NCBI GenBank assembly: GCA_030704615.1 | Contig: CM060731.1 | Span: 34,534,001 to 34,598,000 of the forward strand | DNA from: Takakia lepidozioides | Taxonomy: Eukaryota; Plantae; Bryophyta | Reading direction: 5' to 3' | DNA length: 64,000 nucleotides | Shown: positions 1 to 64,000 of the stretch, piece after piece | Layout: the number at the start of each line of letters is the position of its first letter | Position numbering within the stretch: position 1 is the stretch's first letter | Made by a program: the position numbers and the translations under genes | Notes under the pieces: generated by a model | What the model saw: the letters and a program-made list of their open reading frames with translations, nothing else | Told to the model about the DNA's origin: nothing | Database searches by the model: none

Positions 1-3000
1 GAGGAGAGGACTGACATGGAAGCTTTAGAGACAGAAACTACGATTGTAGGTTGGTTGGCAACCGCTACTTGCAACCATTGCATGGACGTATAACTGAATT
101 ACGATCCCTTGAAAGTGGAGATCCGTATAAGAGATGGGCGCTATACTCTTTAACGAGCTAATGATCCTCTGGTGTCAATATAAATCTGTAAAAACTGCCC
201 ACATAATGGTCTCTAGTCCGATAACACTCCCAAGCCAAATCATCGTACGACTCCACATGGGGAATGCGTCCTTCAAAGGGATGCCGATGAAGCAAAAGAT
301 AATCACCATCTCGATATAGTATAAATCCTGATGTATCACATTACAAAAAAAATAACAATCAACGCACATCAGCATGATACATCAAGTAGAATAATACATC
401 TAAATATCTTACTAATAAGTCCTTCACATAAAGAAATATAGAAAACCTGAAATGCAAAGATAATCACAAAAATATCTTGGCACCAGACACACAACTCTTG
501 ACAAAGGAAATAAAGTATACATCAATGAAATCAAACAATGTAGAGGTCATATGGGCACAAAAACGAAGCTTTAATATGGTCTTCTGCGCCAACAACTTGT
601 TGATGAATCCAATTGCAACATCCGAATTTGCATCATCAATAAAGAGGTCTTCAACAACACCAACATCGAAGCAATTAAATGCTCCGCTTCTGCAATGGTC
701 GGATAAGTGAAATTTGAAGATATAGCAGGCACAATGCAACCAGTGGATGGAACTGTTGTATATTGGCATGAAAGGGGTGCAGGCATGCAACATTTGCCCT
801 CACCTGCAATAAGATTACCACAAAGCCTTCATCGATATTTCAATTTTAATCGACTCAAAAATTAAAATTGATTCACACAAGAGGTAGATTCAAGAATTCT
901 AAAATCTAGATTTCAAAAGCTAATTAATCAATTCAATGAAAAATCAGGTTGTCTCTCACTGCTGCAACTTGGCACACTTTTATTTGAGGACTTAGCTCAA
1001 GAAAATACTAATGAATGGCATAACTCACAAACTAAAGAGTATGCCAAATATTTAGATAAATTGTAAGTCTTAACAAATTACGAAATACATGGGCAAATGA
1101 AACCATTAGTGGTGACTCAAAGACTAAACCTAAAGATGTAGCACACACAAAACAACCACGTGATAGAAGTGTTACGAATCGGGATGAAAGGCTTGCAGGC
1201 ATGCAACCTTTGCCCGCACCTGCAATAAAATTACCACACAATCTTCATCAATATATCAAATATCAATCTCTTGACTAATTTTTTTTTTGATTTATACAAG
1301 AGACACATTCAAGAATTTTAATGCCAAGAATTCTAAGGCTATGTCAATCTAATGAAATTTTTTAGAATTGTCAAATTGGGGAAGATGCTCACAATTATGA
1401 TTGTCTACAAATGTACTCACAAGGTAAAACAAAGATACTTTACCTTGCCGCAGATGGACTTGCATCGGAGAAGTGCACTTTGAACAGTCATCCGAGCAAG
1501 ACAAAACTATATCAATATGCCCGCTATGACCTTTAATGTTATAAAACAAAAATTGGACAGGTGAATCTTTGTGTGGTCTTCCTTCATCTCTACTGTCGGT
1601 CATGACATTGTACTCTTCTCCTTCACTTCGTCTTTCCAGCTTCTTTTCGCTCTTTCCTCCCTCAAAATAGACTCTCAGCTATTGGTATCATCTATCATCG
1701 AGAATGGCTTCATTGCCTCCAAGACATTGCATTACGACGACATGCGGGTGCATGTGTTGCGCTTCATTCAAAGCTACAAAGGGCAAGACAAAGTGTTGAG
1801 ATATGTAGGGGGGAACAATATCTATACATTGACCGTGGAGCTGGGCAAGCAGAAAGTAAAGCAACTACTCCAGGGCAGAAGAAGGAGCTAAAGACTGCAG
1901 CACAAAGAAATGAAAACTATGTCATCCTCGATAATGCGCACAACAACTTTGTACTCCTCACACACACACTCTTGAGTTTTTCGCTTTTTGGTCACTATAA
2001 ACTCAATGGATATCCCAAGAAAGCCATTTGGGTCTTGTTCATTATCGTGGCACAATTGGACTATCGTAGAAATCAACCCCCTTTTGGGAGTAATCACCAT
2101 GCCATTTTCGGAATTTTTTTGACATTGTCTCATGCCTCACATATAAAAAGACATCAAGATCATTGATGAACTTTCGTGCCTCCTTCTTCTTCTTCTCCTC
2201 TCACACCCTCTTATTGTAGGTTTTTAACAACTATATAATTTTCATGCGTTTGGGTAGGTGCCGTCGTCGTCAGCTAAATTGGCAGCATTCTTCGCTCTTT
2301 GCAACAACCATTCGTGATGCCAATCGAATAGCTCGAGCTGAGTTCCATTCATGTTCTACCTCACTGGGCTTCCCTACATTGCGTGATTGTGCATTTTACA
2401 CCTCTATAAAATTCAGTAGACATTGGACCAGATCGATCTGTGACACTTGGTCAAGCACATTCTTTGTTTGACAACCTCCATATTTCGGAAAATGAATTAC
2501 AAGGGTATTTACCGTATACACACTCATCACAAAAACTTCAGACCCAATCGCATGTAAGATCATTGTCTTCAACAAGATTAATAGTTGACAGGAATGTCAA
2601 ATTTTGCATTTGAGAGTACATGTCCAATTCTCTGATGCAACATCTCATTCTTTTTATAATAATATTTGCAATCTACATGTAAAGCTTATACAGCTCTAAC
2701 TAATTTGTACAGTCTCACATCTTGAATTGCCCGAGCTATCATTTCATTCATCTTCAGCCAACATTGATTGGTAGAAAACTTAATCTTAAAACTCTGCTTA
2801 GTTAGCTAACTAACTGACAATAAGTTCTTTGGTCAATTCTAAAACATAAAGAGCATCAGTTACAATATCTTTTAACACTTCAAATGATAATTGAAATGCA
2901 GTAGTATGTTTTCCATGGATATCAAGACACTATAAAGGAAAATAAAATTTTCCACTTGCATATTTAACCATTTATGTCTTTTACCACTTGTAAAGTACAA

Positions 3001-4282
3001 GCGTTATTCATGAGTGGTTAATCCAACTGAGGTGTTATGGTGGCATTAGTGCAAGAGGGCATAAGTACTTTAAATATATTATTACACATTTCTAAGCCGC
3101 ATAGAACATGTCATGTGACATAATAAAGCTACATTGATGTAATATATTGATGTATATATGTGTCATTTCAATGGATATAATTCATCCATGTGGGATATCT
3201 TAGAAGTGATAAGATCCCCTTGGATGAGTGAGTGGTTGAATGACCATTGGTATATGTGAAACTATTACTATTGTCTCCAAGATATACTGTGTCCCAAAAA
3301 AAGTTATTTGAAGGTTATGAATGCAGTTTCTCTCTATAATGTCATATGTTGAGAAATTCACGAATCAATAAACGTCCATGCACCAAACTTAGAGAAAGAT
3401 TTTCTTTAAAAAAAATCTCTAAGAGACTCAATTTGTAGAGACCTAGCCTGCTCACTGCAGCCATGGTCTCTCCATCTTTACCTTGCACATAAATTGAAGC
3501 AGTTATTATTTCTCACACATCTTTCTCATGGAGAATGAACTCCATCTTCATTTTCTATGTATGAATTTGTGATCATTTAACTTCTCTACTCAGATATGAT
3601 CAACAAAATATCATGATGATCATTTGATGCGTTGTCAAGTGTAAAACACTCAAAATCTCATTTATAACTTTAAGCACTCAAGCCTATAGGTTGTGAATCA
3701 AATTCTTCAGTCACACACAACTTCGATCTTATACCCTATTATAATAAAAGATAAAATGATTTACCGAGATTCTCCACCTAACCATATGAATTTTAAACAC
3801 AACATGTTGTTTTTTTTTTTTTTTTTTTTTCCCCCCTTCCACTCTTCGAGCTTTCCCCTATTTATACTCAAATTAGTTGACCCTAGAATTTGGCGAGATA
3901 ACTATAGCTTGAATAGAATTGAGGTGGATTTGCACGGTCATTTTGAGTTATCTCCAACTATTATTTTACTACTTTTGACATGTAGTCACTACTAACTAAA
4001 ACTAATTTAAGCTAACTAGGGCTTATCATTGATCACTATAACTTGTTATCACAGCTATTATTGTATTCTGACTTGTCATGACAATAACTTTGAATAGAAA
4101 TAACTTGGTAAATAGTCAATTTTCAACACGAAAAATAGATTATTGAAATGCTGGGATTTTTGGATATTTTCCAGAAAAAATGCTAATATCTTTATTTTTT
4201 GGAGAATTAAACCTAGATTTTGTATTATGCATACCTACTTTTCCGTTGCACATCCACACGCTACCAAGCTGTGTTACTATTA

Positions 4283-5930
4283 GAGCATGCCCAGCAGGCG
4301 CTCTATATGGCACGCTATCATCAACAAGCGGCCGCTGAGATCGCGCATCCCTAGCAGCACTTCACGCACTTCAAAATGGTGAGGCTCTAGGGAATTCCAA
4401 AAAGGCCTTGATGTGAAATGCATCGCAATTCACTTGATCACCCCCTAAAAGTGCGCAATTCAATTGAATTGCACTAACCCTAATTTGCAATTGAATTGAA
4501 TTGAATTGTAATCTATAATTTTTAACTTATTTTTGTATATAATATATAATATATATGTACATGTATATATTCAAATTATATTTATACACATATAAGAGTA
4601 TAAGCTAAAAATACATGTTGCCCGTCTATTCTTGCTGGCCCTCTTTCTTGTGCCCTTGAGGAAATTGTGGAGTTGTGAAGCCACCTTCACCCTCAGCGAG
4701 AAAGAGAGAGCCAGAGACGGAGACAGATTAGCAGCTTCCTGTGATTCACTGGCAAAAGAAACATGGCTGGCTCCGAAAAAAACAGACAAAATCAAACCTG
4801 ACAATTGATGAAAGGCTTCCCCTGCATCACCATGTAGTCCTCTAACACTAGTATCTGGCCCAGGACAAAGAAAACAAAAAATATGTTCATCTTGAGAATT
4901 ATCAAAAATTGAGATACCCTTACAAAGGTATCATGTTGAAGTTGGGATGTGTGTTCCATATAAGTTTAATATATCAAACTCTTACACGTTGATACTCTTA
5001 CATTGGTATCATGTTTGGTATATGTACATAGCCATATATTGGCTCCAACATCCACAAAGAGAGACAATCCCGCTTTTACAAGCGTTTCGTGACTTCCTCT
5101 CTCTCTCCCTCCCTCTCTCGCTCTCCCTTAGGCTTATCTTGGGCTCAAGCCTTACCACGGGCAAAGGATTGACAGACGGACAGCAAGAATAGACGGGCAA
5201 CATGTATTTTTAGCTTATACCTGTGTATGTATATATGTATAATTTAAATATATACATATATATATATATATATTATACAGAAATAAGTTAAAAATTATAG
5301 ATTACAATTCAATTGAATTGTAGTCAGCAATTCAATTGAATTGCCAACTAGCGATTCAATTGAATTGCGAATTGGCAATTCAATTGATTTGCAAATTCAC
5401 AATTCAATTGAATTGCCAATTCGCAATTCAATTGAATTGCCAATTCGCAATTCAATTGTATCGTGTGCCGACAATTCAATTGAATTGCCAATTCGCAATT
5501 CAATTGAATCGTGTGCCGACAATTCAATTGAATTGCAAATTAGGGTTAGTTCAATTGAATTGCCCTTGCAATTCAATTGAATTGCGCACTTTTAGGGGGT
5601 GATCAAGTGAATTGCGATGCATTTCACATCAAGGCCTTTTTGGAATTCCCTAGAGCCTCACCAAAAATTGTCGCACTTCCCGCACTATCTTCCTGCCCTT
5701 TGGTCTGTCATTCTCCCCAGCTACCTACCGCTCAGCCTCACACGTAATGACGAGTGGCGGGCCAAGCGGCGGGGCCCACGATCACGTGCGCCATTACTCC
5801 CCTTGGATTATGGTGCGTTGGTGCTAGGGCTCTTACCAGCCTACACGCTATCTAACTTGCCTGCCTCACCATATGCCTCACGAGCATAGTGATAGCGTGG
5901 TAGTTTGGTGAGCCTCTTCTGGGCATGCTC
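4283..5930. mobile_element. Non-autonomous PIF/Harbinger-type DNA element with long internal inverted repeats (foldback-like)
   Basis: 12-bp perfect TIRs GAGCATGCCCAG (4283-4294) / CTGGGCATGCTC (5919-5930), flanked by TTA on both sides (4280-4282, 5931-5933); subterminal CACGCTATCA also mirrored; internal arms ~4377-4637 and ~5180-5662 are reverse complements; no transposase ORF. Confidence 0.85.
5304..5590. repeat. Tandem array of ~12 x 24-bp units built on the palindrome GCAATTCAATTGAATTGC
   Basis: CAATTCAATTG-type core recurs about every 24 bp (5304, 5328, 5352, 5376, 5400, 5424, 5448, 5472, 5496, 5520...); it produces the repetitive spurious ORFs 5336..5602 and 5341..5580. Confidence 0.9.
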
Positions 5931-7316
5931 TTAGTATATAGAACAACATGTGACATTTAGCCTGGTAATAAGGGAATTTCATCAGTGATTGTGGATTCAA
6001 ACCACATGTTGGATATCATAAAAAAATCAACTTTCCAACGAAGGTAGTAACAGTCTGGGATCAAGGTGCGGTTGCTTTGGAAATACGTCGACATTTATGT
6101 AGCACAAACAAAAAATATATACGTATTCTAAAGTTTCTTGTTGCTCCACACTACTAGTGACTACTTCAATTATGGACTCAAATGGCATAAATAATTTATT
6201 TTAATTGTTAATATATTTTTCAAGTATTAAATCTCATTATCACAAAATTATGCTTGCAAGTTTTCATTATCAGACCTTCATGTAGCCGCATAAGGAAATC
6301 ATCAGAAGACCTTCAATAATCTCAAGAATAATTTCCAAGATTGATATTGTTCTGGGTTGTTTTACAGTGTAGGTAATAAAAGTTGGCGGGTGTGTGTATA
6401 TTTGTGTATGGATCAGTAGCTATTATGACATGAGGCAGTAATGTGATGAGTTACTGAGGAAAAATTGGGAAAGGGGAATGGAGGCCTGAGTAGCATTGCA
6501 GGAGGTGGAAAAATTAGCACCCAAGTGGCCTTGAAGGCTTATTAGAGTGGGGGAACTACCCCGTCACAAGTTTGACAATAAATTTTTTGAAGTTGCATGA
6601 ATCTGTTAAACTTCAAATTTCATAATTTAACGACAATTTAGTCGAAGTAGTACAAATGATTGATAATAATATGACAAACTCTCGCAACTCTAAGACATGT
6701 AATATAGGGACCACATATTTTTTGTTTTGATAGAATTTATAAATCAAATTTAAAATTTTCTTACTTAGCTCATAAATTAGTATAGTTGACATGATACATT
6801 CTAAATAATATGGTTTTGGGGTCTATCTAAAATCTTTTATATATTCTTCGCATTGTCTTTAATGCTAGTACCTAGTTTGGATATTTAGCCTCTTTTTGCC
6901 TGCAAGGTTGTAAACTGAATTAAGAATGACATATCCTATGGTCACACACATTATTTTATTTTTTCATTTTTACCAAGTATATTGGAATATGGTTCTTCGG
7001 CCATGATGCTTACAAATGGATAATCCATCTGGTTTCCAACCCCAATGCGGAGGGTTAACAATAAAAACTTACCCGCATCAAGTACTAATGCTAAAACTAA
7101 TGGTAATTACTAGCTTATACTAGCATGAGTGGATTAGAGGCACCTCTGAGTTGCAACTTAGGGAGAGATGAGTGAGAGAGAGCCAGATGAAAGGTTCTCT
7201 TATGATGAGTAATGTTATAGATTTTCTTCATCCTTCAAGTTTTAGTTTAGGGGATGAGATTGATACATCCCCATTGAGACATTTTGGACTTGTGGCAGTC
7301 CGGAAAGGGTTTAGAC

Positions 7317-8611
7317 CAATGTTGTGCGGGTAAATAGATTTTTGCTTATCCTCCAGGTAAGGGTAAATAAAAATCAGAGGTTTATTTATCCTCCGGGTAA
7401 GGGTAAATTATTTATATGTCCATTTATTTATCCTACAAGTAAGGGTAAATTATTGATATGTCCATTTATTTATCCTACGAGTAAAGGGTGAAGGCCAATA
7501 TTTTCGACCGGATAAGGATAAATACCGGGTAAGGATATATGATTTACCCTTTTTATACCCGCCGGGTAAATAAAGGATATATAGAAGGATATATAATTTT
7601 TTAAGTTTGTTATGCTCAACTCAAAAAATATAACTAACTAATTAAGGTAATCAATTGTCTATTTATTGGTTTAGTAGGCTCATCGTATCATATGTTGACT
7701 AGGGATAGAAATAGACTAGGGAAAATGACCAGCTTGTGCTACATCTTGCATGTTTAACACCATATGCTTGCCACAAATCCCACATGCGAGAGGGAAAGCG
7801 AAGAAAAATAGATCCCTATCTCCCAAGAAACCCTGTGCTCAGTCTGCGTAGGATGGAGATGGGGGGCAGAAAAGCCGAAATGGAGCTAGGTATGAGTATA
7901 TGTTAGTGCAGCTAGTTGTAATCTGTACTACCATCAATATATGAAGCAAGCCATCAAGCCTAGTCTGCTCCACCAGTTTCTGCCGATCTCTCTCGAGATC
8001 GATCTTCTTCTTGAAGCAACTTTCCTGTTAGATTAACTCTTCATGTACCTCTCACCTATCTTGTATATAATTACATGACCAAGTAGCAAACAAATGAAGA
8101 GAAAACATGAAAGATGATTCTGACCAGAGGAAAGGAGATGGAGGGTGGGCATAGGTACTTCAAACTAGAAGCCTTGAATAACTGCCATTGAATTGGAAGG
8201 CAAGAACTCGAAAACAACCTTTACGGAATCGTCAGTGGCAGCAGTGAGCAAGACAGGTTCATTGGCCACGAAGTGAAGAGATCAATCAGCTGAATCACGG
8301 GCATTCTTTATAACTACCTGTTCCATTTTTCCCGAATCCAAATGCTGATCACACCGGATAGGCCCTCCAGTTGCCAAGAAAGGCTGTAGTTGTTCATTTA
8401 CCCTTTTGTCATTTACCCTCCAAAAATATATATTTACCCGCGGGTAAAGGGTATATGGAAACTATTTACCCGTCACACGGGTAAAGGTAAGGGTATCTCA
8501 GATTATTTACCCGTCTGAAGGGTAAGGATAAGGGTAAATGAAATGGGCCAATCCGGGTAAATCATTTACCCTTACCCTGATTTACCCGCCGGGTTTACCC
8601 GCACAACACTG
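7317..8611. mobile_element. Non-autonomous hAT-like element carrying a captured gene fragment
   Basis: 18-bp TIRs with one mismatch, CAATGTTGTGCGGGTAAA / TTTACCCGCACAACACTG; dense subterminal GGGTAA(A)/TTTACCC motifs at 7325-7570 and 8395-8600; absent from the paralogous copy at 13590-13604. No TSD visible. Confidence 0.8.
8219..8386 (-). pseudogene. Frameshifted UTP21/WDR36 (U3 snoRNP WD40 protein) exon fragment inside the hAT element
   Basis: Minus strand, with frame changes, reads QPFLATGGP / SGVISIW / IKNARDS / SLHFVANEPVLLTAATDDSVK followed by GT; matches the recalled plant WDR36 stretch PLLASGGSxGVISIW...VIRDAHDSSIISLxFxANEPVLMSASADNSLK. Confidence 0.7.
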
Positions 8612-10856
8612 GCAAGAAGAATTTTTTTTGAGGCAGACTCTCCTGACATTCAGGGTTCAGGGGTTATACATTGAAGACAGTCAGCAACTCTCAGTGACTG
8701 TGAGGGACGGAGGGGAGGTTAGTGTACATCTGCTTGGCGTGGGTAGCTCTAGAAGTATTTATAAAGCCAAAGAACAGCTTGTCTTGCCAAACCAACTATT
8801 GGGTTTCAGAAGGTAAACCAGCTAATAAGTGAAGTGGGCACTGGACAAAACTAACCATTTGTAATTGGCTTTCTTGGCTTGTTGTTACGAATTTTCAACT
8901 AAACAGCTGTGCTTTATATTTGTGTATGGTTGGGGTTAGTCTTTGACATCAGCAAACCCAAATGTGTACTGCCAAGTGTGGGCCAAGAGTGTAAAAATAT
9001 TGACAAAAATTAATTTCCGTTGGGATTCTTGGAAACATGAGATTGGATGTGCTTAAGTTACAAGAAGTTCACTTGCAGAAACTATACTCTTCTTGTGAAA
9101 TTGAGATCACTAGATGCTTACATATACCACCTGCAGACGCCCACCACGAACATACTTTCCACTGCTGATCAATAAGTATTCTCTCAAATTCTCATCCCTA
9201 CTCTAGCGCTAAGTACTGTCTTCAACATACGGTGATATGGAGATTGAGAATTCTGTGGCGTGGGAGACCGTGCAAGAGGACGGAGAAAAGATAGAGCCTG
9301 AGAGTGGGTTTGATGTGGAATTGTCTGTAAAATTACACAAGTCAACAGCCATGCATACATGTGTGATACCCGACTTGACCCTACAGCCAAAGAAAGACAC
9401 TGATGATTTTCTAGAAGAACGTGTGTCTCTATCAAAGCGGGTCCGCCAAGAATGCTGAGCACTAGCTAAGCAGTCACAGCTTCTCGCCACAATTAGTAGC
9501 AATGAGAATCTCCAGAGAAAACAGGACAGCAATATACAATATCCTTATGAATCAAGCAATTGTGGATATCAATTTCAGAACTTCTCATGAACAAAGTCCA
9601 GATTTCAACAAACACCAATCAGTGGTAAACATGTGTAGTTGCGATCTACTAGAAACGCAATTTGCATGTCAAAACACCCAGTATCGCATTTTATTCAATT
9701 TTTACACCAAAGTTGCACCATATTTGGCATCAAGTATCAAACTTAGACTGAAGAATTTCCGATCTCGCAAATGCACACTACTGAAAAATGCCTCACAGGT
9801 AGCCATGCGGACACTAAACCAAAGAAAAGTTGTCTTCATCATACTCCTCTCACTCCACAACTCCATCGAATTCATCTTCGAAAATTTCGAAAGGTTATGT
9901 ATATATGTACACAATCCCCTTTGCTTGGTTTTGTGATCATTGGGTCGGTGAAGTATACAATAACCCCCATATAGCCTCCCAATAAACTGGGTGGGCAATC
10001 ACACCATGTCATCAAGGGCTTACTTGAATGATAACCCCCTGTCACTCAACATTCATAATGGGAGGACAACAGCAACATCAACACAAGACAAAGGAAAGCA
10101 ATCCTGACAAAGGAAAAACCTCATGACTGATCAGATATGTAAGAATAGTGATCCCAAATTGAACGGGTCAAGATTGATTGCTTGAATTGTAACATTGGAT
10201 TGTACCCTAATCCAGTGTGAGTCTGGTAGTAAACGACATCCAAATTTTCCGAGTACAGTGTTCATATTTCCTAGGTCTACTTCATTGTATCATAAGTTAC
10301 TCAAATTTACAGACTTCCAACATTTACTTCATACTACAGAGTTGATACCCCGGGTGTGTCATGTGCACACACATGTATACTTGGGCTGTTGTTGTTTGAT
10401 TGCATTGTCTGCATGGGGGCGCGACCCACACAGTTGCTCACGTTCACTAACACTAGTGGAGATTACGCAGAGGATAAGCCTGATCCGTAGTTTCAGTTGA
10501 CGCTGGCGTGATCAGCACTTGAGTCTCTTCATAGCCACTTGATCTTCTGCGTGCGTCTCTGCTTCTGTCATAGCAGGGCGCAAATGAGAGAAGGCCTTCT
10601 TAGAGGGCAAAGACTGCTCAGGTACGAACAAGGTAAGTGTTGAGTTGGTGGAATCGTCAAAAGCTGGAGGTACGACAGGGCTCCTGCTGTGGATCCAGCG
10701 TAATATTGCTTTGGAACCACAAAGAGTAGAGGGTGCAACTTTTTCATCGTTCAGTCTCGGTATTCTCTTGCTTGACTCTTTAGGACCTGCAGCTTGCTCT
10801 GACGTGAGAGAGGAATTGTGCACTTTTGCAGTCCCTGAACTGGTAAGGTGGTTGTC

Positions 10857-11732
10857 TTATAACTTCACACCTGTGGGAAGCGCTCCTGAGCACGCTTGTG
10901 CCCCGACAAAATTTAAGGATGTATGGATCCTCCCGTCGTCCTCCTCCTCTGCTTCTGTCATGGCAGGGCATAAATAAGATCGGCGCTTCTTAGGTGGCAG
11001 TAGACATTCCTCACGTACCAACTTGGTAAGCGTTGACTTGATTGCATCGTCATAAGATTTGCCTGTGGGTGCAAGCGCTCCCCAGCACGCTTGTGCCCCT
11101 CCAATATTGACATGGGTTCTTCCGTCCTCCTCCTTGAGCGAATCTTCTCCTCCTTGAATCGGGCTAGATGTCGTCGTTACATCGCTAGTTGTGTCCAGAA
11201 ACAGCAGCTTGCACTCTAAAGAGCAGAAACTTGTATCGCCCTGCTGCTTGCTCAAGTTCGTTGGCAGGAGCTCACCAGATGGAAGGGACGGCAGTTTTTT
11301 TCTGTCCTCGTGCGGTGAACGTGCCTTCATCAATTTCCATTTACAATTCCTGCAGAGTGCAGGGTCCGGCGCTCCAGATTTTTTGGACGGGGCCATGACT
11401 CTTTCGCTTTTCCCTGGTGAAGCGCAAAGAAAGAGGACAGTACTGTCATTGATACGATACTCCTGAATTCCTGCCACATCAAGAAGTTTGCGGACGTCCA
11501 CGCTACGAACTGCGTTTCTGTTTGAGGCTTTTCGTATTCGCAGGCGACGATGACTGAAGTGGGCCTTGCTAGGGACTGTAAACTCCATATCACAAAGATG
11601 TCCTTCATGACAATCAAGGCAGAAATAGTTTCTGCATATTCCTCGTCTATGACAAGTATTACATGGCTTCGATCCGTACGAAGAGGATAAAAATGTTCGT
11701 ATCCAGTCAGGAAACAGCCTCGGGCCCACCAT
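10857..11732 (-). CDS. PLATZ zinc-binding transcription factor (DUF597), intronless; reading frame continues past an in-frame TAA to 10512
   Basis: PLATZ motifs: PDWIRTFL, C-x2-C/H, NYFCLDC, H..HRRLRIRK, LLDVAGIQEYRIN...VLFL, CRNC...L, FCSLECKL. Confidence 0.85.
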   Translation of the reverse strand: MVGPRLFPDWIRTFLSSSYGSKPCNTCHRRGICRNYFCLDCHEGHLCDMEFTVPSKAHFSHRRLRIRKASNRNAVRSVDVRKLLDVAGIQEYRINDSTVLFLCASPGKSERVMAPSKKSGAPDPALCRNCKWKLMKARSPHEDRKKLPSLPSGELLPTNLSKQQGDTSFCSLECKLLFLDTTSDVTTTSSPIQGGEDSLKEEDGRTHVNIGGAQACWGALAPTGKSYDDAIKSTLTKLVREECLLPPKKRRSYLCPAMTEAEEEDDGRIHTSLNFVGAQACSGALPTGVKL

Positions 11733-11909
11733 TGCTCCTGATTATCGCCCTCGAATCTACACAGATTGTACAAGCAGGAATAACCGCAGGGCAAGCTTGC
11801 AACACCCAACACTGAGGCACGGTCGAACTCAAACTCAACAGAGAAAAATGATCTAGACAAGCTAGCCAGTAGCTGCAAATCCCACGCCTGAGCTCGCACT
11901 GGATTGAGA

Positions 11910-12388
11910 GAGAGACAAGGAGCTACAAACCCCACTCAGATTAATGCCAGGGAGTCTCTATCTAGAGCTCGAGCTTATAAAATAATTTTTCAGCGTGCTC
12001 CAGAAGCATGGATCGCTGCTTTTCGTGATGTATTTCGGGTTGTGCTTTTGCATACAAAAGTTGGTCGGGATACAAAAGGTGACTAATCTAAATTTGGAGG
12101 TCACGGAACAGAACGTCTCCCCCTAAGAAAGCAGAAATGATTTCTTAAAAGAGAGACAAAGAGCTACAAACCCCACTGAGATTAATGCCAGGGAGCTCTA
12201 TCTAGAGCTCGAGCTTATGAATGAGATTTTGCAGTGTGCTCCAAAAGCATGGATCGCTGCTTTTCGTGGAGTATTTCGGGTTGTGCTTTTGTACACCAAT
12301 GTTGGGATAAAAAGGGTGACTAATCTATATTTGTCGGTAACTGAACCGAACGTCACCCGTACTAAGAATGCAGAATGATTTCTTAAAA
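11910..12388. repeat. Tandem duplication 2 x ~240 bp in the PLATZ/CSL4 divergent intergenic region
   Basis: GAGAGACAAxGAGCTACAAACCCCACTxAGATTAATGCCAGGGAG...ATGATTTCTTAAAA at 11910-12150 and 12151-12388. Confidence 0.9.
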
Positions 12389-12874
12389 TGCACCTGCATA
12401 AAACTTCCGGGCAACTTCAGTGTTCTCGATCTAACTTGTTTGAGGCTTTTTGGTAATTCCAGGTGCCTTCATTGACAGAGCAGATAGAGACGAGTTATGT
12501 CGGTGGATAATTAGAAGCAGCCTCTCTATTCAAGACTTTGGAATCTCTATACGACAGGAAGAACACTCGACGAGTAGCTCACCACTGAGACGACATACTG
12601 TTCTCGGATGAAGGATGCCGAGTCCCTCGGATGCTACAGAACAAAAACCCACTTGTAAACAATCTCGTGCAGTAATCCCCATCTTTTTGGAAAGGATCAC
12701 AAGATCAGTCTCCCACGGTGGAAACTGTTTCCTAAATCATTGCCGTTAGGGCCACATTCATCCACAAGCGAGTCTGAAATAGAGAAACAACAATAGCTTC
12801 TTCTCTCCCCCCTCTCTGAAGCTCCTCTTCTTCCAAGTTTCCTGAGGTGGGTTCGTGGTGTTGAACGCGGTCTG

Positions 12875-15800
12875 ATGAGTGAGAGCGAAGAGTACAGGAC
12901 CCCGGGCGAAGTTCTGGGGCGAGCGGCCGACTATGTGGCAGGCCCAGGCACGTACATATGGCAGCACAAAGTGCTTGCTTCCGTTGTTGGCCTTCAAAGA
13001 ACCTTACCACCTTCACCACATGCTACGGATCAGGTACTCGACCTGCTGCTGGTTGTGTACGAGATGTGCTTGCAAGAAGTAACATTGAATTTTTTTTATC
13101 GCTGTTTCGATCCTTTCAAAACTGAGTCTGTTGATTCCAAACTGTAGCCAGTTTTGGACTATTCTCACTTCTTCCCATGTCTGCCTCTTAAGGCGGTGTG
13201 ATATTATCGTTACAGCGACCATTTCCTGATTGCCGTGGTAAGCTTCATTTCTGCAATATGGCTCTACAAAATGGCGGAACGTTTGTGCTATTATTTGTAA
13301 AATGAGAGGATCAATTCGCCGAAGCTGAATGGGAGCTACTTGGTCGGACCCATGTGAGAGTTCAAGAGAGTCCGAAGTTAGGGTTCGGGGGAAGTACACG
13401 AGATGATCAAATGAGACCCTCTTGAGTTGCAACTTCAGGAGAGATGAGTGAGAGAGAGGCAGACGAAAGGTTTTCTTAAGACGAGTAATATCATAGATTT
13501 TCTCCATCCTTCAAGTTTTAGTTCAGGGGATGAGACAGATTTGTCCCCACTGAGACATTTTGGACTTGTGGCAGTCCGGAAAGGGTTTAGAAGACAGGGA
13601 GAGGCAAGAAGAATTTTTTTTGAGGCAGACTCTCCTGACATTCAGGGTTCAGGTTATAGATTGAAGACAGTCAGCAACTGTCAGTGACTGTGAGGGGCAG
13701 AGGGGAGGTTAGTGTACATCTGCTTGGCGTGGGTAGCTCTAGAAGTATTTATAAAGCCAAAGAACCACTTCACAATGTGTCTTGCCAAGCCAATTACAAA
13801 GTTAACCATTTGTAATTGGCTGTCATGGCTTGTTGTTATGAATTTTCAAAACCAAAGGCTAACAGCTGTGCTTTATATTTGTGTATGGTTGGGGTTAGTC
13901 TTTGACATCAGCAAACCCAAATGTGTACTGCCAAGTGCGGGCCAAGAGTGTGAAAGTATTGACAAAATTTAATTTCCGTTGGGATTCTTGGAAACATGAG
14001 ATTGGATGTGCTTTAAGTTACAAGAATTTCATCTGCAAATGAAGAAATGCAGAAACTATAATAAAAAGAAGAATTCGATTGTCCCATTGACTATGTTCAG
14101 CTGTGCAGAGGCCAACAATTGAGGTGAGAAGAGAGAAAGAACAAGGGGCTGTCCCTGAGCCTGGTGTTGTTGTCACTGCCAAGGTATTCCACGATTTCGT
14201 GAGAATGTTTCAAATCTAGTGGCAGTCATATCTCATTGAAGAGAGAGTACCTTCAGATGTCTGTGTTATGGTGACTCCGTGTGTGGTAGCCTGGAGTGCT
14301 GTTTTTTGTGGAAAGAAGAGTCTCTCTGGAGGCCTGCTGCACAGGCAGGGTGAATCAGTACTTGGGACCGTGCTCAAGTTGGCAGAAGAGCAAGTGTCTC
14401 TTGCTTTTTGCTGCGAGACTTTTAAGATTGGAACTTAGAGAGACATAAGTTGGCAAAGAGGGCAAGAGAACACAGATGTCACTTACCACCTGTCACTCAA
14501 CTGAACGGAGTCTAACATACTGGGGTATTGTCTCACAGGTAACAAAGGTGCAGTCACGAATGGCAGTGGCAGATATTCTGTGTGTTGGAACCAGGGCTGT
14601 TAAGGAAACATTTAGAGGCATCATCAGGTAAGTCCTCGTTCTTCCTATTTCGGTGTACTTTCATGATTTCAGAGACCTAGATGGTTGGAGTTCATGGTCA
14701 TTCTTCCTTCAGAACATCCAGTAGAGGTTTGTTTAATAGTTGCACCTTTCTAGAGTGAATGCACAGTTCTCATAAGTTTCCGCGTCTCCGATCAATTTCT
14801 CTCTCTCATTTTGAGCATGTCAATCAACTGCTGAATTGTCGTTGGCACTGGCAGGCAGCAGGATGTGCGAGCGACAGAAATTGACAAAGTGGATTTGCAC
14901 ACATCATTTCGCCCTGGTGATGTCATTCGAAGTGAAGTTGTATCCTTCCACTGATTCTATTAGTAATGTTTTCTCCATGGACTTACAGAGATCTGAACCA
15001 TGGTGCAAGGATATAAAGACAGTATCAGGTGTCAAACTGGAGGGCTTCAGGTCAATGTCTTAATGACAAGTAAAAGGATCCCTTGTCACCAGCCATTTTG
15101 GAAACCTAAAGAAATATTCCCCTAAAAGTGAACCTATGGACTTGTCGTAAGAAATATTCAGAGAAAGATGTGTTTCTAGACTGACCAGTGAATGCTTGAT
15201 CCCTTGTCACCAGCCATTTTGGAAACCTAAAGAAATATTCCCCTAAAAGTGAACCTATGGACTTGTCGTAAGAAATATTCAGAGAATGATGTGTTTCTAG
15301 ACTGACTAGTGAATGCTTGCTCCCTTGTCACCAGCCATATTGGAAACCTAAAGAAACATTCCCCTAAAGTGAACCTATGGACTTGTCGTCAGAAATATTC
15401 AGAGAATGATGTGTTTCTAGACTGACTAGTGAATGCTTGATCCCTTGTCACCAGCCATTTTGGAAGCCTAAAGAAATATTCCCCTCAAAGTGAAGCTATG
15501 GACTTGTCGTAAGAAATATTCATAGAATGATATGTTTCTAGACTGACTAGTGAATGCTTGCTCCCTTGTCACCATATTGGAAACCTAAAGAAACATTCCC
15601 CTAAAAGTGAACCTATGGGCTTGTCGTAAGGAATATTCAGAGAATGATGTGTTTATAGACTGACTAGTGAATGCTTGCTCCGTTGTCACCAGCCATATTG
15701 GAAACCTAAAGAAACATTCCCCTAAAAGTGAACCTATGGACTTGTCGTCAGAAAAAATCCGAGAATGATGTGTTTCTAGACTGACTAGTGAATGCTTCAG

Positions 15801-16370
15801 CTACTTGTGTCCTCCGGCACTCATCTGTCTGACACTGGCAAGTTGGACGAGGTGTGTTGACAGAAATCAGGGACTGTTAGCAGTCTTTGTAGTAGACATT
15901 TGCTATTTGGAGGGAAACTTTGACCACTTCTGTAGATTTCACTAGGGGACTCTCGCGCCTACTACCTTTCCACTGCGAAGAATGAGTTGGGTGTTGTCTC
16001 TGCAACCAGTGATGCAGGTATGTGACGGTTATCCCTTTATTCATTATCAAGTGTCCTTATTCTTTGGTTTCTTCATTTGAGTTAAGTGTGTGTCAACGTA
16101 ATTGTCTCTGTAAGGCTGTGACTTTCCCTTGATTGTCATAGACCACAACTAATTTGGGAAAAAGGTTCTCTGAGAAATGAGGTATGCCTATGTATAATGA
16201 CAAAAACTCAGTTTTACACGTCTATGCTGTTGTTTTGGGTACATGATAATCGAGTGTAAATGTGTGTTTGCATGTGACCAGGTGGAACCATGGTGCCAAT
16301 CAGTTGGCAGGAGATGCAGTGCCCCATTACCCTTCAAAAGGAGTTCCGAAAAGTTGCTAAGGTGGTGTGA
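12875..16370 (+). CDS. CSL4: Exosome complex component CSL4 (EXOSC1), 6 exons: ~12875-13032, 14109-14183, 14539-14627, 14855-14939, 15936-16017, 16282-16370
   Basis: Spliced product MSESEEYRTPGEVLG...AGPGTY...|RPTIEV...VPEPGVVVTAK|VTKV...ILCVG...FRGIIR|QQDVRATEIDKVD...SFRPGDVIRSEV|ISLGDSRAYYLSTAKNELGVVSA|...MVPISWQEMQCP...KEFRKVAKVV*; canonical GT-AG junctions. Confidence 0.95.
15077..15796. repeat. Intronic minisatellite, 6 x ~120 bp, in CSL4 intron 4
   Basis: Unit GATCCCTTGTCACCAGCCATTTTGGAAACCTAAAG...CTAGTGAATGCTT starts at ~15077, 15198, 15319, 15439, 15560 and 15677. Confidence 0.95.
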
Positions 16371-19300
16371 TTTTTTTAATCTCTTGGCAGACAACATGAA
16401 ACAGCTTGTGGAGATTTCGACAATTTTTTGACCCATAGGAAATATTGGATCGAGCGAGAGGGAGATAGAGCACCCCCCTCTCTACCTGCTGTGGCTAAGG
16501 TCATGTGAGACGGGTCAAGACTGAAATGCAAGGAGACCACACAGTTATACACAAGACACATTCTGAACACTTTGAAGTGGATACTTTCATACAGAGGATT
16601 GGTGACACTTTCTACATTCTCAAGTTAAAAATCATGCTGCAAGTGTGCAATTCTTTCCAGCCATGGTTGACTGCCTACTCAAAACCACAGTGCTACTCAA
16701 TTTTTCCTGCCAACAGCTGGCTAATCAACTCCTAAGAATGAAACACTTCGCATAAATTTTTGTTCAATTTCTTCTTTGTATTTCTAGGTTCTCAGGGGGC
16801 TGAATTAGCCTTCTAAGAAAAGCACCTTCCACTTGTAAGTAACCTTTGATTTCTGCAAGGTGCCTTACTGCAAAGGATTCCCACCTGTGGACATTCCTCT
16901 ACTTTTGTAACTAATCCTCAAACAGGAGAAGGTCCTTGCGAAATGCTTCAATTGTGCTTTGCTGTTTATGATAGAAGTACACTAACATAATCTCTTGATG
17001 CAGTACCCAATGAATGTATTTCGAAAATTGGTTGATGTGTGTATTTGACAATATATCCTTCGGAAGCAACATACTCTTCTCTTCACGACATTGTATTACA
17101 TATCTAGACTGGAGAGGTTTTCGACAAAACCCACATACAACTGCGGGAGAAATTATAATGAGCTATGAGATGTTATCTCATTCATTACAGAGCCACTCAT
17201 TCATTACATCTAGGGGCAGACAGTATGGGCAAGTACCAACAGGGCCTCAAATTTGGCCAGAGGCTTCTCTCTCTCCACCTCTCTCTTTGGGATCAACAAT
17301 ATCTCTGTCCCCAAGTCCTTCCTCTAATGTTGTTTGCACATATGTAGCCTGTAGGTCACATTTTTTGGGGGTGAGTCCAGCTACTCATAATGGCTACAGA
17401 TAACAATTATGAGCATAAATAATCATCTCACTACATGGCTGCCATTGCACAAAACAATAATGGTATAGAGCAGAAGTTACTGCAGGAGTGATGGAATTCA
17501 CATGAAAGAAAAATATGGAGGCTGTAGTCTGACATGGCAGTGTTGCCATAGAATACATACAGGGTAGCAATCAATGGAAAAATTAAAGCCCCTGCTTGAG
17601 AGGAAACTGGACTATGGGATGTTTGAATTGGAAGGGTTTCTATCTGAAAACACATCCGGAAAAATACCCCTGATGAGCAGATATCAAAACTTTTGAACAA
17701 GAACCAGTAATCTGCAAGTTGACAGTTCCACTGTCCTCTCGCCTCCTTCCTAGAAAACACCACAGATTGAGAGTAAGAAGCTGGGGAAAATCATTCCCTC
17801 GCTCTGATGCACTCCATCCAAAAAGCCCACCAGATTAAAAAATTGTGATCTCCTACTCCAACCCCTACAGGCTTTGGATTGAGGCTTCCTTCACTTGTCC
17901 TCTCAAACAGTCAGAGGATTATGGAGATACTTTCACAGCAATAGCAAGAGAGAGACGAAAAGGAAGAGATGTCACTGCCTTAGCTAGCTTCACTTGAGGT
18001 TAGATGGGGAGGCACAAAGACCAAGACAAATGTGAAAAACACACACAACAATCTGCTGCAAGAAACCATCAGAAACATCCACACCCACAGGCAAGTGATA
18101 GCTGACAAGTTTCTAATTGTCCTGCAGCAACAACTTCATCAAATCAGTTACTTCAGACCTGATTGATACTTGCACTCCCCCATCCCCTTTCATAACAGGG
18201 TGTCAACTGTCAACAGGACCTAGGTGGAGCAAAATCGGTTGGTGAGGCGAAAGCGCAAGTGCAGTCAGGGTCACCCAAGGCCCAGGCCTCACCAAAGGTT
18301 CTCTTTCAGACAATTTCTGTACTCAAGACAGGGTACAGAGAGGAGGAGAAACCTGAAGGAACATACAAGAGTTTCCATAGACAACCACAGGATGTAATGA
18401 ATAACAACATCCCAGGTAAGGACAATGCACAGTGAGGTTCAGAATGCAGTAACTACAGAGAAGTTTGAATCCACTAGGCGCTCATCATGCCCATGGTTGA
18501 GCACCTACAATGAGTCCAATCCCAGTGAAGCATGTCATTGTCAGAGGATCACTGTCACTGTGCAGACTCCCACAGGCTTCATCAGGCTTCCAGTAAAGCT
18601 CGGTCAAGTCATATGTTGAGCTACATCTAAAATGATAAACACGCTCTTCATGTTGTATGGTGACATGCAGTGAAACTCGGGCCTTAAAAGGTTTTTCTTT
18701 GCTGTGCTCTTGTCACACATTTCCATCCCCGATCAAGACCGTAGGTTGATACTAAACAGCCTGGGTGCAGGCTTGGGATATACTACTGCTTAGGCCCTCG
18801 TACAAGAAAAGATAATTTGTTGGGAAAAAAGGTCACCAAAAAGTTGGCTTATACAAGAACAGATAAGCAGAGCCAAAGCCCATTACAACACTCACCCAGA
18901 AAGCAAATCAAAGCTCTCAAAACAATACCAAAGCAAATTGGTAATATAACTACATCAGACTACATCAAAATACTTAGTTTATAAAAATAACCAGTAATAG
19001 GAATAGTCTGTCCCGGTCATTAACTACACCCACCGGCAAACATTGCCACACAATTTCCATTACTTGCACATCACCTTGTAAGCAGCTTCAAGTTGCATGA
19101 ACTTTTCTTTCTACCTTATGTGGACCAAACTCTCATTCACACATTGCCAAATCTAACCTAGTGGCCAGCACAGTAAGGGCAAGTTTAGCAGTCCCTGATT
19201 GCCACTTGTTCCCCCAAGGCAAGAAGATCATCGATTTCTCTGATACCCTGAAACGGCTCTAGTGGGTCAACACACCCACGAGGTTACTCAGGGCAAGGGA

Positions 19301-19843
19301 GAGAGTTGACATGGGAGCGAGCTAGACTCAAAAATACATATAAGGAGCCAGAAAAAGTATTGAAAGAGGCCATTTAGGTTTGAGAGAGAGGCAGAGAGAA
19401 GCCACACATTGAATAGAACACTGCAGGAATAATGCAGAAACCGATAATCCGAAGTGCATGAGGTGTAATACAAATACATACTTCAGGCACTCAGTGCAAG
19501 GGAAATGTTGCAATGGACATGGGTTGGACTGAAAACTACATTAAGGGGCAAAAACAAAACATTGAGAGAAAGGACGCCATGTGGGTTTTGGAGAGGGAGA
19601 GAAGCCCTGCATATTGCACACCACAGAACTAATACACAAACCAATAGTCCGATCCAAACAAATTTTATTTCCCCCCAAAAAGGCAATCAGATCTGCATAA
19701 GTGCATGAGGTGAAATACAAATATATACTTCAGGCTTACCAATCCCGTCCTTGGCTTAAGACTATGCACAGATGTGGCTTTCATTCAACATATGTATAGT
19801 TACTGCACCTCATTACATCTCAGCTGTGCAAAACAGAGAGGTT

Positions 19844-20914
19844 TTAGCCAGCACCCCCCAACAGCCTCTTCAAGCCTGTTTTCTGGTCTGCAGTCAGTCT
19901 GGTCGGGAATTCAATCTCAAATTTTATCCTCAAATTGCCTTTTCTGCCAGGCTCCTTCGCAATCGGCATTCCCTCCTTGGCTACAACCTTTTCATATCCA
20001 GGACTGATGACATCTGAGAAAGATAGGTTCAATGTCCTCCCATCTAGGGTGTTCAACGAGACTGTACAACCTGTGAGCGCCTCAACAAGGGAGACCTTCT
20101 GTACCACAATTAAGTCGTTACCGTCGCGTTTGTACACTTCATGTTGCCTCTCGTCAATGACGAAGACTAGGTCTGCAGCCACCATGTTGGGCTGCTCGTT
20201 CCCTTTTTCTGGGAACGTGATCTTAGTCCCCTTCTTCCAGCCAGGCTTCACCTCAATTGTCAAAATCTCCTCAACAGGGAGCGTCTTACCGCTTGCATCA
20301 GCGATACTTCTGGAGATTTTCATCTTCCTGGTTGAGCCCTTGTAGAGCTCCTCTAGACTGCATTGCAGCTTGTTCTCCACTGGGGCAGCTTTGCGAGGCA
20401 TGGACGGGCCCCCTTCACCAAACGATCTGAAGGCATTATCTGATCCGCCCGACGTCCGAAAAACGTTCTCTGTTCCCCCAAAACCGCTGCCAAACATGCC
20501 ATCACCAAACGGACTTCGGGTATTCCTGCCCCCCATCCCGCCCATGCCTCCCATACCACCAAATGGGCTCGCCCCTCCAAAGAACTCAGCAAAGATATCT
20601 TCTGCATTCCTAGGGTTGAATCTAAACGAATTTGGTCCAGCAGATGCATTAGCAAAGCCTTGAGCTGCGCCTGGCGGAGGCACATTTCCTTTCAACCCTT
20701 CCTCTCCTAACTGATCATAGATTTGCCTTTTTTGCGGATCACTCAACACCTCATACGCCTCCGAAATCTGCTTGAACTTGGCCTCCGCCTCTTTCTTGTT
20801 GTTCGGATTCTTATCCGGATGCCATTTCATGGCCAGCTTCCGATACGCCTTCTTTAGATCATCCTCACTCGCCGTCTTCGCCACCTTCAACACATTGTAG
20901 TAGTCCACCCCCAT
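19844..20914 (-). CDS. Class II DnaJ/Hsp40 co-chaperone (DNAJB-type), intronless CDS, 356 aa
   Basis: J-domain with HPD motif (KWHPDKNP), G/F-rich linker, C-terminal DnaJ_C domain ([17 protein letters not shown]...GNLRIKF); no zinc finger. Confidence 0.97.
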
Positions 20915-21143
20915 CCCTTCCTTCTCTTCCCCCCTTCTCTTCCTCTTCCTCCCAAACCCCCCTCTCTCCGTCTCTCTCTCTTTTTCCTCCTATTCTCCTC
21001 ACAGCCACCCCGATCAGAAACGATAACAACAGGCTGAGCTTAAGCTTCTACCTCACCATCACCATCCACGCAGCTTTCATTCTCCTTCTGAGAATGCCCG
21101 ACATGCAGACCTGCAGCACATCACACAGCACAGCGATTGCCAA

Positions 21144-21196
21144 AGAAACTTCTAGACCTCTCTCGATCGACGAGACCGAGTTAGGGTTTAGGGTTT
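21144..21196 (-). promoter_or_regulatory. Candidate heat-shock element and telo-box upstream of the DnaJ gene
   Basis: AGAAACTTCTAGACC (nGAAn-nTTCn plus a degenerate third unit) at 21144-21158; TTAGGGTTTAGGGTTT (AAACCCTA telo-box on minus) at 21181-21196. Confidence 0.35.
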
Positions 21197-22038
21197 ACTC
21201 CCCACCCCCACACCCCGGGTTACCGGCCCGTGTAACCCCTTACCCCTGGTTAAAACAAGGCTCTTGTTTTAACCCAGTTTTCATCGCGATCATTGGTCCG
21301 CCCTCACGATTCTCAGCCGTTGGTTTCACTGTGGATGAGAAATACAGACATCCGTCGGAGAGTCATCCATGATGGTATGGGACACGTGGTGGGGTTCTGT
21401 TGGCGACATGTTTGACTTGTTCTCTCACCCCCCCCTTTGATGTGACTCATTCTCTCACTCCGCTCTAACGTGTCGGCCACGTGGCTCTGTACTCTTAAAG
21501 CTGCCTGAATCGCCCCGCCCATCCATCCACGCACCCAACTGTCTATCCATCCACCCATCCATCCAGCCAGACCTTGAGGTGCTCATGGATGTGCAAGTTG
21601 CTGCGCTTCATCCATCCATTTAGGGCATCACCCAAATCAGATTACACTGTAATCATTACATGGTCACTGTCGGCCAGCTGGATGCAAAACAGTGGCATTT
21701 GTGGAAAATTGGATGACAGCGACGAATCAATAACAGTATCCGGTGCGAACCAATGAATTGAGAAATATTTCTTGCCGTCCACCACTCTACTTGAAGGAAT
21801 GGATGAGATGTAGGGATTTTCAATGAGATGTAAGGAAAAGGAAAGACGCAAAACTGAATTGACGGTCCATCATTTGTAAAGAGGCTTGCCAATTATCACA
21901 ATCATACTTTTAAGAAAATAAAAATATAATATTCAACCCAATTAGAGTGAAACTTGCTGGCATCGTACTAGTACTAAACTACCATGAATTTATGTTCAAG
22001 CAATAATCAATTATTTTTCTCAAAGAAAGGTGCGGAGA

Positions 22039-22133
22039 CCTATAATTCATATTAAAAGATCAAGGAAAAGATAACCTTGGGACAAACCTATAATTCATAT
22101 TAAAAGATCAAGGAAAGAATACCTTTGGGACAA
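22039..22133. repeat. Tandem duplication 2 x ~48 bp
   Basis: CCTATAATTCATATTAAAAGATCAAGGAAA...TTGGGACAA occurs twice in tandem. Confidence 0.85.
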
Positions 22134-22571
22134 CATCCAATGATGACAAAAACGATGCATGTCAAGTGTGTCGATAGGTTGGTGGCCGACACATTGATGT
22201 AGGCAATATAAAAGGTGTGATAGTTGGGAGTCATGCTGGGAGCCATAAATCCGCCCTAGGCCCAACACAAGATAGAAATATAACTTAGCCTAGTGTACAT
22301 TAGTGAGCATGCTGGAGTATGAATGTTGATAATGCATGTGTTCCACAATGGTGTCTTCGAAGTTTTTCAAGCTTTGAGCAACCATATATTCAAAATATGG
22401 CACGCAAACTCGCATTTGTATGGACAACAAATCCAGAATTTTTCATATCTCACCCATTAATCCAAGTATGACAAACGAGGGGACTTACAGATAAGTAGAA
22501 GGGATAGCTCTTGTAAGGTAATGGCTCATCAGGCAAAGAAGATTCAGAAGATGGATTCCATGGTCAACTTA

Positions 22572-22797
22572 ATGATAACACAACAACCTACATAGAGATC
22601 TGATTGAGTTATACAATCTTACCCAAAAATATGTATGGAGAATTGTGGTGAATGAAAATGGCTTATGATCTGTATTTTTATCACCAACTTGTGGTTAGTT
22701 AGGAGGGCCACAACACAATATGCAGTCACAACAACATCAATCTTTCACACCATTGAATTCTCATAATTTACATGATGTATCTATAGTTCGTCTGTCT
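22572..22797. repeat. ~220-bp segment present in inverted orientation at 24989-25205
   Basis: CACCAACTTGTGGTTAGTTxGGAGGGCCACAACACAATATG...TTTACATGATGTATCTA is the reverse complement of the 24989-25205 block. Confidence 0.85.
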
Positions 22798-23149
22798 CTT
22801 TATCCTATATATTCATTTTTTCAACATATCTCTAACTGAGGTTGATATGAGTGGTGAAACCATCACATTTCGTGAAGTGATGACATGAGATATGAGAGCT
22901 TGATGAAATCATTTGAGAGACAACCAAACTTGATGGAACCTTCCCCGAGACGGGATGTTAGAAATAACTCACACATGATAGTGATAATGCATCCTAGGTA
23001 AAGATGAGCATTCGACATGAAAACAAAGGCAACGAGTTGAAACTTCAAACAAAAAGAAACAACACCAAATTAGAGGAAGAAACCAACTTTGCTAGACTAT
23101 AGCAGAGTGTTAGCCTACAAGTGGTTGCTAGGTGATATTAGCCTTACTC

Positions 23150-24280
23150 CTTGCGGCATGCATTTGAGCATCCGTTGTTTAACCATCCTCGGCGGGGCAC
23201 TGCTGATACGGTGTCGGTGCTAGTTTTCCATGTCGCCATTGACATCATTCATGGAGTCAGAGAGCTCCTCCAGGCCAAGACACTCATTTTTTGGTTCGCT
23301 GGTTTGAGGATGCTGACTGGTATTGGCGGATTTTTTGTGACTGTAACCTCCATGCTGAGATTGTGGATGGTTTTGACATAGTCATTGGTCGTGCTTGCAT
23401 CCCTGGACAAATGATCGTCGGAGGAGAACATACTGATGTGTTTCCGCTTCCAGCTATTGGCCTAGACAACATGGAAATCATACAAGTGGTTTTTACCTCT
23501 AGGAGGGCTTACAAATGGTTAAATTCCCGCAGCAAGTTGTTATTAAGACAGAATCAGATTGAGACAATGTAAGCTCTTTATCTACATTGGTGCTAACTTC
23601 ACAATTTCTTCACTTATTTTTTGTCTCTAAAATTGGATTCCTCTCATGTCAGTACAGTAATTGCTAGACAGATTTGTACTATTTCGGTCTCCCACTGTAT
23701 TGAGAGCACAGAATGAATAAGACAAACGGATCTTGGGATTTGAATATCACGTAAAAGTACTTATGGGGGTTGTCGACCATTTCCAGCATCATGCGTCATA
23801 TGGTCAAAGTGTTGTTACTGCACCATAATTTGCACAAAGAGGCTCCAAAACAGTGTATTTGTGAGGTTTGCATTGTGGCTCTGAGATGTCAACCTCGATC
23901 ATTTGCAAGAGTAGAAACCCACTTGGATGTGCTCGGATCTCGTTGATGTCATCGAATTGCAATGCCAAAGCCCTGCAATGATACATCTAAGTCACTCCTC
24001 AAAGCAATAAGAACATCAATACCTAACCAAACGTTAACCTTAACCACTTTTAAGTCACTGGAAATGTTATTTAACTCCAACTTCAAGGCACTTGAAACGA
24101 CATTTATCTCCAACTTCACTTCCGCAAATCCATCTTTCATATCCCTACGCAAGTGCTCCATGCTGATGGTGGCGCGAATGTCACTCCGCGCTTTCTCCAT
24201 CTCCACCTCTAAGGTGTGATACTTCTCTTGGAGGCTTCTCACCTCTTATTCCATTAACGTCGCATTACGGTCATCCATGG
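23150..24280 (-). pseudogene. Degenerate coding relic with a coiled-coil-like segment, possibly TE-derived
   Basis: Broken protein-like ORFs (23949..24242 with heptad-like EKYHTLEVEMEKARSDIRA, 23804..23986, 23249..23431); no family recognised. Confidence 0.3.
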
Positions 24281-24764
24281 GTGTGCTACAATGGAGCCTC
24301 AGCATGGTTGCCCTAATAGTCAAGACCTAATGTGTTGTAGCTGTTGGTATTGTCTTATCCTTTAGGTTCATTGAGACGTAGTACCCATAGCAAAAATGCT
24401 TGTATCCATGCCAATAACCAGGAGATCAAAAGTATCAAAGTTTATAGCATGTCACAAGTTTGTGGGGTGCATTCACGTGGTGAACACCAGATATTATCAT
24501 CCAAGACGGATGTGCAGCCTTTTCAGTGTCAATCAAAAGCTCTGGGGATAAGATTATGTAGACTTGACACACATAGTTCCACATTATAATTCAAGATGTG
24601 CATGGGGGACACACCAAAAGTTAACATGAGATCAACACCTCTTAATTTGGGGGATTCGCTGGTCGATTCCATTTGTAAACCCCGACTGGCTCTGGCCTTT
24701 ATCAACAACAATGTACTTGGCAGCTATTGACTAGCTGTACATTTGATTTTGAAACGTTATAATA

Positions 24765-25460
24765 TCTAAATGTTGCACCAAACTAGTTCATTTAAAATAG
24801 AAACATGGATTTTGTTGGTAATCTTGATTTTAAAGAATAAAAAAAAAATTCATAATATTATACTTTGTTACTTTGTTTTTTTCAAAGTTTTGAAAAAAAA
24901 GTTGAGTACATAAGTGATGTACCATACCGTACTATGTAGCTTTGAAAATGCTGTGTTTATTTGCACCAAATGTAGTTTTCAAATTTTTCAGACAGACAAA
25001 CTGTAGATACATCATGTAAATCATGTGAATTCTATGGTGTGACAAATTGATGTTGTTGTGACTACATATTGTGTTGTGGCCCTCCCAACTAACCACAAGT
25101 TGGTGGTGAAAAATACAGTTGATAAGCCATTTTCATTCACCACAACTCTCCATACATATTTTTTGTAACTCAATCGGATCTCTATGTACGTTGTTGTGCT
25201 ATCATACACAAACTTCTCTTTTCAAGAAAGTTGAATATGATAGACAGAAATTTGAAAACTGCATTTGATAGAGATAAACACAACTTACATTCTCAAAGCT
25301 AGATAGTTTGGTACATCATTTATGTACTTAGTACTTTTGTTTTTGGTCAAAACTTCGAAAAAAACACGGAAGTCGCGAAGTACAAGATTATAATATTCTT
25401 AAAATCACAAAATCCATGTCTATGTTTTGAAAAGAACTAGATATGATATAGCATTTACTC
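24765..25460. mobile_element. MULE/MITE-like element with ~220-bp degenerate AT-rich terminal inverted repeats
   Basis: 24765-24988 is a diverged reverse complement of 25248-25457 (AAATTTGAAAACTxCATTTG, TCAAAGCTA, GGTACATCAxTTATGTACT, CAAAATCCATGT, GAACTAG); TSD not identifiable. Confidence 0.6.
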
Positions 25461-26117
25461 ATCTAAAATGTTATACATGGATAGATGAACACAAAAAACT
25501 ATTGAAGGGGCCATGAAAATATAGAGACTAGCTTGACGTCTTCCATAATCAAATTAGAATCACTGAAGATATTCAAAAAAATCCATCACAACACATAATG
25601 GAAACAGGGTACACCATGTTTTTCAGCCTTGATGTTAGATAGAGTTTTTCTTCCAACAATATACAAAACCCCAAAATCACCATTGCTAAGTTTCCAAAGG
25701 GCTCAACTCCATACATTCAGATGTTAGAGAATCACAAGAAACGTGGATGATGGCCCTCAACTACGCAGTCTGTCCCAAAAATGTTCAACACCAAAAATTA
25801 TGTAAGTTAGTGAGGACGCACAAGGTGAGTAGTAGGTTTTCCCGCGTGCTATAGTTGTCAAACCTATGCCTCTAAACATGCAAATGAAGAACATATGAGC
25901 AGGCAACAAATTTTTAATAGCACTTTGCATCCTTTCGGCCGTGGTGTCTGTCACTATGTTTCCTTTGTTTTTGGATGTTGATTGGTAGCATATAGAAGGA
26001 GAGGGTTCAAAAATATGATTAGTGTAGACAGTTAAGACTCAAGAGGTCTTACTAGGATTTTCAGTGCTGTATTGTGGGTTTCCTCGTCTTTGCTCCAGAA
26101 GGTGAAGAACAAACACT

Positions 26118-29100
26118 ATGGAAGCTGCCATAGCCAGCCCATCTGTAGCACAAACACCTCTTCCAGTCCTCTCTGACCCACCCGGTTGTCACCCTTCTTT
26201 ACAAGACCCTGGGGGACCTCCACCTCCTTCCTCTTCTCGGGTGTGGAAGAAGTCCAGTCAGTCAGGCAATGGCCGCCTCACTGCAATCCTGGAGCCCGTC
26301 CTCGAGGCCGGCGAAAAAAATAAAGACCTTGAACAGAAGAGTTCCAGGAGAGCCTCTAACAAACGGAATGGGAAGCAAGCCGGGAGTATCTCAGATTTTC
26401 AGTCTTCTGGGTCCAACCGCGATAGGGAGAAGGAAGGACATGCGAGCAATGGTAAGAGATTCACCGAGGGACAGAGTGCAATTGAGGAAGGGAAGAAGTT
26501 GAGAGGCCAGTGGACCAGCTCCTTGTCCACACCTGGACGGAATCGCCGCCTGGGAAAGCTCCATGGGCAGCCTAGGGATGCATGGGAGACTGGACTCTCA
26601 GAGGTTGGTGCATCGTTGTTACCTGTTCTGCAGCAGGGTTCTACTGAGAGTATTGACCAGATGTTAGATTCCGCACGAGACACGCTATCTGGGTGTGATC
26701 CCTTTTGCTTTATCAAGGGTTTAGGCAAACACGGGAAATGGGAAAAGGCTCTGCAAGTGTTCAGGTGGATGCTGAGGCACGACGATTTCAAGCCTGACGG
26801 ATCAACCATTGCGGTTATGTTGAGGATATTAGGGAAGGAGGCGCAACTCACTACAGCGTCTACACTCTTCGAAAGCTTGAAGGTTCAAGGGTACCCTTTG
26901 AATGTGTACGCATACACCTCTCTGATCAGTGCACATTCTCGTGCCGGCAAGTTGGAAGAGGCGTTGGGTCTTTTTGAGAAGATGAAGGATGACGGCTGTG
27001 AACCCAATGTCGTCACCTACAACGTGGTGATGGATGTGTACAAGCAGAAGGGGCATTCTTGGATCAAAATTCTCGATGTCTTTTGTGAAATGAAAACACA
27101 AGAGATTAAGCCCGACACATACACGTACAATACCATGATCAGCGCTTGTGCAAGGGAATCGCTATGTGAGGAGGCAACTCAACTCTTCAGAGAGATGGAG
27201 GTTGGAGAATGCATGCCTGACAGAGTAACGTATAATGCATTGCTTGATGTTTACGGCAAGGCAGGTTGGCATAAGGAAGCTTCGAATGTGTTGACAGCGA
27301 TGGAGGATGCAGGATGCCCTCCTAATATAGTCACATACAATGAATTAGTCTCTGCCTATGGGAGAGCTGGTTTACTTGAAGAGGCCGCAGCTTTGAAGGA
27401 TTCCATGATTGCTAAAAGACTTGACCCTGATGTTTTCACCTACACCTGTCTTTTATCTTCATACAGTCGGACAGGAGAGGATTTGAAGGCGAAGGAAACT
27501 TACTCTGATATGAGAGCCGCCGGTTGCACCCCCAATTTGCACACGTTCAATGCATTGATTGACATGTTTGGGAAGAATAAAAAGTTTGAAGAGATGATGC
27601 AGATGTTTGAGGATATGAAGGCCAGTGGGTGTGTCCCTGATAATGTCACATGGAACACACTACTGGGAGTGTTTGGACAGAATGAGATGTATCCTGAGGT
27701 TTTGAAGGTATGAAAATTAGGGCTTCAAGCTCCTCACCAGTGAACCCATGTCTAGATTTGCACGCCTCCATGCCTTTAGTAAATCAGAGCAATTTAGTGT
27801 GTGAATTCTCTACTGCTTGGAGGATTGTTCAAGGAACTGAAAGTCTGCGAAATATTCATGATGATGGTGGTTTTATGACTTGGTGTCTGAAGAAAGGTCA
27901 TAAACTGAAGTTCTCAAGCCATTGTGATCTCCCTCACATATGTAGATGTTTCAGCCTATTAATAGACATGATGGAAATGTTTGTTTTGGGTGTATTGATG
28001 TTATTAGGTGTTCCAAAACATGAAGAAAGCTGGGTACGAACCTGAGAGGGCTACATTCGACACTCTGATCGATGCCTATCAAAGGTGTGGGTCCTCAGAG
28101 CAAGCTCTTGGAATTTTTAAAACAATGCAAAACGCAGGCTGTGGCTGTGATATGGCTACATTTAAGTCTCTGCTGGCCCCTCTAGCAAGAAAGGGCCAGT
28201 GGGAGCAAGCGGAGACAGTAGTGGAAGAGATGAGGATAAGCAAGTCCAAGCCCAACGACTTAGCACATGCGTCATTGTTGCTTGCATATGCAAAACATGG
28301 CCAGCTAGACCGATTGAAGAAGGGGGCAGACAAGGTTCGAAAGACTTTTGTTCCTATGACGAAAGTGTTGTGTAAAACTCTGGTTTTGGTGTATAGCAAG
28401 TGTGGGCTGTTAGAGGAGACAGAGAGTGCTTTCTGGGAGATGCAAAAGGATGGGCACTTGCTAGATGTGAAGACATTCAACGCAGTAGTTTCTCTCTATG
28501 GAAAGAGAGGACACATCGAGAAAGCCATCAAGGTGTTTCAATCCATGCAGGTATTATTTCCATGATGTTTGATTCCTGCCTTAGGTTACTATATTGGGTG
28601 GTGTTAAGCAATCTTTGTAACATTGTGTTCATTTTCTCTCTGCTTGTGAGTCTGTTATGAACATTATTAATGCATATGGATAGAGCAGTTGATAGAATCA
28701 GACGGTTTTAATTTAAGTTAAGTTCTATACACACATGTAGTGAAGCGGAACAGGAATGGGAGGGAGGCAGGAAAGGTCAGTTGTCCGAGTGTTGACATAC
28801 CTGATGCACCAAGAGATGGGCTCCGAACAGAGATTTACTCATTGACTGTTCCCTGCAAATGCTAGTTGTGTATCCACGAGGCCATAATTTTCATGGCAAA
28901 CCAACCATCCCCTGAGCTCCTTGGGGTAGGCTTCAACAAGATATTTCTGGAACCAAATATGCCTCTGATGGACTCAACGAGTTAATTCGGTCTCACATTG
29001 GCTGTGGGTGATGAACCTCTCTGGTGTGCCCATTTCTTCACTCGCCAAGCTTATGGTCGATGTTGCTTTTGGTTGTGAATTTCCTCTCATGCATTTCCCT

Positions 29101-29743
29101 ATCCCTCTTTGAAAACATAAAGAGGAGGCCGGAGAGGTGGGGTGAGGGGGAAGAGTGTGTGCACTTGTTACCTTGTTTCTGTATGGTTGGCTGCAGCATG
29201 GTTCTCTAAGTTACCTGATGTTAAAGTGGGCAATCTGTGCAGGAAAAAGGCTTTGCACCAAATCTATTCACATATAACTGCATGATGAGTATGTATGGGC
29301 GGGAGGGTCTGTACTACGGTGCAGAGGAAGTTTTGCGCAAGATGCAGGCAGAGGGGGTTACCCCTGATCTAATCTCTTATAACACCCTCATATCTGCTTA
29401 CAGCAAGCATGGGCAGATGCAGGAAGCTGCCCGGATTTTTCATGAAATGATGGACTCTGCAGGCCTTCAGCCCGATGTATTCACATTTAATACATTTGTC
29501 AGTAGCTATGCCAGCCAGGGTATGTATGCCCAAGCAATGAATGTGATCACGCATATGAAAAAGTGTGGAGTTAATGCTGGAGAGATCACATACAGAGCCC
29601 TTGCAGATTCGTTTTGCAAGCTAGGGAAATTTGAAGAAGCTAGTCGGATGCTTAAGTTTATCAAAGAATCTGATCCAGAGCTAGATGAGGACACTTATAA
29701 GAGAATTGCTGGGCGCATCGCGAAATGTGAGTCAAAAGCGTAA
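26118..29743 (+). CDS. P-class pentatricopeptide repeat protein, probably plastid-targeted; exons 26118-27707, 28008-28550, 29243-29743
   Basis: Long run of 35-aa PPR motifs (YTSLISAHSRAG, PNVVTYN, PDTYTYNTMISAC, PDRVTYNALLDVYGKAG...); in-phase GT-AG introns; Pro/Ser-rich N-terminus; no E/DYW domain. Confidence 0.95.
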
Positions 29744-30474
29744 TCTGAAATCAACCTTTTGTGCACTATGCTCTGTCATATATGCAGTACAGCTCGCTTT
29801 AAGTTTTGCTTCAAGTTTCTATAGACTTCTGGCACACGTGGCCTCCTGTCTTATATTTTTTGCCACCCAAGAAAGAGACCTCTGACCTCTGGTAGTGCAT
29901 CAGGGTTCATCCAAGAAGCTGAGGGAGGATGTGTGCTCCCCTTTGGACAAAATCTTCAGGAACCCTCTGACAGTGATTACCCCATCCTCATATCAGGTGG
30001 CTGGCATCCCAAGTGTTTGTAGTAAACTAGGTGAGGTGAAGATACAAGATAGTATTGGAGAGGACCGTCGGCTGCAGTCAGTATCTCTTGATGAGACTAA
30101 CTCCAATTTCTTGTGTCAGTTGGAAGCCCTGAGAGGTGACACCCTCATGAAAACAAAACATATCCCATAATGTATGCCCATGATTCTGCTGCTGTTGGAG
30201 CTCCATAAAGGATCCCTGGAAGTTGCTAATATCTTATCTTCCACTTGGGCTAAACTCCAATCCTGAGAAAGTCCATTCTTTTTTCCTGATTGCTGCAGCT
30301 ACCCTCTGGTCCGCTTTTACCTGAACTACCAGGTCAATTCCTTAAGTTTTTTCAAGTTGAGCAAACCAAGACCTGCTGGGAAAATTTGGACTTTTTAAGC
30401 TTTTTTATTCAGAAACACATTATAGGCCGAATTCCTCAAAAAAACTCGGATACAGGGCAATAAAGTGAAATCAT

Positions 30475-33400
30475 TTAAGGGTTGAAAAGATTAGTCAAGT
30501 TGAGATTAAGAGCCACCAGCAAGGCAACAGCTGTTACCAGCGCCAGCCAGCCCAAGGCAGAGCCTGCGCACATACACATTCAATAACATTAGTTACTGCT
30601 TGAAGGAATTGCTCACTCCAAATCTGCTCAAGCGTCCATCTGCAACAATGCTCTTGAGGGGTAATACCAGACCACAATTTCACTTCCAAAAGTTCAACAT
30701 GTTTTACCCAACAGAAATTACTAGTTCTCCCAACTCAGTGATGTTTTGTGTGTTTGATCACTGTGCTGCAGATCAACTCCACAGAACAATCTTGTCTACA
30801 GTGTCTCCCTTGCTCACAAAATAAATCAGAAACGGGACTCAATGACCAAACATTACAATCCAGAAGATACCACTCACTTTCTCTAATTCTCTGAACCTCG
30901 GAGCGCCAGCTCGTCACCACCCTCTGCTGTTGCTTCACAGCAGGTTCTTTTGGCAAAGTCGGCCTGTCAGATGTTGTCATCGCATGACTTGGACGAACTC
31001 CTTCCCTGCCATCAAAACCCAATTTCCCAGTGCTACCCTCTCTGGGTGTACGTGTAACCAGGGGATTTGTCAACCGGTAACCTTTATCGGAGTTTTGGGC
31101 ATCAACTGACACAACAACGTTCTCCCTTGGTGATTGATTTTCTTGTGAAGACTCTACATCCTTCATCTCTGCATTGAGGAACTTTCCTATCTCATCCAAT
31201 AAATTGTTTGTGAGAGGCCTATCGCCAACACCAGCCTCCTCTTCATCTTCTACGTATGCTTTGTAGGTCAGCCGTACCAAGAGCTCCCCAGCAAATCGCT
31301 TGGGAAAGGGTCCCCACCCACTTTGAAGGGAAAGAACTTTGTCCACAGGTTCCGTGTCTTGCAATGTGCTCAAATCCACCTGTGAGACATTTCAAGGGGT
31401 GTAAGGACTTAACTGCAGCGGTCACAAAACAGAGTGTCCCTGTACGAGCAGAAAGATGTCACCCCCTCACTTCTAAGAGATTCATTCATCAGTAATGACA
31501 GGTTACTAGTACAGCAAAAATCTTTGGGTGAAATGAGCACAGGAACAGAGAAGTAAAGTCAAGAGCAGAAGGGACTCCAATTAACTGAGGAAAGATGACA
31601 GTGTGGAAGACGCACTTCTACAGAGGCAACGGTGAACGCGGTGAGTCCAACAGCATCACGAACTCGTATGAGGAGTTGCTGGGTCTTTGGGTCGACCACC
31701 AGCAACCGGAAATCCTGTGAGAAAATTCCCCAGGCAATACTTAATAAAAGCAAAGCCCAAAACATTTTTAATTCATCATTCTCCTCAAGAACCAGGTAGC
31801 ATCGTGAAGAAAGAGGGACAGCCCGTGTACAGACATTGAATATGATACTTCCAGAACGATTCTGCTTTCAAGCAAGAGTACTCAAGTTGACTCATTCTGC
31901 AGATATGTGTCTTTCAGCTTTTAAAGACACCTCTGTGTTCACTCCAATATGATTTTAGGCCTTACTTTGTCCTTCTATCATCATCCACATAAAGACTAAG
32001 ATGAATATCACATGTCACCTGATTCCAGACTGGAGCACCTGGGGGACCAATTATGGACGTTTTACTGTTCTTCTTACTATGAAGAACTTGCTCGCCCAAA
32101 AATAACACCACATAGGGATCTGTCTTGCCTGCACACTCCATAAATCCACATCAAAACCAACTCCTTTTATATCACAAAATCTCCAAATTTCATGCATCTC
32201 CAAAACTCATCTACAAGAGAGCCAACCAGTCACCATAATCTGTGGAGCTTTCAGGAGCAAGAACTCCTCAAGAGAAGGCAATAGCAGGTACACAAAGATT
32301 GGTGAAACTATTGCTCTATTTCTGCATCACATTCTAGAAAGTTGTGTGAATGAGATGCATATACTGAAAACTAGAGATGGTTGTTCCATGGTAAGCTATT
32401 CCTATGGTAGTGAATGGAGTTGGGCTAACCTACTCTACAACAAAGCTTCTGCCTAGAGCTTGAATATGCTCTGTAAATTGCTGCACAGTAAACTCTTAAT
32501 TGTGTCTCAAACATATTGTCTGAACTCTGAGAGTGTCCATCGCTTGATGGGCTGTGCGTTGAGCAGTACAGTAGACTCAGAGAGAGAGACACAGACATGG
32601 AGCCTTGTCTGAATGAAATGCCACAAAAGCCAAGGTAAAAAGTAGTTACCAATGGGAAAGTATGGTAGTTTGCGTGCCTCTATGAGAGTTATTGAGAGCT
32701 CTCCAGCAAATCCTCTTAAAAACAACCCGTCTTTGAAATCCTTGGAGACAGGACCTACAACTTTCCCTTTCAAGAAATTGACCACTGTCTTGTTCGGGCG
32801 AACAAAGAGTAGAGGAAGATCTTGCGTGAGCAACTTAGTCAAAAATCTGTAACGAAAAAACATCCACCATCCATGTCAGAACAGGATACTTATCCTTCCC
32901 TACAAGCAGATCTGACTTGCAAATGAGATTACCTTCTTCTGTTCCTATCTTGGTTAGCAACTCTAAACATCAGTGAAGCGATCGCTTTAAGAAGAACTAT
33001 GAAGTAAAACATAGCACTCATTGAGGCATAGGCACTCTTGCAAAAGTGTCTCTCTCTGTGAGTGCTAAAAAACTGCACCATGTTGACTAACTGATGTGGC
33101 TGCTTCACAACAAGTAAAGCTAGGCCTCATGGCAACAAAGAGATTTATTTCTCACACGCAGCATCTCAAGGTACTTCCACAATTCAAAGCCATCCCTACG
33201 AATGAAGGTGAATACTGCAGCCACTGCAGGAGTGTGGAACCATAGCCTCACTGTTCCATATTTAACTCGTCTGCCGCTCTAGTGTGCAGCAAAATTAAAA
33301 CACGGCATACGATTAAATGAGAGAGCAGTATGAGATGGGTGATGAAATTACATGTTAAGGAATGGGATAGCTGATGCGTTTAGACATGTCATGCCCACAG

Positions 33401-36050
33401 ACATTCACAAATCCACAGCCAATAGTATCAGCTTCAATTTGCTTACAGGACATACACTTTGAATGTAACAATAGCTTATCCTAATAGAACCTATTATTGA
33501 GATGAAATCAGGTAAGCATGAAAAATGCTCTTGGGGCCTTCTGGTAACCATAGGACATGAAACTACAGAGTCTAGCTATGCAAACAAGATGCTACTTCAG
33601 TATTGAAGTGGTAATGTCACGATTCCTCTGCTTGCCACATAAATATCTGCCTGGGAGAACTGTCATGGGGCAGGAGCATGTAACAACTTTGCAATAACAG
33701 ACCAGTAAATTTCATCATTTGACATCCTCACCAACCTGTGAGGAAAGAAGTATGCCAACCCCTTCAATCGACATCTGCATGGAAGCTTATCTGTATGGAA
33801 CCTATATCCACCTCCCTCTCAGTATAAATTTACAGGATGCTTGACATTCAAAACAGCTGCAACAGGCGGAGTTTCTCAGCTGGTTGATTGTTCAGCAGCC
33901 AACCAAAGGAGAGAGAGGGGGAATGAAAGCCATAGGTGAAAGATCTTATAATACATACCCATGACATTAAGGAGCCGGAAGGGTGCCAGAGCCAGAGTAA
34001 TTTTGGGTAGAGAAACAAAGGCCCAGGTTGCAGTCCCTACCCAGGGTTCAGTTGGAATTAGGCGCAGCTTCACCCACATCTCTCCATCCACATCCAAACC
34101 CCGAACTCCAACAGGTATTGTCAGTTGCAGGAACCCCCATTTTAAAGTTATTGAAAATACCATTCGCGAATTGCCTGTGTATCGCAGTCCAATATGGTAC
34201 CTGATGAGCCACCCGATTGTCATTGGCTAGCACAAGCTATGAATGGTGCTTTATATCCTGTCAGAAGTTCAGGCGAACCCATATTGAGCCAAATGATTGT
34301 GAAGCCTATGCCAATCAATTTGACCACGTCAAGGTAGGGAAGGTAGTGATTACCAACCAAAACTTAAAAAGCACACCTGCCATATATTAGTGGGTTGCAT
34401 TTTCAAGACTTTCTTACGAACTGCCCTCCTTTCTAGAGAGTACCTTCGTCAAATATTATACGGAGCAGAGCCAAGATCATGATAAAGATGTAGGCTCTAT
34501 CTCTCTCTCTCCCTCTCTCTTCCATGGGCCCATTCAGCTTTCCCTGAATGCAATTAATATCTACTTTGTCACCTTCTTTGTCTCTCACATTAGGGGCATG
34601 CTGGCGAGGAAAGAAAAAAATTATGACGCATTCTAGTATACAGGATTCCAAAAGCACCAAAAGAGTATCACTGCATCCTATGATTAAGAATTCTTCAGAA
34701 ACTCTTCACTAACAATAATCAACTTCAAGTTCACAGTTTAGTCGCACCTCCTGCAATGGTGGTGGTTCTGCTCCAATTCCATCCCAGTAACGCCTTCCAC
34801 CCACTTTGTTCTGAGCGAGGGGTCTATGGTCCACAAGACTACTGCAAGTAAAGCCTACTGTACACCTCTCTGCTCTTTCTTCTTCTCATCTCTCTCAAGC
34901 CTCCCTTTCTCTCAGTTTGGCTATATCATTAGGAACTTTTGTTTTGATCTGGAAGCCCTTCATATCACACGTGGAGGTAACAATTTTTCATTTTCTTCTC
35001 TCTCCTTTCCCTTCATAACTGAAGTAGATTGAATGCCACCTTATGGACCCCATAGCAAGAGCAGAAGGAAGAGCCAGCATACTGGAGGTCATTGGCGCGC
35101 CGCGATGTCCGTCGTTCTACACTCCTTATACTCAAAGGCTCATCACCCAAGAAAAACTGCTTGACCTGGACGCGCTGCACATAGGGTGGCTTCTCTGGAA
35201 TCTCGTCAATAAGAGGTTGTAAAAGCTCAATTAACCAGCCCTCCAGCTTGCGCCGATACAGATTCCAAATTTTCCCTAGAACCATATTTACCCATTCCAC
35301 ACTCTCCTTCTTTTTCAGGTCACTTTGTAAGAGAAGCGAGAGAGCTATTGGGGCAGTTACTGAAGACTGGGCGTGCAGTTCATGTGTGCTTGTGTCATGC
35401 ATTGTCTCTGAATTGGCAGCATTCAAGGCTCTAGAGCCCTGTCGAAGTCTACCCCACGATTGCACAAGGGCTACTGCTATAAATACTAAACCCCCAAGTC
35501 CAACTAACCCACCTCCAATAAAGGGAGGGAATGGGGAAGTCGGTGCGGCAACTGAAGTACTAGTGTAATTCCTCCAGTGTGATTGATCTACAAACCCTGA
35601 AATCTTGCCTGCTTGGTTCTGCACCGCTGAAAGCAATCGACTTTGAAAGGAACTTGCCAGTCTGTTATTTTCTTGCTTTTCACTAAGCATCCTATCTCCA
35701 TGACCGATGGCCTTTGAAACCCCCTCTCTGGCCCTTTCCGTGGGGTTGAAGCCATGCTGAATGACCCTCCCTTGCAAATCATCTTCGTTAAATACCTTCG
35801 ATCCCACCTTCTTCAGCGAACGACCGATCATCTCTCGACTATCTGGAGGTGATTTAGGTTTTCCTCTGCTTTCCTCGATAGTCCAAGCCAAGAAGGGCCG
35901 CTGCCCCATATTATCATATACCCACAAGGAACTGCACTTCCAAGTACTACTTTGACAAGGGCACTGCAAAATTGCTACGTGGAAGCCACCAAATAGTATA
36001 CTCTTTGAACTTTTTAGTTGACAGCTTTCCACCATTGGTGAGGGCATCAT
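30475..36050 (-). CDS. NTMC2T5: N-terminal-TM SMP + C2 domain protein (synaptotagmin/tricalbin-like, NTMC2T5 type), ~8 coding exons
   Basis: KKESVEWVNMVLGKIW, QFFLGDEPLSIRSVERRTSRRANDLQYHIGLRYTG, PVGVR..DVDGEMWVKLRLIPTEPWVG, FLTKLLTQDLP..FVRP, C2 domain GELSITLIEARKL, GELLVRLTYKAYVEDEEE, and C-terminal hydrophobic tail ending NLFNP*. Start ATG inferred at 36050. Confidence 0.88.
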
Positions 36051-38404
36051 GGTATTGCAATGTTGAAAGCTTGTTAGAGCAAGCTTGGCGTTCGAATGCT
36101 GAGATGAAAGGAACTGTTGCAGTAGCTGCAGCTGGAGGAGGAAGTAAGCCCATTTACTGATCAATCAATATTTTTGTTCTGCAAAATAGACACTAGGTCT
36201 GAGTAAACTTCCAAGATTGAAGCTGAAGCTGAATTCAAGTACTATACACAATCTCTTGCACCTCCATTTCTGAATCGACCCAGCCGAGCGAGAAAGAGAC
36301 CCTTGACAATGCAGCATTCTTAAACTTCAAATAAGATTCTTTCCATTTATGTGATACCACATATGTTTTAAGTCTGACCAAGGCAGAAACCATAATCAAG
36401 CTGCCCCCATGGTGAGTCAAGATGGGAGAGAAAAGACAGAAAATGGGGAAGAAAAAAAATTGTCACGTCCACAAGAGGCTCAGGATATTTCAGCCAACTG
36501 TAGATAAGATCTTTCCCCTTTTCTTGATACCACATGGTTTCTAAGCTCGACCAAAGCAGGAACCTGCAGATCAAGCCAAGAGCCGAGAAGAACTTACATC
36601 ATCTGTTAACATTCGCAGCTTGTGGGGGACATAAGGAAGTGTGATTTGGTGTAACATTCTTGAGCTCCTGCAATATCTTCCAGAATCAACCCATTCCCCC
36701 CTCGTTTCCCCTTTCTCTCTGCCAATACCCAACCACCATTCCGAGTGTGTGTACACACAAGGCACCCACCAGTTGAAAGTATGAGGAATGAAATTCAGAG
36801 CAGACACCCAGAGCATCCATGGATTCTCCTGCGGTGCTTCTTCGCATTCATTCATTGCAATTGGAGTCTACTTCCCTGGGCCCTCCACGGAATGCGAGAA
36901 GGGGAAAGTAATGAGCAAAACAGCAAGATCCTGTGCGACAAGTGTGCACTTGTCAATGGATGTGACTGGGCCACGTGTTCCATAGCAACCAGTCGAGGGT
37001 GTGAGCTGCCCACACGTGGTCGCTCTGCCTCCCGTGGATGATGTCACTTGGTGTTTTTGTGATTGTGTTTTGTGACTCTTGTTCTTCTTCCTTGCAATTT
37101 GCAAGCATCCCAATGTGTTCTGAAGGCACTGCCTCTCAACATCTCTCAATATGATATTTGAGTGTATACACTGAAGAGTGTGGACAACAGATGCCAAAGT
37201 ACTCATGACTTTAGTATGGGCACAGGCTCCATCTATCAACAAGGTTTTCAGATGTAAGTTATCCAACAAATGGATGGCCTCCACTTTTTCAATGAGAGCA
37301 CAACAGAAAACGTATGTTTTGAAACTTGATATGGAGCCCATATGCTGTAAGGTGGCTATAGATTGCGAGCTCCACATGGCTGCTGCATATAAAAGTGCAA
37401 TTGCATGTGGGGCCGTCATGGAATGCATGCCAAAGAGTTGGCTAGAGAAGGTTCTAGAATGGAGGAGGTTCTAGAGGTGTGGCCAGGTCATTTTGGCTAG
37501 AAAGAGAGGGCAACAAATGATGGAATTCCACTTGTACATAGTATCCTCACCAGTTGTGTGAATGGAGACCCTTCATATGGCAAGAGGTGCTACACCTGGA
37601 TTCCATCCATTAGGATCCACTCATTGACAGACCTGTGTCTGAAGATCTTGCAAAGACAAACCTCTTTACCCTGTCATGATCTAGCAAAGCAGCCTTCCAA
37701 GTTCATCGGAGGGGCAGCACCCCGAACAGGTGCTGGCAATCCCTACATGTAGATTACCTTAGTTACCAATAGCCATGTTCTCTTATACAACACTGCCACG
37801 TAACACTTTGATCCGCTTACCCTGGCCAAGGCCACAACTGCTTTGTTGCCTTTTGGTATGCCAATGGAAATGCCACCTTAATCTATGTATGACCACATAC
37901 ACAACAGAATAGTAGAGAGCCTGGGTCTTACAACTACATGTAAACAACAGTCCAAAAGTGTGCTGAGTAACATGTAGAGGTCTTAAGAAAAAACTACCAC
38001 TCCAGCAATTTTTGATGCATCACCCAGATACTGAGTCAGTTACACATTGTATTGACAGAAAGCTGCTGTACCATCCACAGATCATCAACAGATTTTTTTA
38101 TTCACTCCGGAAGCTTTCACCGGCCCAAGGAGGCAAAAGGTTGCGAGCCTCTCTTAAGTATTCTAACTGAGCATCTGCTGAAGGTGGATTCCCCTCCAGA
38201 TGACAGGGACATGAAGACTGCAATTTCAACAAACAAACTATTTTACCCAGATCCAGCTTAAGAGGACAACACAATTCCTGTCCCACCTGTCAGTAAAAAA
38301 TACCACCACACAGCCTCTGATGGAAGCAATGATGGTCATTGGCAAGATGACTCAATGTGGATGCAGAAAAAAGCTGCTGTGGAAATTGGTGGTGTCACGA
38401 CCAA

Positions 38405-41400
38405 CTACATCTTGCCGAGAACAGTCACACCCATAGCCATGGCCAGAAAGGTAGCAATAGCAATGCCGAAGATGCCGGCAAGGATGGCAGGCACGACAAG
38501 AGTTCTCCACCCTTTGGCTGTCGCCATGCCTGCAGCCGTGGTGGGGCCTCCCACATTGGCATTTGATGCCAGCAAGACCTCCCTCATGTCCCAGTTTAAC
38601 AATCGCCCTACCCCCAATATAATCACCAGATGGACTGCAATCTGAACGAGAGAAAACAGAAACAGGCCAGGTGCCGTTTTCACCACATTTGCCACGCTTC
38701 CACATGCACCTACTGTCGCAAAAAAGATCTGGAACAGAATCCGCTAGCTATGTCAGAAACTCATGGAGTCAGTAGCTAACATCCTGGTCCAAACCACCTC
38801 TAAGTGACAAAGAATCAATCTTGCTACCGTTGATGGTGGACAAAAAAGGTCTTGTATGGGATTTCAAGGTGATGGATAAGGTTACTTCATGCATCCAACC
38901 TCCCATTTTTGACAACAGCTCCCCCCTGTCAGGACATTGAAAACTCTAGTAGGTGCTCACATTAAAAAGCTGCCCGTAATGTTGCTTTTAGTGACCAGCT
39001 GATGTCATATCAGCATCCTGAGAAAAGCTGCCTAAAAATTGGGATTGCAGCACAGGGAGGAACCCGAGATGTAATCTAACAGCAGGTTAATAAAAAAATC
39101 TAGCGCCTCTAACAACAAAGAGAAGTCTGAGAAATGTAGAACACGAGCCACGAGCAAAGAATGAAATGTACCTGCATGAGAATGGTAGCCATGCCCTCAC
39201 CAGAGGGAGCAAGGGTCCCAAACCAGGATGGGAACAGAGTAGCCAGAAGCACCACCAAGGCAGTGATGCATGGAATGCTTCCTCCCCGCAATCCAAAGCT
39301 GTTCGCCAGGGCCACTCCTGCTGCACATATGGCTGCTGATACTGCTAGGGCCATGGACCCTTCCAACACTCCCACCACTCCCCTGGTTCCTTGAGCCGAT
39401 TCCTCAATGCCTGTTGAAGGTTGCAAAGAAGTGGTTGTCAGGTGAACCACCTTAGCCTATCACCGCAAACCCACAGCTGTTGGAGCTTGCCTTGCTCTCA
39501 ACAAGATCATGCTCTCCTCTCCCTCACCATAGAAAATCAGAACACCTGTACTGGTAGTTACTGGAGCAGAGAAGGCATTGATGGCCTGCCAGTCCTTTAT
39601 TGATAAAATGATGGTGAAAGATGTACTTAAAGGGAAATTACGAATGGACCTCTCTGTGTTGAAGGCTGTGAACATCACTTGACTGCAATGTCAGCACAAT
39701 AACCACGATTTGTTTTTCAATAGGAATTGGGCTATATTTGTGGTTGTTTAGGAACCTCTGTTGGCCTACATACTACCTCTCACTTCCCTGTTCCATTGTG
39801 AAGCAATACTCAGCGATTCGTAGGTGCAAGTATCTGAAGTAGCAATATTATTTAGGAACGGGAATAAAATAATTTTGTAATCTCGGCACTAATGAACACC
39901 AGATTCATATGTATCTTGCAAAATGAGGGTTTCAATGGAACAATTGAGACAGCCTCTACACTGTTCTCAATGTGGACATAAGAACATACACTCTACTCTT
40001 GTTTGAAAGAAGCCTTCACCGTTTGTCACTAATACCTCTTGCTCATTATTATGTCTCATAATAGAAAGATCTTAGTAATATCCAAGCTCAACGTTGTCAG
40101 GATGCGACCCATTTGACCGAGTGGCAAAAGTGAAGTCAATGAGTTGGAATGATAACTCACACAAACATCTCCCAACCACATTATGTGAGGGTTCTCGTCA
40201 TGTGTGAAAGTTTATGTGACATTTTGATTCTCCTTGTGATTGCTGCTTTCCAGATTCGGACTCAAACAGCAATGATTATTTGGGACTTCGATATGACCAG
40301 GGTGCGAAAGAAGTTTTTTGTCATTGATGAACCTGAGTTCGGTGCTGATGGTGGATCAGGAGGAAGCGAAGATGCCAAGGCAAAGAGAGTAGTAAAATAT
40401 AGGGCACAGATGAGGTTGTCCGCTGCCAGCCCAGCTGCTGTTATTGACGGAGTAACACCAAAAGCCTCTGTGACGGCCACATAATTCACTGCTGCATCCT
40501 AGAATAAAGCCACCATGAGTGAAGCAATAAACCCAACCCATTCATGCAAAACTCCAGCTCATAGTGCAACTGTGTGGGCAGGAAAGAAAGAAAATGCAAC
40601 CCCAATCGTCCAGCAAGGAATTTAAGTGGGAATATTGCGTGGCCACACAATTTACCCATCCCTTAATTCTATGGTTGCACCTTTGTTGAAGGCCAATGAT
40701 AGAGCTGTCCTAGAGACCAAGAACTGTTGCAACTTTATTCTCTAAATACACCTCAAGTTTCTGTCTTCCATCCAGGCCTTTGATCAGCTCTTCTGTGCTG
40801 TTCTACTATATGCATTTCCATATTGCCAAGCTTGCATATGAGCAGTTTCATGCCACTTCAATCAAGTATATACATGAGTCTCCGTATCCCTCAGCAACAT
40901 CTTCAGAAAAAATTCACAGAGGAACTAGGGAAAGAGAACTGACCTCCTCCAATATGGCGGCTCATGAGAGCAGCAGCAATCTTCCAGCCATCAGGGCCCA
41001 ATGATCTCAATGGCACCAACACCATCGCAACTAACGTACCCAGTATGGTCGCCACTGCCACCCATTGAATTACACCAGCATAAGCGCGCCCAGCTACAGG
41101 CTAGCTGCAACAAAAGAGCCACATGTTCTCATTCTCAATCCTAAGTCGAGCATTGACAGAATGGAAGCTGGAGGGCATATATATATAAATACAGCTACAA
41201 TTATAGATTCATAGCATTCACAGAACCACCCCATTGTGGATAATTTTAAAGAGGATTACGAATCCTGTTGGAAGATGCTGCAGAACAAAGGTAGTGAATA
41301 AGTTTGGAGTGAAACCCAGATACATTTGAAATGCACCACAATAACAGAGTATGGTCTTACCCTTTACGAGGGTCACTAACTGAATATCAGACTACTGGCA

Positions 41401-42906
41401 TCATCCTACACAACAAGACTTCATCAGCTCTCAACAGTGGATCAGAACTACAGCATGAATCCAGTTCGGCCTATGGTGCTGGGAAGTGGTGCCATACTGG
41501 TAGCAATTCCCCTTCTTACAAGTATTGAATAACAAAGTGTGGTGGAAGGTAGCAGCTTTACCAGAACCAATGCAGAAAACAATCAGAAGACGGCCAGTGG
41601 AAGCCAGCACCCGTCGCATGTCCGCAGCAAAGAGCAGCAAGGGCACTGCAAGGAGGAGCAGAAACCTATTGACTATCCCATACGCAGGTGCATCTGCTGC
41701 AATGATGCCCACATTGCTTGCCAGTAATGCCACCAAAGTGCTCACCAGAGCTCCACTCAACGTGCTCCCCCATTGAGTTTTTTCCGACCTTCAGCCATCA
41801 CAGACCACATGCTCATTGTCACCATTTTGGGAGTGTATCTATGTCGAGATAGTATGACATGTTGAAGCATGCCGAACGATAAGGAACTTGAAGTTGCTCT
41901 CAACTGCTTCCATTTTGTATGGATTATACAGCGAGTGATGACGACAAGCTGTATTTCTTGAAACAAACCTTGCCCCTAGATTCAAAGTTTCACTAGTGAG
42001 TACCTTGCAGTTCAAATGCAATGTTTCCTGGTTTGGTCACAGGACCCGAGAATGACTCACAAAACTCGACATCCCATTGAAGTGGCAGGCATTGTACTGA
42101 TAGTGAACTGCCCAGTAGTGTGGGTCTTGCCTGTCTGTTCTGAGTTGACAAATCCAATCAAAATTTGGTTGCGTAGTTCCTTGAAGAACTTATCTCATAC
42201 CAAATTCGCTTATTACACAGCGGAGAATCAGAATCAACACGTCACATTACTCTGCTGTGACAACCCTGGACGCAGCCCTGTCATGGGGTCGTTAAATTTG
42301 TGCATATCTAATTTCCAGCCACGAGGCAGATTCTAATCCAATACTGTTTTGTGTAAACCATACAGTTTCAGTGTGTTCGTGGAAATCGGTAAGATAGAAA
42401 TGAATTAAGCAGAGATGATTGACACCCACCATGGAACTCAGAAATTTCCTTGCAAATAGAGGAGCAATGATGGTTACCAACAATGCTCCGGATTCTGACT
42501 TACTCCCTTACCAAAGGCCAATTGCAGCGGCGGTAAGCAGCACAGTCCAGGTGCCCCAAGTGTCAGTGGCAGCAATCAGCGGTGTTGCCAGATGTGCGCT
42601 GACCCGGCCCGTGCTCCCGCTCCTCCGTCTCGTTGCACCCCCCTTTCCCATCCCACTTGGAAGCACTGCCTCATCTTTACGGCTTGGTAGGAAAGATGTC
42701 AGCAACAACTGAGAGCGTGGCACAGACACGGTTTGTGATGGATCGATAAACGAGTAGGTACAGGCCGAGGCCCGCCTTGTGAGCGATCTCCCGGAGCATC
42801 GGCCCCCAACATAAGAGGATGGAAAGAGGGTCACGGAAGACGTGAATGTCAGCCTGGACAAGGCCGTCATGCTGGGCTGCAGTGCATGCGATGTGCAGGT
42901 TGCCAT
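38405..42906 (-). CDS. DUF819 (YjcL-like) multi-pass membrane protein with plastid-transit-like leader, ~7 exons
   Basis: DTWGTWTVLL, SGALVSTLVALLASNVGII, LLLLAVPLLLFAADM, NYVAVTEAFG...AAGLAADNLICALYF, LLASNANVGGPTTAAGMATAKGW..LVVPAILAGIFG are DUF819 hallmarks; Ser/Thr/Arg-rich N-terminus. Confidence 0.9.
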
Positions 42907-44397
42907 TGTGCTCTGTGTGGCACTGTAATTGTATCGCTTCTCTTCTAACTGCTCCTTCCTGTGTTACGCTCCCTTCCTCCACAATCTCAGTGACCACCAA
43001 TTCTGCAGCACCTCCACCACTCCGATTGACTTGTGGGACGACTACTTACACTGAGGAAGGAAGAGACAAGAGACGCATGTCAGATCTGAGAGCGAGTACT
43101 TTTGGGTCCTTGCGCTGACTGTCCTTGAATCACAGACTAGACTGCACTGGCCATGACTCTTCTTCACATGCCAATTGACTAAACAATTCCAAATTAAGAG
43201 TCCTTCTGACAATCTTGACATATGATGAAATCCTGTTCAGCTTTATTTACAGGAAACATGACAATCTTGACATATCCTAGTCTTTTGAGAAGGAATACCT
43301 ACATCGATTTCTGAGACCATCTCTACAGTTTTGCAGATCTTGCTAGAGACAAAGGAAACTCAAGAAGTCCCACCTTGCCATTCAATCAATTCCAGTCTGG
43401 AAATTGTGGGTAGGGCCATGGTCTGGAAATTGTTCCAGTTCAACCCAAATTGAGAGATGGCCTCATGGATCATCTCATAGTAAGCAATGGCCTTTCAAGG
43501 AGCACATGGTGGATTACAACATGAAAACTCGAAGGAAGTTCAGAACCATTCCCAGTGGGCATACCAACAACTCTCAATCTTGTAATTGAATGACATAAAG
43601 GTTCATGATTTCGTGGAAGACGAGACTTTGGAAGTGGACCGGTTTTTAACTCCGTATAGAATTTCTGCCTTATCTGGGAGGATGCACCAAGTGGGATGAG
43701 AGCATTTGTGAACACTGGGAGTTACAAAGCCACTTCATAAAGACGAAATGAGGCAGGAACTAGAAGGACTCACTGTTAACGCAGGTTTTATATTGTTAGA
43801 GACAACAATCTACACTTTGCAGGTTTGTAAGGCACGAATTGTTTGAGTTGTACCTACCATAAACCTGGCAAAAGAGGGAAAAAATATACACAATTTATGC
43901 AGCAGGATTGCAAATAGGAGCTCCAATTGAACCTTGAAGAAGACCATCAACACCATGCTTCTCTAAAACAACTGCCTACCATAAGAAAAACACAAAAGCC
44001 TCGCCTGCCTTGCTTGTATACCTTTCTCTGCACAAATATGCTTGGTCCAATTTCCAACTATGCACTATATTTAATTCAAGCCATGAATTTCCCCCTTCCT
44101 CAGGGACTTTCTTGATGACGTGGATTGGTATGGCTGCAGTTTCACGAGTTCGTACTTCTGCAAGCAGTAACACTTGTGTCAGATAATGTGACTGGTTCTA
44201 CAAGAACATGATAAATGGATGGGACAGCAAAAATTGTAGGACCCTCCCCTCCCTAGGCTGAGAAGAAATAGACTATGTCCTATAGCACTGACAAGAATCC
44301 ACATGAGGATTTTAGCACCGCCTACAATTGACAAACAGGCATTTGATCAACTCTACTTATCTCCATGAATGTCCACAGGATCTCATCTGCAGCCAGC

Positions 44398-45743
44398 CTA
44401 GATGAGAGAAAGTGAGGAATGTACAGGTTTCTGTGTGTCCAGGTCCACCTCAAACGTGTGTATGGATAATTTGGCAATCTCCTGTATCGCAGCATCTTTT
44501 ACTGCTGCATCGTCACTTTCCAAATCCTCAAATGCTGCCTCAAAAGAGTCATGCCAAAAATTGCTTGTTCTCATTGGGGGGTTATATCTATACTTATCCC
44601 ATGTATGCCTCACAATCTTTTCCCGTACTTCCATTTCCTGCACAGGAAGTTTGGATTAGAGTCTATCCCTGATACAAATGCATGAATGCTGGAAGCCACC
44701 TACCATACTGTCTTGCTGATGGTTGCTCAAACCTTCTCATTTTATGTAAAACTAGGGGACAGGTGTTACAGTACAACTTGGAAATGTATATGAGTCTACT
44801 TCATCATTAGATTGTAGCCTAGAAAGCTCCAAGGTTTAACCGAGTATCAAGTCCTTTTCGGACAAACCAGCCAGGCTGGACAATGTTCCCAGCAGTGTAT
44901 GCAGACTACCTAGAACCACCATTTGCCTAGAATTACTTATAGCAGGATAACCACAGCAAACCCAAAGCACCGTGAGTTCGTATCACAAGGCAGTAAAGCT
45001 AAATCTGACCTCCAGCCACAGGATGGTTCTCTTGTGCGAGGGTATGTCCCTGTTTCCACAAGCACACCTAATTTGACAGACTGCGCATCCCAGCCTGCCA
45101 CCTTTCACTCCTTTGCAACTTAGGTGACTCTAACTAGGTGTGCATCCCTATGTCATCACGTGGAAAGATCCTGGTAAGGAAGACAAACATAATCCAACAA
45201 CCATCACAAATTCTCTAACAGGCGCATTCCGATTCCTGCTGAGATTATGACCACGCGCAAAAACTGACAAACCAAAGCAGGGTTCAGGGGAGGAAGAAGA
45301 CAGAGAGACCAATCCGTACAAGCAAAATTCAGGACGAAGTTTTTCAAAAAGCAAGAAAGAGAGATGCCATGGAGTACAGATGTGCTAGCCTACTGATCCT
45401 GACGACTATTCATCACTTCCTCCAAGCTAGAACAATGACGGTTACAGATTGTTTGATACCAATTGAGCTGAGTTTATACTGCCACGAAACGAACATCGGT
45501 TCATCTGAAAGGAGCGAAACTTACAAGAGCATCAACATAAGCACTAGGGTTTTCCCACAGCCTCGAACTTCGGTATGGACTCGTAGCGGCGGACCATTTC
45601 CTGGATATCCCGGCACTCCCTGAGAGCATTGACCAAAATGCCAGTAGCAATATCACCACAAGAGCCCAGGCCATATACCGATTTTTCCCCAGCCAGTTTC
45701 CGGATCCCGGAGACACATCTCTGGTGGCATCGCCCTCTTTCAT
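44398..45743 (-). CDS. DUF1195 family small single-pass membrane protein; exons 45743-45525 and 44637-44398
   Basis: RY..WALVVILLLAFWSM...KWSA...DAL|EMEVREKIVRHTWD.Y...FWHDSFEAAFEDL.SD...DAAIQEIAKLS matches the recalled DUF1195 consensus; phase-0 GT-AG intron. Confidence 0.88.
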
Positions 45744-46512
45744 GGTAAAGACGATCCCACGATGGTCACAACACAGTAAATGCCCTCTCCCTACACACCA
45801 TGAGTCACTGGTCCATCTTTCACCCCACCGCAGATGAACTTCTCGTGATTTCCTCTGTAAACCTGAAGGAAATGCAACGAAGAACGCCTTTCCAAAGCAA
45901 TCTGACGAGAAACAAACCAAGACAGTACAAGCTTAGCGAGGCTACCGAAGCTTCTTCTTCTTCTTACTAGTAACTTACCAGTTACCCACTAGTGACTTAC
46001 TAATGAATAAACTATTGACTAGTACCCTTCACACTTTCCCCGAGGATAGATGAATTGCTCTCATCCATAAGGTGGTTTAGAAGTTCATCTCGTAGGATGA
46101 GCTGCTGACGGATGAAATCCGCATTTTCTGAACAGGACGATTTTGTTTTTTCTAGTAGGCTGAAAATAAAAAGTAAATGAGGAAATAGAAAAGGAAAACA
46201 GGGTGCGTACGTGGAAGCGTGAAGCGTGGGTTTGCCCCTGTTTTGGCCAGTTTTTTTCGGCCACGTGTACCTGCCATGTGTCCTTTTCAGTAAATGTGCG
46301 AGAAGAGCTCGGTAAGAACGAGATGGAGATGGAGATGGAGATGGTTAAGTGGGAAGAGTGTTCGAGAAGTGTTCAGAAGTGCACAGTTGAAGTGCAGGAA
46401 GACGATGAAGTGTGCAGGAAGATGTGTTGAGTAAATGCTGATGTTTGTGTAAGATCTCTGTTGCAAATGGTGGACCCCATAGTAAGTTGTTTGGACGTTT
46501 GGACCGCTGCGC

Positions 46513-46961
46513 CTCAGAATTTTGTGTGGCCTCGTCCGCAGGGTGCAGAGGGGACAGGACCTGACAGCGGCCCCGCTACATTAAGAGGATCCGTATTCCC
46601 CTGTTTCTCTTATATATTGAAAAAACGTCAATGGTATGGCGGAGGTTGTGGTCTGGTGGTAGGTCGATGGCGTTGTGGCGATGCAAGTTTTGGGTTCCAT
46701 TCCTTCAACGTAGTTCCGGTGATTGGCGCTTACTGTGACAACTACCTCCTAGGAAGTGGTATGCAGGTAGTTCAGTTTGGTTTTGCAACTACCTTCATGT
46801 AGAAAACCCTAAAACTACCTGCATGGAGGTGGTTGTAAAATTCATATGCCAAAAAAATTCTAAGTCCTTGAGGCATGAAGGTAGTTTGCTCCTATATTAA
46901 TGAGACGACCTGACGGTCGTCTGACCAGCCTCATAACCACGAGGCCACACAAAATTCTGAG
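46513..46961. mobile_element. Candidate MITE relic bounded by 23-bp perfect inverted repeats
   Basis: CTCAGAATTTTGTGTGGCCTCGT (46513-46535) and its exact reverse complement (46939-46961); internal AACTACCT/AGGTAGTT motifs in both orientations; no TSD. Confidence 0.5.
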
Positions 46962-47858
46962 CCGGTACATCTCAGTATTGATTATGCAACTCTAACGTTG
47001 CTTGAGAGACTAAATAACATGCCAGCATGAGATACTTAGGCTAATCAGTTCAACAACAACAGCTAAGGAACCACAAAGGGCGGTGGCATCGAAAGTTTGA
47101 TGAGACCTGAATTTTGATACCAGGTTCTAACTGAGTCTCTGCAAGTTCTTGAGCAAGATCCTTGGAAAACTGCAAAAACTTTCAAGAAAAGCGGTGCTAT
47201 CAATATGCTTAGAAATCATGCGGTTTGTGGGCAGGCAGTGGACATACAGTGCACACAGAAAAGGTGCGAAATATCTTATTGTTTCTTTCCCTTTTCGAGA
47301 AACAAGTAGAATGACGCGATTAGAAGCGAGATTAAAAGCGAGATGAAAAGTGAATGGCTGCCACACGCACAGATTGACGTGGCGCCCTCCCCCACGCAAC
47401 TCTGTGCGCTACGTAAACTCCTCCTGCAAGCTTCCCCGCCTCTCCCCGACGTATGTTTGTTCTATCTGGCTTCCCTATTTCTCCCTCAGTAGATGATACC
47501 TATGCTCTGAATGGCACATCTTGCTGTTCATAGTCCGTGGTTCTTTCAAACAGCTTTTTCCGTCGTTATAGTTTAGTCGATTTGAATTATTTGACTTTCG
47601 TTGTTCGGTGAGCTGTATGGCTTGATGTGACAGCTTTGGGAGGCGATCATCTAAAAGTCATGAGAGCAAGAAGGATAGGAAGAAGAATTCTGATAGAAGT
47701 GTATGTGCTCATGTCCCACTTCTTTGCACCTTATTGAATAGCAGTACGGAACACTCCTAGCACAGAATCGAGTGGGGGAAGAAAATATTTATTCTGGGAG
47801 TTCTTCTGCGTGGAGCAGGAATTTTAAAGAGCTCGGGAAATTTTGGTCGTGCGCAAGC

Positions 47859-50800
47859 ATGGCCACCTTGCATGATGTAGTAGCAGGCACCGTGCAGCTC
47901 AGATATCGTGGCGGGGCATCTTTGTTTCTCCTGAAATTGGCGCCAAACCGTGCATTTCGACAGGAAAAGAAGTTCTTTCCGGGGCGGATACTGTGCATTT
48001 CCCATCATCAAAGAACTTGGAGGCCTCCGAAGCATTTTCAGATTAAGCCGGCTCAATTTTGTAGTCTACGTGTTTCATCTCCGTGCAGGTCTTGGACGTT
48101 TCCCATAAACGAGCCATTTCGGAGAAGAAGTCTCTCCCGACGGATGTCTTCAGATGCTGACAACAAGCCTCTAGGTCCGGGCCAGTACTTAGATGAGAGC
48201 GAAGTTGAGGTGCCATCAAGCCGTGAGGAGTTATTCACTATGGCTAGCCAAGCTGACGACCAAATAGATGCAGGCTCACTGAAGGCCAATGTAATAAATG
48301 AGGAATCTCCTGCTTTCTGGACCTTGGAGGTCGTTGAAGCCTTGGATGAAGTCGGCCCCGTGAGTGGTCTGCCTGTGTTATCAACGGAGGAGATTTCACA
48401 ACTGGTAAATGGAGAAGAGAGGATGAGGGACCACAATCAGCTTGCAAGTTTTGTTGGTTCAATAGTTAGAAACCTAAGTGGGGGCGCACAAAACACAGGT
48501 GCTGCTGCAGGACGGGACAGGAAGAACAAGAGTAAATATGAGCTTTTGTGGAATCCCCTTAGAATGGCGCTGGACGGCAGTACACCTTCCTCTACTGAGC
48601 CTCTAAGAAAAAGGATCGTGGATGGATTGCGCAGGGCTGAGAGCGACCTCTTTGCGGTATGTACTATAAAGTTCCAATTTAGCTGTGAATTTTGGCTGGA
48701 TGGTGGTAATCTGCTGTCTGGACTGCATTAATGTGGTTTTTAAATTCATTCTGATGTTAGGGTGTTACTATTATTGTGATTGAACTTGTGTGTGTTGCTT
48801 CTGTCCCTTGAAAATCTGGATTCACACAGTTTTCAAGTCAAGTTGGAAAATACATATTCATCATGACTGCAACTGGGGCAATTCTTGCAACAGGTTTCCA
48901 ACTGTCAGGTACTCCTTCGAGAGCTGTTGTGATAAATGGAGAATTCTTAAAAGAGGTTTTGTGTGCAAGTAGTATTGCTCTACATACTACAGCACTTCAT
49001 CTGCATCCTGCCTTGTTCGAGAGGAGTTGAGGGATTCGAGCAAAGGATAACAGAAACTAAGATACCCTCCGGGCACCTGTATACAGTGGCCCTTACTGTC
49101 ATTCTTATTAAATACGCGAGTATGCTGCTTCAAAGTTGGTAAAGGATGAAAACGTTATGTTTGGATCAGATTTAGTGAACAGGGTAAGGTCACTTTAAGC
49201 AGACGGTCGACTGTGTCTTGGCAATTACTTAGTTTGGTGGCCTCAGAGGGGCAGGGGTCATGGATTGGCTGTAATCTGCAGGAGGTGAAGCCCATCAGGA
49301 AGGTGTTTTGTGGTTTAGTTGGCTTGCTGGAGTTGTGCTGGGTTCCATGATTGGAGCAGGCCAAGTTTTGGAAAATCATGCCAGGGCCGGTCGCCGTAAT
49401 GTTGTAATCACCGGAAGGTAATGATGTGTACTGGCAGCATGAAGTGAAAGATTGTAAGGAGTCTCGAGACCTTGGACTTTGAGTCAGGAGTAAACACATG
49501 GCTGGAGAGGTTTTGTTTGGTTGTGCTTGATAAATTGTAAGGATCTCTCTTATTTGCTCGCTCGTGTATTGCGAAATTCTATGACAGACGTGGATGCGGA
49601 CAATTCCTCTTGTAAGATAATAGTGGAGGAGCTGTCCAAGAGAGAGGTGAGGTGAGCAGACAAGGGTTGACACAGCGTGATAGTCTAGGATACAAATAGA
49701 TCTGTGGCAGATGATTTTGTTTGTCTAATAATGGGAAGGGATCTCTCTGGATAAGAATTCAGTTTGACATTGATGAGGGGGCTTCCTGTACTAGCATCCC
49801 TCTTCACATGCACTGGACTCTGGAATCTTGAGACATCATGAGGTGGGGTTGTGTTGAGCACACCAATTCCACACCAATTCCTTCCCTGTGACAGAATTCC
49901 CTCTTTTTGTGGTGGGCTTGAACAGCACTCGTGGTTTAGGCAAGGCTCTTGCTCGTGAATTTTTGCGTGCTGGGGACAACGTAGTCATAGCTTCTCGCAG
50001 GTGGGTGAACGACATCTTTACAAATTTAGGTTTGTCGACCAAGTATTTGTGACATCTTTTTACCAGCAGCTCATTATGCCCACATAAGTAGATATATGCC
50101 CCGCTATTTCTGCGAATGTTGATGGTGGGCGCACAGCCTGTTCTGTGTTTGCTTCGGTTAGTAAGTATGGCTGCCTTTGTACTTGAAAGTGGCTTTAGGA
50201 TGGAATATCCTTGTGACAGTAGGTCAAGTAGTTATGGTGGTACTATATTGAGGAAGTTTTGATTTGGTCCGGGCTTTGTTTTCCTTTCTGGGAAAGACAG
50301 CCCTGAGTTGGTGAGTAGCACGGTGACAGAGCTCCAGCAGGAGGTTCAAGAGCTTCGTCGTAGCCTCCTTTTGACCTCAGAGTCTAAAGTGGAGGCTTTG
50401 GAGGCCTGGAAGGCAAACAGAAGAGGCTCAAAAGTGGTAGGATTAGCCTGTGATGTTTCAAAGAGTGAGGATGTACAGGCGCTTGCAAATCTGGCTGTGC
50501 AAAAATTGGGAACCATTGACATTTGGGTGAGTTCACATTACTTACCTTTGACGAGCTTAGGATCAAGCCTACAGTAAGCATCATGTGCTATTTTGATTCT
50601 CTGAATCTCTGCTCTCGAAGTATGTATCCTAGGTGTCAAGTTGAGGAAACTATCTTCTTAAGAATCTATTCTTCAATGAATGTTTCTGTAGTTGGAACCA
50701 TGCTAGTGTGTACCATCATGCTAGATGGCTGAAACTGTTTGAAGTGGTGAATACAATCAGCTGAACCGCCAATCTGTGATATGGAGGCCATAGAGTTGTT

Positions 50801-52856
50801 TCCTTATATTTTATGTCACTGAACTTTTGCGAGTAATGGCTGGTTCCAACTGACAAATCCTATAATAAATAGCAGACTCCACCCTTTGGATATCCAGAGA
50901 TGTAATGTTTGACATGCTGGGAAAGCAGATCAACAATGCTGGGATGAACAAGGGCTTCAGACCTTTGGTGGAGTTTGCAGATGAAGAAATCACTCAAGTG
51001 AGTCTTTCCTTGTCCTCTCTGGAGCAGCAGCAATATGTCTGAAATGCACCCAGAGTATTTCATACGTAACAAAAGTCTGTTCAAAGATACGGGTATCGGT
51101 ATGTTGGTTGTGATTGGTGAATCTGGCATAACATATCTTTTGGGGCTGGAAGAGATATCTCAGGATTAGCTTGACTTGATTGTGTTTCACAGATTGTCTC
51201 TACAAACTTAACGGGTTCTTTAATATGCACCCGTGAAGCTATTCGTGTTATGAAGACACAACCAAAAGGAGGTCATATTTTCAACATGGATGGGGCAGGT
51301 TCTGGAGGTGCAAGCACACCATTGACTGCAGCGTAAGTCTGTTGGAAAAGATGTATTCCACATTCAGGTCACGGTCCTCATTAATTTGCGTTTGGTTGAT
51401 GAGATATGCTGAGAGTTTGAGGAGAAAACTTTGGCATATGATAGCATTTGGTGCTGCTGCAAGTTTCAGTACCAAGAGTCCAGGGTTTCTTTCCAGGTTG
51501 GACAGATTGATATGAATGTGTTAGTTTTGGTCACAGAAGATGGTATTCTATCTTTGTACGGAGACTGATTTGTGGATACGGAGTTGTTTTTGCACACAGA
51601 ATATAATTTTCCCCCAGAAGTACTCAGATTGTTATGCAATAGTAAGTTTTTTCATGTTGCAATTGTCTTTTGGGCACCTAGTAAGGCTTATATGAGAATA
51701 TTCTGTTCCCATTGTTCTTTGAAAGGCTGGTTGCTGGTTAAAGATGAAAGTTGAAAGATGCTTTTTGGTTTGTGGATTTTGTCTAGCCCTGTACCTGGAA
51801 ATCCTGCTTGATTCCCACTGAATTACAGCAGTCTTTCTTGTTCCGTGGGGGGTGCTGTCAGTTATGGAGCAACAAAATGTGGTCTGAGGCAGCTCTCTGC
51901 ATCGCTGCTCCAAGAGTGCAAGGGGTCCCGTGTTGGCATCCATACCGCATCACCTGGCATGGTTCTCACTGACCTACTTCTCAGGTATGCTTTCTCATCA
52001 TTCCACACTGCAATTCTAAGGCTAGTTTCTGGTGAAAGCATTAAAGTGGCTCACTGGGCATGGGGTCATTACCTCCCTTATATGGCAGTGCAGGAAGGAA
52101 ATTTACAGTTTCTCACTTTTGCTACTGCACTTCCTCCAATGCAGTGGGGCCTCACTTCAAAACAAGAAGATGTTCAACATTATTTGCGAGCAGCCTGAGA
52201 CTGTTGCAAGAGCATTGGTGCCAAATTTGCGATCTGTGAAAGGCACAGGCAAAGCAGTCAATTACCTTACGCCTCCCCGAATTGTGCTGGCAATTGTTAC
52301 TGCCTGGCTTCGACGTGGCCGTTGGTTTGATGAAGAAGTACGAACACTGCTTTGATGTTACATTCAATTGTGATTCGTTTTTAGGTTCTCCTCAATCAGC
52401 CTGAGGAAGGAGCTGGTAGCAGCTAGGCACCTTTCATGTTAGTGTTATGGAAAGTGGGAGCTTACAGGCAGGTGCGTGGTGATGCCATGAAGACATTATA
52501 ACCATGAGTATTTCCTTTTTCCTTTAGAGCTACAGGGATGCTGAAAGCTTGTGCCAATCTGGCTCAGATGGGGATGTACAGTGGCGTATGGAGTCTTTCT
52601 AATGTAGAGCCAGGGTGGTGTGGAACAAGCAAGTTACTGACTGTGAAACTGAATGGCTTATGGACAGGGAAGAGCAGTTTATGCAGCAGAGGCTGAGCGG
52701 CTCCGCTTATGGGCTGAAGGACGGGAGAAGTCTCCAGTGACAGCAGCTATGGAGCTTGCGCCAAGTGGTGCTTGGGTCTCTCTCTTCTCCTCATCAGTAA
52801 TTTGTGCCTATATCATCCTTTCGAGTGTATCGGGGGGTGGTAGCCCAGGAACCTGA
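47859..52856 (+). CDS. NYC1: Chlorophyll(ide) b reductase NYC1 (short-chain dehydrogenase), 10 exons
   Basis: Exons give QVGKYIFIMTATGAILATGFQLSGG, WFSWLAGVVLGSMIGA, NVVITGSTRGLGKALAREFL (TGxxxGxG), IDIWINNAG, GHIFNMDGAGSGG, YGATK (YxxxK), SPGMVLTDLL, and the NYC1-type tail GRAVYAAEAERLR.WAE...WVSLFSSSVICAYIIL...PGT*. Confidence 0.95.
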
Positions 52857-53684
52857 ATTCCTTCCTATTAGGATGACACCAGTTGAAATTACTGGGAGCC
52901 CTTAGTTTATCCCCACTTGTTATTTATTTGAGGTCCCTTTTTGCACACGTCCAGGTGCACAAAGAACGGGACATCTTTGGGGCTCTGTAGACGCGCGCAA
53001 CTAGACATGGTTCTACCTCATTCATTCATACTGTCACATAGTGAAAAGATTGCTGTGGTGGCAGTTTGTGTAGTGTTTACATAATGTGTTAGGTTATCAT
53101 GGAGATCACATTTACAATTTGTATATATATACTTGTTGAGGGATAGCTTACAAGTTGACGGAGAAGAATAGTCTAGCAGTATAGAAGAAGGTTTACCAGT
53201 CTGTAGATATATGTTGACGTTATCACATGTATGTTAAACTATGTTCCAGCTACATTTGTTTTTTTTAATTCCATGTTTGTATACAAGCTTGGCTCTGAAA
53301 TGACTCTTTCATTTCTGGTTTTGTGGATGTTATTGTACTCAGTATCAAGAGACTGTAGAAGTTGGTGAGGGTCATGTGAGTTCTCCTGGTAAAAGCTGCT
53401 TTGAAATGTCCCATTCTTCATCTGATTATTTTTGGCAGGTGGGATCCAATGTCTGAAAGATATGCATGATGTTTTGAGAACTGTGAATAGAATGCTGTTG
53501 AAGACGGACCCAACACCCACTAAAGAGTCACTAACCTCTGATTCCCAAGGCCTGCCACTGAAGGTGACCAGCAATCCCAGAATAAGAGGTGCAAGGAGAA
53601 GTTGAAGCTTCTTGTGGGGGTTGCGACAATACCCATGATAACACCACCAATTGAAGTCAACATTTTCTACCATCTCTTACAGTA

Positions 53685-53847
53685 CAACCGGGTCGATTTA
53701 TTGTTGGCATCTTGCCCCAACAACTTGAGGAGCGTCCATCCCAATTCGGCAAAGCCAAGTCCCCCCAACCGGGTCGATTTATTGTTGGCATCTTGCCCCA
53801 ACAACTTGAGGAGCGTCCATCCCAATTCAGCAAAGCCAAGTCCCCCC
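53685..53847. repeat. Near-perfect tandem duplication 2 x 81 bp just downstream of the decarboxylase stop codon
   Basis: CAACCGGGTCGATTTATTGTTGGCATC...GCCAAGTCCCCC at 53685 and 53766, with one mismatch. Confidence 0.95.
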
Positions 53848-53928
53848 ACAGCTCACAGGTGAACGACATACCACAACCTCCAAAATGACCTAAAAGTGAC
53901 CTCCACTGCAATGGAACTGCCGCAATCA

Positions 53929-55284
53929 CTAGTGTCCAGTGGTAGTTTTATGAGTTCTGGTGTATACTGGGAAGACATAGGTGACAAAGCAAAGGGATGC
54001 TAACACAGAGCCAAAGCTCTTGTCGATTTCACCCTCCTGAATTATGTAATCCTCCTCAAAGATTTCATAGTCCTTGGAGTCAAAGCGCCTCTCAAAAATT
54101 CCAGTCAAATCCTTTCTCAGAATGTTTCTGGCAGTATCCTCACTCCCATGCCCAGAGTATTCCGCAGCATATCCACCAATGTGGAACTTGTCTTTCTTCT
54201 TCCGGATCTAGCACCCCAGTCAACAAGCAGCCTCCCAGATTCATGTTCTGTTGATGTTACGCAGTATCATCCCCAACAGGATCAAGCAACTGTGTGATTG
54301 TCTAGCCAAGTGACCACTGATCCCTAGTGCAAAGACAAGCTGCATCATTAGCAGAGACTTTGATTAAATCTAAGACATTCTACAGTGCAGAGTTGGCAGT
54401 GCAAGGTCAAAAGACAAGCACCTGCATGCGGCCCACACCAGCAGTAATGCGGTCGCCCTTCACACCATGCATGGTAGCCATTATGGATTCCATGACAGCA
54501 CCATGTCTCAGAAATGGCTTCGCCTCCTCCAGTGTAAGTGCTTCGGACTCTGGTGGTATCACTGAACTGTACTTTACAATGTTCAGATCTTGGATACCTG
54601 ATTGAGAGAGAAACATGTTAATCTCTCAGTTCTTGCATAAAAGCTGCAGAAAAAGTTCAAACATAGAATCAGGAGTACTGCCTCCAATTACTTGAATGGC
54701 CTTCGCAGCACAGTCACTTAATGTACATTGCAGAGGGGGTGTAGTGTGGAAGACATACCCGCATCCTCTAAAGCCAGGTCGTAGGAACCAGTCTCCCATG
54801 GGTCGGACCCTTCGCCCTGGTCAGTCTCCCCATAGCCCTTTACCATGAAATAGTGCTTGGGGATGCGAGTCCCCAACAGAGTACCGTAGCCACCCAACAC
54901 GAGGGGATTCTGCTGCAGATGAAGAATGTCATCGGTATCGTTTTGGTTAGCATATTGTTTGAGGCCGACCTTCTGGGGCAGCTTGGGCACACCTCCATTT
55001 GGGTGGTGCGTAGTGTGTGATCTGGCTATTTTGGTTTCTTTTGTACGCGCGCACCGCAACGCAAGTCTATTATCACTAGACTCCCGGCAAATATTATTTG
55101 GTGCAGCATTGAACTGATCAACTAGTTTGGTAAACCCTGCTACACGCCCGGTAAAGGAAAGACCTTTGGTGGGCCTGCCATTTTCAAACTTTTGAGCTCT
55201 GCAATTCCCCGACGTGATGCATGCACTGGCGGGTGTATGAGATCCTAGCCTGTGGGTCAGTCCTGTTGCCTGCGTTGCTTCCAT
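53929..55284 (-). CDS. pdaD: Pyruvoyl-dependent arginine decarboxylase proenzyme (PvlArgDC; AaxB/PdaD-like) with plastid-transit-like leader; exons 55284-54759, 54597-54422, 54207-53929; 326 aa
   Basis: Spliced core GTRIPKHYFMVKGYGETDQG...PWETGSYDLALEDAGIQDLNIVKYSSVIPP...FLRHGAVMESIMA...ITAGVGRMQIRKKKDKFHIGGYAAEYSG...FGSVLASLCFVTY; collinear with the recalled AaxB pattern GTRYP...GESDDG...PFETFCYDSAL..AKIENFNIVPYTSVLP...HGAVLEVIMA...IGGWAAEY. Exon lengths 526+176+279 = 981 nt, in frame. Confidence 0.88.
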
Positions 55285-55849
55285 ATCTCCGCACCAAAAA
55301 GACGGGGGGAGAGTTGATCAACGAAATGATCAAAAACTCCAACAGTTGCAAGCCTTCCACCAACGCGACAAATTACAAGTGCCTGGAATGAAGGACCGTG
55401 CTTTGAACACCAGGTGGCTGGCTTGGATGCAGTTATGCCTGACGGGTGTCAAGCCAAGATCTGCGTTGTGGGCTTGTTACTTGTGAGATTGCCATGTGCC
55501 AAATTATGCTTCGAATCTGCTCTGCTCCATGCAGGTTTTACTTTCACAACCTGAAGGTAACCAGAACTATGTACTTCTCACTGTATGATTTTACAAGTCA
55601 ACATGTAATGTTAGCCAATGTTGAATTATGTGCTTGGTAAGTACTTTTAGTGTTAAGTTAAACATCTGTAAAATGAGATTGTAATGAAGACAATGGCATC
55701 ATCATTTGAGAGCAGCAGATATGCATTATCCGATATGTAACAACAGCCTTCAATGTTCAAGGCTTTAAATATACATAACATGAGTTGACGAAAGATGCCC
55801 TGACCAATTACAAACTAAACTGGCTTCTTTTTCTTTTTCTTTGCAGACA

Positions 55850-57830
55850 AAGCTCCCAAGCCGAGTGACTTCCACCGGGTTTTAGCAATGCCTTGACAAT
55901 CTCTGCCAAGGCCCTTGCCTTCCACAAAACCCATCTTCGCCATCATGCGCGATCCAAAACGGCCTCAAACGTCCCGAAAGCAGCAGGGCCCACTGGCATC
56001 ACCTGCATTTGGTGTGAACTTGCAGCCCCACTCCTTGAGCTTTCCCCTCTTTCAGTCACGCTGGAAGCTAAGTTACTCTCAAGGCCTAGGCCTGCAGTCC
56101 CTCCCAACACAGCTGAGGAGCTATTTTCCTCTTCTGCCCCAACGATTCCACTTGAAACAAAAGACATCAGATTACTCGCATACTTTACCTTCCCTTGGCT
56201 GCTGGTAACACGGCCCTTGTCAGCACTTTTCGGTTCACGACCTGCATAGGAAAGGATAGCAAATGAGAAAAGCGAAAGAAAAGCAAAAAGCGGGCTTTTT
56301 CAAAAGCTCTTGCCAATCCAAGCCTCATCTCAAAAGCTCAACTGCCTCTTCATGAGAAGGTTGATCACCTGATGGCATTCTCCTGGACTTCAGCTGTGGC
56401 AAGGATCCATGAGTTGGACTGGACTTATGTTTACGCCCTCCGCGCTTATGTGAAGTTGCCTGCAAGCTTTGACAGGGTTGCAGTGTGACATGGCTGACGT
56501 TTTTTGCCATAGGATGCTCTTCACCTGTTACGAACTTGCTGATAGGAATCGACCGGGCAGCTCTCCCCACATGTTGCCCTGGGACCTACACAAAGAGAGC
56601 ATGGATTACAGCCTACCATCTGTGCTACCTCAAAACCGTAAACCACGAGTCTTCAGGTTGACAGAGATCAATGTCAGTACCGGCAGGTAATAGAGACTCA
56701 AGCTTAAATTAGTACACATCTGTAAAGCGGCTTGAAAACTTGCTAGGATCTCAAGTGCGTGCAGTTGCTACCCCAACTTTCTGTGGAGACCTGGCCGCTC
56801 CTATGTAGCCGTGTCTAGGATTGAATAATTTGCCAAGGCTGGTCAGGGACACTTGTGGATTCCCCAACTTAAAAGTCTTGCAGGCTATTATTGTTGTTTC
56901 GAGCTGGGAATCTCACCTGTGCCCGGTCATAGTTTTGATTCATGGGCTCAACAGCATAGATGCCCGAATGCTTCAACACCAATGCGTCCAGCCTCTGTTT
57001 CCCAGGAATCACTCCATCCAGGTGAGTTCGGCCCAGCCAGTACATTGAGTCATGGCATGAGTGGCGACTGGACATATTTACTTCTCAACCGAATGCAATG
57101 CACATAATGTCACAAAATTCTGAATATGTCGGTCTTGAATGAGGATGCGACTGGTCACGTAGAAGGTCTTTACCGCATTAATGTCGGCAAGGTCAAAGCC
57201 AAGCCGTAGCGCTTGTTCGTTCCGCTGCTGTTTCTTTTGCCCTGCATGACTCCACCTTGCTGTGAGTACCTGCATGATCCATCGACATCTCATGTGCAGA
57301 GCAATTCCTTAGACTCTGATCAGATCTACTAGCTGGCCTGCTTAAGCTCAAGTCAAGTGCAAACAAGTTGTGGATTGAAAGATCTGAGCCAAGGTTTGCA
57401 CACAATCTTAGTGTGCACCTCAATTGTCGTAAATAGGTACTATTGCATAAGATCATGCCTAGTACGTGTACAACATGATTAACTCTGGGGACCAGGTTTT
57501 CAGAAGTGCAGTGAAGCTCAGTCCACAGCGCGCTCTGGAGTTGAATAATCTGCGAAAAATCTGCACCGAAAATCCATTTGAGCGGACAACACTGCATTTT
57601 TCAGTCATTGGACTGCAAAACAAAAAGGAAAAGGCAGTGAACCTTGGAGCTCTGCAACGTACCAGGCATGGTTTTGGAAATTTTCTGGGTCTTGCTGGTA
57701 CTGATGGGCCCTTTCTTGGAATATGTCTGTGACCCCTTGCTTGCTATTTTTCTTCTATTTGCTGCAGCAGGCGTCTTTGGACTCGGGCCTGCGTGTTTTG
57801 CATGTCCGAGGTCATAATGGTTACAACGGC
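55850..57830 (-). pseudogene. Probable decayed multi-exon gene of unknown family
   Basis: Protein-like segments bounded by splice signals (acceptors ~57269, ~56584, ~56241; donor ~56916 joining DRAQ|VPGQHVG in frame), interrupted by a frame change near 57078 and stops at 56325 and 55943. Confidence 0.35.
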
Positions 57831-59899
57831 AATGACCCGGGCTCTAAGGGAAGATGTCTCTCACACCAATGTATGCACTTGGTCAAGTAACCCCCTGCCA
57901 CTACTGCAACATGAGGAGACTTGTAATTAACATCTCAAAGTTTGACCCTCACTGCCACAATTGATGCCCTACGTGTCCGCGAGTCTAAATTACATTCCTA
58001 CATCTCATCGGGCAGATTGATGTCCTAGAGAAAAATAGATGCTGATCAAAGACCCGTGCAGCACGAAAGCCAATTAGGGGATAAATGGGGAAGGGAGTCT
58101 AAGCGGCGCTAGGCTCGATCAGACTCGTGATCTCGAACGGGAGAGCAAAGGACAGGGTACCCAGATCGACTGGGCAAGAGAGACAGCCTCACTACCGACA
58201 CAATCCTTGCGGAGATCAGCCCACACTACTGATCAGCCGCCAAGAGATATATTCAATATAAGTGCATTCAAATATTCACCTGTTGGACGGTCTGGGGTTC
58301 AATCCCCTGTTGGGTCATCGGCCTTAGGGTCTGGGGGCTTAAAGCTTCATATGAAATAGTTAGACTTATGGCACTCGCAAGCTTCTTTTTTCCTTAAATT
58401 CCAACGTGAAACTAAACTGCGAAGGGCAGGGGCTGAGCTTCGCAAGCTCTGAAATCGTTGAATCTCATGTAGGTTCGCGAGTCTCTTTCATGCAAGCCAA
58501 CGAACCTCGTCCTGAAAACCAAGCAGCCCTGGAGCTGATATTACTGTCTGCTAAAAGGAAGACAAAGGATTACCGAGCACACTTAACCGTTTAGGGGAAC
58601 GTCTCTGAAAGCAGAAATCTAGCACGTACGCCTAAGCAGCTCAAAGTTTAAATGAGCCTTGGTACTTTTAGAATTTATGTTTTTACGATGACGCCTTGAA
58701 TTTATATGTGATCAGCTGGGGAAAGCCGCATGTTGGGCGAGCTGTCAGCATCTAGCTGGGAGGCCATCAAATCTTGTACTGTAAGGAATTCCCCTCCAAA
58801 CCCAAGAGAAGTCGAAATCCTTGAGGAGGTGGGAAACTCTATCCTCAGAGTGCTCATGAATCACTGTATACTTAGCTGTAGACAAAGAATCCCAAGTATT
58901 ACATGCATGGCATTCCATTAATATATCCCAAAAGCTTCTGTGAAGCACCCTAGAAGGCAGGGAATTTTGTTATCTTGATTAATATATTTAGAGCTTCCAA
59001 ACATGCCAAAGAGAGAGCGAAGGCAAGCCCACAGAGGGGAAGTCACGCAATTCAACAGAATTTCGACCTTCCTGCACGATCAACCACTTTCCAAGAAGCA
59101 TATAAGTGGCGAGATTTGGAGTAACTAGTACCAGACTGCAGCTGCAAAGAAACAAGCAAACAGAGAGTGTTCAATAGAGTCTTGAAATAGAATCATAAAG
59201 CAGATTGGAGGGTAAAGGAGGCCCCCACTGGTCAGGACTAGTAAATCCCAATTGGACAACGGGGAAATATGATGTTGAATGCCATAATTTTTTTGTTCCA
59301 TTTATCATGAGTCATCGAAAAGGATGGGTTCATAAGGGAGAGAGCACTAAGCAAACAACAGATGAGGGCGGGGCATTAAAGGATTGATTTAAATTCCCCA
59401 GAGATCTGATCCAACACTTGAATATCAAAGAGGTCCACCAAGGCCACCGAAACTTGATTGCCTAGGACCAGAAAACCAGGTCTGCCATCCACCTCAAAAA
59501 GCCACCCCGAACGTTAGCAAATCCGTTCAAAGATTTCCTGACTGGGATTTTTCCTGCCTTTCCGGGAATCAGAAAGGGCCACTGCCTGAATACCCTGGAT
59601 CCAGTTTTGGGGAATGGTGAAAGTTGTTCTTGCAGATGATCCTCAGATGATCTAACAAGCAGAGTCAGGTCTTCTGAAAGAGCCAACCAGACCAGCAACT
59701 ACAGACTAATCCAAAATGCAATTCAAGTCAAGATGGCCCGCCTTTGCATCTCGGATGTGCAGATCGAAAGTCTTTGCGAGTTATTGGGGATTATTGGAGG
59801 GAAATGTTTTTAGAACCCTGTCTTGAGCTGGCCCAACGAAGTTGTCTTAACTTACTACTAAGGATCATGCTGCTATTCAGCAAAATCAGAACACAGCAT

Positions 59900-61820
59900 C
59901 AATATATGAATTAAGACGATTTGTTTGTTTGTTTTGTCAAGTTGAGATGTCCCACGTTGAGATGTCCCAAACCGCTAGGCCCCAGCTCTGGTTCTTGGTA
60001 TCGTTGAAAGCCCTCAACGAGGAGGGGTGGAGGGGTGCAATGGGCTTGGTCTCACGATTTTTGGACATGCGGTGTGGGAGATACGGAATTCCAAGTACTT
60101 TGGTCTAGTTGGAAATTCACAAAAAATAGAAAAAATGGCAAAGTGGGCTTTCCAGGAGCCTCGATGAGAGATATATCAATAATGAATGGATATATTACTA
60201 CTCAATAAATTAATGAAAAAATAAAATGGGCCTTGACATAGGAGACGCGCTTGGATACATATAAGATTGCACTTGGGCAAGTTACATGATAGTGGATACT
60301 TGGGGCTCTACATGGGAGATGCACTTGGATAAGTAAATAGAAGATTGCACTTGGGCTTAGATGGGGCTCTACCTACATGGGAGAGGCACTTGGATCCTAG
60401 GAAATTGCACATTGACTTAGATTTCAATTCTTCACACATGGCCCAACGGCATAGGCTGTAGCACTTGGGCCTCGACATATATTGCATTGGGATACAATAT
60501 AAGAAATTGCACTTGGTCTTAGATTTTACTCTTCATACATGGGCCAAAGGCACATGCCACACTTGGGCCTCAACATAAGAGACGCACTCGGATGTATATA
60601 GAAGATCTTACACTTGGACACTTGGGCCAACGACACAGGCTACCCTATCAATATATGAATCGAGATGTTTGTTTTGTTTTGTAGCGTTGAGATGTCCCAA
60701 ACTGTGAGGCCCAACGCTCGTGCTTGGTCCCTGGTACCGTTGGAAAGCCCTCAACAAGGAGGGGTGCATGGGCTTGGTCTCACGATTTTTGGACATGCGG
60801 TGTGGGAGATGTGGAATTTCGAAAAATTGCAAAGTGGGCATTACTGGGACAATGGTTGGAGCCTCGATAGGAGAGTTATCAAGGGAAAGGTCTTCAGTTC
60901 AAATCTGGTCGTGGGCTATGTGGAAAAAAAATGCATTTGACACTTGGGCCAATGGCACAGGCTACCCTAGAAACGGGAGATATATCAATAATGATTGGAT
61001 ATTATTACTCAATAAATTCATGAAAAAAAAAATGGGGCCTTGACATGGGAGACGTACTTGGATACATAGGAGATTGCACAATGGGCTTAGATGGGCCTCG
61101 ACATAGGAGACACACATGAGAGATGCCCTTGGATACATAGGATATCGCACTTGGGTTTAGATGACAACGGACACTTGGGCCTCTACATGGGAGATGCACT
61201 TGGATACATAGAAGATTGCACTTCGGCTTAGATGGGTCTCGACATAGGAGACGCATAGGGATACATAGGAAATTACACTTGGTCTTAGATTTCAATTTTT
61301 CACACATGGGCCAACGGCATAGGCTACCTAGAGGTCGTACTTGGGCCTAGACATGGGAGGCGTACGTGGATACATAGGAGATTGCACTTGGACATAGCAA
61401 ACGCACTTGGATACATAGGATATCGTGGACCTAAGCATCGTGCCACAACATACATCGCTGTCCAACCACACTTCCTATCATATAATCCTAGAAAGCAATG
61501 CCACAATGTCTTCTTCCAGTGATACGGAAATGGTGAAAAGAGGTGAACCCACTCTATCACGTTATATAAGTCAAGCCAATGGCACATTTGCTAAAAGACT
61601 CCACCATACAGACCTCACCCACACTCCATCTCCAGCACTGGAGCTATGGCGGCAAGAGAGGCCTCACGATGCCACATGGAACCAAATGAAGTCCCAATGC
61701 CAACAAAATACAAATAGAAATGTATAAAGTCATAATTAGCTAGAAATAACTATTTCTAACTAATCACAAACAAAACCATGACAAGGAGATTGCACTTGGG
61801 CCCACGACACATGCTACCCT
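59900..61820. repeat. Complex degenerate repeat: ~750-800 bp duplicated block containing many short CACTTGG / GGATACATAGGA / GATTGCACTTGGG subrepeats
   Basis: 59957-60090 matches 60688-60820; 60168-60290 matches 60976-61090; TTGGATACATAGGAGATTGCACTTGGG-like units recur throughout 60230-60630 and 61035-61425 and again at ~61785. Confidence 0.85.
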
Positions 61821-62203
61821 AGTTCTACCCTAATTTTTCTCTAATTTTAGTTCTTTTAGGTTTTGTCACTTTTATGTAAAGTTTATCTACTTATATTTTC
61901 TAGCGACGGTTGAAGATAGGAGCCTAGCTTAGTGTAGAGCGTGAATAGGGTGCCATAGTGCCACATCATCATTGTCGTCATGCCATATCGTCATTGTCAG
62001 CCACGTCATCATCATCAATTTTTTTTTAAAAACTTGCCCGAAAATGCCTGAGGTGTCTTGCAACGCGGGGAAGGGATGATGATGTCCTCGCATCCTTGAG
62101 TGCGGAGGGGTTTCACACACCAATCTCAGAGGAATATCCTACCTGGTGCAACGGCAACATTCTCGCTTACAGATGTGCAGTTGAATAAAAATCCAGGAGG
62201 TTT

Positions 62204-62480
62204 GTGGAACAGTTTCAATGTCTCAGGTCAGTGGATGATGCCGTTAAAAGCGAATCCTCGCTGAAGTGCACGCCGCCCAAGCAAGCAAGCAACCATAATA
62301 TTTCAACGTGGGAGCTCACTTTGAAGATTACACCACTTGGTTTTCTGTATTTTGCAGAAGGTCTGTATAATCCCAAGGATGGGAAAATGTATATGAAGGG
62401 TTGTCGACCAGTAGATGCCAATTGGACGTTGCTTCTCCAGCACAATATAGATTCTTTAGATGATGGGCTTGAATGTTCCC
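62204..62480 (+). pseudogene. Isolated DUF2921-family gene fragment
   Basis: LYFAEGLYNPKDGKMYMKGCRPVDANWTLL...SLDDGLEC matches the recalled plant DUF2921 motif LEGLYDP..GKMYLVGCRDV.A.W..L....LE.GLDC; ends abruptly at an (AAAT)n tract with no other exons nearby. Confidence 0.6.
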
Positions 62481-63648
62481 TTAATAAAATAAATAAATAA
62501 ATAAAGTGGACGCGTTGCCGAAGCAGGCGTCATTTATGGTGTCACTTGACCCCATATAGCTACTGCCTTCCGGTGGGAAGGTGGACACCGTAATGACTTC
62601 CAACAGGTGGATTGAACCCATAACCACTCGTGAGAGGGTATGTGCCCTTACCTGGGCTACATGCTGGTTGTCTTCCCTTGAAATTGTTTTGGAGTACCTT
62701 GCTAGGTGGTTGACTTCACAACAGGCGGAATGTGGCCAAAGCTGTCAAAACGCTCAACATTGTGCACGCGTATAACAAACCTTTCTGAAGCGTGACAAAA
62801 TCACGTTTCTCTATTTAGAATTCCACAAGACACCCATACATATTGTGAGGGTGTTAACCAGTGTTAGGAGGGTATTGGGTACCCAAAGGGTATCAACATA
62901 GGTATCAATGCGGTTATGTGGACCTGGACCCACAGGGTACATTGTTGGACAATACCAGGTTCATAGCCTACCTGCCGGTTAAGTGCTAAGTTCATATTGA
63001 TGCTCAGACCCGGACCCTTGGATAAGGCTCCAGTGATATTGATGTTGATATTTATGAGGGCTAAAAAAAACTAGATTTCCCACATATCAATATCAAGTGG
63101 CTGGATAGGTTACATTTTAGTTTTGATTCCCCATTGCTTCAAGGATTTAGCACCCCCTCAAAAACATATTAAACCGAACTAATACTTATACGTTGTCAAA
63201 CATTGCCCAAATTTACACACCGTACTTTAAGAAATACAAACTACTTAGAGTACTTAGGGCCCGGCCGCACGTGCCGGTTAGGTAACCGACGGTTAACCGG
63301 TCAGTTACATGACTGGCCTGATAGCTAATTAATCCCCAGCTGCACCTGCTGGTTAAGTTAACTGGTGCAACGTAGTTAACAAACCGTGCTGCTGCCCGAA
63401 TTCCTTTCCTGCCCGCACGATGGCATCGCCCTCTTCTCTCTCCCCGTGCGCATGAACTATGGTGTTGTACAATCTGGAAGAATCCTTTTTCTCTATTATC
63501 TGTGACTTTCATCTTGCAGGCATTGGGACGTCAAGAAGCAAGAGCCCCGCATATGATGGTCTGGAGCGTAGCCAAGTGTCTGTGGGATTGCAAAGAAATT
63601 ACAGAGAGGCTGCTTTGGCCTGCCAATTCTCCTTGTGTTGTATGAACA

Positions 63649-63839
63649 ATGCGGGTAAATGCCATGGCTGCTCAGTTGCACTCGGGAGTTTTCACTTCAC
63701 CAGAGTTCAGACTTGCGCAAGCAAAGGAGTCGCTTTGGATTGAAATTTCCCATTCTACTGGGATCTCGGAGGTCTCCATCTCTGAGCTTCAACTTCCTCT
63801 CGTGAGTCGTGATGCGGTGTCAGCTGAATTTAATTTAAT
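63649..63839 (+). other. Possible first coding exon of a gene that continues beyond the window
   Basis: ATG-initiated 64-aa ORF with a strong donor (AAT|GTAAGC) at 63840 and an upstream acceptor at ~63519; no recognisable domain. Confidence 0.25.
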
Positions 63840-64000
63840 GTAAGCCTTTTTCTTTTGCTGCATTTGTTATGGGGAAATTGCGTTGGAGGTGTGCTCTGCC
63901 GTCGCTTGGACTCTTTGTACGAATTGATTGGGCAGTTATCCTGAAACTATTCGGTGCAATTCAAGCAAGTCTGGTTGGAGGTAACTAGTTTTCTCAGATC

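Follow-up and report, generated by a model that had tools for sequence, protein, structure and literature searches.

The window, the 64,000-nucleotide stretch of Takakia lepidozioides DNA analysed here, carries on its minus strand a nuclear, expressed and spliced plant gene for a 326 aa member of the pyruvoyl-dependent arginine decarboxylase family (PvlArgDC; Pfam PF01862). The best explanation as a whole, to which a probability of roughly 0.6 is given, is that the product is a pyruvoyl-dependent arginine decarboxylase proenzyme with plastid-type import, which would furnish a parallel supply of agmatine and would descend from a single ancient acquisition. The enzyme class and its chemistry are well known in microbes and homologues are already labelled automatically in databases; what is apparently undescribed is a conserved green-plant PF01862 variant with introns and an N-terminal extension. 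Full-text literature gave no description of a PF01862 enzyme in plants or algae, passing mention in older subscription papers being possible. To our knowledge, polyamine reviews treat the PLP-dependent arginine decarboxylase (ADC) as the sole plant enzyme converting arginine to agmatine; the gene described here suggests a second way into polyamine synthesis that has been overlooked.

The coding sequence is assembled from exons 55284-54759, 54597-54422 and 54207-53929 (526, 176 and 279 nt, stop included), giving 981 nt and 326 aa with no internal stop in any exon; both introns are bounded by GT..AG and contain stops in all three frames. The original prediction of a clean three-exon model agrees at every checked coordinate, including the Ser-Ser codons at 54568-54563. 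The features are, in the direction of transcription:

55285..55365, minus strand: transcribed 5' UTR of at least 81 nt, with no upstream ATG
54759..55284, minus strand: coding part of exon 1, aa 1-175 plus one base; an N-terminal extension of about 130 aa, followed by the first part of the PvlArgDC beta chain, which contains Tyr168/Asp169 (Phe34/Asp35 of M. jannaschii)
54985..55284, minus strand: candidate organellar transit peptide of about 100 codons; D+E 5-6%, Ser/Thr/Ala 30-32%, no hydrophobic segment
54598..54758, minus strand: intron 1, 161 nt, GT..AG, phase 1, shared in position with Sphagnum and Adiantum
54422..54597, minus strand: exon 2, aa 176-234, holding Asn181 and the predicted Ser186-Ser187 self-cleavage site
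54563..54568, minus strand: codons of Ser186-Ser187, Ser187 aligning to the pyruvoyl-forming Ser53 of M. jannaschii
54208..54421, minus strand: intron 2, 214 nt, GT..AG, phase 0, shared in position with Sphagnum, Adiantum and plant contig L123
53929..54207, minus strand: exon 3, aa 235-326 plus stop, with the catalytic Glu250 (M. jannaschii Glu109) and the remainder of the alpha chain
53799..53928, minus strand: transcribed 3' UTR, entering an 81-bp tandem duplication at 53685-53848; the contig continues for a further 61 nt past its aligned part

Transcriptome contigs from two public runs of two studies (X1 and X2) skip exactly 214 and 161 nt with 0 mismatches and span 55365 to about 53800; about 67% of the words of the locus are present in X1 and X2. 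These runs are only guessed to be RNA, and the contigs are taken as spliced transcripts because the introns are removed precisely and with perfect identity, which supplies the RNA-seq support at both junctions that had been proposed as a check. In an orthologous contig of another species the spliced length between two conserved anchors is identical (310 letters). The tandem duplication overlapped by the 3' UTR lies just downstream of the stop and comprises two 81-bp copies that are 98% alike. Also downstream, and convergent with the decarboxylase gene, is a multi-exon short-chain dehydrogenase gene (PF00106; 49850-52900, plus strand), which we take to resemble chlorophyll b reductase NOL/NYC1. 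Pieces of the window at 55791-57754 are matched in X1/X2 only by transcripts of a diverged paralogue, which carry many substitutions and small indels, and neither run yielded a contig identical to the copy in the window.

The window sequence was searched exon by exon, and the trees and fold model were built from database homologues. The exons match positions 1-28 (E 0.0018), 30-86 (E 1.2e-13) and 93-161 (E 3e-4) of the PF01862 model; these matches are colinear and cover all 161 positions, as expected from the predicted family assignment. Exon 2 alone scores 51.7 bits against a curated cut-off of 22.7, and full-length orthologues reach 98-117 bits. PF01862 is the sole Pfam family matched, no exon matching the PLP-binding alanine-racemase fold (PF02784/PF00278). 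Against the archaeal PdaD equivalogs TIGR00286 and PRK12398, exon 2 as a single-exon query gives 27 and 24 bits (cut-offs 107 and 207), and exons 1 and 3, queried singly, match neither. Alignment to the solved M. jannaschii enzyme places Asp35, Asn47, Ser52, Ser53 and Glu109 at Asp169, Asn181, Ser186, Ser187 and Glu250, so that the key positions, previously claimed to be intact, are confirmed by both numbering and alignment. Asp35 of the M. jannaschii enzyme is reportedly the residue that binds the guanidinium. The equivalents of Asn47, Ser53 and Glu109 are found in 22/22 green rows and that of Asp35 in 21/22, Adiantum having Glu. The structure of a close homologue, P0004 (identity 81% to exon 2 and 76% to exon 3), was modelled by AlphaFold with a mean pLDDT of 74; its PDB matches are PvlArgDC structures only, and Foldseek aligns it to M. 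jannaschii PvlArgDC with E 1.4e-11 and a TM of 0.78 by target at 27-28% identity. By profile, fold (through the P0004 model) and residues, the protein is a genuine PF01862 member. Furthermore, comparison with Sphagnum gives a pN of 0.10 and a saturated pS of 0.75, which indicates long purifying selection.

If it behaves like its counterparts in M. jannaschii and Chlamydia, the proenzyme would fold as an alpha-beta-beta-alpha sandwich and cleave itself between Ser186 and Ser187, leaving a 140 aa alpha chain with an N-terminal pyruvoyl group. This group would form a Schiff base with L-arginine, the guanidinium being held by Asp169 and Glu250 serving as general acid; CO2 and agmatine would be released without PLP. 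Arginine is the most likely substrate because both assayed family enzymes use it and the Asp is kept; the two assayed enzymes named in the accessible portions of the sources, that of M. jannaschii and AaxB of Chlamydia, both act on arginine (PMC2720952; PMC9992855). The literature yielded no assay for the sub-branch to which the green protein belongs, which counts against the best explanation, as does the low identity to the solved enzyme. Agmatine may then pass through the AIH/NCPAH route to putrescine, in parallel to the PLP-dependent ADC. Marchantia also has a canonical ADC, MpADC (bioRxiv 10.64898/2026.04.30.721942), and since that enzyme is kept there the pyruvoyl-type gene would be a parallel route in this plant; this coexistence favours the earlier claim of a second route alongside canonical ADC.

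The genomic surroundings of prokaryotic and viral relatives bear on the same question. In an Ignavibacteriae locus a close relative stands beside an APC amino-acid permease and a pyruvoyl histidine decarboxylase, in L021 another stands beside an APC permease and a deoxyhypusine-synthase (DHS) homologue, and in the viral contig L042 a third is near a DHS homologue. Bacterial DHS homologues (SpeY) use agmatine (PMC13625781), and these permease and DHS-like neighbours fit agmatine production; most prokaryotic loci have no conserved polyamine neighbour. Bacterial PvlArgDC genes at L032:6001-8842 and L004:479-2193 are each paired with a pyruvoyl histidine decarboxylase gene (PF02329), the two being separated in L032 by an APC permease gene; this places two pyruvoyl decarboxylases in one apparent operon.

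The N-terminal extension is poor in acidic residues: aa 1-60 of the window protein contain 5% D+E and 32% S+T+A, although the protein begins with Met-Glu, which is atypical of transit peptides. By composition, no secretory signal or hydrophobic stretch is seen in its N-terminus. The N-termini of 20 streptophyte homologues average 5% D+E and 34% S+T+A, with Ala at position 2 in 12 of the 20; those of 10 chlorophyte-side homologues are charged (13% D+E), and the Selaginella gene models are without the extension. These compositions fit an organellar transit peptide acquired in streptophytes, and the acid-poor extension would probably direct import into an organelle, most likely the plastid. The plastid is the site of arginine synthesis and of canonical ADC action.

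Named orthologues are found in the bryophytes Sphagnum compactum, Marchantia polymorpha, Riccia fluitans and Calypogeia fissa, the lycophyte Selaginella moellendorffii, the ferns Adiantum nelumboides and Pteridium aquilinum, the streptophyte algae Spirogloea muscicola and Chlorokybus, and the green algae Myrmecia bisecta, Coccomyxa and Botryococcus, trebouxiophytes being among the holders; of the named sequences, Sphagnum matches each of the three exons best. The gene had been presented as a domesticated one of prokaryotic derivation; its domestication is not specific to one lineage, as it belongs to a family common to green plants; the accompanying suspicion that unstudied homologues might already be annotated in algae or bryophytes was correct, as UniRef/NCBI entries from Riccia, Marchantia, Selaginella, Coccomyxa and Myrmecia are labelled automatically as arginine decarboxylase. 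Sphagnum and Adiantum have both introns at exactly these positions; in L123 intron 1 apparently recurs along with intron 2. Coccomyxa has six introns in differing positions, and the core of the Marchantia gene has none. No synteny was seen between the window and the Sphagnum, Marchantia, Adiantum or Coccomyxa loci. Only 67 clusters at E up to 1e-30 came out of an exhaustive profile search of 1.84 billion representatives, and every full-length green-type cluster among them was algal, bryophyte, lycophyte or fern. Seed plants, Physcomitrium, Ceratodon and Chlamydomonas are absent among the named matches, and a fern-seeded word search toward seed plants, of low sensitivity such that divergent copies are missed, gave 6 matches. 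Absence from seed plants is likely rather than certain, since the representatives hide members and many rows are without names.

In LG+C20+F+G4 trees, for which supports are SH-aLRT values only and the outgroup is unnamed, algae and land plants, ferns included, form one clade (100 and 98), with land plants together within it (95 and 91). In the first tree Adiantum fell outside the green clade beside a long branch; once Pteridium was added, both ferns grouped with land plants. The green clade is set among sequences of Ignavibacteriae, Desulfarculaceae, Omnitrophota, Acidobacteriota, Actinomycetes and Methanothrix, the nearest prokaryotic sequences, which come from Methanothrix and from bacteria that are uncultured or anaerobic, having 42-57% identity to a plant query; no supported prokaryotic sister emerged in these trees. 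This nesting among diverse prokaryotes bears out the proposed prokaryotic-type origin, and from it we infer, with support, a prokaryote-to-plant direction of transfer. Because the green sequences form one clade and moss and fern have both intron positions in common, an origin close to the root of green plants is probable for the gene. The simplest reading is that it was acquired once from a prokaryote, at about the base of Viridiplantae, and later lost in a patchy manner; the two introns would have been gained before the bryophyte/vascular plant split, and seed plants and several model lineages would apparently have lost the gene.

The original prediction also placed the protein nearer to chlamydial AaxB than to archaeal PdaD. 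The broad part of this stands, as AaxB-type proteins fall in the same larger PF01862 branch as the green clade; a sister relationship to the core group does not, as AU tests (LG+F+G4) reject the green clade with the core AaxB-type group (p=0.0002), that group being assigned by motifs (in part from primers in PMC2720952) in a set from which named Chlamydia sequences are absent. Grouping with the wider AaxB-like clade is not rejected (p=0.097). A chlamydial donor finds no support: in a GTDB scan none of 27 loci was chlamydial, the scan patterns being such that divergent AaxB would be missed. A giant-virus donor was set aside, the large GVMAG group lying far from the green clade; the viral-contig protein P0327 groups with green plants under LG+F+G4 and not under the mixture model.

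Compared with M. jannaschii PdaD (MJ0316; PDB 1N2M, 1MT1, 2QQC, 2QQD), the plant-type protein has the same fold and Pfam family, equivalents of Asp35, Asn47, Ser52-Ser53 and Glu109, and the EYxG motif after the catalytic Glu; it differs by an extra loop before the Asp, identity of only ~27-28%, and a eukaryotic, nuclear gene with two introns and a 130 aa N-terminal extension. With AaxB of the chlamydial AaxABC exchange system it has in common the GTR.P, HGAV.E.IMA and IGG.AAEY pattern and cleavage before Ser at the equivalent site (PMC2720952); however, the AaxB-type group is a separate long-branched clade with EYVE(F/V)F in place of the EYxGH of the plant protein, and no porin (AaxA) or antiporter (AaxC) partner is linked in plants, the downstream neighbour in the window being the short-chain dehydrogenase gene and the neighbours in the other plant loci being unrelated. 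Strictly taken, the window protein is not an orthologue of AaxB. The closest non-plant relatives are unassayed PF01862 proteins of Ignavibacteriae, Desulfarculaceae (Dethiosulfatarculus), Omnitrophota, Methanothrix and aquatic viral contigs, which have the PWETGSYD motif in common with plants, are intronless, and in several cases have signal-peptide-like N-termini. The canonical plant ADC of the SpeA type, present in seed plants, is presumed to catalyse the same reaction but is unrelated in fold (alanine racemase) and cofactor (PLP). Pyruvoyl arginine chemistry also occurs elsewhere in eukaryotes: Ao-ADC1 of Aspergillus oryzae is a PSD-derived pyruvoyl ADC of PF02666 (PMC12904898), and the intron-containing SpeDA homologues of Nannochloropsis and Tribonema are pyruvoyl ADCs of AdoMetDC class 1b (PMC10407285); neither is of PF01862 or from green plants.

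It is conceivable, if unlikely, that the enzyme serves acid-activated arginine catabolism or pH control under acid or anoxia, as AaxB/AaxC and AdiA/AdiC do, rather than polyamine supply. Among named bacterial homologues the nearest, from Ignavibacteriae, forms a gene run with an APC permease and a histidine decarboxylase, an arrangement typical of acid-resistance systems; the permease pairing occurs a second time in L021, and bryophytes of peat or wetland (Sphagnum, Calypogeia; as gathered from named matches) are the source of many homologues. The pH optimum of AaxB, near 3.4 (PMC2720952), points the same way and counts against the best explanation, because it is far from stromal pH. Yet no antiporter gene is linked in the plant loci, and the transit-like extension, with no secretory signal, would lead to a neutral or alkaline compartment. 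Slightly less probable again is an active pyruvoyl decarboxylase with another substrate (lysine, ornithine, histidine, homoarginine or a modified arginine) or with promiscuous activity. Such shifts have precedent, SpeD homologues having turned repeatedly into ADC or ODC (PMC10407285) and PSD into the Aspergillus ADC (PMC12904898); that the gene has been kept alongside canonical ADC for hundreds of millions of years hints at a role of its own, and the Glu at the Asp35 position in Adiantum and the loop before the Asp, which is particular to the sub-branch of the green protein, also speak for another substrate. The use of arginine by the assayed members named in the accessible text, the Asp35 equivalent in all but one green row, and the agmatine-using DHS homologues that adjoin close relatives weigh against a change of substrate.

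A conserved arginine-binding sensor or regulator that neither cleaves nor catalyses is very improbable, since retention of the cleavage and catalytic residues across green algae and land plants would be hard to explain without catalysis; still, cleavage is not provable by sequence alone, and AaxB of C. trachomatis D/UW-3, which looks intact and is transcribed, is inactive through one missense change (PMC2720952). Contamination, mis-assembly or recent bacterial insertion has a negligible chance of being correct, being excluded by introns that are spliced in transcripts and common to moss and fern, by GC like that of the surroundings, by intron-rich plant neighbours, and by orthologues across green plants.

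A PF01862 enzyme that is conserved and expressed across algae, bryophytes, lycophytes and ferns would change the map of plant polyamine metabolism, and an unrecognised second ADC in seedless plants would come as a surprise to workers on polyamines. A microalgal review describes green algae that have AIH and NCPAH but no ADC and proposes other substitutes (PMC6356823); the enzyme may fill this missing step. Work on Marchantia and other seedless models that relies on ADC assays or inhibitors could also be confounded by it, and the gene adds a case of ancient transfer from prokaryote to plant with a later, apparent loss in seed plants. The fuller account, of an ancestral, PLP-independent second ADC of prokaryotic origin that was retargeted to the plastid in streptophytes, is maybe the missing algal enzyme, and disappeared when seed plants arose, is offered tentatively, at somewhat under even odds. 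On that account it would be a fourth, unrecognised eukaryotic type of ADC and a branch of nitrogen and polyamine metabolism peculiar to seedless plants. The proposal is directly testable, as Marchantia polymorpha carries the gene.

The PF01862 family extends well beyond these plants. At least 80 viral contigs (L046-L121; IMG/VR, many GVMAG), many of them giant-virus MAGs, contain relatives, and the Asp, Asn/Ser and Glu motifs are kept in 74 of 77 full viral domains; the accessible part of a paper on polyamines in the virosphere (PMC9992855) reports only SpeD-derived pyruvoyl ADCs. Viral PvlArgDCs with 48-50% identity to the Sphagnum protein are encoded at L042:2971-6488 and in L040/L043 (P0327), with a SpeY-like DHS gene lying about 2 kb downstream in L042. 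Hydrophobic, signal-peptide-like starts are seen in many prokaryotic homologues, Methanothrix ones among them (P0126, P0056, P0145, P0029, P0197), which suggests exported pyruvoyl decarboxylases. The fern copies are long-branched, and that of Adiantum nelumboides (P0185; L030:5001-6298) also has a C-terminal extension; its Glu for Asp35 is a possible substrate shift. P0213, P0214, P0217 and P0223, PF01862 proteins of 260-320 aa with N-terminal extensions encoded on short JGI contigs, form a separate group that is possibly an independent eukaryotic lineage.
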